A stretch of 54,117 nt of DNA from a virus: IMG/VR virus record IMGVR_UViG_3300045988_074595; one strand, given 5' to 3'. How positions within the stretch are numbered: the stretch's first letter is position 1; each line of letters starts with the position of its first letter. The translations under genes and the position numbers were made by a program. This document shows, piece by piece, positions 1 to 54,117 of this stretch. A model generated the notes under the pieces. That model saw nothing but the letters and a program-made list of their open reading frames with translations, had not been told where the DNA came from and did not search any database.

Positions 1-222
1 CAAAATAAGACTTCTACCCTTGAAAAACGTCTAACAACTTTGGAAGTTGTGAACGCAGAGCAAGAGAAGGTAATTAACAGTCATAATCGTCGCTTGGATA
101 AGCACGAGGAGGAACAAAAAATTACTCTTGCTTTAGTAGAACGAATTGATCACCTTTCTGGCGCAATCAGTGACTTAAAAGGCGATATTGTAGAAATTAA
201 GCAGGCAATGAAAGGAAAATAG
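1..222 (+). CDS. 3-prime part of a junction-spanning gene (ATG at 53973): N-terminal membrane anchor plus coiled-coil protein of the lysis cassette
   Basis: The frame of ORF 40..222 stays open back to base 1. Bases 1-55 equal 54063-54117, and the same frame runs from ATG 53973. The joined product is about 103 aa (MQETERELAGWLVTVILPIIVSCAGFYLSS..., then a heptad-rich charged tail). It lies directly upstream of the holin and endolysin. Confidence 0.6.
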   Translation, partial: QNKTSTLEKRLTTLEVVNAEQEKVINSHNRRLDKHEEEQKITLALVERIDHLSGAISDLKGDIVEIKQAMKGK

Positions 223-225
223 CAA

Positions 226-408
226 ATGAACAAATATTTTAAATCACTTGGAATTAAAGTAGCTAAAACAATGGCACAGGCAGCACTTGGTGTAATTGGA
301 TCATCTGTTCTTTTGTCAGATGTGGACTGGCGTGTAGTAGCATCTACTATTATTCTGTCAGGAATTACTTGTGTACTAATGAACATTTCTCAACTTAAGG
401 AGGACTAA
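226..408 (+). CDS. holin (small two-TM membrane protein)
   Basis: 60 aa with two hydrophobic helices (AQAALGVIGSSVLL; VVASTIILSGITCVLMNI) and a polar C-terminus. The stop codon is 1 nt before the endolysin ATG. Confidence 0.7.
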   Translation: MNKYFKSLGIKVAKTMAQAALGVIGSSVLLSDVDWRVVASTIILSGITCVLMNISQLKED

Positions 409-409
409 T

Positions 410-1261
410 ATGGGCGTATTAGGTCAGTGGTTTGTTAACCGCCGAGGTCTTATTACATATTCAATGAATGGATCTCGTAATGGTAGTGACGGGACTGGAG
501 ACTGTTCAGGAACTATTTCCCAAGCACTTATTGATAATGGTTATGCTATTAGTGGACTTCCATCTACAGTTACACTAGGAGCTCAACTTGCTCGTGTAGG
601 TTTTGTGCGTATTAGTCGCAATGAGGATTGGGACGCACAAGAAGACGATATTGTCCTTATGTCATGGGGAAGTGATATGTCTAGTTCCGGAGGAGCTGGA
701 GGACACGTTGGGGTTATGTTAGACTCCGTTAACTTTATTAGCTGTGACTTCTCTACACAAGGTGCAGTAGGTCAAGCTATTAACACTTATCCATGGGATA
801 GCTACTACACTTGGAACCGTCCTGCTTATATTGAGGTATGGCGTTACAATGGACAAGCTCCTGCTACTCCAGTACCTAACACAGAGGCAACTCCTACCCT
901 TACACGAATCCCAGACTCAAAAGCATATTACAAGGCAGATGATGTTCAGTATGTGAACGATATTTGGCAGATTAAATGTGACTATTTGTGTCCAGTTGGA
1001 TTTGATTGGACTGAAAACGGTATCCCTGTAGCAATGGTTAACTGGGTAGACGCAGATGGTAATGACCTGCCTGACGGTGAGGACAAAGACTTTAAACCGG
1101 GTATGTATTTCAGTTTTGACGGAGATGAAGTTCATGTCGTAGATACAGGTGACGGTGGATACTATGGTGGATATTACTTCCGTCAGTTCCAGTTTGGTCA
1201 GTACGGTAACATCTGGCTATCTACTTGGAATAAGGATGATTTAGTTAACTACTATGAATAG
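410..1261 (+). CDS. endolysin: N-terminal Amidase_5-type peptidoglycan hydrolase plus W/Y/G-rich C-terminal wall-binding region
   Basis: The N-terminus (YSMNGSRNGSDGTGDCSGTISQAL ... GGAGGHVGVM) resembles the Amidase_5 domain of phage lysins such as Pal of Dp-1 (recalled). The C-terminal 130 aa is aromatic-rich and shows no choline-binding repeats. Confidence 0.8.
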   Translation: MGVLGQWFVNRRGLITYSMNGSRNGSDGTGDCSGTISQALIDNGYAISGLPSTVTLGAQLARVGFVRISRNEDWDAQEDDIVLMSWGSDMSSSGGAGGHVGVMLDSVNFISCDFSTQGAVGQAINTYPWDSYYTWNRPAYIEVWRYNGQAPATPVPNTEATPTLTRIPDSKAYYKADDVQYVNDIWQIKCDYLCPVGFDWTENGIPVAMVNWVDADGNDLPDGEDKDFKPGMYFSFDGDEVHVVDTGDGGYYGGYYFRQFQFGQYGNIWLSTWNKDDLVNYYE

Positions 1262-1345
1262 ACTCTATACTACTAATATTGAATAATTTCTATTAGTTTA
1301 GTATACTTTAATTGTTCATTGTTTTATGGCAATACTTGGTAGGAC

Positions 1346-1381
1346 AGGATACAAGTTTCTTGGTTGCTTGTATCCTTTTCT
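1346..1381 (+). terminator. rho-independent terminator after the lysis cassette
   Basis: 10-bp perfect stem aggatacaag / cttgtatcct with an 11-nt loop, followed by ttttctt. Confidence 0.75.
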
Positions 1382-1442
1382 TATGCCTTAAAAACAATGA
1401 ATATTTTTTTTTGAAAAAAGTGAATAAATTTAGGTAAAACGG

Positions 1443-1471
1443 TAGACATTTAAAACGTATTACTATATAAT
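1443..1471 (+). promoter_or_regulatory. early sigma-A-type promoter, copy 1 of the conserved promoter/UTR cassette
   Basis: TAGACA, 17 nt, TATAAT, inside the conserved string cgtattactatataatata. The downstream UTR ends in aaggag..aaaacaATGAAC, as in the other copies. Confidence 0.7.
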
Positions 1472-1503
1472 ATAGTTGTAAATAAGTAAAGGAGCTAAAA
1501 ACA

Positions 1504-1893
1504 ATGAACAAAGTAAAAGAAATTTATGTAGGCATTTTGAAAGAAGAAGGGCAGTTCTATTATGTACCTGTCCTAGCGGAAAAACGAGCTAAAACTTTGA
1601 AATTGATGCAGGACGAAGGAATTTTGTTAGGTCACAAAGGTATGACTCTTAGCCTCAACAACCTTGCTCAGGAAGCTAGCCGTTTTGGTGTACTAGGTGA
1701 CACAGTTTGCATCTCACTTGAAGATGACGAAATTCTAGTACGTTCGAACATTCTTGAACAACTAACAAACCGTCAGCACGCTCTACAACTTAAAATAAAG
1801 AAAATTTTATTGGCAAGAGGAAGAGTTAGTAATCGTCGTAAATCACAACTAGCACAGTTGAACAAACAAATTGACACAATTCTTTCAAAATAA
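1504..1893 (+). CDS. hypothetical early protein
   Basis: First ORF after early promoter copy 1. AAGGAG RBS; no recognisable motif. Confidence 0.7.
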   Translation: MNKVKEIYVGILKEEGQFYYVPVLAEKRAKTLKLMQDEGILLGHKGMTLSLNNLAQEASRFGVLGDTVCISLEDDEILVRSNILEQLTNRQHALQLKIKKILLARGRVSNRRKSQLAQLNKQIDTILSK

Positions 1894-1916
1894 TAACTAA
1901 ATAAGGAGACTGAACA

Positions 1917-2582
1917 ATGGCAGAACTAAAACAAGGAACTAAGGTAACAAATACTCGAAACGGTAACGAGTTTACCGTTAGAGGATTTTGGGAAGGTAAA
2001 TATACACTTAAGGATGTAGTTACAGGAGATACTAAAACGGTAGCTGAAGGAACACTAAAACGTTGGTACAAGGTAACTGAGGAACCTGTCACTGAAAAAG
2101 TGGAGGTTCCTAAACCTACCCCTGTAGCAGGTCCTAAAGTACGCAAAGTTCGTACAGTTAAACGTCCGGCAGTTGTCAAACACACTATTGAGGAAGAAGG
2201 TAGCGTGGAAGAAGTAGGTATTAAAGAAGTTACCACTAAACGAAAAGGCACTCCTAAGAGTGACCACGTCCTTTCAATTACAAAGGAACTTGAAAAACGT
2301 ATTAGTGAAGCTTATCCATCAAGTCGCCGAGGCGTGACAACTCAATTTATTAAGTACAGTCATAAATACAACTTTGTTAAGATTTTCCAAGGTAAAACTC
2401 GTTTGCGTATTAACGTACTTACACGAGGCATGGATCCTGAAACTAAGAAGAAGTTAGATCGTATTGTTCCTGCATCTTATGGATGGCCTATTGACGGTTT
2501 CTACAACATTAACAAGATGGAAGACTTAGATACTGCGATGGAACTTATTCACTTCTCACACGCAGCAGCTAAACAGGGATGA
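1917..2582 (+). CDS. hypothetical early protein (K/P/V-rich linker; C-terminal domain weakly reminiscent of DUF5655)
   Basis: AAGGAG RBS 7 nt upstream, 221 aa. The domain guess is from memory only. Confidence 0.6.
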   Translation: MAELKQGTKVTNTRNGNEFTVRGFWEGKYTLKDVVTGDTKTVAEGTLKRWYKVTEEPVTEKVEVPKPTPVAGPKVRKVRTVKRPAVVKHTIEEEGSVEEVGIKEVTTKRKGTPKSDHVLSITKELEKRISEAYPSSRRGVTTQFIKYSHKYNFVKIFQGKTRLRINVLTRGMDPETKKKLDRIVPASYGWPIDGFYNINKMEDLDTAMELIHFSHAAAKQG

Positions 2583-2585
2583 TAT

Positions 2586-4280
2586 ATGATTAAGATTGAG
2601 ATTGCAAAATCTCGGCTACATAAAAAAGGAAATAGTGCTTATATTACCATCCCAAAGGACACGGAAGACGAGGAACTATTATCCTCCCAACTAAGCACTC
2701 TTCCTAAAATAGTAGAACGAGGTTTTAATAAGTTTGAGGTTCCTAGCAGGTACCTTTTAGAGTTACTGGATGTTCTGTCTTATTGGGATGTTGAAATTAG
2801 TGGTAAGTTACCAAAGGACATTAAGGATTATATTAATTCGAAAAATAAACTGCAAACTAATATTGATTCTAGTTTTACTTTCAAAACACAGCCATTCGAA
2901 CACCAATTAGATTGTTTTAACTACGCACAGGAACATCCTAGTTTTCTACTAGGGGACGAGCAAGGATTGGGTAAGACTAAACAGGCAATTGATATTGCTG
3001 TAAGTAGAAAAGGGCAGTTTGAACATTGTCTTATTGTTTGTTGTGTAAGTGGGCTTAAATGGAATTGGGCTAAAGAGGTGGAAGTTCATTCAAACGAATC
3101 TGCTCACATTTTAGGATGTCGTGTAACTAGAACTGATTCAGTTGTAATTGATTCAGTTAGTAAACGAACAGAAGACTTACTAGCAGGACATAGTGAGTAC
3201 TTCTTAATTACTAACATTGAAACACTACGAGACAAGTCCTTTGCGGCAAGTGTTAAGGAACTTACACTAAATGGAACTATAGGGATGGTAGTGGTGGACG
3301 AGATCCATAAATGTAAAAACCCATCTAGTCAGTTAGGTAAGGCTTTGCACAATTTGAAAAGTCACTATAAACTAGCTTTGACTGGAACACCCCTACTTAA
3401 TACTCCAGTAGATACTTATAATGTACTTAAGTGGTTAGGAGTCGAAAATCATTCATTTAGTGCTTTTAAGGCTCGTTATTGTGTGTTAGATAACTTTGGA
3501 CAAGTTACTGGGTACCGGCATTTAAGTGAACTAAAAGATTTAGTGAACAATAATATGCTAAGACGTACTAAGGAACAGGTACTGGACTTGCCTCCAAAGA
3601 TAAGATCAACTGAATATGTAGACATGAACACTAATCAGCGTAAGATTTACAACGAAGTTAGGACTCAACTAATTGAGGATATTGACAAGGTAATGCTAAG
3701 TAGTAACCCACTAGCCGAAACAATTAGGTTAAGGCAGACTACAGGCAACCCAAACATCCTGACAAGTAAGTCAGTTAAGTCTGCTAAGTATGAACGAGCG
3801 TTGGAACTTATAGACGAACTAGCAGAGGATGGTAAGTCCGTTATTGTTTTCAGTAATTGGGAACATGTAGTTACTCCTTTTTACGATTTGTGCAAAGCTC
3901 GTCTTCCTACATTTTTAGTGACAGGTGAGACGAAAGACAAATTTGAAGAAATAGAAAGGTTTTTAAGTAGTAAAGGTCCATCTGTAATTTGTGGTACTAT
4001 TGGAGCATTGGGTACAGGATTTACACTAACTAAAGCCACTACGGTAATATTTTTAGACAGTCCTTGGACTAGAGGGGAAAAGGATCAAGCAGAAGATAGA
4101 GCACACCGCATTGGAGCTAAATCAACTGTAAATATTATTACCTTAGTTTGTAAAGATACAGTAGACGAAACAATTGAGGACATTGTTGCAAGTAAAGGGG
4201 AACTTGCAGACTATATTGTAGACGGTGTGCCTTTGAAAAATAAACTGTCTACAGTAATGGACTTACTGCTTAAAAGGTAA
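2586..4280 (+). CDS. SNF2/RAD54-family helicase (DEAD-like N lobe plus helicase C lobe)
   Basis: Motif I LGDEQGLGKTKQAI, motif II VVVDEIHKCKN, LTGTPLLN, motif VI QAEDRAHRIGA. Confidence 0.9.
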   Translation: MIKIEIAKSRLHKKGNSAYITIPKDTEDEELLSSQLSTLPKIVERGFNKFEVPSRYLLELLDVLSYWDVEISGKLPKDIKDYINSKNKLQTNIDSSFTFKTQPFEHQLDCFNYAQEHPSFLLGDEQGLGKTKQAIDIAVSRKGQFEHCLIVCCVSGLKWNWAKEVEVHSNESAHILGCRVTRTDSVVIDSVSKRTEDLLAGHSEYFLITNIETLRDKSFAASVKELTLNGTIGMVVVDEIHKCKNPSSQLGKALHNLKSHYKLALTGTPLLNTPVDTYNVLKWLGVENHSFSAFKARYCVLDNFGQVTGYRHLSELKDLVNNNMLRRTKEQVLDLPPKIRSTEYVDMNTNQRKIYNEVRTQLIEDIDKVMLSSNPLAETIRLRQTTGNPNILTSKSVKSAKYERALELIDELAEDGKSVIVFSNWEHVVTPFYDLCKARLPTFLVTGETKDKFEEIERFLSSKGPSVICGTIGALGTGFTLTKATTVIFLDSPWTRGEKDQAEDRAHRIGAKSTVNIITLVCKDTVDETIEDIVASKGELADYIVDGVPLKNKLSTVMDLLLKR

Positions 4281-4287
4281 TTACTAG

Positions 4288-4536
4288 GTGCATACATTAA
4301 GCAAACTGTCCAGGACTAGACTGGACGTTAAAAGGAAGTTGGAGGGACCTCTTCCTAAAACCCCTTTGGATCACTGCACTATGCTTGCGTACTTAACCAC
4401 TTCTTATACTAATAAGGAGCTGGGGCAATTACTGAACATTAGTGAGTCTACAGTGATTCGAATGTTAAGATATGATAAACTTCCTACTAAGGAACAATGT
4501 TTAAAAATAAGGAGACTTTTAGATGAAAGAGATTAA
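4288..4536 (+). CDS. small helix-turn-helix DNA-binding protein
   Basis: GTG start, 82 aa. HTH-like segment NKELGQLLNISESTVIRMLRY. Confidence 0.55.
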   Translation: MHTLSKLSRTRLDVKRKLEGPLPKTPLDHCTMLAYLTTSYTNKELGQLLNISESTVIRMLRYDKLPTKEQCLKIRRLLDERD

Positions 4537-4918
4537 CGGTATTAAATATTACCGCGTATCTGAGGTTTGTAAAATGGTAGAGCGTAGTCATACTACCATT
4601 ACTCGTGTTTGGTACGGAGCTGAGGAGTACGCAAAGGAACATAATATTCACTTTCCGTTCGTACTACCTACGTATCGTACAGATTTGGATAAGAAGGGAT
4701 CTCGCTATTGGAGTGAGGAAGGTGTTCAAAAACTTATTCAGTTTAGGGACAGAATCCTTCCAGGAGATTTAGCTTTTTACAATAGGGAGTATATGTGGGG
4801 AGAACGTAATAAAATTTTGAAAGACAAGCAGGATTTCAAAAAAGAACTCAGTGAAGAAATTGGGGAAGATGTAAATGAACTACTAAGGAAGGAACCTAAT
4901 AACAATGACAGTAATTAA
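4523..4918 (+). CDS. MerR/excisionase-like HTH protein
   Basis: N-terminal YYRVSEVCKMVERSHTTITRVW is typical of MerR-type HTH. AGGAG RBS; overlaps the upstream gene by 14 nt. Confidence 0.6.
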   Translation: MKEINGIKYYRVSEVCKMVERSHTTITRVWYGAEEYAKEHNIHFPFVLPTYRTDLDKKGSRYWSEEGVQKLIQFRDRILPGDLAFYNREYMWGERNKILKDKQDFKKELSEEIGEDVNELLRKEPNNNDSN

Positions 4919-5336
4919 AACAGAAGAACAATTTTTGGAACTTGTAGAAGTAGCAGCTGAACATAACTTGGAAGCTAACACACTATCTAAAACGGTCAAA
5001 GAAGAGAAAAACAACCTTAAAGAGTATATGTTAGCGGAAGACATTGAAAGTGCAGAAGTCGGTGGGTGGAGTATTTCATGTTCACCTTCTGTCAAAACAA
5101 GTATGGACGAGTCAAAAACAATCCCTATCGTTCAGTCCCTTATTGACAATGCTAAAGGTAGCGAAAAGGAAGCTTTTCAAAATCTACTTGTAATGAAGCC
5201 TACTATTAACGAAGACTTACTAGAGGACCTTATTTACGAAGGCAAAATTGATAAGGATTTGTTTAAAGAAGCTGTAATTGAGACTACATCTTACACCCTA
5301 CGCTTTAAAAAGGCTAAAAAGCGTAAAAAATCGTAA
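4905..5336 (+). CDS. hypothetical protein (weak resemblance to siphovirus Gp157-like proteins)
   Basis: 143 aa, coiled-coil N-terminus, basic KKAKKRKKS tail. The family guess is low confidence. Confidence 0.55.
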   Translation: MTVIKTEEQFLELVEVAAEHNLEANTLSKTVKEEKNNLKEYMLAEDIESAEVGGWSISCSPSVKTSMDESKTIPIVQSLIDNAKGSEKEAFQNLLVMKPTINEDLLEDLIYEGKIDKDLFKEAVIETTSYTLRFKKAKKRKKS

Positions 5337-5398
5337 TATTTGCGGCTTATTTTAAAGAGTAGGAGTAAGTTAGGGTAAATATACTAGGAGCGTAAAAC

Positions 5399-5881
5399 AT
5401 GAGCAGACAGAGGCTAACAGGTACGGATAACGACGTGTCTAAGACCAAGTTAAATTTTAAACAATTTAAAGGCATTAAGGGACTGTTTGGGACTACTATG
5501 TCCAAACTACCTAAACGGGATCAGTCTTATATTCACGTATCTAAGCAAATACAGAACTTAAGACTAGGCAAAGATTTTGAAGAAATTAGTTTGAAAGATC
5601 TTGCCTATTTCTTTATCGTTCAATTCGAATATGTTTTCGAACAAAGTTGCTTGGACTATAATTGGTTTAACTTTCAAAACACAATTAAACGAATACAGGA
5701 TTATGAACATTTTGAAAATAATGTTCAGTTAGCTAATTTTCTGTATGAAAGTATTCAAATCAGTTATGGAAAAATATACACTGATATTCCATGTCCATTA
5801 ACTTTGTCGACTTTCAAAAGAGCTTGGCTATTAGATATGCTTTTAGGCAAAAATAAACCAAAATTTTCGGGATTTTACTGA
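5399..5881 (+). CDS. hypothetical protein adjacent to the candidate origin (possible replication initiator)
   Basis: 160 aa, RBS aggag. The functional suggestion rests on position only. Confidence 0.5.
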   Translation: MSRQRLTGTDNDVSKTKLNFKQFKGIKGLFGTTMSKLPKRDQSYIHVSKQIQNLRLGKDFEEISLKDLAYFFIVQFEYVFEQSCLDYNWFNFQNTIKRIQDYEHFENNVQLANFLYESIQISYGKIYTDIPCPLTLSTFKRAWLLDMLLGKNKPKFSGFY

Positions 5882-6118
5882 TTTTAGGCAAAAAGTATAG
5901 ACTAGTTTTAGGTTTTTTTATGAACAAGTATATTTTTTCGCTTAAACAGGTGTATATCTAGTAAAAAAGACTTTTTACAAGTCATTTTTACAGCAGCTTA
6001 TAGCTGCTTAGCAAACTAGATATTTAGCTCCCCATCGGTCTATATATACAGACATTTATACATAGACAAATAACTAAATAAATAACTAAATGTAAAAATA
6101 AAAAACGAGGACTGAACA
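5882..6118. other. AT-rich repeat-dense intergenic region, candidate origin of replication
   Basis: ttttaggcaaaaa occurs twice (5843, 5883). There is an inverted repeat atatctag/ctagatat, a hairpin agcagct-tat-agctgct, the pair tatacagaca/tatacatagaca, and a 12-mer tandem. It lies between a hypothetical gene and the helicase-loader gene. Confidence 0.4.
6068..6091 (+). repeat. perfect tandem duplication of the 12-mer aaataactaaat
   Basis: Read directly: 6068-6079 equals 6080-6091. Confidence 0.95.
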
Positions 6119-6790
6119 ATGAACAATATTAGTTCTAAAACGGCTAATAATATTTGGAACAAAAAAGTTCATCAATTATTAGTTGAATCTGGGGTACCTA
6201 AAAAATATTATGTACCTCAAAAATTAGTTCGAAGGCAAGTTGATAAACAATTATGGGACTTTTTAGAGGAGTACCGTAACGATGTAGTGAATAAAGTTCA
6301 TAACGGAAATAATTTAGTCATTACTAGTCCTATTGTAGGTAATGGGAAAACTAGTTGGGCAATTAGGTTGTTACAGAGGTATATAGCTGAAACGGCACTT
6401 GACGGTGATTTAGGGGATAAGGGCGTGTTTTGTGTTTGCTCCAATATGTTAGAAATCTTTGGCGACTTTGGCTATTTTGAAACAAGTATTGAATTTTTTG
6501 ATTATCTTAATCGCCTAAAGAATTGTAAGCTATTAGTAATTGACGAAATTGGGTCAGGCAGAATTACTCCTGTATCCTATAACCATTTTTACGATTTAAT
6601 TAACTATAGGGTAGATAATGGACTTACTACTATCTACACTACTAATTATAGGGACGAACGTATTCAGGAAGTTTTAGGAGAACGATTGTATAGCCGTATC
6701 TATCACACCGCGACTGTACTAGAGTTTAGGGCTGACAATGTACGTGGTTACAGTTATGAGGAGGTGGAAAACTTTGAACGTAGAGGATAA
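6119..6790 (+). CDS. DnaC/IstB-like AAA+ ATPase (putative helicase loader)
   Basis: Walker A GNGKTSWA, Walker B LLVIDEIG. Sits upstream of the DnaB-like helicase. Confidence 0.75.
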   Translation: MNNISSKTANNIWNKKVHQLLVESGVPKKYYVPQKLVRRQVDKQLWDFLEEYRNDVVNKVHNGNNLVITSPIVGNGKTSWAIRLLQRYIAETALDGDLGDKGVFCVCSNMLEIFGDFGYFETSIEFFDYLNRLKNCKLLVIDEIGSGRITPVSYNHFYDLINYRVDNGLTTIYTTNYRDERIQEVLGERLYSRIYHTATVLEFRADNVRGYSYEEVENFERRG

Positions 6791-7013
6791 GGTAATTATT
6801 TTAGATAAAAATAAAGTGCCTATGATTTACAGAAATGTACGAGGTGAGGTTGTTAAATGTTGTATGATTACGCCTATCTCTTCTGTAACTGTAAACGATA
6901 GGATGCTACTTACTAAGCACGAGGTAATGCAGTACGATGTTAGACTGCTACAATTTGCATATTATTTAGAAAGGAAGACTCCGTATGAGTACACCCTCAA
7001 AAAAGCGTTTTAA
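6738..7013 (+). CDS. hypothetical protein
   Basis: ORF overlaps the loader gene. The more likely start is in-frame TTG 6774, 9 nt after GAGGAGG (6758-6764). Confidence 0.5.
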   Translation: MYVVTVMRRWKTLNVEDKVIILDKNKVPMIYRNVRGEVVKCCMITPISSVTVNDRMLLTKHEVMQYDVRLLQFAYYLERKTPYEYTLKKAF

Positions 7014-7290
7014 TTGCTCCGTATTTAACGCAATTTGTAAAGCTAGTGTATTTATACTACTAGGCACAGTTATCGGCATAAATGCGGCAGATATCCACGT
7101 TAAAACGGATTACAGAGCGGAGCTGGAGGACATAAAGGCAAAGTATAAAGATGCTTACTACATTACAGTTGATGATAGTGGAGCTTGGCTAGGAGATGCT
7201 CCTGGACATAAATTTCAGCCTTTATACGACCAGTACGGACAACGCATAGGAGCAAAGTTAAACAATGATACAGCTACAAGTTCTAAATAA
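6985..7290 (+). CDS. small membrane-anchored protein
   Basis: 101 aa with one N-terminal TM segment (ASVFILLGTVIGINAA). Confidence 0.55.
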   Translation: MSTPSKKRFNCSVFNAICKASVFILLGTVIGINAADIHVKTDYRAELEDIKAKYKDAYYITVDDSGAWLGDAPGHKFQPLYDQYGQRIGAKLNNDTATSSK

Positions 7291-8590
7291 AGTACTACAG
7301 GACAAGAGCATGTCCTTATTAGCAAATAACGGCATTACAAGTGATTATTTTACAGATTATTTGCCGGAGTATGAGTTTATTGCTAATCATAATAGTACTT
7401 ACGGAAATGTCCCAGACGAAGAGACTGTTCTTGAACATTTTCCCGAATTTGAGTTATTGAACATTTTAGAGACTGACGCATATCTTGTAGATAAGATTAG
7501 GGAAGAACATCTTTATAACGAGATGGTTCCTATTCTCAGCCAAGCTGCCGAGGATATGCAGACTGACTCTAGTATAGCAGTAACTAACATATTGCCCAAA
7601 CTTGAAAAACTTATACAGGAGTCTAAGTTTGTCGGAGGTGTGGACATTGCTAAAAATGCGTATGACCGTTTTAATTGGGCAATGGACATAGCGGACAAGT
7701 CTGGTGAGTTACTAGGCATACCTACCGGGTTTGAACTATTAGACGATGTAATGGGAGGACTTTTGCCTGGAGAGGATCTTGTCGTCATTGTAGGTCGTCC
7801 TGGGCAAGGTAAGTCGTGGACTTTGGATAAGATGATGGCTAACGCATGGAGCTTGGGTAAGTCGGTACTTATGTACTCAGGTGAAATGAGTGAAATGCAA
7901 GTTGGATCCCGTATTGATACCCTTATTGCTAATGTAAACATTAACAGTATTACAAAGGGTGTTTGGACGGATAAAGAAATTAAGAAGTACGAAGACCATG
8001 TAGACTTAATGAACGATTCTAATACTCCTTTAGTCGTAGTTACTCCACCAATGATTGGAGGACGTAATATGACTCCTGCTATGTTAGATAGTATGATTCA
8101 AAAATACAAGCCGGATATTGTAGGTGTTGACCAGCTGTCCCTAATGGCAGAGTCTATTCCATCTCGCGAACCTAAACGTATTCAGTACGCTAACATTACT
8201 ATGGACTTGTATAAGTTATCTACTAAGTACGGCATCCCTATTGTGCTTAACGTACAGGCAGGACGTGGAGCAAAAGATCCTGGCAATGATGTTATCCAAC
8301 TAGAACATATCGCAGAATCTGACAGCGTGGGTCAAAATGCTAGTCGTGTAATTACAATGGTTAGGGACGAGAGTAATGGTATTTTGCGATTAAGTCTTGT
8401 TAAAAATCGTTATGGGGAAGATAACAAGACTATTGAATATATGTGGGATGTAAGTACAGGTGAATATACTGTAATTGGGTTTAAGGAAGACACGGACAGT
8501 GATGAAGAAAGTCCAGTCGCCTTAAAAGCACGACAGTCTACTCGTCGTCTACAAAACGCAGTAAGTAGGGAAGGAGTTGAGGCATTTTGA
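7265..8590 (+). CDS. dnaB: DnaB-family replicative DNA helicase
   Basis: Walker A GRPGQGKSW, VGVDQLSLM, and a RecA-like C-terminal domain. 441 aa. Confidence 0.9.
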   Translation: MIQLQVLNKVLQDKSMSLLANNGITSDYFTDYLPEYEFIANHNSTYGNVPDEETVLEHFPEFELLNILETDAYLVDKIREEHLYNEMVPILSQAAEDMQTDSSIAVTNILPKLEKLIQESKFVGGVDIAKNAYDRFNWAMDIADKSGELLGIPTGFELLDDVMGGLLPGEDLVVIVGRPGQGKSWTLDKMMANAWSLGKSVLMYSGEMSEMQVGSRIDTLIANVNINSITKGVWTDKEIKKYEDHVDLMNDSNTPLVVVTPPMIGGRNMTPAMLDSMIQKYKPDIVGVDQLSLMAESIPSREPKRIQYANITMDLYKLSTKYGIPIVLNVQAGRGAKDPGNDVIQLEHIAESDSVGQNASRVITMVRDESNGILRLSLVKNRYGEDNKTIEYMWDVSTGEYTVIGFKEDTDSDEESPVALKARQSTRRLQNAVSREGVEAF

Positions 8591-9591
8591 AAGTTAACGA
8601 CTTAATGATAAATGCTTCTTGTGAAGATATAATTAGGGAACTTACTATAGAACTAGAGCAGGACTATAATAAGTTCCTATTTAGACGCACAAAAAGCCTT
8701 GGAGCAAATATGCAGTTCTCTTGTCCGTTCCACGCTGGAGGAACTGAACGTCACCCTTCTTGCGGTATGAGCAGGGATGTTCAGTATTCTGCCGGCAAAG
8801 TAATTGAGGCAGGAACAGTTCACTGTTTTACTTGTGGGTATACTGCTCCACTGAATGAATTTATTAGTGACGTGTTTGGACGTAAGGACGGAGGTTTTTA
8901 CGGCAATCAGTGGCTGAAAAGACGTTTTGTGTCCAGTACTGAACAAGTTCGTCCTAAACTAGATTTAGGTTTTTCAAAAACTACCCAAAAGACTGAATAT
9001 AATTATGTTAGTGAAGAAGAGCTAGATAAGTACAGATGGATTCACTCATATATGTACCAACGTAAGCTAACTGACGAGATTATCGAAATGTTCGATATTG
9101 GATATGATAAGTTAAATGACTGCATCACTATGCCTGTAAGGGATATGCAAGGTAGGACAGTATTTTTCAATAAACGTAGTACAGGTAAGAAGTTCCACCA
9201 CTATGCAGAAAGTGACCCTAAAACGGACTTCCTTTACGGAGCTTACGAACTGAACAAATATAGGGACTATTTTAGTGACTTAAGCAAAGTCTACATAACA
9301 GAGTCCGCTATTAACTGTTTAACATTGTGGACATTAGGTATCCCTGCTGTTGCTTTAATGGGAGTAGGTGGAGGCAACCAGTTCAATCTTATTAAGCAAC
9401 TACCTTATCGAACTATTGTTTTAGCATTGGACCCTGACAACGCAGGAGCTATGGCTGCCCAAAAAATTCAACGTAGACTAAAAAATTCGAAAGTAGTTTA
9501 CTTCCTTAATTACCCACAAGAGTGTTGGGATAACAAGTGGGACATAAATGATTGCCCAGAATTGATAGATTTTGAAGATTTGGTATTGTAA
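8587..9591 (+). CDS. DNA primase (zinc-finger plus TOPRIM)
   Basis: Zinc motif CPFH...HPSC...CFTCG. TOPRIM-like ITESAINCL ... ALDPDNAG. TTG start overlaps the helicase stop. Confidence 0.85.
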   Translation: MKVNDLMINASCEDIIRELTIELEQDYNKFLFRRTKSLGANMQFSCPFHAGGTERHPSCGMSRDVQYSAGKVIEAGTVHCFTCGYTAPLNEFISDVFGRKDGGFYGNQWLKRRFVSSTEQVRPKLDLGFSKTTQKTEYNYVSEEELDKYRWIHSYMYQRKLTDEIIEMFDIGYDKLNDCITMPVRDMQGRTVFFNKRSTGKKFHHYAESDPKTDFLYGAYELNKYRDYFSDLSKVYITESAINCLTLWTLGIPAVALMGVGGGNQFNLIKQLPYRTIVLALDPDNAGAMAAQKIQRRLKNSKVVYFLNYPQECWDNKWDINDCPELIDFEDLVL

Positions 9592-9614
9592 TTTAATCTA
9601 TATTACTATATAAT
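9586..9614 (+). promoter_or_regulatory. early sigma-A-type promoter, copy 2 of the cassette, driving the sigma-factor gene
   Basis: TTGTAA, 17 nt, TATAAT within tattactatataata. The UTR ends in aaggagaactaaaataATGAAC. Confidence 0.65.
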
Positions 9615-9648
9615 AGAGTTGTAAACAAAACCAAGGAGAACTAAAATA

Positions 9649-10257
9649 ATGAACAAATATGTAAACGAAGTAATTGAATGTGTAGGACCTCTTACTGATT
9701 GGGAGTGTGTAGGCTTATATACAGTCGACCCTAACGGAGCTTTGGCAGTAAGCTATAAACGCTACGCAGGCATGCTACATTCAATTGGACGTAAATTCTT
9801 CTCGTTTAGTAAGGAGGATATTGACAGCATTGTTTGGGAAACATTGAACAAAGCACTATCTACATTTAAGTTTAACCATAAAGCTAACTTCGCTACCTAC
9901 GTTACTAAACTAATGAACAACGCAATGCGAAATGAGTACCGTGCGTTAAGAGTTACTAGAGTCCAACGTGATTGGTATGTTGATGTTGAATGGGAAAGCT
10001 GTTCAACTGTAGACGAAGAAGATGGATTGAATGTTTTTTCAAGACAGGGCATTGAAGAGGACTGGGGAGCTATTGACATTGAAAATTCAATTGAATCTTT
10101 ACCTCTTACACCTAATCAATATGCCTACATTGAATGTATTGTTCGAAATGGTCACGAGATGAAGGATGTAGAAGTCGCAAAGGAAATTGGAGTGACTAAT
10201 GCTGCTATCAAATGTATCAAAAAATCATTAGCTAAAAAACTAGATGGATTTATTTAG
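9649..10257 (+). CDS. phage-encoded sigma-70-family RNA polymerase sigma factor
   Basis: Region-2-like FATYVTKLMNNAMRNEYRALR. Region-4 HTH LTPNQYAYIECIV...VAKEIGVTNAAIKCIKKSLAKKL. Confidence 0.8.
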   Translation: MNKYVNEVIECVGPLTDWECVGLYTVDPNGALAVSYKRYAGMLHSIGRKFFSFSKEDIDSIVWETLNKALSTFKFNHKANFATYVTKLMNNAMRNEYRALRVTRVQRDWYVDVEWESCSTVDEEDGLNVFSRQGIEEDWGAIDIENSIESLPLTPNQYAYIECIVRNGHEMKDVEVAKEIGVTNAAIKCIKKSLAKKLDGFI

Positions 10258-10283
10258 TTAGTATATAAACACCTCAAAAATGG

Positions 10284-10301
10284 TGTATACTATAGTATAA
10301 G
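10284..10301 (+). promoter_or_regulatory. TGTATA-N6-TATAAG dyad / promoter-like element upstream of the SSB-polymerase operon
   Basis: tgtatactatagtataag. The core tatactatagtata is a perfect 14-nt palindrome. It lies 60 nt upstream of ATG 10361. Confidence 0.5.
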
Positions 10302-10360
10302 CAATATTTGCTTATTAACCCTTTTCACACTTATAACACTTTTAAAGGAGAAAACTTTTT

Positions 10361-11077
10361 ATGGCACGTGTAAGCATTAAAGAGTCTGGTAAGTACGGAA
10401 CAGGTACTGCTAACGGATTCTTTTCACTAGCAGATGATGGTGATTCTGCTGTAGTTACATTTTTGTACGAAGATCCAAACGGTGAAGATATGGACTATTT
10501 TGTAGTTCACAGAGCCGAAATTGATGGACGTGAACGTTATGTAAATTGTAACGCTATTGACGAGGATGGTAATTTGCATCCGGAAGATTGTCCTCTTTGT
10601 GAGGAAGGATATCCACGTACTGAAAAACTGTTTATTCAGCTTTACAATGAAGAAACAGACCAAGTCGAAACTTGGGATCGTGGACGCAGCTATGTTTCAA
10701 AAATCGTAACACTTATCAATAAATATGGTTCACTAGTCAACCAACCTTTTGAAATTGTTCGTAGTGGACGTAAAGGAGATCAACGTACTAGTTACGAGTT
10801 CTTCCCGGAAGCTCCGGACGAAGATGTTACATTGGATGATTTTCCTGAAAAATCTGAGCTTTTGGGTTCACTTATTTTGGATCTAAATGAGGATCAAATG
10901 TACGACGTAATTGATGGACGATTCACTTTGGATGATAATTCCTCATCCCGTGGTAGACGTGGTTCAAGTCGAGGATCTAACAGTTCTCGAAACGACTCAC
11001 GTAGCGCTGGACCGGTTCGTCGAAGAGGTTCATCCAATACTGGACGAGGACCTCAAACACGAGGAGGACGGTTCTAA
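10361..11077 (+). CDS. putative single-stranded DNA-binding protein (Zn-motif OB-fold type with an RG/S-rich tail)
   Basis: Lies immediately upstream of the polymerase. CPLCEEG motif and C-terminal SSRGRRGSSRGSNSS...RGGRF tail. The assignment rests on context plus weak recall. Confidence 0.5.
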   Translation: MARVSIKESGKYGTGTANGFFSLADDGDSAVVTFLYEDPNGEDMDYFVVHRAEIDGRERYVNCNAIDEDGNLHPEDCPLCEEGYPRTEKLFIQLYNEETDQVETWDRGRSYVSKIVTLINKYGSLVNQPFEIVRSGRKGDQRTSYEFFPEAPDEDVTLDDFPEKSELLGSLILDLNEDQMYDVIDGRFTLDDNSSSRGRRGSSRGSNSSRNDSRSAGPVRRRGSSNTGRGPQTRGGRF

Positions 11078-11082
11078 CAGAG

Positions 11083-11108
11083 GAGGAAGTTTAACTTCCT
11101 CTTTTTAT
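11083..11108 (+). terminator. rho-independent terminator/attenuator between the SSB-like gene and polA
   Basis: Stem gaggaag / cttcctc with loop tttaa, followed by tttttattt. Confidence 0.65.
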
Positions 11109-11127
11109 TTACAATTAAGGAGAAATT

Positions 11128-13467
11128 ATGTCCCAACAAGGTTTATTTAATCTAAAAAAGAAGGGCGGAAAACGAGCGGACGGTAAGTTATTAGCTAGTA
11201 AGGATAATCGAAAAAACGCTATTGAAGTTACTTACATTAGCGGAGATCATCTAAAGGACGCTATTAACAGAGCTCGAACAATGTCTAAACGAGTTTTGAG
11301 TCATGTATTACATAGACTTGAATTAGTTGATAATTTTGAAGATTTAGACGAGTATGTAGGTTATATTATCGAAAAAGGTATCTGCGGACTTGACGTAGAA
11401 ACTAACGGCTTGGACACTATACATGATGATATTGTGGGAGTGTGTTTGTATACACCTTATCAAAAAGCTATTTATGTACCTCTAAACCACCGCAGCAATC
11501 TTACAAAGCAGCGAATTAAAAATCAGGTAGATCCAAAGGACATGGCAATGCTTTTGGAAGAAATGATTGACGAAGGTGTTCAGTTTGTTTATCATAACGC
11601 TAAATTCGATATGAAATCAATTTATTGGCAGCTGCACGTCAAAATGCCTAATCCTACATGGGATACATTTATAGCGTCAAACCTACTGAACGAAAATGAA
11701 AGTCATTCACTTAAAACCTTGCACGCTAAATATGTTAGGGAAGAACCTAACGCAGAATTGGCTAAGTTTAATGAACTTTTCAAAGGTATTCCATTTAGTT
11801 TAATTCCACCCGACGTTGCTTATATGTACGCAGCTTATGATCCGTTACAGACTTATGAACTTTACGAGTTTCAAAAATTGTACTTAACGCCGGGTACTGA
11901 GGAATGTTCGTCATGTAAACTAGAACGAGTTAGCGAGGTTTACAAAAACATTGAACTACCTCTTATTTCTGTTCTTTTCGACATGGAAATTTACGGAGTT
12001 GATTTAGATGAAGATAAGTTGGCTGAAATCCGTGAGGACTTTACGTCTAAAATGGAACAAGCTGAGGAAGAGTTTAATGAATGTGTTCAGGAATACGCAC
12101 AGGACATTGACGATTTAAGAACAACTAACTTTGAAGCTTATCGAAAACTAAGTATGGACGCAAAAGGTAATGTCACTGTTTCCATCTCAAGTTCAACTCA
12201 ATTAGCTATTCTGTTCTACGATATTTTAGGTCTAAAGAGTAATGACGCTAAATCTCCTAGAGGTACTGGAGTTGATATTGTTAGTAGCTGGGATGAACCT
12301 GTAGCTAAGGTGGTTCTTAAATATCGAAAATATGCAAAATTGGTATCTACTTACACAACTTTGGATGAACATTTAGCTAAAACTGACCACAGGATCCATA
12401 CTAACTTTAAACAGTACGGAGCTAAAACAGGTCGAATGGCTAGTGAGGGACCTAACCTCCAAAACATTCCATCACGTGGAGAGGGAGCAGTCGTTCGACA
12501 AGTATTCTCAGCTAGTCCTGGACACTATATTATTGGTAGTGACTACTCACAACAAGAGCCTCGTTCACTTGCGGAGTTGAGTGGGGACGAGAACATGATT
12601 CACGCCTATAAAGAAGGATTGGACTTGTATGCCGTTATTGGATCGAAACTTTATCATACTGACTATGAAAACTGTTTAGAGTTCTATCCGGACGGAACTA
12701 CTAATCCGGAAGGTAAGAAACGTCGAACAAGTGTTAAATCTGTGCTTTTAGGTCTTATGTACGGACGTGGAGCAGCAAGTATTGCGGAGCAAATGAATGT
12801 ATCTACTAAAGAAGCTCAACAAGTAATGACGGACTTTTTCAAACAGTTTCCAAAAGTAGCTGAATATATTGTATTTGTTCAACAACACGCTATCGATTAT
12901 GGTTATACTGAAACGGCAATGGGTCGTCGTCGTAGACTTCCGGACATGGCTTTACCTGAATATACCTTTGAATGGGTCGATGAAAGTAAGGACGTATCTT
13001 TTGACCCACTTGACTTTGACGCAGACGAAAATGAAGCCGGAGAAGTTCCTGAACATTTAGTGGAACAGTATTGGGCTGAGTTAGACAGAGCTTGGGGATT
13101 TAAGAAAAAGAACGCTATTAAAGAACGAGCTTTGCAGGAAGGTATTAAAATTACTGATAACGGAGGAAAAATCGCAGACGCAGAACGTCAATGTCTTAAC
13201 TCCGTTATCCAAGGAACTGCTGCAGATATGACTAAATACGCAATGATTAAAGTACATAGGGATAAGGAGCTTAAAGAATTGGGGTTCCATTTAATGATTC
13301 CAGTACATGATGAACTTTTAGGTGAACTCCCTAAGGAAAACGCTAAACGAGGAGCTGAACGACTTACGGAAGTTATGATTGAAGCGGCTAAAGACATTAT
13401 TAGTTTGCCAATGAAATGTGACCCTAGTATTGTAGAACGTTGGTACGGTGAGGAGATTCAGTTGTGA
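11128..13467 (+). CDS. polA: family-A DNA polymerase (Pol I-like) with 3-5 exonuclease domain
   Basis: Exo motifs GLDVETNGL, YHNAKFD and YAAYD. Polymerase motifs SDYSQQEPR, KTGRMAS..PNLQNIP and IPVHDELLGE. Confidence 0.92.
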   Translation: MSQQGLFNLKKKGGKRADGKLLASKDNRKNAIEVTYISGDHLKDAINRARTMSKRVLSHVLHRLELVDNFEDLDEYVGYIIEKGICGLDVETNGLDTIHDDIVGVCLYTPYQKAIYVPLNHRSNLTKQRIKNQVDPKDMAMLLEEMIDEGVQFVYHNAKFDMKSIYWQLHVKMPNPTWDTFIASNLLNENESHSLKTLHAKYVREEPNAELAKFNELFKGIPFSLIPPDVAYMYAAYDPLQTYELYEFQKLYLTPGTEECSSCKLERVSEVYKNIELPLISVLFDMEIYGVDLDEDKLAEIREDFTSKMEQAEEEFNECVQEYAQDIDDLRTTNFEAYRKLSMDAKGNVTVSISSSTQLAILFYDILGLKSNDAKSPRGTGVDIVSSWDEPVAKVVLKYRKYAKLVSTYTTLDEHLAKTDHRIHTNFKQYGAKTGRMASEGPNLQNIPSRGEGAVVRQVFSASPGHYIIGSDYSQQEPRSLAELSGDENMIHAYKEGLDLYAVIGSKLYHTDYENCLEFYPDGTTNPEGKKRRTSVKSVLLGLMYGRGAASIAEQMNVSTKEAQQVMTDFFKQFPKVAEYIVFVQQHAIDYGYTETAMGRRRRLPDMALPEYTFEWVDESKDVSFDPLDFDADENEAGEVPEHLVEQYWAELDRAWGFKKKNAIKERALQEGIKITDNGGKIADAERQCLNSVIQGTAADMTKYAMIKVHRDKELKELGFHLMIPVHDELLGELPKENAKRGAERLTEVMIEAAKDIISLPMKCDPSIVERWYGEEIQL

Positions 13468-13902
13468 TTGGTTTTATTACTTGCGGTAAGTCAAAACGTC
13501 CTGAACGATGTAAAGCTAAGGATTTGTATAACAGTCCTTTGTCTAAAAATAAGCAGCTTTATCTCAAAGTTTTGCACCCTGACATTGATATATATATTGT
13601 CAGCAAAACATGGGTTACTAAATTTAGACGATGTAATAGACCCCTACGACACAGAATTACCTCGTAAGGATTGCGAACAAAAAACTTTGTGGAAGACCAA
13701 AGTTTTGAAACAACTAAAACAGTTTGATAGCAACGAGGACATTATCTTTTTAGGGGCAAAACATTATTATGAACCTATAAATGAATATTTTACGAGCAGT
13801 AAAATTGCTCCTTTACTGGGTCTTACTCCTGTCTATCAAAATGTTAAATTACTTGAAGGAATAAATAGTTATTACGATGGTAAGAAGAGGAGACTTTTTT
13901 GA
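13464..13902 (+). pseudogene. conserved phage gene (CGKSKR ... ILSAKHGL..D.I.PYD pattern, DUF6884-like from memory) split by a frameshift in an (AT)5 tract
   Basis: GTG 13464 has a strong RBS (ggtgaggag) and reads MIGFITCGKSKR...HPDIDIYI. The conserved-looking continuation YILSAKHGLLNLDDVIDPYDTEL... is in the +1 frame (ORF 13468..13902). The switch point is atatatatat at 13588-13597. Confidence 0.6.
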
Positions 13903-14423
13903 AGATGAAAAAATATTTGAACATTTACGTAGCATTGTATCTTTTAGTGGGTATTTTTGGAGCTCTTGTAACGTTGTGGTTTAAGCCGTGGGATTTGGGT
14001 ATTGTATCTATCCCCCCATCTAGTTGGCTAATGGGATTTTCATTCTTACTAATTACAATTATCCAGGATAGAAGTGGATCTGTAGTAGCATCTAAAATGA
14101 TTTGGATTTTGCTTATCTGTACTGCTGTAGTTTGTGTAATTAACAGATATTCACAAATGATTGTAGTTGCAAGTGGGGTAGCATTTTTAGTTGGACAATA
14201 CGTTACTAAAATTATGTATACACTTCACGTCAACCGCACAGTAAGTTCAATGACTGGATCTGTAGTAGACGCAGCTATTTGGATTTTATTAGGACTAAGT
14301 CCTATTGGTATTGGTACTGTTCCTTGGGAAATGTACTTTAGAGCAGTTTGGGGACAGGTAGTTATTCAAATTATTATGCAAGCAATAGCTGCCCACGTAT
14401 ATAGCAAAGTAAAACAAGGATAG
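13899..14423 (+). CDS. polytopic membrane protein, YhhQ/DUF165-like putative 7-deazaguanine precursor transporter
   Basis: 174 aa with about 5 TM helices. Segments (LLITIIQDRSGSVVASKMIWILLI; LVGQYVTKIMYTL; GSVVDAAIWILLG) parallel conserved blocks of E. coli YhhQ as I recall them. Located directly upstream of queC. Confidence 0.5.
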   Translation: MKMKKYLNIYVALYLLVGIFGALVTLWFKPWDLGIVSIPPSSWLMGFSFLLITIIQDRSGSVVASKMIWILLICTAVVCVINRYSQMIVVASGVAFLVGQYVTKIMYTLHVNRTVSSMTGSVVDAAIWILLGLSPIGIGTVPWEMYFRAVWGQVVIQIIMQAIAAHVYSKVKQG

Positions 14424-14474
14424 GAAATTATTTCCAATCTTTTATTAGTTACTAAACAAAAAACAGTCAAACCG

Positions 14475-14492
14475 TGTATAATATAGTATAGA
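14475..14492 (+). promoter_or_regulatory. TGTATA-N6-TATAGA element with embedded TATAAT; promoter of the que operon
   Basis: gtgtataatatagtataga. TATAAT at 14477-14482, preceded by TG. Confidence 0.55.
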
Positions 14493-14545
14493 GATTTTAC
14501 ATTCGTTTGACCTCTATCAAACAATAAAAATAAACGGAGGTAACT

Positions 14546-15241
14546 ATGAAAGTCGTAGTTCTTTTAAGTGGAGGAGTTGACTCCACAACTTGCGCAGCTC
14601 TTGCCGTTAGTCGTTATGGCAAAGATAATGTTACAGGACTTACATTTTTGTATGGTCAAAAACATTCAAATGAAATTGAAAATGCACGCAGCGTAGCAAA
14701 GTATTTTGGTATTAAGCTAATTGAAGCTTCTGTAGACAGTGACATTTTTTCAGGATCTACATCTACTTTGCTTAAAGGTGGAGGCGAAATTTCACATAAA
14801 AGTTATGCAGAAATTATTGAACAAAATGGTGAAGGTACTGTAGACACTTACGTACCTTTTAGAAATGGTCTAATGTTGTCACAAGCCGCAGCTCTTGCTT
14901 ACAGTTCTACAGCGGACGAGGTTTGGTACGGAGCCCACGCAGATGATGCAGCAGGGGCAGCTTATCCGGATTGTACTCCAGCATTTTACACTTTTATGGA
15001 CAAGGCTATTTATTTCGGTACCGGCAAAAAAGTTCACTTAAATGCTCCACTAATTGAGTTGAACAAATCTCAAGTGGTAGCCGCTGGGCTAAAAGTAAAT
15101 GCTCCTTACGAACTAACTCGTTCGTGTTACGAGGGACATAAATATGCTTGTGGTAAGTGTGCTACTTGTATTGATCGTTTGAAAGCTTTTGCAGATAACG
15201 GTATTAAAGATCCTGTTCCTTACGAAGTGGAGGTACAATAA
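14546..15241 (+). CDS. queC: 7-cyano-7-deazaguanine (preQ0) synthase QueC
   Basis: PP-loop VVLLSGGVDSTT and C-terminal zinc cysteines CGKCATCIDR. 231 aa. Confidence 0.92.
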   Translation: MKVVVLLSGGVDSTTCAALAVSRYGKDNVTGLTFLYGQKHSNEIENARSVAKYFGIKLIEASVDSDIFSGSTSTLLKGGGEISHKSYAEIIEQNGEGTVDTYVPFRNGLMLSQAAALAYSSTADEVWYGAHADDAAGAAYPDCTPAFYTFMDKAIYFGTGKKVHLNAPLIELNKSQVVAAGLKVNAPYELTRSCYEGHKYACGKCATCIDRLKAFADNGIKDPVPYEVEVQ

Positions 15242-15747
15242 TGCGAGTTTGTAAACAATTTAGTTTTGACGCAAGTCACCAATTAGTTGGTCATTTTGGG
15301 AAATGTGCAAATTTGCACGGACATACTTACAAGCTGGAAGTTTCACTTACTGGAGCAATTCACGAAGAAGGATCTAGTGAGGGTATGGTAGTAGACTTTT
15401 ATCATGTTAAGAAGTACGCAGGTGAGTTAGTAGATCGTTTGGATCATGCGTTCCTTATGCGAGGTAATGAACCTGCCGCAGAAGTAGTTGAGACTAAACG
15501 AGTTAAGTTTGGTTTTAGAACTACGGCAGAAAACATGGCTAAATTCTTAGCATGGTCACTTGGAACTTTAATGCAACCTTATGCTCGTATTGATTTTATT
15601 CGACTTTGGGAAACACCTACAGGATATGCAGAGTGTGACTACTACGAAATTTTCAGTGACGAGGAAATTGAACAATATAAAAAAGTTCAGTTCTTTGACA
15701 AAGACGAGTGTGTGACTTTGGAGGATATTTTAAATGCCAACAAATAA
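15241..15747 (+). CDS. queD: 6-carboxy-5,6,7,8-tetrahydropterin synthase QueD
   Basis: FSFDASHQL ... CANLHGHTYKLEV is characteristic of the PTPS/QueD family. Confidence 0.9.
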   Translation: MRVCKQFSFDASHQLVGHFGKCANLHGHTYKLEVSLTGAIHEEGSSEGMVVDFYHVKKYAGELVDRLDHAFLMRGNEPAAEVVETKRVKFGFRTTAENMAKFLAWSLGTLMQPYARIDFIRLWETPTGYAECDYYEIFSDEEIEQYKKVQFFDKDECVTLEDILNANK

Positions 15748-16531
15748 ATACAATCAACCTGAACGTGGTAATATTAGAATTAACACGCGAGGCAAAGACA
15801 CTATGCCGGTAATGGAAATTTTTGGACCAACTATCCAAGGAGAAGGAATGGTAATTGGTCAAAAAACTATTTTCATTCGAACTGGTGGATGTGACTATCA
15901 TTGTAATTGGTGTGACTCAGCGTTCACTTGGAACGGTACTACAGAACCAGAATACATTTCAGGTAAGGAAGCAGCAGACCGAATTTTAGCTTTAGCTTTT
16001 GACGAAAAGGGTCAACAGATTTGTAACCATGTTACTTTGACAGGAGGTAACCCTGCTCTAATTAACGAACCTATGGCAGAAATGATTTCTATCCTAAAAG
16101 CTAAAGGGTTTAAGTTTGGACTTGAAACACAAGGAACACGTTTTCAAGAATGGTTTAAAGACGTTAGTGATATTACACTAAGTCCCAAACCACCTTCAAG
16201 TGGAATGAAAACAAACATGCGTATTCTTGAAAAAATTGTCGAACGCCTAAACGAGGAAGAACTCGATTGGTCGTTTAAGGTTGTTATTTTCGACGAACAA
16301 GATTTAGCTTACGCTCGTAACTTGTTTAAGGAGTTCGAAGACAAACTTCGTCCTGTTAACTATTTGTCAGTAGGTAATGCTAATGCGTACGAGGAGGGCA
16401 GTATTAGTGGACGTTTACTTGAAAAACTTGGATGGTTGTGGGATCAAGTCTATAAGGATCCTGCCTTTAACAATGTTCGTCCATTACCGCAGTTACATAC
16501 ACTTGTATATGATAATTTAAGAGGAGTATAA
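15734..16531 (+). CDS. queE: 7-carboxy-7-deazaguanine synthase QueE (radical SAM)
   Basis: EIFGPTIQGEGMVIGQKTIFIRTGGCDYHCNWCDS (CxxxCxxC cluster). GGAGG lies 9 nt before ATG 15734; an alternative start is at MPVMEIF. Confidence 0.9.
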   Translation: MPTNKYNQPERGNIRINTRGKDTMPVMEIFGPTIQGEGMVIGQKTIFIRTGGCDYHCNWCDSAFTWNGTTEPEYISGKEAADRILALAFDEKGQQICNHVTLTGGNPALINEPMAEMISILKAKGFKFGLETQGTRFQEWFKDVSDITLSPKPPSSGMKTNMRILEKIVERLNEEELDWSFKVVIFDEQDLAYARNLFKEFEDKLRPVNYLSVGNANAYEEGSISGRLLEKLGWLWDQVYKDPAFNNVRPLPQLHTLVYDNLRGV

Positions 16532-16534
16532 TTT

Positions 16535-17170
16535 ATGATTACAACAGATCAACTGAACAAAATTTCAAACCAACTAGGAAAATCTTCACACGTACAATTA
16601 TCGGTAGCGGATAATACTACTATCGTAAAAGCAGCGGAAGCTTTTCAGAATCTTTTGGGTGTACTTGGGGAAGATCCTGAACGTGACGGACTACAAGAAA
16701 CACCGTTCCGCTTTATTAAGGCTTTGGCAGAACATACTACAGGATATCGTGAAGATCCTGCTCAACACCTTACTAAGACATTCGACGTGGATCACAATGA
16801 CATTGTTTTAGTTAAGGACATTCCATTCAACTCACTATGTGAACACCATTTAGCTCCGTTTGTAGGCAAAGTGCACATTGCATACATTCCAAGTGATAAG
16901 ATTACAGGACTTTCAAAATTTGGACGAACTGTAGAAGGGTACGCAAAACGATTGCAAGTGCAGGAACGTCTTACACAACAAATTGCAGACGCTATTCAGG
17001 AAACACTTGATCCACAAGCGGTAGCCGTTATTATTGAAGCAGAACATACTTGTATGAGTGGACGTGGGATTAAGAAGCACGGAGCTACTACAGTTACTAG
17101 CACTATGCGTGGACTGTTTAAGGAAAATGCGACTGCACGTGGAGAGGTATTGTCCTTGCTTGGTAAGTAG
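16535..17170 (+). CDS. folE: GTP cyclohydrolase I FolE
   Basis: Active-site block SLCEHHLAPFVGKVHIAYIP and QVQERLTQQIA. Confidence 0.92.
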   Translation: MITTDQLNKISNQLGKSSHVQLSVADNTTIVKAAEAFQNLLGVLGEDPERDGLQETPFRFIKALAEHTTGYREDPAQHLTKTFDVDHNDIVLVKDIPFNSLCEHHLAPFVGKVHIAYIPSDKITGLSKFGRTVEGYAKRLQVQERLTQQIADAIQETLDPQAVAVIIEAEHTCMSGRGIKKHGATTVTSTMRGLFKENATARGEVLSLLGK

Positions 17171-17178
17171 GAGGCTAC

Positions 17179-18114
17179 ATGAGTATTGATTTATATTTTG
17201 CAGGTAACGGTGCAAAGGATATTGAAGCCTTCCTTTTGAAAAATAAAGCTAACCGACTATTTACTCAAAAATTCGAACGTAACTCAACTGGAAAAGCATG
17301 GTTTGAGTATATGGACGAAAATCCTGGGTTTACTGGAAAGGTGTTTGTGGACTCTAGTGCGTATGGAGCTTGGACACGGAACATTGACATTGATTTAGAT
17401 GAATATATTGATTATCTAAATGCTAACGACGGTAGGTTTTCAGTTATTGCGTCACTGGACGTAATTCCTGGGTCTAAAGGACACTTCGCTACTCGTCAGC
17501 AGGTACAGGAAGCTAGTGAACAATCTTGGGAAAATTACCTTTATATGTATGACCGAGTACTTGATAAGGAGAAAGTCATTCCTGTTTTCCACGTTGGCGA
17601 ACCTTGGGAGTATTTAGATAAAATTCTAAATCATGTCCATAAAGATGGATCTCAAGTTCAGTATATGGGACTAGGAGGATTAGTAGGTGTTCACAGCAAC
17701 GACCGAATTAAATGGATTGAACAAGTGTTCGATGTTGTTAAGCAAAGTAACAACCCAAATATTAAGATTCATGCTTTTGGGGTTACTAGTTTGAAAATTT
17801 TAGAGCAGTTCCCATTTACATCTGCGGACTCTACTACCGCAGTGCTTACGGGAGCAATGGGAGGTGTGTTGACACCTTACGGTAAAATTAGTTTTGCCCA
17901 AAAGGACGGAGGAGTGAATGCTTTTTACGCACAACCTCAACAGGTACAGGAAGCAGTCCTTAATTTAGTTAAAGAGGCAGGATTTGATTTTACAGTTGAA
18001 GAGATTGTAGACAACTATATTGCACGTGAACTTCTTAACTGTCAGTACTTACTAGATTGGGCAGCAAGTTACAAATATAACCCTCCTAAACATAAACAAT
18101 CCAGATTGTTTTAA
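17179..18114 (+). CDS. dpdA: DpdA-like (tRNA-guanine-transglycosylase superfamily) DNA 7-deazaguanine transglycosylase
   Basis: 311 aa, last gene of the que cluster. N-terminal LYFAGNG...VFVDSSAYGAW resembles phage DpdA proteins (recalled). Confidence 0.7.
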   Translation: MSIDLYFAGNGAKDIEAFLLKNKANRLFTQKFERNSTGKAWFEYMDENPGFTGKVFVDSSAYGAWTRNIDIDLDEYIDYLNANDGRFSVIASLDVIPGSKGHFATRQQVQEASEQSWENYLYMYDRVLDKEKVIPVFHVGEPWEYLDKILNHVHKDGSQVQYMGLGGLVGVHSNDRIKWIEQVFDVVKQSNNPNIKIHAFGVTSLKILEQFPFTSADSTTAVLTGAMGGVLTPYGKISFAQKDGGVNAFYAQPQQVQEAVLNLVKEAGFDFTVEEIVDNYIARELLNCQYLLDWAASYKYNPPKHKQSRLF

Positions 18115-18117
18115 ATA

Positions 18118-18152
18118 GAACGACCTTATTAAATTAGGGTCGTTTTGTTGTT
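18118..18152 (+). terminator. rho-independent terminator after the deazaguanine island
   Basis: Stem aacgacc / ggtcgtt with an 11-nt loop, followed by ttgttgttt. Confidence 0.7.
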
Positions 18153-18172
18153 TACAAATCTTTCAAAATTGG

Positions 18173-18190
18173 TGTATATTAAACTATACA
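18173..18190 (+). promoter_or_regulatory. perfect dyad TGTATA-ttaaac-TATACA upstream of the clamp operon
   Basis: Read directly. It is immediately followed by the RBS aggagg and ATG 18206. Confidence 0.55.
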
Positions 18191-18205
18191 GGAGGAAATA
18201 AATAC

Positions 18206-19267
18206 ATGAGTATTACTTTTAAAACTAAAGACATGCTTAACGTAGTAGCATCGCTAAACAACCTAACACCTAGTAAGTTGTTAGAAATTACTAGATATTG
18301 GTATATCCAGGGGTATGACGGTATTATTACCTTTACGGCCTACGATGGATCTAACTGGGTTCGTTATACGTTGGAAGCGGACGGTGAGATTGATGTTATT
18401 GTTAGAGCAGAGCAGTTTGGAAAACTTGTTGAAAAATCTACAGTTGAAAACCTTACACTTACACCGAAAGGTGAATATTTAGAGGTGAAGGGTAACGGTA
18501 CCTACAAGGTGGATATTGTAGCAGGGGATGAAGATTATCCATTGTTTGATGATCAACTTCCTGAAGACTTGGACGACTTGGAACCAACTGAAGTTAAAAG
18601 TTCACTATTTTACGAGATTGTGAACATTAACGATTCTGCTATCTCACGTAGTAACGCAGACGGTATCTATACTGGGTACCTATTAGACAATGACAAAGCA
18701 ATTACTACTGATGTTATCCGTGTATGTATCAATCCTATTGAAGACATTGGTACTAAGATGCTTATTTCCCAACCTACAATGAAACTTCTTGCTAGTCTTA
18801 CGGACGAGGAAGCTTATGTTTGGGTACTGGGGGACTACATTTATGTAACTACTAGCACAGTAGAAATTTACGGTAAATTGTTAGAAGGTGTTGAAGATTA
18901 TCAAGATATGTCTGTAATGGACGAACAAGAATTTTCTGCCCAAGTTAAATTACCGACAGTAGAAATCCAAAGTATTTTGGAACGTCTTACTTTGTTTATG
19001 AGTCCTTTTGACAAAGCAGCTGCTCGTCTTGTGTTTGGTAAGAATGGTCTTACTATTAAAACGCAGTCCGGATCCAAAGAAGATGTAGGTTACACAGAAG
19101 CGAAAAAAGTAGTTGAACAAGAGTGTATTATTAACACTTTGCTACTTAAGGAAATCCTCAGTACAGTAAGTGAAGATTACTTTAGTGTTGATTTTGGTAA
19201 TGAACTTTGCTTGCGTATTAAGTCGAACGGTATTGTTTACTATTTGGCTACGCAGGAGGAACAATAA
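18206..19267 (+). CDS. DNA polymerase sliding clamp (DnaN/beta-like)
   Basis: 353 aa, a size typical of beta clamps. Encoded in the same module as the clamp-loader subunits. No sharp motif, so the call is contextual. Confidence 0.55.
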   Translation: MSITFKTKDMLNVVASLNNLTPSKLLEITRYWYIQGYDGIITFTAYDGSNWVRYTLEADGEIDVIVRAEQFGKLVEKSTVENLTLTPKGEYLEVKGNGTYKVDIVAGDEDYPLFDDQLPEDLDDLEPTEVKSSLFYEIVNINDSAISRSNADGIYTGYLLDNDKAITTDVIRVCINPIEDIGTKMLISQPTMKLLASLTDEEAYVWVLGDYIYVTTSTVEIYGKLLEGVEDYQDMSVMDEQEFSAQVKLPTVEIQSILERLTLFMSPFDKAAARLVFGKNGLTIKTQSGSKEDVGYTEAKKVVEQECIINTLLLKEILSTVSEDYFSVDFGNELCLRIKSNGIVYYLATQEEQ

Positions 19268-20040
19268 TGGCTAAGAAATTAGCTAGGATTGCAAAAATGG
19301 TAGCAGCTGAATCTAAGAATGAACCTGCTACGGATTTTGTAAATCAATTCACTAAATTTATTGAAACATCTCAAAAACCATACACCCCCTCTCGGTACTA
19401 TAAACCTAGTGGCGTGGGCGGGTGTTTGCGTAAAATGTATTTTGAACGTATTGGACAACCCCTACAGGATAACGCAAGTTACAATCTAATTGCCATGGGT
19501 GAAGCAGGTACTATGCGACATGAGGCTTTACAAGAATACATGGTCAATTTTAGTAAGAAGGATCCTAATTTTGAGTGGTTAAAAGTGGACGAGTATTTGG
19601 ATGAACATCCTGTAGAAGGTACTAACGTGGATACTAATTTTGTCAAAAATGACTTTGAGACAAAATGTAAGAACGAACTTCTTCAACTGTCGTTTCTATG
19701 TGATGGACTTGTTAGGTGGCAAGGTAAGGTCTACATTATGGAGATTAAGACGGAGACTATGTTTAAGTTTAATAAACATACTGAGCCTTACGAAGAACAT
19801 AAAATGCAAGCTACTTGTTACGGCATGTGCATTGGAGTTGACGATGTTATTTTCCTTTATGAAAATAGGGATAACTTTGAAAAGAAAGCCTATGTATATC
19901 ATATTACTGACGACATGAAGGAACAGGTACTTCACAAGCTGCAAGAGTGTGAAAAGTATGTCGAATTAGGTATTAGTCCGAAGGTGTACTGTAGTTCTAG
20001 TTATTGTCCATACTGTAGGAAGGAGGGACGTAAACTATGA
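19267..20040 (+). CDS. PD-(D/E)XK exonuclease of the Cas4/RecB-like type with a 4-Cys cluster
   Basis: N-terminal GGCLRKMYF, catalytic CDGLV...YIMEIKT, and C-terminal CSSSYCPYC. Confidence 0.75.
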   Translation: MAKKLARIAKMVAAESKNEPATDFVNQFTKFIETSQKPYTPSRYYKPSGVGGCLRKMYFERIGQPLQDNASYNLIAMGEAGTMRHEALQEYMVNFSKKDPNFEWLKVDEYLDEHPVEGTNVDTNFVKNDFETKCKNELLQLSFLCDGLVRWQGKVYIMEIKTETMFKFNKHTEPYEEHKMQATCYGMCIGVDDVIFLYENRDNFEKKAYVYHITDDMKEQVLHKLQECEKYVELGISPKVYCSSSYCPYCRKEGRKL

Positions 20041-20528
20041 CTTATACAGGAAAACAGTTCGAACAGGATTTCAAAGAGTCCTTCGAACCGTTGCCTAAAA
20101 ATGTAACCCTTTTGCGACTATATGATACTACTAATGGATTTAGGGGTATCCACAATCCCTGTGACTTTATTTTAGGAACTAAATACGGCACTATCTATGT
20201 TGAACTTAAAACCACTAAAGAGACTTCTTTGTCGTTCAGGAATATCACTGACGCACAATGGGCAGATTTATCAGTAGCAGATTACTCTAAATACACTCAT
20301 TGTGGTATCCTTGTGTATTTTCAAGCTTATGGCAAAGTGTATTGGTATCCAATTAGTCAACTATCTCAACTACGCAAGGCAGGAGCTAAGTCCATTAACC
20401 CTACTAAGTTAACTCATTTAGGGTACCCAGTTCCTCACGTTAAGAAGCGAGTACATATTCGACTGAACTTTGATGCCTTTGTGGACATTATTGGACAAGG
20501 TGTGGAGGACTTAAATGGGAAGAGCTAA
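20037..20528 (+). CDS. recU: RecU-like Holliday-junction resolvase
   Basis: GKQFEQDF ... PCDFILGT..GTIYVELKTT ... ITDAQW matches the RecU pattern. Confidence 0.7.
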   Translation: MTYTGKQFEQDFKESFEPLPKNVTLLRLYDTTNGFRGIHNPCDFILGTKYGTIYVELKTTKETSLSFRNITDAQWADLSVADYSKYTHCGILVYFQAYGKVYWYPISQLSQLRKAGAKSINPTKLTHLGYPVPHVKKRVHIRLNFDAFVDIIGQGVEDLNGKS

Positions 20529-21078
20529 GTTACCTCAAATTGACATTCGGTTGGAAGAGTTGCAGGAAGTAGCTGGCAATGTTGAACAATATGGGGATAT
20601 TGTAAATACTGTAGTAGACGAAGTAGTTACTAAGGCTACTAAAGATTTAGATAGTTTAGTAGGTCAAATTCAACTAGACCTCAAAGATGTTCAGTCCCTA
20701 ACTACAGAGCAACTAAACTATTATATTTCTTACCTGCCTACAGTCATGTATTATGTCACAGACAGAGCTGAGTTAGTAGGTATTAAGATGGACGCTAGTT
20801 CTGCTATTAGGCGTGAAAAATACGACGACTTATATGCTTTTGCGGCGGGTAAGACCATACCTGACAAGGAAGCAGAGACTAGGAAGCTAGTAATGAATGA
20901 AACCGTAATGGAGACTGCTTACAAACGAGCCTATAAAAAAGTTCAATTTAAGTTGGAACAGGCGGATAAAATATTAGCGTCTTTGAAAAGGGTCCATCAA
21001 TTTAGACTTACTGACTTGGATCTTACAAATTATAATTCGAAAGGAATAACTTTAAATGCAAGAAATCGTAAAGGTTAA
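20515..21078 (+). CDS. hypothetical coiled-coil protein (possible recombination mediator)
   Basis: 187 aa, located between RecU and RecA. Weak resemblance to T4 UvsY at both ends (IRLEELQE...; ...ILASLKRVHQFR). Confidence 0.45.
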   Translation: MGRAKLPQIDIRLEELQEVAGNVEQYGDIVNTVVDEVVTKATKDLDSLVGQIQLDLKDVQSLTTEQLNYYISYLPTVMYYVTDRAELVGIKMDASSAIRREKYDDLYAFAAGKTIPDKEAETRKLVMNETVMETAYKRAYKKVQFKLEQADKILASLKRVHQFRLTDLDLTNYNSKGITLNARNRKG

Positions 21079-21547
21079 AATGATTGACGACAAACTAGAT
21101 AAGCTAGTTTACACAGGAGATTGGGTAGATGTGCGTGTTAGTGCTATTAGTGGACTAGACGCTACTAAAGATCAAATCTCACGCTGTCGAAAAGCATTGA
21201 ACTTGGGACAGGTTTTGGATATTCAAAAAGGAGATACTGTCAAAATTGTCCATGGATTTGCTGTGGAACTTCCTAAAGGACACGAAGCTATTCTAATGCC
21301 TCGTTCTAGTATGTTCAAAAAGACAGGACTTATTTTCGTGTCAAGTGGCGTGATTGACGAAGGTTACAATGGTAATAGTGACGAGTGGTTTAGTGTTTGG
21401 TATGCTACACGAGATACTAAATTGTTTTATGATCAACGCATTGCTCAGTTCCGTATTCAACAAAAACAACCTAAGTTGTCCTTCGAATATGTAAACGATC
21501 TTAACAACGAGGGACGAGGAGGACATGGAAGCACAGGAGATTTCTAA
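21056..21547 (+). CDS. dut: dUTP pyrophosphatase (trimeric dUTPase)
   Basis: PRSSMFKK, GVIDEGYNGNSDEW and C-terminal GRGGHGSTG motifs. Confidence 0.88.
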   Translation: MQEIVKVKMIDDKLDKLVYTGDWVDVRVSAISGLDATKDQISRCRKALNLGQVLDIQKGDTVKIVHGFAVELPKGHEAILMPRSSMFKKTGLIFVSSGVIDEGYNGNSDEWFSVWYATRDTKLFYDQRIAQFRIQQKQPKLSFEYVNDLNNEGRGGHGSTGDF

Positions 21548-22711
21548 ATGAAACTAGAGCAGATAATGCAGGACTGGAACAAGGATTCTAAAGCGTTAGT
21601 AGCCTCACACGGTTTGGAACGTGAGGACCTACCTCGTATCCCATTTTCTAGTCCTATAATGAATTACCAAACATACGGAGGTTTGCCTCGTAAACGTGTG
21701 ATTGAGTTCTTCGGTCCCGAGAGTAGTGGGAAGACTACCTCAGCGCTGGATATTGTTAAAAATGCTCAATACGTGTTTCAATTAGAGTGGGAGCAGTTGC
21801 AGGAAGATTTAACTACAGAACTAAAGGAACTTAAAAACAAAAAGGGTTCACACAAAACAAGGATGAAGGAAATCCAAATGCAGTTGGACGCTCATAAGGA
21901 ACCTTTGAAAATTGTATACTTGGATCTTGAAAATACATTAGACACGGATTGGGCTAAAAAGCTGGGTGTAGATGTTGATAACTTGTGGATTGTGCGTCCC
22001 GAACATAACTCGGCAGAGGAAATTCTGCAGTATGTAATTGAGATGTACGATACTGGAGAAGTAGGACTTATTGTTTTAGACTCACTACCTTACATGGTTA
22101 GTCAAAACCTGTTGGACGAGGAGCTTACTAAAAAAGCGTACGCAGGTATCTCAGCTCCTCTTACAGAATTTAGTCGCAAAGTGACTCCTTATTTGACTAA
22201 GTACAATGCCATCTTTTTAGGTATTAATCAAATTCGTGAGGATCTTAACAGTATGTATTCTACTTATTCAACACCCGGTGGTAAGATGTGGAAGCATGCT
22301 TGTGCCGTCCGTATTAAGTTCCGTAAGGGAGACTTTATTGACGAGAAGGGGGATAAGGTTAACCGAACAGCTCGTAATCCTGCCGGTAACATGGTAGAAG
22401 CGTTTGTGGAGAAAACAAAGGCATTTAAACCTGACCGTAAGTTAGTTCAGTATACTTTGTCATATCACGAAGGTATTCAAGTAGAAAGTGATCTTGTAGA
22501 TGTAGCTATTGAATATGGATTTGTAGCAAAAAGCGGAGCATGGTTTACTATTCTGGATCCTGACACAGGTGAACTTCTACAGGACGCAGAGGGGGAAGAT
22601 TTAAAATTTCAGGGTAAGGCTAAAATTGTTCAGCGTTTAAGGGAAGATGACGAAGTGTTTGACCAACTTATGACTAACGTACATGAGGCTATCACTTACG
22701 AGGAAACCTAA
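21548..22711 (+). CDS. recA: RecA-family recombinase
   Basis: EFFGPESSGKTTSALD Walker A, IVLDSLPYM, and RecA-like length with an insertion after the P-loop. Confidence 0.88.
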   Translation: MKLEQIMQDWNKDSKALVASHGLEREDLPRIPFSSPIMNYQTYGGLPRKRVIEFFGPESSGKTTSALDIVKNAQYVFQLEWEQLQEDLTTELKELKNKKGSHKTRMKEIQMQLDAHKEPLKIVYLDLENTLDTDWAKKLGVDVDNLWIVRPEHNSAEEILQYVIEMYDTGEVGLIVLDSLPYMVSQNLLDEELTKKAYAGISAPLTEFSRKVTPYLTKYNAIFLGINQIREDLNSMYSTYSTPGGKMWKHACAVRIKFRKGDFIDEKGDKVNRTARNPAGNMVEAFVEKTKAFKPDRKLVQYTLSYHEGIQVESDLVDVAIEYGFVAKSGAWFTILDPDTGELLQDAEGEDLKFQGKAKIVQRLREDDEVFDQLMTNVHEAITYEET

Positions 22712-23082
22712 TGAACCAACGCAGCCTATTTAGCAAACCTACTGGACCTAAAGTAAGAAGGGTTCCTACACGAAGCCGGAAGGCTTCTTTTAATACAGAA
22801 ATTGTTCGGAAAATCGAACACAGGCAAAGACAAATATTAGTTCACTCTAACCTATATTACCGCCAAGGTACAAACCTAGTTGAGGACCATGTGTATGACA
22901 GGTGGGCACACGAACTGTATGATTTAATTGTTCAGTATCCTAACGAGTTTAAACAAACTGAATGGTTTACTGCTTTTCAGGATTACGACGGTAATACAGG
23001 CATGGGACTTCCTTACACGGATCCATGGGTAGAGGGAACAGCATTACACCTAGTTAAGCTATTTGGAGGAGGAATCACTTGA
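22711..23082 (+). CDS. hypothetical protein resembling the Ia (N-terminal) domain of NAD-dependent DNA ligase
   Basis: LVHSNLYYRQGTNLVEDHVYDRWAHELYDLIVQYPNEF parallels the LigA Ia pattern YY..P.isD.eYD.L..eL..lE..yP. Confidence 0.4.
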   Translation: MNQRSLFSKPTGPKVRRVPTRSRKASFNTEIVRKIEHRQRQILVHSNLYYRQGTNLVEDHVYDRWAHELYDLIVQYPNEFKQTEWFTAFQDYDGNTGMGLPYTDPWVEGTALHLVKLFGGGIT

Positions 23083-24110
23083 TAAATTTAGCTAATAAAT
23101 ATAGACCTACTACGTTTGAGGATGTAGTAGCTCAGTCCTATGTTAAGGACGTACTTTTAAACCAACTTGAAACCGAAGAGACTAAGCAAGCCTATTTGTT
23201 CTGCGGTGGAGCAGGGACAGGTAAAACTACCTCAGCTCGTATCTTTGCTAACGATGTTAACAAGGGACATGGAACTCCAATTGAAATTGACGCTGCGTCC
23301 AATAATGGTGTTGAAAATGTTCGAAACATTATAGAGGACGCTAAGTTTAAATCGCTGGATAGTAAGTATAAAGTCTACATTATTGACGAAGTTCATATGC
23401 TGTCCATTGGAGCATTTAATGCCTTACTGAAAACATTAGAGGAACCTCCTGCTGGTACTATTTTCATTCTATGTACTACGGATCCACAAAAAATCCCTGC
23501 TACAATCATGTCCCGTGTTCAGCGCTTTGACTTCACTAAAATTGACTTGGAGCAAATTGTAGATCGACTTGAATATATTATCAACAGTGAATGTGAAGAA
23601 GGAGCTCCGTACGAGTATGATGTAGAAGCTCTTGCCTTTATAGCTAAGTTAGCGGAAGGGGGTATGAGGGATGCCATTACACGCCTTGAAAAAGTACTGG
23701 ATTACGATCACGTAGTAACAGTAGAGTCCGTTACTAAGGCTTTGGGAGTTCCAGATTTTGATACATTTTTCAAATTGTTAGTAGCTTTACTGGATAACAA
23801 GTCCGTAGATTGTTTGAATATTTTAAATGACTTGTTCATGTCTGGTAAGGATTTAAAACTCACGTTCCGTAACTTTTCGAACTTCCTTGTAGATGTATGT
23901 AAATACCTACTTGTGAACGATATGTCCCTTACTTCACTGCCGGACTATTTACAAGACAGTTTAGACACACTAGATCCTAAACAGGATTATAGTTTATGCT
24001 TGTGGGTACTGGAGGAAATTACTAAACTTAATAGCACGATTAAATGGGAACCTTCACCTAAACCTATTATTGAAGCTCAGTTCCTACTTATGACACAAGC
24101 GGAGGATTAA
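23079..24110 (+). CDS. clamp-loader ATPase, DNA polymerase III gamma/tau-like subunit
   Basis: YRPTTFEDVV, GGAGTGKTTSARIFA, IIDEVHMLS, LKTLEEPP, SRVQRFDF. Confidence 0.9.
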   Translation: MINLANKYRPTTFEDVVAQSYVKDVLLNQLETEETKQAYLFCGGAGTGKTTSARIFANDVNKGHGTPIEIDAASNNGVENVRNIIEDAKFKSLDSKYKVYIIDEVHMLSIGAFNALLKTLEEPPAGTIFILCTTDPQKIPATIMSRVQRFDFTKIDLEQIVDRLEYIINSECEEGAPYEYDVEALAFIAKLAEGGMRDAITRLEKVLDYDHVVTVESVTKALGVPDFDTFFKLLVALLDNKSVDCLNILNDLFMSGKDLKLTFRNFSNFLVDVCKYLLVNDMSLTSLPDYLQDSLDTLDPKQDYSLCLWVLEEITKLNSTIKWEPSPKPIIEAQFLLMTQAED

Positions 24111-24113
24111 GAT

Positions 24114-24938
24114 ATGCAGTTTGTGGGTCAACTTACAAATAAGGAGTTTATTCGACAAAGACAGTCCTTACCTAACAGTACTGTTATTTTAGGGGAACAC
24201 CTTTCAGGCAAACATACATTCGCAAAATATATGGCACAGGAACTAGGGTATGATTGTATCTTTTTGGACAACAAAATAGATGCTATTAGGGAAATGATAT
24301 ACGAGACATCTAACTTTAGTCGTCCTACAATGGTAGTGATTTCTGTTAAAGATATGTCCGTATCAGCAAAGAACAGTCTTTTGAAAATAACGGAAGAGCC
24401 TCCTACTAACGTTAGACTTTGCTTAGTAGCAAATAGTGAACAGGAGTTGCTTAACACACTAATTTCAAGATCCTGGGTAATTTCTATGCTTCCCTATACA
24501 AGAGACCAGCTTATTGAATATTTAAAGTTGAACAATATTGACAGTAAGGAACCTGCTAAAATTTTTAACAGTCCTGGACAAATTAAGTGGGTATTAGATA
24601 ACTTAGGAACACAAGGTTTGGACTTGTATTTAGAAAAAGTTCAGTTCTTTTGTGACAATATCTTGCAAGTAAGTCCTAGTAACGCACTAAAGGTAGCGGA
24701 TTGGTTTAAGTTTAAAGACACAGACAAACGAGAAGATGCGTTGGACTTGGTTATGTTTTTAGGTTGTGTGATAAATCAACTATCTTACAATGCTGTAAGT
24801 GGACAAGTAGACGACCTTACAAGTCATTTTATGTTGGTCTTGTGTGTGTCAGGATGTCTTCAAAAAGTACAGAAGAAGGGCAGTAACCCACTATTTGCGG
24901 TGAACGAAATGCTTACGGAGGTGACAAGTATTGGCTAA
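24114..24938 (+). CDS. clamp-loader delta-prime-like subunit
   Basis: Degenerate P-loop GEHLSGKHTFA, NSLLKITEEPP, LISRSWVI. Confidence 0.75.
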   Translation: MQFVGQLTNKEFIRQRQSLPNSTVILGEHLSGKHTFAKYMAQELGYDCIFLDNKIDAIREMIYETSNFSRPTMVVISVKDMSVSAKNSLLKITEEPPTNVRLCLVANSEQELLNTLISRSWVISMLPYTRDQLIEYLKLNNIDSKEPAKIFNSPGQIKWVLDNLGTQGLDLYLEKVQFFCDNILQVSPSNALKVADWFKFKDTDKREDALDLVMFLGCVINQLSYNAVSGQVDDLTSHFMLVLCVSGCLQKVQKKGSNPLFAVNEMLTEVTSIG

Positions 24939-25824
24939 TTTAGTAGACTTTATGCAAGATATTAAAAACAGTGATTTGAAACCTTTGTATGTTTTTGTAG
25001 GGGACGACATTGGACTAATGAACATTTATTTGGATCATATCAAACCTAAACCTATTAGGGAGTCTAGTGTAGGAGCTGTAATTACTAACCTTACTCAACG
25101 TTCACTAACTAACCGAATTAGTGTTTATGTTATTAGGGACGATAAAGACTTTTTGAAAAACGAGTCCCGTTGGAAAAGACTTGAGGATATTAAGTATGGA
25201 ACGTTGGTACTTATGTATACTAATCTTCCGTCTAATAGTAAGTTCTTAAAGACGTTTAAAGACAATGTTATCACTTTTGAAAAAATGACAACTCCTCAAC
25301 TAATGAACCATTTCCGTAAGAAGTACAAAATTAACGATAAAATAATTGAACAGGTAATTGAGTTTTGTGAAAGAGATTATTCTCGTATTAGTAGTGAGCT
25401 TGATAAAATCATTCGACTGCGAAATGTAAGTGTGAACGACGTTCAAAACATTGTCCATCCTGTTGAAGAGTTTGAGGTTTTCAAAGCTATTGACCATGTA
25501 ATTCAGTATCAACCTAAACTAGCCTTTGAAGATGTTCAACTAATGATTAGCGGGGAGGAAAATATTTTGGGATACCTTACTTTGCTATACAATCAGTTTT
25601 CGAATGCTTGTCGGGTGTTAGGTACTCCTAACGCTAAAGAATCAACTGTAGGGGTTAAACAGTTCCTAATTAACAAAATTAACAAGTCCTTTAATTACAG
25701 TTTAGAGTCTGCGTTTGCAGGTATGAACATTATTTCAAAATACATTGAAGGCATTAAAGCAGGTAATTACTTACCTAACATGGCAGTACAGATGTGTTTG
25801 TTAGAAATATTCAACTTAAACTAA
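24931..25824 (+). CDS. clamp-loader delta-like subunit (HolA-like)
   Basis: TTG start. N-terminal LKPLYVFVGDDIGLMNIYL is typical of delta subunits. Follows gamma/tau and delta-prime. Confidence 0.65.
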   Translation: MANLVDFMQDIKNSDLKPLYVFVGDDIGLMNIYLDHIKPKPIRESSVGAVITNLTQRSLTNRISVYVIRDDKDFLKNESRWKRLEDIKYGTLVLMYTNLPSNSKFLKTFKDNVITFEKMTTPQLMNHFRKKYKINDKIIEQVIEFCERDYSRISSELDKIIRLRNVSVNDVQNIVHPVEEFEVFKAIDHVIQYQPKLAFEDVQLMISGEENILGYLTLLYNQFSNACRVLGTPNAKESTVGVKQFLINKINKSFNYSLESAFAGMNIISKYIEGIKAGNYLPNMAVQMCLLEIFNLN

Positions 25825-25843
25825 ACTATTTTAGGAGTTTTGG

Positions 25844-25861
25844 TGTATATTAAAGTATACA
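25844..25861 (+). promoter_or_regulatory. perfect dyad TGTATA-ttaaag-TATACA upstream of the HD-hydrolase operon
   Basis: Read directly; followed by the RBS aaggagg. Confidence 0.55.
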
Positions 25862-25877
25862 GAAAAGGAGGAACCGA

Positions 25878-26018
25878 ATGGCATGCACACTGGATACTCA
25901 ATTAGTTCGAATCGTACCTGTATCTAATTTAGGGTACCTAAATCAGTTAGTTAAGAAGTATGGAAAAGATACTTCGATTGTTGAAATTTATAAAAGAGAA
26001 AAGGAAATTGCTAAATGA
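25878..26018 (+). CDS. small protein (46 aa), absent from the ORF track
   Basis: AAGGAGG lies 7 nt upstream of ATG 25878. Sequence MACTLDTQLVRIVPVSNLGYLNQLVKKYGKDTSIVEIYKREKEIAK. The stop overlaps the next start (ATGA). Confidence 0.6.
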   Translation: MACTLDTQLVRIVPVSNLGYLNQLVKKYGKDTSIVEIYKREKEIAK

Positions 26019-27358
26019 CATTGATTAAAGATTTTAAAAATATTGTAGCAGCTAACATCCAACGTGATGGAATTGATAACCTAATGGATTGGGTTGAAAA
26101 TGAGACAGACTTCTTTACTGCTCCAGCTAGCACACGTTATCACGGATCTTACGAAGGTGGATTGTTGGAACATTCACTTAATGTTTACAATCGACTTGTG
26201 TTTGAAATGAACACAGTAATTGGGGAAGGTTGGGAAGAAATTTACTCACCTGAAACTATTGCTATTGTAGCTTTGTTCCACGACCTTTGCAAAATTGATC
26301 GTTATGTACTTACTGAAAAATGGCGTAAGGACGAGGACGGACAATGGGAAGCTTACGATGCTTACGATTACAACAAAGAAAAAGCTGAAATGGGACACGG
26401 AGCTCAGTCAGTTTACTACCTTCAAAAATTTATTCAGCTTACTGAAATTGAAGCTCAGGCTATTTACTGGCACATGGGAGCTTATGATATTAGTCCTTAT
26501 TCATCTTTGGCTAATTGTAGTGAAACCTTTAAATGGAACCCACTTGCATTTTTAGTTCACCGTGCGGATATGGCAGCTACTTACATTACTGAAAACGAAG
26601 CTTTTGATTTTGCTAAACCTGTCGAAGCTGAAGATGTTGTAGACGAGGAACAGGACGAACCTGTTGAAGAAAAACCTGTACGTAAATCACGTCGAACAAA
26701 ACAAGCTGACACTGAAGAAGCTGAGGAGGAAGAAAAACCTAAACGCACACGCGCAGCTCGTCGTTCGCGTAAAGTGAAAGAAGCTGAAACTGAAGCAGCT
26801 GACGCAGTTAAAGAAGTCGAAGAGGAAAAACCTACTCGTCGCCGTTCACGTCGTGCTAAAAAAGAGGACGTAGCGGAAGACACAGCAGAGGAAAAACCTG
26901 CTCGTATTACTCGTCGACGTAAAAAACAGGAAGAGGTAGCGCAGGACGAGGAGCCAGAGGTAGCTGAAGAAGAACCTAAATCTAAAATCCGTATGCCTCG
27001 TAAAGGCCGCAAAGTTGAGGCTAAAGAAGAACCTAAAACTTACTATTTCTATAGTGAGGAAGAGGACGTATATTACAAGTCTACTGAAAATGAACCTAAC
27101 AACGACAATGACATTTTAGTAGACGAACAAGAATACTTGGATGCAATGTGTCCGGTACTTGAAGAAGACTTCTTCTATAAATTGGACGGACAAGCTCACG
27201 TACTTCGTGCAGGTGAACGCTTGCCTGAAGAGTACGACGAAGATACATGGGAACCTATCACAGAGAAGGAGTATGATAAGCTAACTGCGGATTCTGAAAA
27301 AACTGTAGTACGAGCTTCTCGTAAAAAACCAACTCCATCTCGTCGCCCACGTAAATAA
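26015..27358 (+). CDS. HD-domain phosphohydrolase with a long E/K/R-rich tandem-repeat C-terminal extension
   Basis: RYHGSYEGGLLEHSLNV and LFHDLCK (HD motif), followed by five EEKP-x-R-x-RR-x-K units. Confidence 0.8.
   Translation: MTLIKDFKNIVAANIQRDGIDNLMDWVENETDFFTAPASTRYHGSYEGGLLEHSLNVYNRLVFEMNTVIGEGWEEIYSPETIAIVALFHDLCKIDRYVLTEKWRKDEDGQWEAYDAYDYNKEKAEMGHGAQSVYYLQKFIQLTEIEAQAIYWHMGAYDISPYSSLANCSETFKWNPLAFLVHRADMAATYITENEAFDFAKPVEAEDVVDEEQDEPVEEKPVRKSRRTKQADTEEAEEEEKPKRTRAARRSRKVKEAETEAADAVKEVEEEKPTRRRSRRAKKEDVAEDTAEEKPARITRRRKKQEEVAQDEEPEVAEEEPKSKIRMPRKGRKVEAKEEPKTYYFYSEEEDVYYKSTENEPNNDNDILVDEQEYLDAMCPVLEEDFFYKLDGQAHVLRAGERLPEEYDEDTWEPITEKEYDKLTADSEKTVVRASRKKPTPSRRPRK
26660..27015 (+). 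repeat. degenerate tandem coding repeats (GARGAAAAACCT... units) inside the HD-protein gene
   Basis: EEKPVRKSRRTKQ / EEKPKRTRAARRSRKV / EEKPTRRRSRRAKK / EEKPARITRRRKKQ / EEPKSKIRMPRKGRKV. Confidence 0.8.
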
Positions 27359-27372
27359 GGAAGGATTGAACA

Positions 27373-27783
27373 ATGAACACAGTTAAAGACACAGAAGTAA
27401 TTTATGACGCAGAGTTTGGCAGCAACGAAACCGGTAAAGCGGTACGAGTGCAAGCTACAGCTACTAATTTTAGTGAAGCTAGGGAAGCTCTTATGGAACG
27501 TGTTATAAACGAAGGAGACTCTTCACTTGTAAATGTATTAGGTTATATCGACTATTTAGAGTCAAGTTTAGATGAAGTTGTTGCAGCTGCTCAAGTTAGA
27601 CAAGCTCATATTGAAATTCTTCTTGAAACTGTTCAAGAAATTGCTCAACGTGAAGAAGTTCCTGCACAAGTTAGAAAATGGTTGAACAAAATGGCAGGAG
27701 CAGATCAACTAGCTAACTTGCTTCTACAGAACGAAGAAGCTGCTGAACTATTTATGAACGTGGTAGGTGAGGACAATGAGTAA
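27373..27783 (+). CDS. hypothetical acidic protein
   Basis: 136 aa, RBS aaggaagg. No recognisable motif. Confidence 0.6.
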   Translation: MNTVKDTEVIYDAEFGSNETGKAVRVQATATNFSEAREALMERVINEGDSSLVNVLGYIDYLESSLDEVVAAAQVRQAHIEILLETVQEIAQREEVPAQVRKWLNKMAGADQLANLLLQNEEAAELFMNVVGEDNE

Positions 27784-28072
27784 AGTTGTTACCACTTGGA
27801 CATTCGAATACCACAACGATCCTAAACCCGTTACCGTTCAAACAGTTCACAAGGATGTTGATGCCTATAATAAAGCATTTAGCAAGGCAATGCAAAAACT
27901 TAACCCTGCTCATGTCGTATCGAACAAATACATTCAGTTAACACCTTTTAACGAAGATCCTAACGCAGAGGAACTAGTAGTGGATCTAGTTATTAGCTTG
28001 GACGAACTGAAAGCTGTTCGAACTAAGTGCAGAGTAATTGAGGAGGTACCTAATATTGAGGGAAGCCGTTAG
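27767..28072 (+). CDS. hypothetical protein
   Basis: 101 aa, overlaps its neighbours. No recognisable motif. Confidence 0.55.
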   Translation: MRTMSKVVTTWTFEYHNDPKPVTVQTVHKDVDAYNKAFSKAMQKLNPAHVVSNKYIQLTPFNEDPNAEELVVDLVISLDELKAVRTKCRVIEEVPNIEGSR

Positions 28073-28445
28073 AGTAATTACTAAAAAAGTGGATGCTTTT
28101 AGACAGGATTATATTAAAGCAAAAGCTCGTATTAGTGTACTTAAAGCATCTCCTACACAGGATACTGAAGTCGAATTGAGTTACTTGGAAAATTATGTTC
28201 ACTGTATAGATGATATGGTTGAAGCTTTTCCTGAAACACAAAGGGAAGTCGTTAAACTATCAATTTTAGGTGACTTACCTCTAACTAAAGTAGCACTTGA
28301 AATTGGGTACCACTATACTTGGGCATTAGAGTTGCGACATAGGGCAGTCCAAACACTTGAAGAAGTTTTAGATCCTGAAAAAGTTATCAGTTCTTCACTT
28401 GGCAAACAGATTGAACAAGTTTTGAAAGAACACGCGCAAAAGTAA
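28056..28445 (+). CDS. ArpU/RinA-like or sigma region-4-like transcriptional regulator (candidate late activator)
   Basis: C-terminal QREVVKLSILGDLPLTKVALEIGYHYTWALELRHRAVQTLEEVL. TTG 28056 lies 9 nt after GAGGAGG. The ORF track begins at TTG 28038. Confidence 0.55.
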   Translation: MREAVRVITKKVDAFRQDYIKAKARISVLKASPTQDTEVELSYLENYVHCIDDMVEAFPETQREVVKLSILGDLPLTKVALEIGYHYTWALELRHRAVQTLEEVLDPEKVISSSLGKQIEQVLKEHAQK

Positions 28446-28454
28446 TGTTATAAT
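28446..28454 (+). promoter_or_regulatory. extended -10 promoter element TGtTATAAT
   Basis: Read directly, 47 nt upstream of TTG 28501. Confidence 0.45.
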
Positions 28455-28500
28455 AAGGGTACTGATTAGGTCAGTATCCTTTAATTGTTAGGAGGTTTAT

Positions 28501-28842
28501 TTGACTAAATTTATACCTACAAGACATGCTAGTCGTAGGCAGGAAAATAAGGTAGCTAAGGCACTTGGCGGCAAAGTACAGGCTAATAGCGGGGCTACGG
28601 ACTTTAATAAAGGTGATGTAACTGTAGACGACTTAAGTTTACTAATTGAATGTAAAACAGTTATGAAACCTCAAAAGTCGGTAAGTGTTAAAAAAGAATG
28701 GTTTTTGAAAAACGAACAAGAAAAGTTCGCAAGTCGCAAAGATTATTCAGCTCTTGTGTTTGATTTTGGAGACAACGCAGAGCAGTATATAGCAATGGAC
28801 TTACGAACGTTTAATCGCATATTAAATGATTTAAAGGAGTAG
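28501..28842 (+). CDS. small PD-(D/E)XK-type nuclease (resolvase-like)
   Basis: TTG start after aggagg. GDVTVDDLSLLIECK fits a D...E-x-K catalytic motif. Confidence 0.5.
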   Translation: MTKFIPTRHASRRQENKVAKALGGKVQANSGATDFNKGDVTVDDLSLLIECKTVMKPQKSVSVKKEWFLKNEQEKFASRKDYSALVFDFGDNAEQYIAMDLRTFNRILNDLKE

Positions 28843-28847
28843 TATAA

Positions 28848-29186
28848 ATGACACAAGAACAACCTAAACTAATTACAATTACAGGTACAGGTGAAGTTAT
28901 TACTTACAATTTAGAGCACGTAAACAATACTTATTTAGATGTTACTGACTTGGATCCTGTAGTACTGGACAATGTAATTGAACTTGTTAAACGTAGCCGA
29001 GTGGGTGTTCATAAGTACGGCACCGATTTGGAACACAATAATGAGGATGACTTTTTGCAGCACGCAAAAGAGGAGGCGTTGGATTTCGCTAATTACCTTA
29101 CCAAAATGCAGCATCAAAAAGGACGCAGTGTATTTGGACAGGTAGATGTTGAACCTCTCAAAAACCCGCTAAAATTTGACAAATAA
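28848..29186 (+). CDS. MazG-like/dNTP pyrophosphohydrolase-like small protein
   Basis: HKYGTDLEHNNEDDFLQHAKEEALDFANYLTKM resembles the all-alpha NTP-PPase motif. Confidence 0.4.
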   Translation: MTQEQPKLITITGTGEVITYNLEHVNNTYLDVTDLDPVVLDNVIELVKRSRVGVHKYGTDLEHNNEDDFLQHAKEEALDFANYLTKMQHQKGRSVFGQVDVEPLKNPLKFDK

Positions 29187-29194
29187 CGACACTT

Positions 29195-29224
29195 AAAAAG
29201 GACTTCCATTGAAGCCCTTTTCTT
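29195..29224. terminator. bidirectional terminator between convergent genes
   Basis: aaaaaggacttc-cat-tgaagcccttttc: a 9-bp stem with one mismatch, an A-run on one side and a T-run on the other. Confidence 0.6.
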
Positions 29225-29229
29225 ATTAC

Positions 29230-29451
29230 TTATTTAACTGTAATAACTACGATTTTGTCTTCGTCAATTCCAAAGTCTTCTCCGCTCATATGAGCCCATT
29301 CTAAAACTACACTGTTTGCAATTGCTGCGATGTTTTTAACTTGTTCAAAGTTACCTTCAGCTACTACCGCATCATCTGCTACTACCACTGCGTAGTCAGC
29401 TTTGATAAGTTTTTCGAATCCGTTTGATTTTTTCATTTCGTTAAGTTTCAT
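29230..29451 (-). CDS. hypothetical small acidic protein; the only minus-strand gene
   Basis: The real start is the ATG at 29451, 8 nt after AAGGAG on the minus strand. 73 aa (MKLNEMKKSNGFEKLIK...DEDKIVVITVK). It has its own copy of the early promoter. The 122-aa track ORF over-extends into the promoter. Confidence 0.65.
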   Translation of the reverse strand: MKLNEMKKSNGFEKLIKADYAVVVADDAVVAEGNFEQVKNIAAIANSVVLEWAHMSGEDFGIDEDKIVVITVK

Positions 29452-29487
29452 TGTTTTATCTCCTTTGTATCTCTTACTTACAATTAT

Positions 29488-29516
29488 ATTATATAGTAAT
29501 ACGGATATTTTGTCTA
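29488..29516 (-). promoter_or_regulatory. early promoter copy 3 (inverted orientation)
   Basis: The minus strand reads TAGACA, 17 nt, TATAAT within ccgtattactatataatata. Confidence 0.65.
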
Positions 29517-29591
29517 CCCTTTTCGAACATTTTTTTGAAAAAGTTGAATATTTTTTTTGAAAAAAAAAGTGAATATTTTTACGCAAACCTA

Positions 29592-29620
29592 TTGACATTC
29601 TATCCGTATTACTATATAAT
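29592..29620 (+). promoter_or_regulatory. early promoter copy 4
   Basis: TTGACA, 17 nt, TATAAT. The 70-nt block 29591-29660 differs at 1 nt from 31154-31223. Confidence 0.75.
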
Positions 29621-29654
29621 ATACTTGTAAGAAAGATGAAGGAGAACTAAAACA

Positions 29655-30098
29655 ATGAACATTATTTGGAACAGAACTTCACGAAAAGGAATCGAAAACG
29701 AAGATCCTAACAAAGTAGTCAATGGTGTAGCTACTTACAAATATGTAGTAATTGAAGGTCAAGTAACAATATTTGCAGCAGCTTTGGGTAAGAAATATGT
29801 TACACGTGAGCTTGAAGATGAAATCAAAGAACGTGTGTTAGCAGAAATTGACAACGACTTACAACAAAATGAGGACGTAGCTGACGAGGTAGCTAACGAT
29901 GTAGACACAAAGTTACTAAGCAAGTTGCCTAAAAAGGTTCAGCCTTTAGTAGAAGCTTTGTATAAAGATAGTGAAGGTTATTGGATCCATTTAGTACTAA
30001 CTCACTTGTTTGTTAGTACAGACGCTCACACAGAGCATGCTTTAACACTAGCTGAGTTAAGAAAAGCTTGTGGTAAGGCCAACATTGCGGAGGTGTAA
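29655..30098 (+). CDS. hypothetical early protein
   Basis: First ORF after promoter copy 4. 147 aa with an acidic centre. Confidence 0.65.
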   Translation: MNIIWNRTSRKGIENEDPNKVVNGVATYKYVVIEGQVTIFAAALGKKYVTRELEDEIKERVLAEIDNDLQQNEDVADEVANDVDTKLLSKLPKKVQPLVEALYKDSEGYWIHLVLTHLFVSTDAHTEHALTLAELRKACGKANIAEV

Positions 30099-30099
30099 T

Positions 30100-30414
30100 A
30101 TGTTACTATATCACGCTACGGACCTAAAGAACATGGGCAGTATAGATGAAAACGGGCTAAAAGCTCGAGGAGGGTTTGTATTTCTAGCTGAGGACGCAGA
30201 TTTAGCAGCAGCGTTTTTACTACTACGAGGTGTTAAACAGGTCATTGCTATAGCAGTGGACTTACCCAATGAGGATTTAGAGGAGTCTTTCGATCATAAC
30301 GAGGAAATGTTTAAACGTATTACAAAATTAGATTCGTGTAGGTGCTACACTTGTCCACACGACATTGGTCCTGAATGTATTGATTGGCCTCAAAGCAGAG
30401 TTTATCAGTTTTAG
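30100..30414 (+). CDS. hypothetical protein with ADP-ribosyltransferase / Tpt1(KptA) NAD-lobe-like N-terminal pattern
   Basis: ATG 30100 lies 6 nt after GGAGG. MLLYHATDLKNMGSIDENGLKARGGFVFLAEDADLAAAFLLLRG... parallels LYHGT...I...GL...VHLS.D...A..VG.R. The track ORF starts at GTG 30070. Confidence 0.45.
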   Translation: MLLYHATDLKNMGSIDENGLKARGGFVFLAEDADLAAAFLLLRGVKQVIAIAVDLPNEDLEESFDHNEEMFKRITKLDSCRCYTCPHDIGPECIDWPQSRVYQF

Positions 30415-30423
30415 GAGGTTGGC

Positions 30424-30630
30424 ATGGACAAGCTATTTAAAATTGTAGACGTTAAGGATGTTAACGTCATTAGAAACTCCATTGAGTATGTGATGGAGGG
30501 TGAGGACATTGTAGGGTTCAATGGACTAGGATTTGACCTGTTACCTATAGTCGCACGAAACGGCAAAGCGTGTGTATTAGATAGACAGGTACTTATAGAG
30601 CAAGCAGAAACGGAGCTAAGAAATGACTAA
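30424..30630 (+). CDS. hypothetical protein
   Basis: 68 aa, RBS aggagg. Confidence 0.55.
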   Translation: MDKLFKIVDVKDVNVIRNSIEYVMEGEDIVGFNGLGFDLLPIVARNGKACVLDRQVLIEQAETELRND

Positions 30631-30856
30631 AGAATGTTACTATTGTAGTGAGAAAGCAAAAGCTAAATACACAGTTGACGGAAAGGTCTTCTGTTCAAAA
30701 GAATGTGCAGAGGATTTAGGGTATGCGTGGTCTAACAAATATAAGAAACTACTAAAAGACGCAGAGCCCTGTGCGTGCTGCTGTGATTGGTTCCCTAACA
30801 TTGAACTTGAGGAAGGTGCTGACGGAGACTTATACTGTCCGGACTGTTTAGAATAG
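30623..30856 (+). CDS. cysteine-rich zinc-binding small protein
   Basis: CYYC...CSKEC...CACCC...CPDC: 11 Cys in 77 aa. Confidence 0.6.
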   Translation: MTKECYYCSEKAKAKYTVDGKVFCSKECAEDLGYAWSNKYKKLLKDAEPCACCCDWFPNIELEEGADGDLYCPDCLE

Positions 30857-30869
30857 TAGGAGGTTTGAA

Positions 30870-31082
30870 ATGGTATTTAAACTTGTTAAAAGTACTACAG
30901 AGCTTAAAGCAGGGGACATACTAAGATCCGGATACGGATTGTGGTATAAGGTATTACAAGTAGATACAACTGGAGCAGTTGTAAGGCAACTCGGAAAGGA
31001 CACTAACGTACTATTTACAGACAACCAACTACGCAGGGACGCATATAGCAGGATTATGCTGTCAGACAATTACGAAGACTAG
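30870..31082 (+). CDS. hypothetical protein
   Basis: 70 aa, RBS aggagg. Confidence 0.55.
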   Translation: MVFKLVKSTTELKAGDILRSGYGLWYKVLQVDTTGAVVRQLGKDTNVLFTDNQLRRDAYSRIMLSDNYED

Positions 31083-31108
31083 GTTCAGTTATTACTGAAC
31101 TTTTTTTT
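31083..31108 (+). terminator. rho-independent terminator
   Basis: Stem gttcagt / actgaac with loop tatt, followed by a T8 run. Confidence 0.75.
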
Positions 31109-31154
31109 ATTGAAAAAAAAATCAAAAAAAAACTCGAAAAAGTTCGATAAGGTG

Positions 31155-31183
31155 ATTGACATTCTATCCGTATTACTATATAA
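31155..31183 (+). promoter_or_regulatory. early promoter copy 5
   Basis: TTGACA, 17 nt, TATAAT. Near-identical to copy 4 through the ATGAAC start. Confidence 0.75.
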
Positions 31184-31218
31184 TATACTTGTAAGAAAGA
31201 TAAAGGAGAACTAAAACA

Positions 31219-31494
31219 ATGAACGTAAAAGAATTTAAACAAATGGTCGGAACAGGAGCTTGGGTAATGCTGGCAATGGACTGGGAAGGTGACGCTGTTA
31301 TAGTATACGAAGGTAAAGCAAAATTTATCCCAGCCAAATACTTGGAAATGAATGTTTTCTTAAAAGCCCAAGTAGACGAACAAGACGAATTTAGTGAAGA
31401 AGTTGTAGAAGCAATGGACGCTGAGGTTGATGCTTATGAAGAATTAGTTGGACGGGATTACGAACTTGAAATTTGGAAAGTTTATATTAACTAA
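31219..31494 (+). CDS. hypothetical strongly acidic early protein (DNA-mimic-like composition)
   Basis: 91 aa. The C-terminal half, DEQDEFSEEVVEAMDAEVDAYEELVGRDYELE, is highly acidic. First gene after an early promoter. Confidence 0.6.
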   Translation: MNVKEFKQMVGTGAWVMLAMDWEGDAVIVYEGKAKFIPAKYLEMNVFLKAQVDEQDEFSEEVVEAMDAEVDAYEELVGRDYELEIWKVYIN

Positions 31495-31513
31495 GTAATA
31501 CAAGGAGAATTAA

Positions 31514-31843
31514 ATGACAAAGTTACTAAACAACGGAAAATATAAATTTATGGAGGTTAAGACCATACCCCTTGGGTATAAGGTATGGTCAATACCTTCA
31601 ATTGGAGTTGGGAACATCCCTTTATGTAAGGGTACTTCTCAAAAAGTAGACACGGACAGCTTACTTTATATCAAAGTAACGCCGGAAGAGTGGGAGTTGC
31701 TAAGACATGCCGCAGGACGTGGGATCAACGATCGTGCCTCTTGTCAAAGAGCATATAACTATAAACGTAGAGGTCCTATTAGTGACTTTAAACGTAAAAT
31801 CGCAGGCAACACAATTAACATCTTCAAAAAATATTCGAAATAA
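31514..31843 (+). CDS. hypothetical basic protein
   Basis: 109 aa, RBS aaggag. Confidence 0.55.
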   Translation: MTKLLNNGKYKFMEVKTIPLGYKVWSIPSIGVGNIPLCKGTSQKVDTDSLLYIKVTPEEWELLRHAAGRGINDRASCQRAYNYKRRGPISDFKRKIAGNTINIFKKYSK

Positions 31844-31858
31844 CAAAGGAGTTTAACT

Positions 31859-31924
31859 ATGTTAGTTTTAGCAAGTATGGTCGTCCTCGTATTGACTTTG
31901 GATTATGGGAAATTTTACTATTAG
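31859..31924 (+). CDS. possible 21-aa hydrophobic micro-protein
   Basis: AAGGAG lies 8 nt upstream of ATG 31859. Sequence MLVLASMVVLVLTLDYGKFYY. It fills an otherwise empty 96-nt gap. Confidence 0.35.
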   Translation: MLVLASMVVLVLTLDYGKFYY

Positions 31925-31939
31925 GGAGGAACAATAATA

Positions 31940-32146
31940 ATGAACAGTGAACCTATTTACGCAAAGGGTGTCAAGCACACACCTCTTACCTTTTCACAAC
32001 AGGCTACAAACTATGTAGCACTTGGAACACTGAACGAGGCAGTTTACTATGATTATCTTGCACAACGTTTTAATAGCATGGTATGTGCAGCTTACGCTAC
32101 GCAGTTAAGAAAACAGTCTGCGCGTGTCATTGGAGGTGTTAACTAA
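31940..32146 (+). CDS. hypothetical protein
   Basis: 68 aa, RBS gggagg. Confidence 0.55.
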   Translation: MNSEPIYAKGVKHTPLTFSQQATNYVALGTLNEAVYYDYLAQRFNSMVCAAYATQLRKQSARVIGGVN

Positions 32147-32388
32147 TGCAGTTTAGGGTAGAAAGTGTTAAGTTTAGTCAGGACATGACGTTAGGGTACA
32201 AAGCATACTTTCATGCGTTTGCTAACGCCCACGGAAAGCTAATGAGTGACGTACATAAGGGTTACTCTTATGTATTAGTTAACTTTGAAAACATGGAACA
32301 GATCGAACAATTTATTCGGGATACAAAATGTTCAGTTCAAATCAATCCAACTAATACAATGTATATTGTAGACGACTATATGGAGTAA
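32146..32388 (+). CDS. hypothetical protein
   Basis: 80 aa. Its start overlaps the upstream stop (TAATG). Confidence 0.55.
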   Translation: MQFRVESVKFSQDMTLGYKAYFHAFANAHGKLMSDVHKGYSYVLVNFENMEQIEQFIRDTKCSVQINPTNTMYIVDDYME

Positions 32389-32393
32389 CTGTT

Positions 32394-33023
32394 ATGCCAG
32401 TATCAAAAAAGCGGAAAAACATAAAGCACAAACACCGGAAACACGGACCAGTTCAGGTTATCAAAAATAGTCCAGTTATCCTAATTCGAAAAATAACAAT
32501 TAAGTACCTGCCGGAGTTGGACTTGTTTCAAGTTTACTTGGACATGATGATGAACGCAGCAAATCTTCGAATGTTAGGTAACATTGACCCGGATAAATCT
32601 TATATAAAAGGTATCCGAATCTATAATAACAATCCGCAGCGCTGGATGACGTGTAACGACGTTTCATTAAGAAAAGACCATGCACCAGGTATCTTTAGTG
32701 TATTAAAAGCCTATGTTCATACTATAGGAGACTTACTCGACGAAGGAGCTGAATATGAAGATTTGCCGGAAGGTCAAATATACAAACACGGTAAATTGTT
32801 CAGCGATAGGGAGTGTTTAGAGTTATATCAAAATGTAGAAAGGGCACAGAATATGAAATGCGCAAAATGTGGGTCAACTAACATTGGTCGAACTATGAAA
32901 TACACAGGTACCTTTATTGAAACCCAGTTCGGCGAAACATTGCCAGGAACTTTAAAAGCAGTACCAAGTGGTAAATGGTGGAGATGCTTAGAGTGTAACA
33001 ACCAAGTAAAAGAAATTAAATAA
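32394..33023 (+). CDS. hypothetical protein with basic N-terminus and C-terminal zinc ribbon
   Basis: MPVSKKRKNIKHKHRKHGP...; CAKCGS...(x32)...CLECNN. Confidence 0.6.
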   Translation: MPVSKKRKNIKHKHRKHGPVQVIKNSPVILIRKITIKYLPELDLFQVYLDMMMNAANLRMLGNIDPDKSYIKGIRIYNNNPQRWMTCNDVSLRKDHAPGIFSVLKAYVHTIGDLLDEGAEYEDLPEGQIYKHGKLFSDRECLELYQNVERAQNMKCAKCGSTNIGRTMKYTGTFIETQFGETLPGTLKAVPSGKWWRCLECNNQVKEIK

Positions 33024-33033
33024 AGCAAGAAAT

Positions 33034-33070
33034 GTTCAGTAATTAAAACCTACTGAACTTTTTTATTTTC
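33034..33070 (+). terminator. rho-independent terminator closing the accessory block
   Basis: Stem gttcagta / tactgaac with a 9-nt loop, followed by ttttttatttt. Confidence 0.75.
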
Positions 33071-33227
33071 CAACTAAAACAATACTAATAGACATATAGA
33101 AAACAACCAAAAATGCGCAGAAAAGATACACATACACCCATCTAACTATACTAAAACATAACTAATACAAAACCTAAACAAAACCTTATAGATAAAGGAT
33201 CCAAATAAAAAATGCGCAATGTAAAGA

Positions 33228-33825
33228 ACTGAACATCTAACTCTAAATCTATTTATAGTACTAATAAAACAAGTAATAACAAGGGATAATCTAACTATAA
33301 GACTAGGTAATTAGAGTAAGAGATTAAAGCATGGATTCACCAAACAGCGACTTAAACAAACCTATTTCTGAAATCCTTGTAAATAAAGGGTTTTTAAGGA
33401 CTTTACCTACCTTAAAATTAGTGAACAAAACGCTGAAAAACAAGAACTGAACAATGTTCGAAAACCATAAATAACTGAACATTTTCCACTTTCGAACAAT
33501 ATTCGAAAAGACTGAACATCTTAATTTTGAAGAACTGAACAATGTTCGAAAGTACAATAATGTTCGAAAATAATTACTGAACATTTAAGGAACTGAACAT
33601 AAAAGTCGAACAAAATTTAGGTACCTTTTGAACATAAAGAACTGAACATTTATCACTGCTGGTTAATGGAAATTAGTGAACATTTTTAAACCCATAAACG
33701 CTGAACAATTTGACAATAAAGAACTGAACATTTTTAGTAAAAGATAACTGAACAAATTGAAAAACAGTTACTGAACATTTTAGTAAACAAGACCTGAACA
33801 TTTTTAAAACAATATTAACTGAACA
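33228..33825 (+). repeat. array of about 15 CTGAACA plus 2 GTGAACA direct repeats (consensus AACTGAACAWWT) in gene-free DNA upstream of terS
   Basis: The 8-mer cores start at 33228, 33446, 33474, 33511, 33534, 33576, 33592, 33641, 33675, 33700, 33723, 33747, 33770, 33793 and 33818, with a variant at 33420. All are on the + strand. The last six are spaced 23-25 bp apart. Confidence 0.9.
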
Positions 33826-33855
33826 AATATAACATAGAGTCTTATTAGTATGTTA

Positions 33856-33884
33856 TTGATCTTGTGTATAGTTTAGACTATAAT
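33856..33884 (+). promoter_or_regulatory. sigma-A-type promoter of the packaging operon
   Basis: TTGATC, 17 nt, TATAAT, lying 28 nt upstream of ATG 33912. Confidence 0.55.
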
Positions 33885-33911
33885 GTAGTTACTATTATAA
33901 GGAGGACTTAC

Positions 33912-34652
33912 ATGACTGAAAATGTAGCAGGACCTAAAGTTAAGAAGACTCGTAAAAGAGCTAAGACAGGTAAGAAGTCGACCAAACTTAAATCGCGCAT
34001 TGAGCAGGACGAAATGATTGAGTACGATTATAAAGGTGTTAAACTGTCCAAAGCTGAACGCAATGAGCGAATGAAGTTGGAATATATTAGAGGTATGACA
34101 ACTGAGGAGATAGCTAATCGTTACGGTGTTTCAAAAACTACAGTTGAGATCATGCGTTCTAAAGAAAAGTGGGTTAAGCTAAAGAAACAGTTTGACGATG
34201 AAAAGTCATTAGTCACTAACGATACCCTTACTCAAATGTATGCAGGGTTTAAAGTTAGTGTTAACATTAAATACCATAGCGCATGGGAAAAGCTAATGAA
34301 CATAATCGAAATGGCTTTAAACAATCCTGACAAATACCTAATGACTAAAGAAGGACAAATTAGGTGGGGAGCTTTGGATGTTCTTTCAAATATTATAGAC
34401 AGAGCACAAACAGGACAAGAAAAAGCTAACGGCATGATCCCTGCCGAAGTTCAATATAGGTTGCAGATTGAACGTGATAAGCTAACCCTACTACGTAAGA
34501 AGATGGGTGAGGGAGAAGCTGTTGACGATGCTAAGGATAATTTTGTTGAGGCTTTGGACAACGCAGCGGCGGCAGTTTGGAAAGAGTTTGCACAGGAGAC
34601 TGGAGCTTATCTAAAAGAACAAACTGAAACAAAATCAACTGAAGAAAAGTAA
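33912..34652 (+). CDS. terS: terminase small subunit
   Basis: ATG 33912 lies 6 nt after AAGGAGG; the track ORF from GTG 33864 over-extends. HTH MTTEEIANRYGVSKTTVEIMRSK. Positioned at the head of the packaging module. Confidence 0.75.
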   Translation: MTENVAGPKVKKTRKRAKTGKKSTKLKSRIEQDEMIEYDYKGVKLSKAERNERMKLEYIRGMTTEEIANRYGVSKTTVEIMRSKEKWVKLKKQFDDEKSLVTNDTLTQMYAGFKVSVNIKYHSAWEKLMNIIEMALNNPDKYLMTKEGQIRWGALDVLSNIIDRAQTGQEKANGMIPAEVQYRLQIERDKLTLLRKKMGEGEAVDDAKDNFVEALDNAAAAVWKEFAQETGAYLKEQTETKSTEEK

Positions 34653-34680
34653 ACGTGACTAATTCTTTTCCTATTATATG

Positions 34681-34689
34681 TGTTATAAT
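34681..34689 (+). promoter_or_regulatory. extended -10 promoter element TGtTATAAT in front of the 944-aa gene
   Basis: Read directly, 30 nt upstream of ATG 34719. Confidence 0.45.
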
Positions 34690-34718
34690 TTTAGTAGTTT
34701 AGTAAAGGAGGATCTTAA

Positions 34719-37553
34719 ATGGTTCAAATTGATCAATGGCGTGTTGAATCTCTAACCCTTAACTTATCACCAAAGGGTGGAGCAGAAGCACCTATCGTCT
34801 ATATTAGACAAGGGGACAAGAACGGTATCCGTATCCAAGCTACCTTGTTGGACGATGGTAACATTATTAACTCCGCTTGGTTTTTTGATAAGACTGTAAC
34901 GCTGGAGGGTTATGGTAATGCAGGTGAATTCAGTGTTCCTGCTCATAGTAGTGACGGTAAACTTATCGCCATTCTACCTGCAGCATCTACATTTAAAGTA
35001 GGTCTTATCCCCGAAGTGTTCTTTAGAATTACAGATAAGAATGGAACAGTTGTAGCATCAACTGCGAACTTCCGTATCTATGTAAAACCGGGTGTGATGA
35101 CAAACGCTGCGTCTAAATACTATATCGCAGAAGTTGAAAATGTAATGAATCAATTTTATGATTGGTTCCAACGTCTATCTAAAACATTACCTGATAGTCA
35201 AGTAGCATCTATTGCCGACCAGCTAAGTGATTTAGAAGCAGCTAAAGCAGACTTGTCACTCTTTAACGAAAAGATTGCTGAACTAATGAACGGTAAGGCA
35301 GATGCTAACTATGTTAAAGAAATGCTTACTGCTTTGTCTGGAGGAAATCCTGCTGGTGCTTATGGGTCATTAGATGAACTTAAAAGAGCAGTACCTAACG
35401 GCGGACCGGGTGTTTACGTTGTAGGTGGAGAATGGTTTTATTGGAAGAATGGTAACTGGACTAAGGGTGGAGATTATCAATCTTCAGGTATTGCTCAAAA
35501 CTCAGTAAGTCCTGAAATGACAACCTTTGCACGTTCGACAACTTATTTGATTGATGAATCATCACGTGAGAACTACAAGGTTTATACTAAGAGCGGTAAT
35601 GTAATAGGTTCTTACGATTCGCAAGACTGGAAGAGATATCCACTTATTCCAATTAAGTCAGGTCAAACATTCTACCTCCACGGCTTTTATGGTATCTTTA
35701 GTTTTCAAGTTGGCATGGACAGAAAGACTATTGTTAAGGAAATTAATAGTAGCAAGAATGAGCCTTGGAGTGGAGACTTTTCTGCCGAACAAGATGGTTT
35801 CCTAGCTCTATCTACACAAATTACAATAAACCCAGCAGTCTTTAACCAACCTAAATCTAAGTTAGGGGACTATTTAGCAGATCCTACAGGACATAGATAC
35901 GGAGTATTGAATACTGTTATCCCGTCATTGAAGATTGACGGTAGCCAAGTAACAGGGACAGTTGATCTTCATAACGTGAATGGTATCTATAGTTCAGGTA
36001 ATATGCTTGATAAAGCTACTAAATATCCTGGCAAGTATTGGAGTGGAAGTCCTACGCCAGGAAGTAGCGCAGACTGGGAATGTTTTAGTGCTATTAAGTT
36101 AGAAAAGGGTGTTACTTATTCATTTAAAAACATTCGACAATTCTTTACCTTTGTTACCAAAACTGACGGAACTGGCTGGGAAAAACTTTCAGGGTCTTCA
36201 AACATTAACTACTCAGCTGCTGAGATTGGAGAGTTAAAATACAATGAAGATAAGTTGCTTTGGGTTACTACTAATAACAAGTATGATCAAAACCCTATTG
36301 TCGCTCAACTCACTTTGGATCTTTTGAACAATTATGGGTCACAGGAAAACAAAGTCTTTATCCCAAACCTCATTGTCGCAGATACAAGTGATGTTATTGA
36401 AGTAGGTCCCGGCAAAGAATTTGAAAAAGTATTAGACGCAGTAAATAAAGCAGGAAACATTGCTACACCAGCTCGTCCTATCACTGTTCGAATCTACGCA
36501 GGGACTTACGACCTCTATAAGGAATTAGGTGGTAAGAAATTTGTAGATATTGCAGATAAAACAAACGACGAACGACAAGGAATGATCCTTCCTGACTATG
36601 TAAACTTAGAGGGAGTAGGTAAGGTAGTTCTTCAAATCCTTATTCCCGATAATGAAATTACAGATAATGCCTCTCGTCGTATTAGTCCTCTAAATGTATG
36701 GAAACATAATAGGATTACAGGTATTGAATTTAGAGCTAAAAATACTCGTTATGTAGCCCACTTTGAAACTAATAATCAATTTGATAATAGTGATGTTATT
36801 ATTACGGACTGTCGATTTATTCACGAAGGGAATAAGCAAGGTGTTTGGCAATCTGTTCAGGCGGTTGCAGGTGGTTCAGGTTCAAAGGGACGTTGGGAGT
36901 TTGTACGTTGTTATTTCCAATCAGCTACCACACCATTCTCATTCCATACAAACTTTAATCAAAAGGCTAACTTGTTTATCCTCACTGACTGTGAGTTCCG
37001 TGGTGAGAATAAAAACAACTGGGAAGATTATGCTGTTCGTTTTGGTACTTATGGAACAGGGTCAGAAGATTCAACGGTCTACATGAATAATTGCATTTTA
37101 GATAAACCTGTTTATAACATGGATGAACAATCTAACAAGGGACATGGTAATCACATCTTAATTACTGGGTCAGGAAATACCATGCTTCCTCATAAACACC
37201 GTAACACTAGCGGAGAAGCATTACCTATTCAGTTTGGTGATGAAGTTGTTCAAGCTTATAACAAAACGTCTTCAACTATTGCTAAAGGAACTGTTATTAA
37301 GCTAACAGGTGATAGTTCAGCAGCTATTGCGAATAACAACTTTGAAGCTTATGCCGTTATGTTGTCAGCAGCTGACGCAGGAACTCACGCACCTGCTAAA
37401 TATCGTGGGTTTGTTCAAAACGATGTGACAGGTATTGAACGATTCCCAGAAGGCACAATGATTAAAGTAGAGAACGGACGACTTGTTAAGACTACTGACC
37501 AAAGTGAAGCATGGGCTTATCAAGCTACACCTACACACTTTAAAATCTTGTAA
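34719..37553 (+). CDS. receptor-binding / tail-fibre-like protein: BppU-N-like N-terminus, coiled coil, duplicated beta-rich modules, C-terminal right-handed beta-helix (depolymerase-like)
   Basis: N-terminus IVYIRQGDKNGIRIQATLLDDGN matches the BppU_N/DUF2479 pattern. GVYVVGGEWFYWKNGNWTKGGDYQ is typical of Gram-positive phage fibres. The C-terminus has repetitive N/G/T-rich strands (RFIHEGN..., FVRCYFQS..., LTDCEFRGEN..., YMNNCIL). Confidence 0.6.
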   Translation: MVQIDQWRVESLTLNLSPKGGAEAPIVYIRQGDKNGIRIQATLLDDGNIINSAWFFDKTVTLEGYGNAGEFSVPAHSSDGKLIAILPAASTFKVGLIPEVFFRITDKNGTVVASTANFRIYVKPGVMTNAASKYYIAEVENVMNQFYDWFQRLSKTLPDSQVASIADQLSDLEAAKADLSLFNEKIAELMNGKADANYVKEMLTALSGGNPAGAYGSLDELKRAVPNGGPGVYVVGGEWFYWKNGNWTKGGDYQSSGIAQNSVSPEMTTFARSTTYLIDESSRENYKVYTKSGNVIGSYDSQDWKRYPLIPIKSGQTFYLHGFYGIFSFQVGMDRKTIVKEINSSKNEPWSGDFSAEQDGFLALSTQITINPAVFNQPKSKLGDYLADPTGHRYGVLNTVIPSLKIDGSQVTGTVDLHNVNGIYSSGNMLDKATKYPGKYWSGSPTPGSSADWECFSAIKLEKGVTYSFKNIRQFFTFVTKTDGTGWEKLSGSSNINYSAAEIGELKYNEDKLLWVTTNNKYDQNPIVAQLTLDLLNNYGSQENKVFIPNLIVADTSDVIEVGPGKEFEKVLDAVNKAGNIATPARPITVRIYAGTYDLYKELGGKKFVDIADKTNDERQGMILPDYVNLEGVGKVVLQILIPDNEITDNASRRISPLNVWKHNRITGIEFRAKNTRYVAHFETNNQFDNSDVIITDCRFIHEGNKQGVWQSVQAVAGGSGSKGRWEFVRCYFQSATTPFSFHTNFNQKANLFILTDCEFRGENKNNWEDYAVRFGTYGTGSEDSTVYMNNCILDKPVYNMDEQSNKGHGNHILITGSGNTMLPHKHRNTSGEALPIQFGDEVVQAYNKTSSTIAKGTVIKLTGDSSAAIANNNFEAYAVMLSAADAGTHAPAKYRGFVQNDVTGIERFPEGTMIKVENGRLVKTTDQSEAWAYQATPTHFKIL

Positions 37554-37572
37554 TTTAGAAAGGTAGATTTCA

Positions 37573-37815
37573 ATGACTAAAAAAGAATTTCTATGTTCAG
37601 TAATTGTTATTTTAATTACTATTGCCGTTGTTTGTTGGCCACGTCCTGCTAAAACACCTACTTACGTTTCATCTAATCCTGGAGTAATTGAACGAGTTGG
37701 TCCTGGATTTATTGACGTGAGTGGTTATGGACGTTTTATGGTAACGCCAGACCAAGCGGAACATCTTCGAGTAGGACAAAAAGCTCCAGCTGAAATCCTT
37801 CGACGAGGTAGCTAA
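37573..37815 (+). CDS. small N-terminally membrane-anchored protein
   Basis: TM segment FLCSVIVILITIAVVCW. The stop overlaps the terL start (TAATG). Confidence 0.55.
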   Translation: MTKKEFLCSVIVILITIAVVCWPRPAKTPTYVSSNPGVIERVGPGFIDVSGYGRFMVTPDQAEHLRVGQKAPAEILRRGS

Positions 37816-39203
37816 TGGGAAGATTGAAAAATCAGGTACAAAGGTTCAACTTTGTACCTTTTAGTAAAAAACAATTACAGTTGTTAACATGGTGGACAGA
37901 TAATTCACCTTATAAAGATTTCGATGTAGTTATAGCAGACGGTTCTATTCGTTCAGGCAAAACAGTATCCATGGCATTATCTTTTGTCCTTTGGGCAATG
38001 CAGGATTTCACTGGACAGAACTTTGCTATTTGTGGTAAAACTATTCATTCGGCTCGTCGTAACGTAGTCCAACCTCTTAAGCAAATGCTTTCGAGTCGCG
38101 GATACGTGATTGAAGATGTGCGAAATGAAAACCTATTAGTCATTGCACGTAAAGAAGCAGATAAAGAAGTTATTAACTACTTCCATATCTTTGGTGGTAA
38201 AGACGAAGCTAGTCAGGATCTTATTCAGGGGATTACATTAGCAGGTATCTTCTGTGACGAGGTTGCTCTTATGCCTGAATCTTTTGTTAACCAAGCCACT
38301 GGACGTTGTTCAGTCTTTGGTTCAAAGATGTGGTTCAGTTGTAACCCCTCAAACCCTAACCACTATTTCAAAAAGAACTGGATTGATAAGGCTATTGAAA
38401 AACGTGTTCTTTATCTGCATTTTACAATGGACGATAACCCTAGTCTAAATGATCATATCCGTAAGCGTTATGAAAAGATGTACGCAGGTGTTTTCCGTAA
38501 AAGGTTCATTTTAGGGCTTTGGGTAACTGCGGACGGTTTGGTTTATTCAATGTTTAACGAGGAAGACCATGTTCGAACATTAGACATACAATGGGATCGA
38601 ATCTTTGTAGCAGGAGACTTTGGTATCTATAACGCTACTACTTTTGGAGTTTATGGATATTCGAACCGTTTGAAACATTACCACCTGATTGAGTCTTATT
38701 ATCATTCTGGTAGGGAAGCTGAACAACAACTCACCGAACCAGATGTGGACTCTAATCAATCCTTCGGTGGTGTGTTACAAAAGACCACTAAAGAATACGC
38801 AAATGATTTAGTGAATATGATTAGGAAGTATCCTATTGAATATATCATACTTGACCCATCTGCGTCCGCTATGATTATTGAACTACAAAAGCATCCTTAT
38901 ATTGTTCGAAAAGGTATCCAAATCTTACCTGCCCGAAATGATGTAGCGTTAGGTATTTCCTTCCACGCAGAGTTGCTACATGAAAAACGTTTTACTATTG
39001 ATCCTAGTAATGTACATGATATAGACGAGTACTATTCTTATAGCTGGGACACGAAAGCAAGTGAACATGGCAGGGACGAAGTTGTTAAAGAGGATGACCA
39101 CTGTATGGACCGTAATAGATATGCGTGTCTTACAGACGCTTTAATTAACGACGATTTTGGTTTTGAAATTCAGGTATTAAGTGGTAAAGGAGCAAGAGCC
39201 TAG
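37815..39203 (+). CDS. terL: terminase large subunit
   Basis: Walker A ADGSIRSGKT, Walker B IFCDEVALM, and a nuclease-domain D-rich C-terminus (EDDHCMDRNRY). Confidence 0.9.
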   Translation: MGRLKNQVQRFNFVPFSKKQLQLLTWWTDNSPYKDFDVVIADGSIRSGKTVSMALSFVLWAMQDFTGQNFAICGKTIHSARRNVVQPLKQMLSSRGYVIEDVRNENLLVIARKEADKEVINYFHIFGGKDEASQDLIQGITLAGIFCDEVALMPESFVNQATGRCSVFGSKMWFSCNPSNPNHYFKKNWIDKAIEKRVLYLHFTMDDNPSLNDHIRKRYEKMYAGVFRKRFILGLWVTADGLVYSMFNEEDHVRTLDIQWDRIFVAGDFGIYNATTFGVYGYSNRLKHYHLIESYYHSGREAEQQLTEPDVDSNQSFGGVLQKTTKEYANDLVNMIRKYPIEYIILDPSASAMIIELQKHPYIVRKGIQILPARNDVALGISFHAELLHEKRFTIDPSNVHDIDEYYSYSWDTKASEHGRDEVVKEDDHCMDRNRYACLTDALINDDFGFEIQVLSGKGARA

Positions 39204-39225
39204 TATACAATTATAGGTATTTAGT

Positions 39226-39243
39226 TGTATACTATAATATAGG
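39226..39243 (+). promoter_or_regulatory. TGTATA-N6-TATAGG element with TATAAT, inside a 9-bp inverted repeat (agtatacaa / ttgtatact)
   Basis: Read directly, immediately upstream of the portal RBS aggagg. Confidence 0.5.
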
Positions 39244-39252
39244 AGGAAAATA

Positions 39253-41022
39253 ATGGCTAAAAAATCAACAGAAGTTTCACACACAGACGAAGTCCTAAGC
39301 CAAGCATTTAGCAGTCCGTTAGCCCAAAACGCTAAATTTAAACAAGAACTGCAGGAAGTTGAAAAGTATTATCAATACTTTGACGGCTTTGACGTTAACA
39401 ATTTAGACTCGGATTACGGTCAAACTTGGAAGATTAACGTTGACGGATTGGACTATGTACCTACACGTGAAATTCGTAACTACATTAAGCAGTTAGTTCG
39501 TAAACAATCCCGCTTTATGATGGGAACATCACCAGAGCTTACGTTCAATGCTATTCAGTCTGGGCAAGAAGAAGCGGCTGAAAATAAACGTATTTTGTTC
39601 GAATCTATTTTAGAGCAAAATAAGTTTTGGAGTAAAGCTGCTAATGCTCTAGTAGATGCTACAGTAGGTAAACGAGTACTAATGACAGTAATTGCAAACG
39701 AAGGAGAACCGATCGATGTTAGGTTCTACCCAATGCCTCAATTTACTTACATTGTAGACCCTCGCAACACTTCCCGTCTTTTGTCCGTGGATATTGTTTA
39801 TCAGGACGAACGTACTAAAGGCATGAAAACAGAGGCTCAGTTATGGCATCACTACCGATACGAGATGAAGTCAGGACCTGGTGACTCCGGCATTGAAGAA
39901 GCTCTTGAAAATAAAGAGGAGCAATGTTGGTTAACTTATGCTTTAACTGACGGTGAGTCTAATCAAATCTATGTAGCCAAGGATGGCTCTACTACTATTA
40001 AAAAGGTAGACGCTAAGCTGGTTACAATTGAAGATAACATGGGCAACCCTATCGAAGTTCCATTAGCAGTAACAGAATCTGCTCCTACAGGACTGTCTCA
40101 AATTCCTTGCCGTGTAATCCTTAACGAACCTCTTACTAATGATATTTATGGTTCTAGTGACGTTAAAGATCTTATTACTATCGCAGACAACCATAATCGA
40201 ACAATTTCTGACTTACGAGATGCTCTTAAGTTTAAAATGTTCGAACAACCTGTCATTATTGACGCAAGTTCTGCTTCACTAAAAGGAATGAAGATTGCTC
40301 CTAATGCTGTAGTAGACTTAAAATCTGACCCTTCTTCTAACGTTGGTGGTACTGGAGGCAAACAAGCTCAAGTTACTAACATTTCAGGCAGCTTTAACTT
40401 CCTACCTGCAACTCAGTACTATTTAGATGAAGCTAAACGAGCTATGTATGAACTAATGGACCAACCACTTCCCGAAAAAGTTCAGTCCGCTCCGTCCGGC
40501 ATTGCAATGCAGTTCCTATTTTACGACCTAATGAGTCGTTGTGACTCTAAATGGGTAGAATGGGATTCGGCAGTGCAGTGGCTTGTGAGTATGTTGGAAG
40601 AGGTTTTAGCAAAAGTAAATGTTACTACAGAAGAACTTCCTGAAAACATTTTAAATAGCTATGCTACTTTAACTACTCTAAGCATTGAACATAAGTACCC
40701 ACTTCCTAGCGACGAAGTAGCAGCTCGTCAAGTAGCTATTAGTGAAGTGCAAAACAATGTTCGCAGTCACCAATCTTACATTGAAGAGTTCAGTAAGAAG
40801 GAAAAAGCTGATAAGGAGTGGCAACGTATTTTGGAAGAGCAAGCTGACTTGGACGAGGTTTCAGGAGGAGCTTTGCCTAATTTAGTAAACGAACTTACAC
40901 AGGAACCGACATTAGAGGAGGAACAAGATGGGTATCCTAAACCGAAAGAAGCAGATGAAGAAGGAACAAAATCAACTAGCGAAGGACAAAGAGAATTCAC
41001 GAAAATTCAAAGTGAGATGTAA
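39253..41022 (+). CDS. portal protein
   Basis: 589 aa, directly after terL, with an acidic C-terminal tail. SPP1-gp6-like size and position. Confidence 0.85.
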   Translation: MAKKSTEVSHTDEVLSQAFSSPLAQNAKFKQELQEVEKYYQYFDGFDVNNLDSDYGQTWKINVDGLDYVPTREIRNYIKQLVRKQSRFMMGTSPELTFNAIQSGQEEAAENKRILFESILEQNKFWSKAANALVDATVGKRVLMTVIANEGEPIDVRFYPMPQFTYIVDPRNTSRLLSVDIVYQDERTKGMKTEAQLWHHYRYEMKSGPGDSGIEEALENKEEQCWLTYALTDGESNQIYVAKDGSTTIKKVDAKLVTIEDNMGNPIEVPLAVTESAPTGLSQIPCRVILNEPLTNDIYGSSDVKDLITIADNHNRTISDLRDALKFKMFEQPVIIDASSASLKGMKIAPNAVVDLKSDPSSNVGGTGGKQAQVTNISGSFNFLPATQYYLDEAKRAMYELMDQPLPEKVQSAPSGIAMQFLFYDLMSRCDSKWVEWDSAVQWLVSMLEEVLAKVNVTTEELPENILNSYATLTTLSIEHKYPLPSDEVAARQVAISEVQNNVRSHQSYIEEFSKKEKADKEWQRILEEQADLDEVSGGALPNLVNELTQEPTLEEEQDGYPKPKEADEEGTKSTSEGQREFTKIQSEM

Positions 41023-41359
41023 CGAGTGTGAACATGCTTTTGAGTTACAAGCTGAAGATGTTGTATCTACTAAAGTAGGACCTGAGGTTACTTGGACTTA
41101 TTTCGAATGTCCTAAGTGTTACCGTCGTTATACTACATTTATTGGAGACTACTACGTCAATAAGTACATTAACAAGCGTAAGCAGTTAAAACGTGAAATC
41201 CAACAAGAACTGAACAAGGGTGATAAAATGAATGTCCATACATATCACGAACTTATGCATAAGGACGAAAACGCAGCTACTAAAATTGCTGCTCGTTCAG
41301 TTAAGCTGAAACAGGAGTATGATATAGATGGTAAGGAAAGAGAACGACTATCTAAGTAG
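40928..41359 (+). CDS. zinc-ribbon protein encoded in an alternative frame overlapping the portal 3-prime end
   Basis: GAGGAGG lies 6 nt before ATG 40928. CNECEH...(x22)...CPKCYRRY. Overlaps the portal gene by 95 nt and the next gene by 32 nt. Confidence 0.55.
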   Translation: MGILNRKKQMKKEQNQLAKDKENSRKFKVRCNECEHAFELQAEDVVSTKVGPEVTWTYFECPKCYRRYTTFIGDYYVNKYINKRKQLKREIQQELNKGDKMNVHTYHELMHKDENAATKIAARSVKLKQEYDIDGKERERLSK

Positions 41360-42320
41360 TTGGGAAAAAGCGGTTCACCTAACTAACGCTAAGTTAAGTT
41401 TAGAACAAGAGGAGGAAGTTCTTAAGGCTTTTCAAGCTGCCGGTGAGGACCTTATTGCAAAACTTGTTAGGTCAAAAAATGGATACCTTCCTTTACGTAT
41501 TTACAAAGACTATGCTTACGATCTTTATACAGTATTGGATCAATTAGTTAGTGAATATTCGAATAAAGCTGTTCAAAATGTAATTGATGCTCAAGTTACG
41601 CAGATGTTAAACCTTTTAGGTGAAGGTGGACAAAACACTGCTAAAGACTTTGGAACTACATTTAGACACGCCTCTAAAGTTTACTCTAAACAGGCAGCGG
41701 AGGCAGTTGTTAAGGGTGAAATCTACAAAGATAACAAAGGACTTTCAAAACGTATATGGTCTATTAGTTCAAAAGCATCCACTACGGTACACGAAGTTAT
41801 TACAAAGTCAGTTGCGTCTGGTATGTCTGCGGTAGATACTGCTAAATTACTAGAACAGTTTATCCGTCCGGAAGCTCGAAAAACTTGGGACTATGATAAG
41901 GTTAAGGAAACACTGGGTCCAGTAACGGCTAAAAAATATTCGAATTTAGAATATAACGCCTTACGACTAGCTAGGACTACAATTAGTCATTCAGCTACGG
42001 CAGGAGTAAGACAGTGGTCTAAAATTAACCCTTACGCTAAAAAAGTTCAATGGCACTCCGTTCATGCTCCAGGCAGAACTTGTCAAACTTGTATTGATTT
42101 AGACGGAGAAATCTTTACCGCAGAAGATTGCCCTTTTGACCATCCTAACGGTATGTGCTATCAAACAGTATGGTACGATAAGTCTTTGGAGGAAATTGCG
42201 GACGAGTTAAGGGATTGGGTTAACGGAGATTCGAATGATATGTTGGATAGTTGGTACAGTGACTTGCTAGATGAAGATACTAATAGTTACCGTAATCCAA
42301 GATTTATCAAAACTGAATAA
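41328..42320 (+). CDS. head morphogenesis / minor capsid protein (SPP1 gp7 / Mu-F family)
   Basis: ARTTISHSATAGV and WHSVHAPGRTCQTCIDLDGEIF are typical of Phage_Mu_F. Confidence 0.8.
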   Translation: MVRKENDYLSSWEKAVHLTNAKLSLEQEEEVLKAFQAAGEDLIAKLVRSKNGYLPLRIYKDYAYDLYTVLDQLVSEYSNKAVQNVIDAQVTQMLNLLGEGGQNTAKDFGTTFRHASKVYSKQAAEAVVKGEIYKDNKGLSKRIWSISSKASTTVHEVITKSVASGMSAVDTAKLLEQFIRPEARKTWDYDKVKETLGPVTAKKYSNLEYNALRLARTTISHSATAGVRQWSKINPYAKKVQWHSVHAPGRTCQTCIDLDGEIFTAEDCPFDHPNGMCYQTVWYDKSLEEIADELRDWVNGDSNDMLDSWYSDLLDEDTNSYRNPRFIKTE

Positions 42321-42349
42321 TTTTCAAAAACTAGTCTACATTAAATAGG

Positions 42350-42383
42350 TTCAGTCGTGTTGTGACTGAATCTATTTTGTTTT
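42350..42383 (+). terminator. rho-independent terminator
   Basis: Stem ttcagtc / gactgaa with a 7-nt loop, followed by tctattttgtttt. Confidence 0.65.
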
Positions 42384-42498
42384 ATAATAATTTTAAAGGA
42401 CACTTGGCACCTTAACGCCTCGAATTTTATTCAGTTTCTGCGGCACTGAACAAAAACGTAAGACTCAGCTGGAGAGCGTAAACTCGGAGGAATGTAAT

Positions 42499-43170
42499 AT
42501 GTCTTATGAACTTACGGATCTGCTAAAAGGTTTAGATGGCAATACAATTGCAACCGTAACTGAAACCATTAAATCTAATTCGAAAGAACTAGACGCTAAA
42601 GTTTTCATTGACGGTGATGGAAGTCATTTTGTACCACACGCACGATTCGACGAGGTCATCCAACAACGTGATGCGGCTAATCGTTCAGTAACTGAACAGC
42701 AGTCAAAACTTACTGAACTTGAAAAGCAAGTCCAAGAAGGTAGCGATGCGCACGCCATTATCGAAGACTTGCAAAAGCGCTTGAACACGCAATCACAGTT
42801 GGCAAAAACTGCTGTAATTGAATCTCGTCTTCAACCACTTATTACTGACTCAATTGCTCCTGCTACTGATATTTTAGGTTTTATGGATATGTCTAAAATT
42901 ACAGTCACCGATGATGGATCTGTTGACGGTTTGGAGGATCAACTTAAGGAACTTCGTGAACATAAGCAATACTTGTTCAAACCTGTTCCCAAAGAAGAAC
43001 CTACGGACGAACATACAGATAATCCTAAAGGTACTGGAAATCCGGGCAGTCCTGACCGTATGGGTAGAGGAACTAAAACACCTAAAGAAGTTGGAGCCTT
43101 TGGTAAACAATTAGCTGCTGCTTTAGGTGAAGCTCAAACTAATGAGCAAACATCTTCATACTTTAAATAG
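42499..43170 (+). CDS. capsid scaffolding protein
   Basis: 223 aa, coiled-coil, acidic. Lies upstream of the decoration and major capsid genes. Confidence 0.7.
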   Translation: MSYELTDLLKGLDGNTIATVTETIKSNSKELDAKVFIDGDGSHFVPHARFDEVIQQRDAANRSVTEQQSKLTELEKQVQEGSDAHAIIEDLQKRLNTQSQLAKTAVIESRLQPLITDSIAPATDILGFMDMSKITVTDDGSVDGLEDQLKELREHKQYLFKPVPKEEPTDEHTDNPKGTGNPGSPDRMGRGTKTPKEVGAFGKQLAAALGEAQTNEQTSSYFK

Positions 43171-43182
43171 GAGGAATTTTAC

Positions 43183-43560
43183 ATGCCAGAAGTTCGTGTA
43201 AATACTACTGATTATTCACAAACCACTCGCAGTATTTCCGCAATTCCTGACCACTATGTAGCCTTGCCAGCAGTTATCCCAGCTACAGCAGCTACTACGG
43301 TAGGGAACAAGAAATACATCCTAGCAGGTACTGCGGTTAAAAATGCAACTTCGTTGGACGGACGTTCAACTGGATTGCAAGTCGCAGGTGCAGGTGAAAA
43401 ATTCGACGGCGTTATCTTTAGTGACCAAGAAGTTTATGCAGGTGAAGAAAATGTCACTGTCACTGTTCTTGTTCACGGTTTTGTTAAATACGCTGCTCTT
43501 CAAAAAGTGGGCGGAGCTGTTCCAGAATCAGCTAACCCAATGATTTTAGTTGTTAAATAA
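43183..43560 (+). CDS. head decoration-like protein
   Basis: 125 aa, between scaffold and major capsid. A/G/V-rich beta-protein (DUF2190-like, recalled). Confidence 0.5.
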   Translation: MPEVRVNTTDYSQTTRSISAIPDHYVALPAVIPATAATTVGNKKYILAGTAVKNATSLDGRSTGLQVAGAGEKFDGVIFSDQEVYAGEENVTVTVLVHGFVKYAALQKVGGAVPESANPMILVVK

Positions 43561-43574
43561 GGAGGCCTACTTTA

Positions 43575-44654
43575 ATGAACATTTATGATTATCTAAATGC
43601 CAACGAGGTCGCTAGTTACTTGGAAGCTTTGCCTTCTAATGCAATTCCTTACATCGGTCCAGAACTTTTCCCTAATGCACAACAAACGGGAACAGATATT
43701 TCTTGGCTTAAAGGAGCTAACAATCTTCCTGTAACTATCCAACCATCTAACTATGATGCTAAAGCTAGCTTGCGTGAACGTGCTGGGTTCAAAAAACAAG
43801 CAACAGAGATGGCATTCTTCCGTGAGTCTATGCGACTTGGTGAAAAAGACCGTCAAAACTTGCAAATGTTGTTGAACCAAAGTACTTCACTTGCTCAACC
43901 TATCATCACTCAACTTTACGATGACACTAAGAACCTTGTAGATGGTGTAGAAGCACAAGCAGAATACATGCGTATGCAGTTGCTTCAATACGGTAAATTT
44001 ACTGTTAAATCTACCAACGCAGAAGCACAATACACTTACGACTACAATATGTCTGCTGCTCAACAATACACAGCTGCTAAGAAATGGACAGATCGTACAA
44101 CTTCTGACCCAATCAAAGACATTATGGCTGCTTTGGACGACATTGAAAACCGTACAGGTGTTCGTCCAACTCGTATGCTTCTTAACCGTAACACTTACAA
44201 TGATCTCATTTATAGTGACTCAATTAAGAAGGCTCTTGCTTTGGGACTTGCTGGATCTTGGGAAAACCTTGTCGTTCTTCCACAACAAGCTGAACAATTT
44301 ATTTCAGCTCACACAGGTCTTCAAATTGCGGTTTATACTAAGAAGATTGCTCAGTTCGCAAGCGCTGACAAACTTCCTGATTATGGTAACATCCGTCAAT
44401 TCAACCTTATTGATGATGGACGTGTAGTTCTCTTGCCTCCAACTCCAGTTGGACACACATGGTACGGAACTACTCCTGAAGCGTTTGACCTTGCAACAGG
44501 TGGAACTGATGCTACTGTTCAGGTACTTAACGGTGGTCCTACAATCACTACTTACAAAGAAAAACACCCAGTTAACGTGGTTACTGTTGTTTCTGCAGTA
44601 ATGATTCCTTCGTTTGAGGGTATTGACTATGTAGGTACCCTTAAAACTAACTAG
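43575..44654 (+). CDS. major capsid protein (phage capsid E-like family)
   Basis: 359 aa. The N-terminus (LPSNAIPYIGPELFP...YDAKASLRERAGF) fits the major capsid protein E pattern, and the position agrees. Confidence 0.85.
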   Translation: MNIYDYLNANEVASYLEALPSNAIPYIGPELFPNAQQTGTDISWLKGANNLPVTIQPSNYDAKASLRERAGFKKQATEMAFFRESMRLGEKDRQNLQMLLNQSTSLAQPIITQLYDDTKNLVDGVEAQAEYMRMQLLQYGKFTVKSTNAEAQYTYDYNMSAAQQYTAAKKWTDRTTSDPIKDIMAALDDIENRTGVRPTRMLLNRNTYNDLIYSDSIKKALALGLAGSWENLVVLPQQAEQFISAHTGLQIAVYTKKIAQFASADKLPDYGNIRQFNLIDDGRVVLLPPTPVGHTWYGTTPEAFDLATGGTDATVQVLNGGPTITTYKEKHPVNVVTVVSAVMIPSFEGIDYVGTLKTN

Positions 44655-44664
44655 GAGGTAGACT

Positions 44665-45021
44665 ATGTTTTTAGTTTATAAAGCCCTTACGACTTTGATT
44701 GTAGCTGGAAAAGTTGTTCAGCAAGGAACCATTTTCGAAGCTCCTGCTACACTTGGGAACGACCTTATTTCCCGAGGATTTGCCGAACCTGTAAAAGAAG
44801 CTACTGCCATTAGTGAAAAGTCTCCAAAGGAAACTCCAATTGGTGAGGAGTTGGAAGAGCCTAAGGATAACCCAGAGGTTGAGCAAATGCGTAGCGAGTA
44901 CAAGAAAATGAAAGTGAACGAACTTCGTGATCTTGCTACTGCCAACGACATTGATACTAAATCATTGTCACGTAAGGATGACCTTGTTGACGCTCTTATT
45001 CAATTTGAGTTAGGAGAATAG
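44665..45021 (+). CDS. hypothetical head-module protein with a C-terminal Rho-N/SAP-like (HeH) motif
   Basis: KKMKVNELRDLATANDIDTKSLSRKDDLVDALIQF. Confidence 0.6.
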   Translation: MFLVYKALTTLIVAGKVVQQGTIFEAPATLGNDLISRGFAEPVKEATAISEKSPKETPIGEELEEPKDNPEVEQMRSEYKKMKVNELRDLATANDIDTKSLSRKDDLVDALIQFELGE

Positions 45022-45022
45022 T

Positions 45023-45340
45023 ATGTTAAGAGAAGCCGAGATTCAATTAGTTAAAACTAACTTAAGTGGTGGAACATCTCCAAACGAATACACTGACGAA
45101 CAAATTTCGGCTCTTTTGGATCGTCACAAATCAGTAGCTTACGTAAGCTATAAACTTTGTCTATTAAATAGTCAAAACGATGTAGTTACTTTAGGTCCTA
45201 TTAAATTAAACAGTGACGCAGATTATTGGAAGCGAATGTCTCAGCTTTTCTATAACGAGTATTTAGAAGAGCAACAAAACGAGCAGCTTAAATCCAGTAC
45301 TGGGTCTACTATCCTAATGAAAAGGGCTGATGGTACATGA
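45023..45340 (+). CDS. head-tail connector (gp6-like adaptor)
   Basis: 105 aa. Call based on position and size. Confidence 0.55.
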   Translation: MLREAEIQLVKTNLSGGTSPNEYTDEQISALLDRHKSVAYVSYKLCLLNSQNDVVTLGPIKLNSDADYWKRMSQLFYNEYLEEQQNEQLKSSTGSTILMKRADGT

Positions 45341-45726
45341 CGTTAAACCGAAAATATTTTGAAAAGCAAATACAACGAATCCTAAATACTGCACCTAGTT
45401 ATGTTTCTGTAGCTAGGTATAAGTTTACCTCGGATGGTTATGGTGGACGAACAAAATCAAAAACTCCAGAAGTAGTGACTTCCTCCCTTAAGGTAATATT
45501 TGATAATAGTTCAGCTCCTAACTTATCCATTAACGCAAGTGACGCAGGACGTGTTTTTGTTCAAAATAGTATTAAGTTATGGATTCCTTATGAACCGACT
45601 TTAGATATTCAATCAAGGGATATTATTCAAGTTAAAGGATCCAAACGACAGTATCAAGTTACCGAAGTGACGAACATTTTAGAGCAGAATTTGCTAATTG
45701 AAGTAATGTTGGAGGTGATGGACTAG
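45337..45726 (+). CDS. head closure / head-tail adaptor protein
   Basis: 129 aa. Call based on position and size; overlapping start. Confidence 0.55.
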   Translation: MTLNRKYFEKQIQRILNTAPSYVSVARYKFTSDGYGGRTKSKTPEVVTSSLKVIFDNSSAPNLSINASDAGRVFVQNSIKLWIPYEPTLDIQSRDIIQVKGSKRQYQVTEVTNILEQNLLIEVMLEVMD

Positions 45727-46073
45727 TGGCTGAATTGCATGTTGACCCAAGTAATTTTATAGCCGAGTGTGTTCAGTACCGTTCTCGTTTTGAGACAGCA
45801 GTCCTTACGGTATGTGAGGTAGCTTCAACTAAAATGGAGGCTTATGCCAAAGCTAACGGACCTTGGATTAACCGAACAGGTAATGCTCGGCAAACCTTGA
45901 AAGGTTCGGCTGAGTGGGTAACAAAAGACCAAATTATGATGGCGGTAGCTCACCACATGAGTTACGGTTATTGGTTGGAACTTGCCCACCAAAGAAAAAG
46001 TAAAATACTAGAAGCTTCCGTAGAGAGTCAAGTTCCTGAACTTTATAGAGCTCTTAAGCGTCTAGTTAGTTAG
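45726..46073 (+). CDS. HK97 gp10-like neck/tail-completion protein
   Basis: GTG start. NGPWINRTGNARQTLKGS matches the gp10-family signature. Confidence 0.6.
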   Translation: MAELHVDPSNFIAECVQYRSRFETAVLTVCEVASTKMEAYAKANGPWINRTGNARQTLKGSAEWVTKDQIMMAVAHHMSYGYWLELAHQRKSKILEASVESQVPELYRALKRLVS

Positions 46074-46085
46074 GAGGTACAGTAA

Positions 46086-46463
46086 TTGAATGAACGTAAA
46101 TCCGTTATGGATGAACTAAATAAAATATTACCTACCTTTCAACCTAACGCACTCCCAAACGATGTAGGCAACTTTGACGATGTTCATACTTCTCGTCCGG
46201 ATAATTATATCGTACTAACATATAGTCACCGCATGGCTAGTGAACGCAATAGTTTGTGTAGTTTTAGCTATTGGAAGGTGCAAGTGTATGTAGGTGCAGA
46301 TTCTATTATCCCCATTGACGAGTATGGAGCACAAGTTCGCCGATTGTTAAAATCGTTGGATTACGAAGTAACTTACGCTGAAACAGGTGACTATTACGAT
46401 CCAACATTAGCACGACATCGCATGGAGATTGAATACCGAATACCACGAGGAGGAATTATTTAA
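46086..46463 (+). CDS. tail terminator-like protein
   Basis: TTG start after aggagg. 125 aa, lying directly before the major tail gene. Confidence 0.5.
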   Translation: MNERKSVMDELNKILPTFQPNALPNDVGNFDDVHTSRPDNYIVLTYSHRMASERNSLCSFSYWKVQVYVGADSIIPIDEYGAQVRRLLKSLDYEVTYAETGDYYDPTLARHRMEIEYRIPRGGII

Positions 46464-47341
46464 TGAGTAAAGATATTCTATACGGCATTAAGTGTGTAGA
46501 AATTGAAGAAATTGATCCACTGACTCAACTTCCAACTAAAAACTCAGCTAAATTCTTTGTAGACACAGCAGAAACTGCAGAGCTTGAAGCCGTTGTTAGT
46601 GAAGGGGATGAAGAAATCAAACGTAACGACACTCGCATCCTTGCGATTGTTCGTACTCCGGATCTTCTGTACGGTTACGACCTTACATTTACGGACAACA
46701 CGTTTGATCCTGAAATTGTAGCCCTTATTGAGGGTGGGGATGTTCGTCGTGACAGTTCACAAAACATTGTAGGTTATGACTCACCTATGTTGACTGTAGG
46801 TTCAGCTAATATGAAGCCGTTCCGTATGTCAATTTATGTAGCTAACTACATTGGAGACTCTATCGTTAACTATGTTAAGATTACTCTTAATAACTGTGAA
46901 GGTAAGGCTCCTGGCATGAACGTAGGTAAAGAGTTCTACGCTCCAGAATTTACAATTAAGGCACGTGAGGCTACAAAAGCAGGACTTCCAATTAAGTCAA
47001 TGGACTATGTAGCTACACTCCCTAAAATGCCTCGTCAAGTTACGTTTAACCTTAACGGGGGAACAGGGGATGTCGCAAACCTTAAAATCATTCCTGGAGA
47101 AAAAATTGCTCCAAAACCTGCGGATCCTACACTTACAGACCATACGTTTGTAGGTTGGCAAGTAGCTGGCGAATCTCGTATCTGGGACTTTGATGCAGAT
47201 GTTTTGCCAGATCGTGAACTTACACTTATTGCTAAGTTTAAGAAGAACGAAGCTACTGCTTCTCCGGTAGCGGAAGCTGGAGGTAACCCTGCTGGAACTC
47301 CTGCCGCTGCTACAGGTACTGAGGAAACTCATACTGGATAA
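46463..47341 (+). CDS. major tail protein with a C-terminal Listeria-Bacteroides (Flg_new) repeat domain and A/G/T/P-rich tail
   Basis: VTFNLNGGTGDVANLKIIPGEKIAPKPADPTLTDHTFVGWQ...WDFDADVLPDRELTLIAKF is a textbook Flg_new repeat. Confidence 0.8.
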   Translation: MSKDILYGIKCVEIEEIDPLTQLPTKNSAKFFVDTAETAELEAVVSEGDEEIKRNDTRILAIVRTPDLLYGYDLTFTDNTFDPEIVALIEGGDVRRDSSQNIVGYDSPMLTVGSANMKPFRMSIYVANYIGDSIVNYVKITLNNCEGKAPGMNVGKEFYAPEFTIKAREATKAGLPIKSMDYVATLPKMPRQVTFNLNGGTGDVANLKIIPGEKIAPKPADPTLTDHTFVGWQVAGESRIWDFDADVLPDRELTLIAKFKKNEATASPVAEAGGNPAGTPAAATGTEETHTG

Positions 47342-47389
47342 TTGAACATTTTATAATTTTAGATCACTACTTAGAAAGAGGATTTTAAT

Positions 47390-47824
47390 ATGACTACTCA
47401 ACCAATTACTGCCGAAGCTTTTAAAAACCGTGCGTTTCGCATCATCACTTTGCCTGGATTTAACCCAGGGGATGAACGAATCCCTGTCCAAATTAAAAGC
47501 ACAGGTGTTATGACAATGTTGTCTAACGGTACAATCCCTAACACTCTTATGGCTAAAGTGACTGAGCTTTTTGGAAATTCGAACGGTAAGACAAAAGATC
47601 CAAAAGCTGCAATTACTGAGGCTGATAAACAAGCTGCAATTGACAAACTTAACTCAAGTGAAAGTGGATTACAAGACATGGCTTCACTCTTGCGTGTGTT
47701 TGCAAAAGCAAGTCTTGTTCAGCCAAGCTATGACGAGATTGGGGACTATCTTACAGACGAACAACTTATGACACTCTTCTCAGCTATGTATGGGGAGGTT
47801 ACTGATTTAGAATCCTTTCGTTAA
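47390..47824 (+). CDS. tail assembly chaperone (gpG-like)
   Basis: 144 aa, acidic C-terminus, located between the major tail and tape measure genes. Confidence 0.75.
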   Translation: MTTQPITAEAFKNRAFRIITLPGFNPGDERIPVQIKSTGVMTMLSNGTIPNTLMAKVTELFGNSNGKTKDPKAAITEADKQAAIDKLNSSESGLQDMASLLRVFAKASLVQPSYDEIGDYLTDEQLMTLFSAMYGEVTDLESFR

Positions 47825-47837
47825 GAGTCCTGAAATT

Positions 47838-48032
47838 ATGAACACTTTAGCAGTATCCCGAGAATTTAACGTAAGACCTAGTCAAGTGCTAGGTCTTTCT
47901 ACGGATATAGGGTGTTACTGCTTTGATGTAGCTTGTGTTTACTTCCTACGCCAATTAGACGAGGACAAGAAACCTCGTTTTGAACAAGACAAGAAGAAGA
48001 ACCCAGGACTACAATCATTACTTATGACGTAA
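47838..48032 (+). CDS. tail assembly chaperone extension (gpT-like), probably expressed by frameshift from 47390..47824
   Basis: No convincing RBS. Its frame is open from 47811 and overlaps the last codons of the gpG-like gene in the +1 frame. Confidence 0.5.
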   Translation: MNTLAVSREFNVRPSQVLGLSTDIGCYCFDVACVYFLRQLDEDKKPRFEQDKKKNPGLQSLLMT

Positions 48033-48044
48033 GGAGACTGATAC

Positions 48045-51000
48045 ATGGATTTAGGTACAATTGCCGCTAAAATGATTTTGGACACGTCCAACTTTACGTC
48101 CCAGCTTAACCTTGCTCAAAGTCAAGCTCAACGTGCAGCACTTGAGATGAATCGCTCATTTCAGGTAGGACAGGCAATGACTAGCTTGGGTAAAGCCTTA
48201 ACTTTAGGAGTAACTGCACCTATTTTAGGTATTGCCGCTGCTGCTGTCAAAGTAGGCAACGAGTTCGAAGCTCAAATGTCCAGGGTACAAGCAATCTCCG
48301 GTGCTACGGGAAGTGAACTAAAGGCTCTTAACCAGCAAGCTATTCAGTTAGGTGCAGATACCATGTTCAGTGCTAAAGAAGCTGCACAAGGTATGGAAAA
48401 CCTAGCTTCTGCCGGTTTTAATGTTAACGAGATTATGGGAGCCATGCCAGGTACTTTAGACCTTGCTGCAGTTTCAGGAGGAGATGTAGCTGCTAGTGCA
48501 GACGCTATGGCAACTTCTCTCCGTGCGTTCGGTTTAGAGGCTACACAAGCAGGACACGTTGCAGACGTGTTTGCTCGTGCTGCTGCAGATACTAATGCAG
48601 AAGCAAGTGACATGGCAGAAGCTATGAAATATGTAGCTCCAGTCGCACACGCCATGGGTATTAGTTTGGAAGAAACTGCTGCCTCGATTGGTATTATGAG
48701 TGATGCAGGTATTAAGGGTTCACAAGCAGGTACCACCTTGCGTGGAGCCTTATCTCGTTTAGCGAATCCTACCAAAGCAATGAAAGCTTCCATGGATGAA
48801 CTCGGTGTGTCATTCTACGACGCACAGGGTAAAATGCTCCCACTTAAAGATCAAATCGCTCAACTGAAAACGGCCACCGCAGGACTTACGGACGAGGAAC
48901 GAAATCGTCACCTCGTTACGTTGTACGGACAACAATCCCTCTCAGGTATGTTAGCCCTTATGGAAGCAGGTCCTGAAAAAATTGATGCTCTTACTAACTC
49001 CCTTAAAAATGCAGACGGATCCGCTAAACAAATGGCAGATACTATGCAGCAGAATCTTAAAAGTAAGATTGAACAAATGAAGGGAGCGTTCGAGTCCGCT
49101 GGGATTATTATTCAACAAATCCTAGCTCCTGCTTTAGGTAAAATTGTAGACGTAATTACTAAAGTAGTACAGGCCTTTGTCAAAGCTCCTCCAGGCATCC
49201 AAAAAATGATTGTAGCCTTTGGAGCTATTTTGGCTGCTGTAGGTCCACTACTTTTAATCTTTGGTACTATTGTTACTACTATTGCCAAAGTGAAGACGGC
49301 TATTGACTTCCTTGGAGCTGGATTTATGGGAACTATGGGAACGGTAGGACTAGTAGTAGCTGCCATAGCTGCTCTAGTTGCTATCTTCCTAATAGCTTAT
49401 AATAAATCTGAGACTTTCAGGAACGCAGTTAACAACATTGCCACGGCTTTGAAAAACTTCCTGGGTCCAGCTATTCAGTACGCTTGGGACAAGTTCACTC
49501 AGTTCTTAGGTGTACTAGGTCAAGCAGCAGTTAAGGTTAAAGACTTTGCTTTAGATCGAATTACAAGTGGCTTGTCTAGTTTGGCTGAAAAACTTGGATT
49601 CACTGCGAATACCATTAGTGGGTTCTTTACAGGACTTTGGGGCGTAGCGAAGAATTTCTTGTCTCAGTTAGGTATTAACTTTGATAGTGTAGGAACTAAA
49701 GCAAGTCTATTTGCTTCAGTAATAACTTCACTAGGTTTAGGCTTCGCAGGACTTGGAGGTCCCATTGGAATTGTAATTGGATTACTAGCTACTTTTGCAG
49801 CTAAGTTCATTGCGTTGGGTCAGTTTAACGCTGACGGAGTTAAGGCAGTAATTAACGATATGGCTACGTCAATTACTACATTCTTGACTAATTTGGCTAA
49901 TGCTTTGCCTGGCATTATGAGTACTATATCCTCAATTATAGTGTCAGTAATACAAAGTATTGCTTCCGCTTTGCCCGGAATTGTAAGTACTATTAGTTCT
50001 ACTTTAACAACTATTGGTGGAGCTATCGTACAAGCCTTACCATCAATTTTAGAGGCAGGAGGTCAAATTATTCAGGCATTGATACAGGGTATTGTTCAAA
50101 TCCTACCTGCTTTGATTGACGTAGGTATACAGATTTTAACTTCCCTTGTCAATGCTATTACTCAAAACCTACCTGCAATTATTGAAGCAGCTACAACAAT
50201 TATTAACACTTTAGTACAAGCATTTACACAAGCTCTTCCTTTATTGATACAAGCAGGTATCGCTATAATGACTGCTTTAATTAACGCCATTATAGAAAAC
50301 CTACCTACAATTATTGAAGCTGCTATTCAAATTATTTTGGCGTTAGTAAATGCCATAATTGAAAATCTGCCAATGATTATTGACGCAGCAGTTCAGTTGC
50401 TTAACGCACTTATCCAAGCAATTAGTGACAACATTCAACTGATTGTAGATTGTGCTATTCAAATCATTACTGCCTTACTGGAAGGATTTATCCAAGCCTT
50501 CCCTCAAATAGCACAAGCTGCGGTAATGATTATGACTACACTTGGACAAGCCATTATCGAAAATCTTCCTACACTTATTGGACTTGCGTTCCAATTGATT
50601 GGGGCTTTGGTAATGGGTATTATCCAAGCAATCCCACTTCTATTAGAAGCTGCTTGGACTCTTGTTTCAACATTGGTATCTACACTATTAAGCCTAGTTG
50701 GTCAATTTATCTCAGCAGGGTTACAATGGATTGTAAGTACCGCACAAGGTATGATGTCCGGTATTGGTAGCCTTATTAGTAGTGCAGTATCTGCCGGCAG
50801 CCAAGCTATTAGTTCACTGGGTAGCTTTATTGGACAGATGTTACAACGAGGAGCCGAGTGGGTTCGTAATGTAGCTAGTGGATTCACAAGCGGTGTTGGT
50901 GGAGTTATTAGTGCTTGTACGTCTATGGCGTCACAAGCCGTTTCTTCTGTTACTAGCTTTGCTGGTCAAATGTTATCAGCAGGGGTTCAATTTGTTCAAG

Positions 51001-51578
51001 GTTTCATTAACGGTATGGGATCTATGCTAAGTGGAGTTATTAGTAAAGCCGCAAGTTTAGCTAAAAGTGCGTTAGAGGCAGTTAAGGGAGCTTTGAGCAT
51101 CCATTCACCTTCTCGTAAAATGTTCGAACTCGGTGGATACACAGGTCAAGGTTTCATTAACGGTATTGGTTCAATGATTTATGGAGCCGTAAGTGTAGCC
51201 AAAAGTATGGCAGGACAAGTCTCAGACGCTATGTCGAACATTGAACCTGAGATTGACGCTGTAGGTATTTCAAAAGAATTTTCAAAAGCCTACGATACTG
51301 TTCAAAAAGCTATCCCTAATAGTTTAGTAGCTCCACAGACACAAGACTTATTAGACAGTCTTGCAAATGTGAACAATTTTGGTAGCTATGTAACTCCTTA
51401 TCTTAATAAGGACACTAACACGGATCTACAACCTACAGGAACTAAATCGACAACTAATGTTGAAATTGGTACTATAATAGTAAGAGACGATACTGACTTA
51501 GAAGCAATTTCACGTGGATTGTATGATAAGGACATTCGTTCACTTAAGAGCTTAGGTGACACAACAGCAGTAATTTAA
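48045..51578 (+). CDS. tail tape measure protein
   Basis: 1177 aa. The N-terminal TMP domain (AISGATGSELKALNQQAIQLGADTMFSAKEAAQGMENLASAGF) is followed by TM-like and long helical repeats. Confidence 0.92.
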   Translation: MDLGTIAAKMILDTSNFTSQLNLAQSQAQRAALEMNRSFQVGQAMTSLGKALTLGVTAPILGIAAAAVKVGNEFEAQMSRVQAISGATGSELKALNQQAIQLGADTMFSAKEAAQGMENLASAGFNVNEIMGAMPGTLDLAAVSGGDVAASADAMATSLRAFGLEATQAGHVADVFARAAADTNAEASDMAEAMKYVAPVAHAMGISLEETAASIGIMSDAGIKGSQAGTTLRGALSRLANPTKAMKASMDELGVSFYDAQGKMLPLKDQIAQLKTATAGLTDEERNRHLVTLYGQQSLSGMLALMEAGPEKIDALTNSLKNADGSAKQMADTMQQNLKSKIEQMKGAFESAGIIIQQILAPALGKIVDVITKVVQAFVKAPPGIQKMIVAFGAILAAVGPLLLIFGTIVTTIAKVKTAIDFLGAGFMGTMGTVGLVVAAIAALVAIFLIAYNKSETFRNAVNNIATALKNFLGPAIQYAWDKFTQFLGVLGQAAVKVKDFALDRITSGLSSLAEKLGFTANTISGFFTGLWGVAKNFLSQLGINFDSVGTKASLFASVITSLGLGFAGLGGPIGIVIGLLATFAAKFIALGQFNADGVKAVINDMATSITTFLTNLANALPGIMSTISSIIVSVIQSIASALPGIVSTISSTLTTIGGAIVQALPSILEAGGQIIQALIQGIVQILPALIDVGIQILTSLVNAITQNLPAIIEAATTIINTLVQAFTQALPLLIQAGIAIMTALINAIIENLPTIIEAAIQIILALVNAIIENLPMIIDAAVQLLNALIQAISDNIQLIVDCAIQIITALLEGFIQAFPQIAQAAVMIMTTLGQAIIENLPTLIGLAFQLIGALVMGIIQAIPLLLEAAWTLVSTLVSTLLSLVGQFISAGLQWIVSTAQGMMSGIGSLISSAVSAGSQAISSLGSFIGQMLQRGAEWVRNVASGFTSGVGGVISACTSMASQAVSSVTSFAGQMLSAGVQFVQGFINGMGSMLSGVISKAASLAKSALEAVKGALSIHSPSRKMFELGGYTGQGFINGIGSMIYGAVSVAKSMAGQVSDAMSNIEPEIDAVGISKEFSKAYDTVQKAIPNSLVAPQTQDLLDSLANVNNFGSYVTPYLNKDTNTDLQPTGTKSTTNVEIGTIIVRDDTDLEAISRGLYDKDIRSLKSLGDTTAVI
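49900..50750 (+). repeat. tandem ~22-aa helical repeats inside the tape measure gene
   Basis: Reiterated units such as NLPAIIEAATTIINTLVQAFTQ / NLPTIIEAAIQIILALVNAIIE / NLPMIIDAAVQLLNALIQAISD. Confidence 0.8.
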
Positions 51579-51591
51579 GGAGGAATTTAGT

Positions 51592-52458
51592 GTGGCTAAT
51601 ACGAACACCCTGTTTATTAACGGCACTGATATTTCAGAGTTTGGGGTTTCTGTACTAGAGTACGAGGAACCTGTAATTGGTACTCCAAAGGATAACGGAG
51701 GGTCAGATTTAGAGGGTATTGACGGGATTGTTCCTACTCATAACGACTTATTTGATAACGTTAAAGGATCTCTTACAATTATTATTGAGGACTCCAGTGA
51801 ACTTGAGGTACTGAATAGCTTACGTAAGTTTAAACAGTACTGTCGTTCTCAGGGGTACGCAGAGATATCTACTTTGGAAAATGTAGGTTTTTATCGAATT
51901 GGGTACATTACTTCTGGCAAACTTGTTTCGTTTACAAGTGTACCGGATAAGGGTACCTGTAAGGGTATTTACGAGTTTACTATTACATTTAAGGACGCTT
52001 ACGAATATTCTGCGTCCCATGTAACAGGTACTTTTAAAGGAGATCGTATACAGGATTATCACCGCTTTACGATTTACAACGAAGGTAAGGCAACACACGA
52101 TTTCAAACTCGAATTTTCTAGCGATAGAGAAATTACAGGTAGGATTGAATTTGCGTTGCTAATACCTGACGAAGAAGGTATTTATCAGTACGGTCCCTCA
52201 CTAACTATTGGGGAAGTAGACCAAACTATTTTGACTCCCGAAACTCGAATTGTTATTGATTTTAGTGAACCTACAATTACCGTACATACAGGAACTTCCA
52301 AACAAATGAAATTTTCACTATACACTAGAGGACAATTTTTCCAAATTCCACACGGAGAGGTTAAATTACAATTAGTGAACTTTCAAAATCGTGACTGGAG
52401 TAAACGAGCTCCTATTGCGTTTAACACCTATTTGGAACTTTTACCTAAATTCTATTAA
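51592..52458 (+). CDS. distal tail protein (Dit)
   Basis: GTG start after aggagg. 288 aa, immediately after the TMP, with the Sipho_tail-like N-terminus LFINGTDISEFGV. Confidence 0.75.
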   Translation: MANTNTLFINGTDISEFGVSVLEYEEPVIGTPKDNGGSDLEGIDGIVPTHNDLFDNVKGSLTIIIEDSSELEVLNSLRKFKQYCRSQGYAEISTLENVGFYRIGYITSGKLVSFTSVPDKGTCKGIYEFTITFKDAYEYSASHVTGTFKGDRIQDYHRFTIYNEGKATHDFKLEFSSDREITGRIEFALLIPDEEGIYQYGPSLTIGEVDQTILTPETRIVIDFSEPTITVHTGTSKQMKFSLYTRGQFFQIPHGEVKLQLVNFQNRDWSKRAPIAFNTYLELLPKFY

Positions 52459-52469
52459 GGAGGACGATA

Positions 52470-53966
52470 ATGACTTTTAGTGATGGATTACCATTAACAC
52501 CTGAAAAAGGTAGCTTAATTACCCTTTATGACGAGTCATTTCGTCCTATTGGTGTTTTGCGTAGGGCTTATAACATTATCCTAAATGATGAACGAGTTAC
52601 TCGAACTACCGGAGCCGAACAGTTAAAATTCAGTATTTTGAACGACAGTCCTTACTATGACGACATTTATGTTGAACGTCTAATTGAGTTTGGAGGTAGG
52701 TGGTTCCGTATTAAACTGCTGGAAGATACCTACTATAAAAATAGGGGTTCTAGTGTATCCTGTGACGCATTGTGGTATGAGTTAGGAGACGGTGGACGAA
52801 TGCCGTGTAACTACGAAAATACAACTATTGCGGGTATGTTAAGTGATCAGTTTAGAGGACTTGATGTTAGTTGGGTACTTCCTACAGATGTTCAGTCAAT
52901 TAACGTTCGTTCCGTAACTAAGGACATGAACTCACGTTTGCACAACCTACGTTATATCCTACGGCAGTACAATTTAGAGGTAGTGTTTGGGTACCGTAAG
53001 CACGATAAGGGAGTTACTATTGTAATCTTCCCTCAGGTGTATCAAATGACTAAAAAGGACTTTCCTCTAGTAGTTGGTAAGTCAGTTAGTTCTATCACTC
53101 GTACGGTAGACAGTCGAAATTTGTGTACTCGTTACACGCTGACATCTACGGACGATAACGGGGATGAAATTACCATTGCAGACATTAACGGAGGTAAGTC
53201 TTACTTAGATGACACTTCCTATTTTAGACGCATTGGGGCTCCGGAGCGGATTATTGAAAAATCGAAGGATGATAACCGCTATCGTAACAAGTGGGAAATG
53301 ATGGAGGCGATGCGTGAACATTTACGTATCTACTCAAGTCCCTTTGTCAGTTATGACGTAGACGCTGCTCTTTATAGTCAGGAACAACTTCCGGACTTAT
53401 TAGAGAGTCAGCTGATACTAGACGAGAAGTACCAGATTACAGAATGGCGAATTGTCACTAAACGTAAAATCAACTTTTCGAACTTATCTAAAAGTGTCAT
53501 TTCTTTTCAAGACCCACGTGCAGACACAACAAGTCAAGCACAGGATATGCAGGATCTTCGAAACATTGTATCCACGGAGTCCAACATGAACTCATCTCGT
53601 CAACGTGGTATGATTGCAAAAACGGATAAGACGAACAGAACTGTCGCACAAAACGACAAGAACGCACAAGCACGTGAAAAGCAAGTAGCTGACAACGCAG
53701 CTGAGGCTAATAGACAAGAGCAGGCTACTCGTCAAAGTCAAATCAATCAGGTAGTTAACTATACTACAGATGTAGAGACTAGGGCAGTAAGTCGTCACAA
53801 TTCTGAGGTAGCTGCTCGTCAGGCCGCAGATAACGCTATTAGGAACTTGGCACAAGCTGCTCACAACAATTTAGCTAGCTTTATACAAGGCGATTTTAGT
53901 GTCTTGCGTAATAGAGTAGGAGCACTTGAAGCACGTGTAGGTGCAGTAGAAAGAAGAGGTAAATAA
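52470..53966 (+). CDS. tail-associated protein (Tal, Prophage_tail N-terminal domain) with a short coiled-coil C-terminus
   Basis: 498 aa, following Dit. The C-terminal Q/A/N-rich coiled coil carries no obvious receptor-binding or lytic domain. Confidence 0.7.
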   Translation: MTFSDGLPLTPEKGSLITLYDESFRPIGVLRRAYNIILNDERVTRTTGAEQLKFSILNDSPYYDDIYVERLIEFGGRWFRIKLLEDTYYKNRGSSVSCDALWYELGDGGRMPCNYENTTIAGMLSDQFRGLDVSWVLPTDVQSINVRSVTKDMNSRLHNLRYILRQYNLEVVFGYRKHDKGVTIVIFPQVYQMTKKDFPLVVGKSVSSITRTVDSRNLCTRYTLTSTDDNGDEITIADINGGKSYLDDTSYFRRIGAPERIIEKSKDDNRYRNKWEMMEAMREHLRIYSSPFVSYDVDAALYSQEQLPDLLESQLILDEKYQITEWRIVTKRKINFSNLSKSVISFQDPRADTTSQAQDMQDLRNIVSTESNMNSSRQRGMIAKTDKTNRTVAQNDKNAQAREKQVADNAAEANRQEQATRQSQINQVVNYTTDVETRAVSRHNSEVAARQAADNAIRNLAQAAHNNLASFIQGDFSVLRNRVGALEARVGAVERRGK

Positions 53967-53972
53967 TAACTA

Positions 53973-54117
53973 ATGCAGGAGACGGAACGTGAATTAGCAG
54001 GATGGTTGGTAACAGTGATTTTACCTATCATCGTATCGTGTGCAGGATTTTATCTAAGCTCACAAAATAAGACTTCTACCCTTGAAAAACGTCTAACAAC
54101 TTTGGAAGTTGTGAACG
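53973..54117 (+). CDS. 5-prime part of the junction-spanning TM/coiled-coil lysis-cassette gene (continues at base 56 of the window)
   Basis: ATG 53973. TM segment WLVTVILPIIVSCAGFYL. The frame is continuous through the 55-nt overlap into 1..222. Confidence 0.6.
   Translation, partial: MQETERELAGWLVTVILPIIVSCAGFYLSSQNKTSTLEKRLTTLEVVN
54063..54117. repeat. 55-nt exact copy of bases 1-55 (circular-assembly overlap)
   Basis: Compared base by base: caaaataagacttctacccttgaaaaacgtctaacaactttggaagttgtgaacg is present at both ends. Confidence 0.95.

Follow-up and report, generated by a model that had tools for sequence, protein, structure and literature searches.

Gene content of the 7-deazaguanine cluster

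We analysed a 54-kb stretch of viral DNA (54,117 nucleotides; IMG/VR record IMGVR_UViG_3300045988_074595), referred to here as the window; all features described below lie on its plus strand. The gene at 14546–15241 encodes QueC, 7-cyano-7-deazaguanine (preQ0) synthase (231 aa; PF06508, 1e-55; TIGR00364, 168 bits with a cut-off of 150.3), which carries no glutamine-amidotransferase fusion. It is followed by the 6-carboxytetrahydropterin synthase QueD at 15241–15747 (PF01242, 1e-29; phrog_2389, 3e-30), which scored 88.7 bits against TIGR03367 (cut-off 89.25), by the radical-SAM 7-carboxy-7-deazaguanine synthase QueE at 15734–16531 (TIGR03365, 276 bits, cut-off 206; phrog_2076, 3e-60) and by the GTP cyclohydrolase I FolE at 16535–17170 (PF01227, 3e-72; TIGR00063, 230 bits, cut-off 181.6). 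Their translations contain the motifs SGGVDS and CGKCATC (QueC), HGHTYKLEV (QueD), CDYHCNWCDS (QueE) and CEHHLAPF (FolE). The gene at 17179–18114 matched phrog_887, 'queuine tRNA-ribosyltransferase' (8.5e-60), and gave weak matches to models of bacterial DpdA (Pfam 0.0094, PADLOC 1.2e-4, NCBIfam 2.3e-4); its product was 43% identical to Dp-1 gp7 across all 311 residues. The AlphaFold2 model of this protein had a pLDDT of 94, and its top 50 Foldseek neighbours in the PDB were all tRNA-guanine transglycosylases (E 3.5e-8, probability 1.0). Sequence matches and the predicted structure identify it as a phage DpdA, a DNA guanine transglycosylase of the TGT fold. Thus, the family searches agreed with the initial annotation, which had read a FolE-QueD-QueE-QueC-DpdA island from these ORFs and motifs. 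As it had also reported, QueF, ArcS and glutamine-amidotransferase domains were not found in the rest of the window, and neither were QueT and a canonical Vut_1.

As predicted from sequence, FolE, QueD, QueE and QueC constitute a complete GTP-to-preQ0 pathway that would make preQ0 de novo, and DpdA would then put a preQ0-type base into DNA. By analogy with the established pathway and with Dp-1, DpdA would swap guanine in the phage DNA for a 7-deazaguanine base, and this replacement would guard the DNA against host restriction. We consider it very probable that the module combines the core preQ0 pathway with DNA modification. A role in tRNA modification (queuosine-type, tuning translation), with the neighbouring membrane protein serving host-type queuosine salvage, was the original view of Dp-1 and Rosebush, as cited in PMC5699537, and fits the annotation of the TGT-like gene as a queuine tRNA-ribosyltransferase. 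However, dPreQ1 has been demonstrated in Dp-1 DNA and the protein family has been renamed DpdA (PMC6884629), the window DpdA resembles that of Dp-1 over its full length, and QueA, QueG and QueH were absent from the window ORFs scanned. A tRNA function therefore appears very improbable.

Comparison with Dp-1 and MS1

The Dp-1/MS1-type 7-deazaguanine cluster and its YhhQ-like membrane protein were already known. In the DNA of Dp-1, which like MS1 is a virulent Streptococcus phage, dPreQ1 was measured at 3389 per 10^6 nucleotides, and genes for preQ0 synthesis are missing from S. pneumoniae (PMC6884629). Dp-1 (NC_015274; gp72, gp1–gp7) and the window share the order PolA, gp72-like protein, QueC, QueD, QueE, FolE, DpdA, DnaN, Cas4-like exonuclease and RecU. 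Dp-1 contains QueF (gp1), has the transporter QueT inserted between FolE and DpdA, and is without DUF6884, whereas the window lacks QueF and QueT and contains a DUF6884 gene between PolA and the membrane protein gene. The closest isolate was MS1 (KY629621; QueC-QueD-QueE-FolE-Vut_1-TGT), with 74% nucleotide identity over QueC–QueE. MS1, like the window, has no QueF; unlike the window, it encodes a canonical Vut_1/YhhQ, scoring 142 bits and placed between FolE and DpdA, and has no DUF6884. Many MS1-like metagenomic contigs (L012–L027) contain DUF6884 at the same position as the window. With all its layers taken together, the reading of the region as the DNA-hypermodification module of a virulent streptococcal phage of the Dp-1/MS1 type is probably correct.

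A membrane protein distantly related to YhhQ

The gene at 13899–14423 encodes a compact multi-pass membrane protein of 174 aa, with about four to five hydrophobic segments in a crude Kyte-Doolittle scan. It belongs to the family of Dp-1 gp72 (41% identity) and MS1 gp77 (66% identity; phrog_4899, 4e-31) and is a distant homologue of YhhQ/Vut_1 (COG1738). The kinship with YhhQ/DUF165 suggested in the initial annotation was clear at the profile level, where hhalign against phage Vut_1 proteins gave 96.6% probability (E 5e-10; 130 columns, residues 29–162), but the single sequence reached only 23.7 bits against Pfam Vut_1, under the gathering cut-off of 27.2 bits. Its orthologue Dp-1 gp72 passed this cut-off with 29.9 bits. 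E. coli YhhQ, a preQ0 importer (COG1738, Pfam Vut_1), has 221 aa and six transmembrane segments, and MS1 gp5 has 223 aa and six annotated ones. The membrane domain of E. coli YhhQ is homologous to the window protein, and both proteins are tied to 7-deazaguanine genes; the window protein, however, is shorter and belongs to a small separate family, with 36 relatives among 1.84 billion representatives in a profile search. The full-length relatives mostly have 166–192 aa, and few are of canonical YhhQ length. The gp72-like family is thus distant from YhhQ, with a putative substrate and transport direction.

Dp-1-like contigs contained a gp72-like protein alone, a gp72-like protein with Vut_1, Vut_1 alone, a gp72-like protein with QueT, or QueT alone, and at least one of the three was present in every contig whose whole cluster lay inside the fetched locus. 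Because each complete cluster has such a protein and the gp72-like protein is the sole transporter candidate in the window cluster, it would import preQ0-type precursors. We lean slightly towards this assignment as a putative 7-deazapurine precursor transporter. A precursor transporter had been considered unusual in such a phage, a view that these comparisons did not bear out: Dp-1 gp72 is annotated as a DUF165-superfamily membrane protein in its GenBank record, Dp-1 and MS1 have QueT and a canonical Vut_1, respectively, as a second transporter, and Hutinet et al. (2019; PMC6884629) had already stated that some phages encode YhhQ homologues. Bacterial dpd islands sometimes embed preQ0 synthesis genes and yhhQ (PMC10164549, PMC5699537, PMC11888242).

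Transcription units

A sigma-70-like promoter (TAAACA-18-TATAAT; 10 of 12 consensus matches) lies upstream of queC at 14453–14482. The overall scan found 27 sites, with 27.0 expected in shuffles, and hence no enrichment; this promoter-like site is proposed mainly on its position and on the promoters annotated at the equivalent position, before the cluster, in MS1 and Dp-1. Directly after the DpdA stop, at 18114–18149, a hairpin with a 15-bp stem and a U-rich tail resembles an intrinsic terminator (-19 kcal/mol, z -6.15). A simple terminator scan did not pick it up; none of 200 shuffles folded equally well, and MS1 and Dp-1 each have an annotated terminator in this same position. This terminator-like hairpin closes the que-dpdA unit. 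Both elements were located where the initial annotation had put them, but the membrane protein gene, which it had included in a block with its own promoter, is upstream of that promoter. The best reading is that the DUF6884 gene and the membrane protein gene belong with the module; both follow the DNA polymerase gene in the transcription unit before it.

A frameshifted DUF6884 gene

The DUF6884 gene (DpdC-family, YaaA-like; PF21818) occupies 13464–13902 and is split between two frames. It falls within the coordinates of the initial annotation, which did not describe it. The first 44 codons are read in the frame of the GTG at 13464, a start that overlaps the PolA stop as GTGA, and the rest of the gene, which ends at 13902, is in the +1 frame. 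The frame is broken by a 2-bp shortfall in an (AT)5 tract at 13588–13597 that encodes a conserved D-I-Y-I-L; the window has no other (AT)5 (chance expectation 0.14). Adding one AT unit produced a 146-aa protein that contained both family motifs, CGKSK and LSAKHG, and matched PF21818 along its entire length (92 bits, E 4e-26), compared with 62.6 bits for the unrepaired gene. No NCBIfam model matched the protein, and the AlphaFold2 model of DUF6884 had no significant PDB neighbour, YaaA included.

The tract is (AT)6 and in frame in L012, L016, L019, L023, L024 and the 94% identical contig L005, where the 146-aa gene is intact. The defect in the window amounts to exactly one unit of a simple repeat, and both halves and all motifs are otherwise intact, as would be expected of an error in sequencing or assembly; the phage itself would in that case have an unbroken gene, and its DNA the base made by DUF6884 (dADG under our main hypothesis) instead of dPreQ0. 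However, distinct sequences that were assembled independently show the same out-of-frame state: the window (to which P0029 in ENA is identical), the IMG/VR contig L011, also with (AT)5 and 91% identical at this gene, and P0030, which comes from an nr MAG and is 92% identical. In P0031 the tract is longer, (AT)8 as judged from the protein sequence, and again out of frame; L027 and L045, the latter unrelated, carry a shift at this very site. In our judgement, a whole-repeat-unit error is unlikely to recur in separate assemblies of distinct strains. We consider an artefact unlikely and hold with good confidence that the frameshift is real.

DUF6884 in other phages and in cells

The DUF6884 gene overlooked in this region, a relative of bacterial DpdC, also occurs in the 7-deazaguanine clusters of many unrelated phages. 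We retrieved viral loci via two conserved peptide patterns, so that the survey samples one DUF6884 clade and not the whole family; in 16–17 of 19 viral sequence clusters, que or dpdA genes lay within 10 kb, most of them directly adjacent. QueF and DUF6884 were mutually exclusive, co-occurring in 0 of 67 and 0 of 38 loci. The two occupied the same slot in syntenic phages, as in DpdA-DUF6884-QueC (L030) versus DpdA-QueF-QueC (L103) and DpdA-DUF6884-Vut1 versus DpdA-QueF-Vut1 (L089). The isolated Fusobacterium phage phiFN37 has the order ParB-like protein, DpdA, DUF6884, YhhQ.

DUF6884 might instead be unrelated to modification, being a general DNA-repair or anti-defence gene of the same early replication-gene region and, here, a decaying pseudogene. 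Neither Dp-1 nor MS1 has it, it is frameshifted in the window and several relatives, DUF6884 is common on plasmids and in cells that have no que genes, and at least two viral clusters have no que gene close by. On the other hand, it repeatedly lies directly beside que or dpdA genes, across many gene orders and unrelated phages, including three-gene DpdA-DUF6884-Vut_1 modules. The window and L005 genes differ by 30 synonymous and 9 non-synonymous codons across both halves, and the intact form is the larger sequence cluster (P0027, 57 members), with one or two members for each shifted form. These observations make an unrelated gene quite improbable, more so than an assembly artefact.

The closest cellular relatives (about 32–47% identical to the query used) lie outside dpd islands, and in 63 of 80 loci they were paired with a GIY-YIG nuclease as an operon or a fusion. 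The best-scoring PADLOC model for the window protein represents this cellular type (PDC-M57A of the candidate system PDC-M57, 1.8e-29), compared with 0.0026 over 27 residues for DpdC. The window protein and the cellular type have the invariant residues C, K, LSAK and Y in common. Among 31 aligned relatives (29 viral), 23 matched the PADLOC DpdC models, yet all 31 scored far higher against PDC-M57A (best 6e-60 versus 7e-9). Cellular DUF6884 is followed by or fused to the nuclease, whereas phage DUF6884 never is, except in the fusions of L066–L070, which have no que genes.

Proposed function of DUF6884

Bacterial DpdC has been assigned to DUF6884 or DUF328 (PMC11888242; PMC12839542), a 2025 preprint placing it in the Pfam family DUF6884, and converts dPreQ0 in DNA to dADG in vitro (PMC10164549). 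The DpdA-DpdB-DpdC module of Salmonella Montevideo shares with the window a TGT-family transglycosylase for inserting preQ0 into DNA and a DUF6884/DUF328 protein in the locus. It differs in that DpdB, a ParB-like ATPase, was not found in the window and the restriction genes dpdD–K are absent; the phage system would act in anti-restriction, as opposed to restriction-modification. The phage DUF6884 is also a stand-alone domain of 146 aa, whereas the PADLOC DpdC models span about 319 positions, and its similarity to DpdC-specific models is weak.

By analogy with DpdC, phage DUF6884 would act on dPreQ0 in DNA, hydrating its nitrile to an amide to give dADG. We propose this tentatively, at slightly less than an even chance. 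More speculatively, the invariant Cys7 and Lys11 (CxxxK) and the LSAK motif would act via a thioimidate intermediate. The protein might also belong to the 7-deazaguanine system in another capacity: as a base-flipping reader or DpdA accessory that targets or opens DNA, as a glycosylase-like enzyme, or as a decoy shielding modified bases from host nucleases of the DUF6884-GIY-YIG type. The preference of all aligned relatives for PDC-M57A points this way, and the cellular pairing with GIY-YIG fits a DNA-lesion reader or glycosylase as well as a nitrile hydratase; moreover, DNA binding and base flipping have been suggested by the authors of the Pfam family, who also point out that B. subtilis YfjM binds to lesions in DNA (PMC11701544). 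However, a general DpdA helper would be expected with QueF-type clusters too, from which DUF6884 was missing; DUF6884 takes the slot of QueF, a nitrile-directed enzyme, and the one member of the family with known biochemistry targets the dPreQ0 nitrile in DNA (PMC10164549). We rate such roles as less likely than a DpdC-like hydratase.

With a DpdC-like enzyme, (AT)5 in place of (AT)6 would switch off the tailoring step in this genome. dPreQ0, which the initial annotation had predicted with the DUF6884 gene overlooked, is still the likeliest base here, but solely by virtue of the frameshift in that gene; siblings and close relatives with the intact (AT)6 gene may make dADG.

The window carries a 7-deazaguanine cluster of known kind

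Nearly all genes of the window lie on the + strand. ORF calling placed a family-A DNA polymerase gene (polA, 11128-13467, +), a small frameshifted DUF6884 gene (13464-13902, +), a gene for a 174-aa membrane protein (13899-14423, +), queC (14546-15241, +), queD (15241-15747, +), queE (15734-16531, +), folE (16535-17170, +) and dpdA (17179-18114, +), followed from 18206 by genes for the sliding clamp, a Cas4-like exonuclease and RecU. A promoter-like site (14453-14482) precedes the que-dpdA block, and a strong terminator hairpin (18114-18149) closes it; a simple terminator scan did not pick up this hairpin after dpdA, and folding of that stretch recovered it. The DUF6884 and membrane protein genes are upstream of the block, behind polA, and a weak hairpin lies 3' of the membrane protein gene.

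NCBIfam profile searches indicated that QueC (TIGR00364, 168 bits, cut-off 150), QueE (TIGR03365, 276 bits, cut-off 206) and FolE (TIGR00063, 230 bits, cut-off 182) exceeded the equivalog cut-offs. QueD scored 88.7 bits with TIGR03367, just under the cut-off of 89.25, and matched Pfam PTPS at 1e-29. The FolE/QueD/QueE/QueC pathway to preQ0 is thus complete in the window, and every motif quoted for these proteins in the initial annotation was found in the respective translation. QueC has 231 aa and does not contain a GATase domain. The initial annotation had also reported no QueF, ArcS or glutamine-amidotransferase domain. In agreement, Pfam detected no QueF, QueF-L, ArcS or Gat-QueC in 40 window ORFs from outside the structural region, several short ORFs excepted, and the sole tblastn match of Dp-1 QueF in the window was the FolE T-fold. 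At the gene level, the cluster, which is of the Dp-1/MS1 lineage, shares the features of the CAjan/Rosebush group of Hutinet et al. (2019), with a full preQ0 pathway, DpdA and no enzyme found that would convert preQ0 to preQ1 or G+.

The 311-aa protein encoded at 17179-18114 matched phrog_887 at 8.5e-60, and its matches to models of bacterial DpdA were weak (Pfam 0.0094, PADLOC 1e-4, NCBIfam 2e-4). Neither the single sequence nor a 69-sequence profile detected a tRNA-guanine transglycosylase (TGT) in the PDB. The TGT assignment came from structure comparison. The AlphaFold2 model had a mean pLDDT of 94, and all of the top 50 Foldseek matches in the PDB were tRNA-guanine transglycosylases (E 3.5e-8, probability 1.0, TM about 0.6), which bears out the TGT-like fold proposed at first reading. 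The protein was 43% identical to gp7 (DpdA) of the Streptococcus phage Dp-1, with no gaps. The initial annotation had thus recognized the island correctly, and its core interpretation was sound.

Among GenBank phages, only Streptococcus phage MS1 showed nucleotide similarity, 74% over QueC-QueE. MS1 and Dp-1 have the genes of the window in this region too, but their linear records are cut arbitrarily within it, so that PolA and the membrane protein come last in the record while the que genes, DpdA, DnaN, exonuclease and RecU come first. Between FolE and DpdA, Dp-1 encodes a QueT transporter and MS1 a canonical Vut_1/YhhQ protein (142 bits); Dp-1 additionally has QueF (gp1, Pfam QueF 7e-33). 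Dp-1 gp72, the orthologue of the window membrane protein, is annotated in its record as a 'DUF165 superfamily domain' protein. Previous work has measured dPreQ1 in Dp-1 DNA at 3389 per 10^6 nucleotides, noted that preQ0 synthesis is absent from S. pneumoniae, and mentioned YhhQ homologues in some phages (Hutinet et al., 2019; PMC6884629). With these precedents, a precursor transporter beside the biosynthetic genes, which the initial annotation had called unusual, is no novelty. The island itself is ordinary, one more member of a well-described anti-restriction system; the novelty lies in the gene that the initial annotation had left uninterpreted, namely in the association of DUF6884 with such clusters and in its repeat-mediated frameshift.

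The membrane protein is a compact, divergent YhhQ homologue

The membrane protein (13899-14423) scored 23.7 bits with Pfam Vut_1 (PF02592), under the gathering score of 27.2. Its Dp-1 orthologue gp72 passed with 29.9 bits, and MS1 gp77 failed with 22.4. Homologues among GenBank phages were found only in MS1 (66% identity) and Dp-1 (40%). The family is small, with 26 close homologues. A profile of this gp72-like family recovered 36 proteins at E 0.001 or better from 1.84 billion representatives, the full-length ones mostly of 166-192 aa; the canonical YhhQ family was not recovered in this search. The MS1 Vut_1 protein gave no tblastn match to the window membrane protein even at E 10. When the gp72-like family was compared with twelve phage Vut_1 proteins by hhalign, the two profiles aligned over 130 columns (probability 96.6%, E 5.3e-10), covering residues 29-162, which indicated that the protein is a compact, divergent YhhQ homologue. 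Homology with YhhQ/Vut_1 thus extends over the whole membrane domain and is visible only at the profile-profile level: the proposed DUF165/YhhQ relationship held there but not in the single-sequence Pfam score. A crude Kyte-Doolittle scan gave about 4-5 hydrophobic segments for the 174 residues. The canonical form in E. coli has about 220 aa and six transmembrane segments, so the window protein does not match it in size or topology, whereas MS1 gp5 (223 aa, six annotated transmembrane segments) does. The PDB contained no Vut_1 structure.

Dp-1-like contigs carry various transporter sets: a gp72-like gene only (the window, L005 and L011), gp72-like plus Vut_1, Vut_1 only, gp72-like plus QueT, or QueT only. 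At least one of the three was present in every Dp-1-like contig with the whole cluster inside the fetched locus, a distribution that indirectly supports a related role for the gp72-like protein. Seven MS1-like contigs (L013-L015, L017, L018, L020 and L021) carry DUF6884 and canonical Vut_1 without a gp72-like gene; thus, the two YhhQ-type genes appear interchangeable in this phage group.

The DUF6884 gene is interrupted by a frameshift

A GTG start at 13464 opens a 67-codon frame that overlaps the PolA stop, and its product begins MIGFITCGKSKRPE. A second frame of 144 codons (13468-13902) matched Pfam DUF6884 only from residue 39 on. Adding one AT unit to the tract GATATATATATTG (13587-13599) joins the two frames into a 146-aa protein. 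This repaired protein matched DUF6884 (PF21818) end to end at 92.1 bits (E 4e-26), its residues 3-118 aligning with positions 2-121 of the 135-position profile. It contains both motifs defined for the family (PMC11701544), CxxxK as CGKSK and LSAxxG as LSAKHG. The 144-aa ORF, with a TTG start, was rejected as the true product, since the invariant Cys and the invariant Lys are both missing from it and its N-terminus is read out of frame.

The window therefore has no uninterrupted DUF6884 frame, being one AT unit (two bases) short of the intact 146-aa orthologue on contig L005. This 52-kb contig comes from a different sample, agrees with the window in gene order, is 94% identical in nucleotide sequence in this region and carries an (AT)6 tract. 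The DUF6884 codons of the two differ by 30 synonymous and 9 non-synonymous changes distributed over both halves, so the gene was under purifying selection until recently. A structure model of DUF6884 (pLDDT 89) had no significant Foldseek match in the PDB, and YaaA (5CAJ) was not in the top 50; the relationship to YaaA is therefore taken from Pfam (E 0.0017) and from PMC11701544.

Breaks recur at the (AT)n tract

The (AT)5 tract at 13588-13597 is the sole (AT)5 in the window, where 0.14 would be expected. The gene is in frame with (AT)6 in L005 (protein P0027) and in four MS1-like contigs (L012, L016, L019 and L023, with L024 being the same as L023 at this site), and P0028 is also in frame. 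It is out of frame with (AT)5 in the window (identical to P0029), in L011 and in P0030, which comes from an nr MAG, and P0031 is out of frame because its tract is longer, being (AT)8 as judged from the protein sequence. Shifts at the same site were found in the MS1-like L027 and in L045, which belongs to an unrelated lineage with a DUF6884 protein only 38% identical; both genes (L027:10001-10440 and L045:218-640) are interrupted at an (AT)5 within the I-Y-I-L codons, as is that of the window. No such breaks were found in lineages whose I-Y-I-L codons form no AT repeat. This pattern speaks for genuine slipped-strand variation at a hot spot. The variation may be selected on/off switching or recurrent decay. 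The DUF6884 gene of L075 (3393-3860) is also split, here by a stretch of roughly 27 bases that is duplicated in tandem directly behind the LSAK motif.

DUF6884 recurs in viral 7-deazaguanine clusters and excludes QueF

We searched IMG/VR with an alignment of the DUF6884 family of the window and labelled the neighbouring genes with iterated profiles. This gave 67 loci; because the search was seeded by two conserved peptide patterns, the survey covers one DUF6884 clade. The viral proteins formed 19 clusters at 60% identity, and 16-17 of the 19 had que or dpdA genes within 10 kb, mostly as direct neighbours. In the window, DUF6884 lies 0.6 kb upstream of queC. Several gene orders were observed: PolA-DUF6884-(gp72-like)-QueCDE-FolE-(Vut_1)-DpdA, DpdA-DUF6884-QueC-QueD-QueE-FolE, DpdA-QueC-DUF6884-QueD-QueE-FolE, Vut_1-QueC-DUF6884-DpdA, and a three-gene module, DpdA-DUF6884-Vut_1. 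An isolate with the three-gene module is Fusobacterium phage phiFN37 (L078, OR492271), in which a row at 4706-7015 encodes a ParB-like protein, DpdA, DUF6884 (annotated 'hypothetical protein') and a queuosine precursor transporter. This row resembles a miniature dpdB-dpdA-dpdC-yhhQ module, and no preQ0 synthesis genes are annotated in the 12-kb stretch examined. The record annotations that we encountered for DUF6884 were 'hypothetical' or 'YaaA', and our literature search, which was incomplete, found no report linking phage DUF6884 to 7-deazaguanine clusters.

QueF hits were absent from all 67 DUF6884 loci, and DUF6884 hits from all 38 viral loci that a search with Dp-1 QueF had retrieved. The two also occupy the same slot: L030 reads DpdA-DUF6884-QueC-QueD-QueE-FolE-DnaN and L103 reads DpdA-QueF-QueC-QueD-QueE-FolE-DnaN, with flanking proteins 43-67% identical. 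Similarly, DpdA-QueF-Vut_1 in L089 parallels DpdA-DUF6884-Vut_1 of other loci. QueF acts on the nitrile of preQ0. Since DUF6884 replaces QueF and never coexists with it, DUF6884 is most simply read as another nitrile-directed tailoring enzyme, like DpdC.

In two Dp-1-like contigs, L025 and L026, QueC and QueD are separated by a 2.2-kb insert, which was considered as a further tailoring gene and rejected. Its products (L025:11886-13463 and the same position in L026) are a small membrane protein and a 437-aa cell-wall-anchored surface protein with an LPxTG motif (LPKTG), and the insert resembles a moron carried within the modification operon.

Relationship to DpdC and to cellular DUF6884 proteins

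Bacterial DpdC converts dPreQ0 in DNA to dADG independently of DpdA/B (PMC10164549). It has been assigned to DUF6884 (PMC11888242) and to DUF328/YaaA (PMC5699537, PMC12839542). The window DUF6884 protein matched the PADLOC DpdC model weakly (E 0.0026 over 27 residues) and matched no NCBIfam model. Among 31 aligned relatives, 29 of them viral, 23 matched PADLOC DpdC models with E values of at most 0.01 (lowest 7e-9), and all 31 scored far higher with PDC-M57A, a PADLOC candidate family. A bona fide DpdC sequence was sought on plasmids, where only generic 'DUF6884 domain-containing protein' annotations were found. Bacterial Dpd systems have a DpdB partner, a ParB-like ATPase, whereas the window ORFs that were scanned contained no ParB-like domain; phiFN37 differs from the window in that its ParB-like gene precedes DpdA.

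Cellular members of the clade share about 32-47% identity with the query used and have other neighbours. In 63 of 80 loci (genome contigs L118-L197), a GIY-YIG nuclease (Pfam GIY_YIG_3) followed DUF6884 or was fused to it, making a conserved two-gene unit or fusion that was also found in L006-L010. Many of these loci come from the tiny genomes of DPANN archaea and CPR/Patescibacteria, and the unit corresponds to PADLOC candidate PDC-M57. DpdA occurred in only four of the cellular loci, all phage-like modules in Clostridia MAGs. On viral contigs, GIY-YIG was found only as a DUF6884 fusion, in L066-L070, without que genes. The pairing with a nuclease, mostly away from DpdA, means that the DUF6884 fold could be a general base-flipping reader or glycosylase, and a role of this kind has been suggested for YfjM by the Pfam authors (PMC11701544). 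If DUF6884 of the phage clusters is instead a tailoring enzyme, the modified base made by those clusters may also be what the cellular pair of DUF6884 and GIY-YIG reads.

Proposed pathway and its significance

By the established pathway and the gene identities, FolE, QueD, QueE and QueC most likely make preQ0 from GTP, which the host is unable to do. DpdA would then swap G in the phage DNA for preQ0, as its fold, its family and the Dp-1 data suggest. As no QueF, ArcS or Gat-QueC was found, the nitrile would either stay as dPreQ0 or be hydrated to dADG by DUF6884. Since DUF6884 is out of frame in the window, dPreQ0 would be expected in this genome. The gp72-like YhhQ homologue would probably add salvage of exogenous precursors.

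We tentatively propose, as a possibility that we consider rather unlikely to hold in full, that the stand-alone DUF6884 of phage 7-deazaguanine clusters is a counterpart of DpdC that converts dPreQ0 to dADG as an alternative to QueF, and that it is at the same time an (AT)n contingency locus in several lineages. Slippage in the I-Y-I-L codons would toggle the gene, and a phage population would then mix dPreQ0 and dADG genomes, which could hedge against restriction systems, modification-dependent nucleases or glycosylases.

The route of dADG synthesis in phages has been called unexplained (PMC8306585), and ArcS side activity or spontaneous oxidation were only suggestions (Hutinet et al., 2019; PMC6884629). 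A candidate dADG enzyme makes the origin of phage dADG directly testable, and a DpdC-family gene that recurs in phage 7-deazaguanine clusters, excludes QueF and fills its slot is worth following up. Such an enzyme would also make it easier to predict the modified base from a phage genome, which is of use in phage therapy, restriction mapping and nanopore base-calling. If the repeat does switch this DNA-modification gene on and off, phages would have an unusual kind of epigenetic bet-hedging.

Other genes of the window

The endolysin (410-1261) consists of Amidase_5 and a zoocin A target-recognition domain, and no choline-binding repeats were seen. The Dp-1 lysin Pal binds choline, and the difference hints at a non-pneumococcal streptococcus as the host of the window phage. 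A DUF5655 protein (1917-2582) comes before an SNF2-family helicase (2586-4280; PF00176, 5e-33), both upstream of the replication genes. Between the RecA and clamp-loader genes, a stand-alone 123-aa protein (22711-23082) matched NAD-dependent DNA ligases in just one part, their N-terminal Ia domain, which binds NAD+ (PF22745, 1.9e-26).

Follow-up and report, generated by a model that had tools for sequence, protein, structure and literature searches.

The DNA directly upstream of the terS-like gene of a Streptococcus siphophage carries an array of 17 NTGAACA sites, which is real and far above chance and which, from the comparison of related genomes, is well supported as a protein-binding array in general. 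Concerning its function, we tentatively favor control of the late/packaging promoter through a phage-encoded sequence-specific protein, i.e., the array would be an expanded variant of the Ltr-type repeat system.

Genome context

The window, i.e., the whole stretch of DNA that was analyzed (54,117 nt), is a complete circular Dp-1/MS1-like Streptococcus siphophage. Its ends overlap by 55 nt, which implies a circular assembly of ~54.06 kb. A distant BLAST search linked it to the Streptococcus phages MS1 and Dp-1 only, with 70-74% identity over the gene at 33912-34652, and protein mapping shows a gene set common to the window and MS1/Dp-1 (queuosine/DpdA genes, a DnaC/DnaB/DnaG/PolA replisome and two sigma-like genes). 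Protein mapping furthermore identifies a TerL of the Terminase_6N/Terminase_3 type and an SPP1-type portal. The + strand carries all genes of the window but one. The replication genes are found at 1.9-13.5 kb, and this module is ~27 kb away from the array.

The array resides in the gap at 33024-33911, which has the last early-type gene on its left and the first late-operon gene on its right. The former encodes a homologue of MS1 gp31, which is basic and carries a zinc ribbon at its C-terminus. The gap is the largest ORF-free stretch of the window's + strand, with 840 nt up to the GTG at 33864 or 888 nt up to the ATG at 33912, in agreement with the original prediction, which regarded an 840-bp gap as the largest non-coding structure of the genome. 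Its GC content is 27-30% in all four parts. The early operon diverges from the gap in MS1 and Dp-1, while it lies on the + strand in the window lineage, where its promoter is relocated to ~31155 with a second copy near 29593. Despite this inversion of the neighboring operon, the array remained with the terS promoter.

The region and the genes that are relevant for its interpretation comprise the following parts.

28038..28445, + strand: gene of a sigma-region-4-like 135-aa protein, homologue of MS1 gp21, which is annotated 'RpoD'
33034..33064, no strand assigned: hairpin with T-run (GTTCAGTA..TACTGAAC TTTTTT), just past the stop codon of the upstream gene
33109..33218, + strand: two AAAAATGCGCA boxes (33109-33119 and 33208-33218)
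33222..33245, + strand: distal single site TAAAGAACTGAACATCTAACTC
33324..33584, - strand: spurious ORF built of repeats
33335..33400, + strand: conserved non-coding element of ~60 nt, directly upstream of the array
33415..33675, + strand: irregular half of the array, nine NTGAACA with five TTCGAA palindromes and two TCGAACA interleaved
33676..33825, + strand: phased half of the array, seven (C/G)TGAACA
33819..33825, + strand: promoter-proximal site, its GAAC starting 58 nt upstream of the -10 hexamer and its centre near -69
33856..33884, + strand: sigma-A-type promoter of the late/packaging operon (TTGATC, 17 nt, TATAAT)
33912..34652, + strand: terS-like gene, 246 aa

The RBS AGGAGG is located at 33900-33905, and the GenBank records of MS1 and Dp-1 annotate promoters where the window has the terS promoter.

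Composition of the array

Between 33229 and 33825, we count 14 CTGAACA, two GTGAACA (33421, 33676) and one TTGAACA (33628), and all 17 of these NTGAACA sites are on the + strand. The array consensus is aAArAACTGAACAWWT. The original prediction had listed about 17 sites in one orientation, among them two GTGAACA, which is what we find; its number of 15 exact CTGAACA has to be corrected to 14. The gap also contains two TCGAACA (+ strand) and five TTCGAA, the latter in the number given before.

Successive sites are spaced by 192, 26, 28, 37, 23, 42, 16, 35, 14, 34, 25, 23, 24, 23, 23 and 25 bp. That is, the array ends in a phased run from 33676 to 33819 with spacings of 25, 23, 24, 23, 23 and 25 bp. 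Phasing at 23-25 bp had been proposed for the last six sites; the spacing holds, but the run comprises seven sites. Array and terS promoter are 30 bp apart, as had been reported, given that the last core extends to 33825 and the -35 hexamer begins at 33856. Longer units recur as had been reported, i.e., an exact 22-mer is found at 33442 and 33530, and taaagaactgaacat is present three times in the gap (33222, 33635, 33717). The composite unit AAGAACTGAACAATGTTCGAAA, exact at the same two positions (33442 and 33530), is also present in a type-B1 relative, and the composite CTGAACAATGTTCGAAA is common to the window and one type-B1 genome.

We compared these counts with the expectation by chance. 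Dinucleotide shuffles of the gap (n=2000) yield on average 0.83 NTGAACA and at most 5, and a Poisson model with the rate taken from the rest of the genome gives P=5e-21 for the array. The orientation bias of 17:1 has a P-value of 1.4e-4, where the sole minus-strand copy of CTGAACA (33033) forms one arm of the hairpin that terminates the upstream gene. Outside of the gap, 34 CTGAACA are seen vs 29.7 expected from the 5-/6-mer composition. Since this composition accounts for the copies outside of the gap, a genome-wide signal (Chi-like, modification or restriction motif) is discarded.

A structured RNA is also dismissed, given that no Rfam match was obtained at E<=1 and that no promoter reads through the array. 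The minus-strand ORF at 33324-33584 consists of the repeats and is rich in F, S and L. Across the gap, the minus strand stays free of stop codons for at most 86 aa in the window but for 111 aa in one and 68 aa in the other of its two closest relatives, from which it follows that the ORF is spurious, as had been suspected, and a real gene on this strand is rejected.

Conservation among related phages

We compared the gap with ~45 related genomes or fragments from IMG/VR as well as with MS1 and Dp-1. An array is present in all ~45 relatives and always at one place, i.e., between the ~60-nt conserved element and the terS promoter. Such a comparison had been proposed as a check of the conservation of repeat number and phase, and its outcome is twofold: the array is kept in place, while repeat number, spacing and motif vary by lineage.

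With regard to the motif, lineages use CTGAACA, GTTCGAAA, TCGAAAAGTCGAAC, GGAACA/TTCCAAA and others, and a GAAC/GTTC core is common to all types. The following types are distinguished.

Type A (window and two close relatives): CTGAACA
Type B (MS1 and most contigs): AGTTCGAAA plus few CTGAAC
Type C (Dp-1): (C/T)TCGAAAA plus GTCGA(A/G)C
Type D: GGAACA plus TTCCAAA
Type E: GTTCAAAAG, GTTCGAA and TTGAAC
Type F: CTGAAAA plus GTTCGAAAA

GAAC-type and TTCGAA-type sites seem to form two classes that are mixed in the arrays in varying proportions. Spacing is 23-25 bp in the window vs 8-9/22 bp and 17-18 bp in other lineages, and the copy number within other lineages is 9-16 cores. Within the phased half, a relative close to the window (L081) lacks exactly one 24-nt unit.

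The change of motif is not confined to the array. The distal site TAAAGAACTGAACATCTAACTC is positionally homologous to 'TTTCGAACTATCTACTAATAAA' of MS1-type phages, i.e., the motif changed at a single-copy homologous site too. This is also reflected in the single-copy boxes, which switched along with the array and read AACTGAACATCTAAC in the window vs TTTCGAACTATCTAC in MS1 at homologous positions. Further left, 2-4 GCGC-containing boxes are found in the relatives where the window has its AAAAATGCGCA boxes, and all lineages keep an 'xGAAC + T-run' at the left end of their gaps. The ~60-nt element at 33335..33400 reads GGATTCACCAAACAGCGACTTAAACAAACC...GTAAATAAAGGGTTTTTAAGG in the window and GACTTCCACAAACC...CCAAGGGTTTACA in the relatives.

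Screening Logan/ENA contigs and scanning with the sigma-like protein for further lineages returned only those already known. In phiCTP1, the phage of a TerS homologue, no comparable array is present upstream of the respective gene.

Selection on the site cores

We counted variable columns among core columns (GAACA, TTCGAA) and among spacer columns for individual lineages and compared both by a Fisher test.

Lineage A (3 genomes): variable core 4/109 vs spacer 43/250, P=1.6e-4
Lineage B1: variable core 3/67 vs spacer 110/261, P=3e-10
Lineage B2: variable core 8/52 vs spacer 91/247, P=0.003
Lineage C: variable core 11/61 vs spacer 90/236, P=0.004

Cores are less variable than spacers in four lineages, which implies that the sites are under selection. 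Given in addition the unit loss in L081 and the varying copy number, the array evolves by gain and loss of units while its cores are held by selection. Judged from these alignments, this would be the expected behavior of the binding sites of a sequence-specific protein. The original prediction of a protein-binding array is therefore strengthened, i.e., the position is kept in ~45 genomes, the motif is switched by lineage and the cores are less variable in the four lineages listed.

Relation to the late promoter

The distance from the proximal GAAC to the -10 box is 58 nt in type A, 59 nt in B1, 61-62 nt in B2 and 61 nt in both D and E. The spacers of A, B1 and B2 are not alignable with one another, yet the distance stays within 58-62 nt. 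Genomes of types C and F that have a proximal GAAC show 82 nt to the -10 box, which is 61 + 21, i.e., an addition of two helical turns. Class-I-type activation would require such a site, kept near -70 and on a given side of the helix. In lineages A and B, on the other hand, the -35/-10 pair of the late promoter is already good, so that an activator may not be needed.

Out of the three functions named in the original prediction (packaging initiation, replication origin, control of late transcription), the last one is best supported. The term 'operator', which had been used for it, is less fitting, since the data suggest activator sites instead.

Within the reading that we tentatively favor, the array would provide the sequence-specific protein-binding sites of the late operon promoter, with packaging, head, tail and lysis genes downstream. 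A phage-encoded DNA-binding protein, for which the product of 28038-28445 is a candidate, would read the GAAC-centered sites. It would occupy the site fixed at ~-70 and, in a cooperative manner, the phased sites upstream of it, such that site occupancy would switch on or tune late transcription. Compared with the 2-4 repeats of known systems, the array would have expanded to ~17 over 600 bp. As a second class, the interleaved TTCGAA-type sites may be read by another protein, possibly the terS-like one. The data show the array, its conserved position, the motif switching between lineages, the selection on the cores and the constant distance of the proximal site; we infer the binding itself, the identity of the binder and the activating effect. 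The 600-bp array exceeds what activation requires, and a dual use of the array is plausible.

Candidate readers of the sites

To find the reader of the sites, the mosaic relationships among the lineages served as natural experiments. We scanned 43 proteins for alignment columns that are identical between types A and D and between E and B, i.e., that mirror the GAACA-type motifs of A and D. While the background for the whole genome is 68 vs 53, two proteins are enriched, namely a 160-aa protein (8 vs 3) and the 135-aa protein of 28038-28445 (5 vs 0), where the covariation rests on ~7 lineages and is confounded by phylogeny.

For the 135-aa protein, matches to ECF-sigma region 4 of NCBIfam (E=5e-5 to 2e-3), to Sigma70_r4_2 of Pfam (E=0.013) and to SigD region 4 of the PDB (E=0.1, with a typical region-4 alignment) are all under curated cut-offs; phrog_36 'transcriptional regulator' is matched with 3e-7. 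Its structure model is of low confidence, with a pLDDT of 64 that drops below 50 in the HTH. The protein is among the most variable ones between D and E (70% identity vs 95-97% for TerS), and identity falls to 43-47% within motif type B.

The putative recognition helix of this protein follows the pattern GYHYTW-x-x-x-LR. Its classes track the motif classes, i.e., ALE (A, D), VLE/VLA/VHA (B, E) and VHQ (C), though for ~7 lineages and by conservative changes, and the helix positions expected to face the DNA are identical in A, D, E and B1 despite the differing motifs. The protein is not basic (pI 6.5, 20 K+R vs 21 D+E), and its gene is placed 5.5 kb upstream of the array with about ten genes between. 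A GAAC/AAC core is typical of -35 elements that are read by ECF sigma region 4.

We also related the protein to Alt of TP901-1, which is a DUF722 protein (E=4e-72). Comparing the profile of the 135-aa family with Alt by hhalign gives a probability of 0.13, which is not significant, and the Pfam search of the 135-aa protein shows no DUF722 match; a 96% identical homologue is labelled DUF722 in nr. Taking the sequence evidence together, the sigma-region-4-like 135-aa protein appears as the best candidate reader of the GAAC-type sites.

Three further proteins are dismissed as readers. The first gene of the neighboring early operon encodes small acidic proteins whose families span motif types and differ within type B. 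The gp31-like Zn-ribbon protein is 95% identical between D and E and does not track the motif. Finally, the ECF-like sigma factor (9649-10257) has a region 4 helix that is identical in B2 and D, whose motifs differ.

The terS-like protein and a possible role in packaging initiation

The terS-like protein is composed of a basic N-terminal tail, an HTH at about aa 52-86 (sub-threshold matches) and a conserved helical C-terminal part covering two thirds. It is a homologue of Dp-1 gp36 and MS1 gp38, whose genes directly adjoin or overlap terL; in the window, the terS-like gene and terL are separated by a 944-aa gene. Its match to the TerS family phrog_509 is weak (E=1e-5) and covers the HTH only, its main family is phrog_23746 of unknown function, and homologues in nr are named 'Middle operon regulator'. 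No significant fold match was obtained for the AF2 model, which has a pLDDT of 57. Calling 33912-34652 terS, for which synteny and the sub-threshold HTH speak, is thus tentative.

If the assignment is correct, the array could be the pac recognition region. An oligomer of the terS-like protein, with its N-terminal HTHs arranged in a ring, would then bind to the repeats and mark concatemers for the first cut by terminase; perhaps the protein would also throttle its own promoter, as was proposed for SPP1/SF6. We consider this reading rather unlikely. The array is directly upstream of the terS-like gene, as is SPP1 pacL with its direct repeats boxA-C (PMC4737164), and stayed with terS when the neighboring operon was rearranged. 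The related phage MS1 packages by headful from a pac site according to PhageTerm, with no position given (PMC5511896). The basic tail and the HTH are in line with DNA binding by TerS, and many sites of the same orientation would suit a ring of 8-11 HTHs. Furthermore, TTCGAAA-type sites occur in nearly all lineages alongside the conserved TerS helix, and TerS S75A in D/E accompanies a relaxed centre GTTCnAAA, which is a single evolutionary event.

These arguments have to be weighed against the lack of a corresponding change in the protein. Within residues 1-100, the terS-like proteins of D and E are the same except for a few N-terminal residues and one tail residue, and those of F and one C genome are the same except for one residue, although the arrays of D vs E and of C vs F differ in both site classes. 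For the whole protein, identity is 94-97% between D and E and 96-100% within D. A DNA-binding region that is alike in sister lineages with differing arrays argues against the terS-like protein as the specific reader, a role that we regard as unlikely from these alignments. Moreover, the best-studied TerS HTH has little sequence specificity and selects bent DNA, while strict 7-mer cores are under selection here. The gap shows no AAA/TTT periodicity at 10-11.25 bp above shuffles, i.e., no significant A-tract phasing; peaks near 11.5-11.75 and 23 bp are due to the repeat as such. The uncertain TerS assignment itself (weak phrog_509 match, low pLDDT, no fold match) lowers the probability further. 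That is, from the original proposal of TerS recognition sites at a packaging initiation region, the location and the headful packaging in the family stand, while the comparison of TerS residues 1-100 with the arrays and the A-tract analysis speak against it.

Contig ends cluster in the gap in 14 of 41 loci. Their positions are scattered over 266-1229 nt upstream of terS, so that they are rejected as physical genome ends and do not mark one for pac either. More likely, they are assembly breaks in a hypervariable region.

Other possible readings: replication origin, combined functions and host proteins

The original prediction had also considered the repeats as iterons, i.e., a phage initiator would bind them and open AT-rich DNA such that the DnaC/DnaB/DnaG/PolA replisome is loaded. 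The repeats share one orientation, number up to 17, recur every 23-25 bp, which is close to two turns of the helix, and change quickly between lineages. Iterons of plasmids and lambdoid phages are such same-orientation, fast-changing repeats. The array is part of the largest non-coding region of the genome, and the phage must have an origin, for which no other place was found. A possible binder is the 160-aa protein (5399-5881, phrog_33206) encoded just upstream of the DnaC-like loader, which is the most variable one of the replication module (72% between D and E) and shows the strongest signal in the A=D/E=B scan. However, no DNA-binding domain is recognizable in this protein, and the columns that covary are scattered over it. 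The array is neither flanked nor overlapped by an initiator gene, its neighbors being the gp31-like Zn-ribbon and the terS-like genes, and the conserved core covers only 7-12 bp. In 33024-33911, no DnaA box TTATCCACA with <=1 mismatch is present, and no distinct AT-rich element stands out given the 27-30% GC throughout the gap. An origin also leaves unexplained why the proximal site is at a constant distance from the -10 box. Thus, spacing and single orientation fit an origin while adjacent initiator, DnaA box and AT-rich element do not, and we consider this function improbable.

The array might also serve as a composite switch, with a sigma-region-4-like factor on the GAAC-type sites and the terS-like protein on the TTCGAA-type sites sharing one 600-bp platform. 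The many sites would then act as a sink or timer that is sensitive to copy number and that links the beginning of late transcription with that of headful packaging, with the specificity re-set in each lineage. If true, such lineage-specific resetting would isolate co-infecting relatives. We deem this scenario speculative and quite improbable.

Finally, the sites might be read by a host protein (LytTR-type regulator, XerS or nucleoid protein), or by two proteins at the interleaved classes, with the motif differences following the host species. For this speaks that no phage protein tracked the motif cleanly; in addition, the reverse complement aaTGTTCAG presumably fits 8/9 positions of the LytTR consensus, LytTR sites are direct repeats ~21 bp apart, and we take the boxes TTCGAACTATAATTT of the relatives to resemble the streptococcal dif site. 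But types D and E have different motifs, although their head proteins are 93-100% identical and their hosts are probably similar, and the 23-25 bp spacing of the window is replaced by 8-9/22 and 17-18 bp elsewhere, which makes this explanation hardly probable.

Discussion

We identified an array of sites that is maintained by selection, changes between lineages and is placed at the starting point of late transcription and packaging. Among the lytic siphophages known from pneumococci and oral streptococci, the Dp-1-like ones are the main group, and they attract interest for therapy and as a source of lysins. The types A-F represent natural 'swap' variants. If the array is an expanded Ltr-type platform, as we tentatively favor, the paradigm would extend from temperate to virulent phages, and the array would show how site number and specificity evolve.

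Ltr proteins, among them a Sigma70_r4 family, recognize 2-4 direct repeats that precede terS, with the specificity determined by their C-termini (PMC3753634); Alt of TP901-1 binds repeats from -76 to -32 (PMC3152322). The Ltr superfamily (RinA, ArpU, LtrA/Sigma70_r4, LtrB/DUF1492, LtrC) and Alt share with the window the placement of direct repeats before the promoter of a terS-led operon. In these systems, a small phage protein with C-terminal HTH, which is sigma-region-4-like in LtrA, reads the repeats, and both repeat sequence and protein specificity vary between related phages (PMC3753634; PMC3152322). The differences are the two interleaved site classes, the candidate gene, which is 5.5 kb off and encodes a protein that is not basic, and the virulent lifestyle of the phage. 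Also, the 135-aa candidate shows no significant similarity to Alt/DUF722. Known Ltr/Alt systems have 2-4 repeats in ~60-120 bp right after the activator gene, while the window has ~17 over 600 bp. To our knowledge, no Ltr system has more than about four repeats, i.e., the site number of the window is about four times larger.

The iteron origins of RK2, R6K and P1 as well as lambda ori resemble the array in their same-orientation repeats ~22-24 bp apart that co-evolve with a specific binder. They differ in that iterons are 17-22 bp long, lie beside or inside the initiator gene and are accompanied by an AT-rich element for unwinding and, in many cases, by DnaA boxes; of these, none was found here.

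The pac region of SPP1/SF6 (pacL-pacC-pacR, bound by G1P) is likewise a repeat-bearing region 5' of terS, in a headful siphophage; the SPP1-type portal is shared with the window. SPP1 has few short boxes and a bending-based recognition with weak sequence specificity, whereas the window has many strict cores and no significant A-tract phasing, and the DNA-binding region of its terS-like protein does not track the motif changes. The SPP1/SF6 pac overlaps the terS promoter region, which shows that packaging and transcription can be coupled (PMC4737164).

The homologous gaps of MS1 (KY629621, 19.7-20.3 kb) and Dp-1 (HQ268735, 20.4-21.5 kb), for which the GenBank records annotate promoters and RBSs only, sit between divergent operons, unlike that of the window, and their motifs are different (AGTTCGAAA in MS1, TCGAAAAGTCGAAC in Dp-1). 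In position, in the flanking conserved elements and in the type of array, both correspond to the window.

Non-coding elements upstream of the terS-like gene

Two kinds of element lie beside the array of NTGAACA sites, in the gap preceding the tentative small-terminase (terS-like) gene.

33335-33400 (in relatives' loci, L001 3520-3590, L005 3610-3680, L002 3455-3520): about 60 nt of conserved non-coding sequence
33109-33119 and 33208-33218: AAAAATGCGCA boxes inside the gap

The ~60-nt element, which in the relatives takes the form GACTTCCACAAACC...CCAAGGGTTTACA, adjoins the array on its upstream side in every lineage and could be a cleavage site, a phage sigma-factor promoter or a further binding site. 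At a position matching the window's AAAAATGCGCA boxes, the relatives carry two to four GCGC-containing boxes, while the gap is otherwise AT-rich.

With regard to genome form, positions 1-55 and 54063-54117 of the window are identical in sequence, i.e., its two ends overlap by 55 nt, and the assembly is therefore circular with about 54,062 bp. Among the 41 IMG/VR contigs with this terS-like gene (L080-L118), 14 end upstream of the gene, scattered over distances of 266-1229 nt. These ends are probably assembly breaks in the hypervariable, repeat-rich gap and not physical genome termini.

Promoter classes and sigma-like genes

Two promoter classes and two sigma-like genes were found in the window.

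29520-29655 and 31090-31218, also 1400-1503 and 9585-9650: strong, near-identical early promoters, TTGACAttctatccgtattacTATATAATATAcTTGTAA
About 10275, 14470, 18170 and 25840: second class, TGGTGTATAyTAwAGTATA, ahead of middle-type gene blocks
9649-10257: ECF-like sigma factor of 202 aa with regions 2 and 4
28038-28445: protein of 135 aa, sigma-like solely in a region-4-like part that follows a predicted long helical hairpin

On their upstream side, the early promoters show long T/A runs together with TGAAT, TGAAC and TTCGAA words. The second class is palindromic and has an extended -10 without a -35; a similar box (GTGTATAGT) occurs in the window's terS promoter region but is not kept in the relative L081. 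The gp31-like gene, directly upstream of the gap, is split in lineages D and E (L035/L045): one ORF of 153 aa covers the N-terminal part, and the zinc ribbon has its own ORF of 63 aa.

Comparison with MS1 and Dp-1

14546-18114: queuosine-precursor and DpdA-like genes
34719-37553: 944-aa ORF with a BppU_N-like N-terminus
410-1261: endolysin (Amidase_5 and zoocin A target-recognition domain)

The queuosine-precursor genes and DpdA-like genes are conserved relative to MS1 (QueC 79% and transglycosylase 73% identity). In Dp-1 DNA, dPreQ1 is present at about 1.7% of G residues (PMC6884629); G is present in every array core.

The 944-aa ORF separates the terS-like gene from terL, whereas in MS1, Dp-1 and other relatives both genes are direct neighbors or enclose 1-2 small ORFs. 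Judged by its matches (BppU_N in Pfam, E=6e-4; phrog_17240, 2e-15), its N-terminus resembles tail, baseplate or receptor-binding type proteins.

The endolysin has the zoocin A domain and is not of the choline-binding type known from Dp-1 and MS1, and the host is thus probably a non-pneumococcal streptococcus. Finally, the early operon (gp25-37) runs leftward in MS1 and Dp-1, while the homologous block of the window is re-ordered and placed on the plus strand, with a sole minus-strand gene left (29230-29598).
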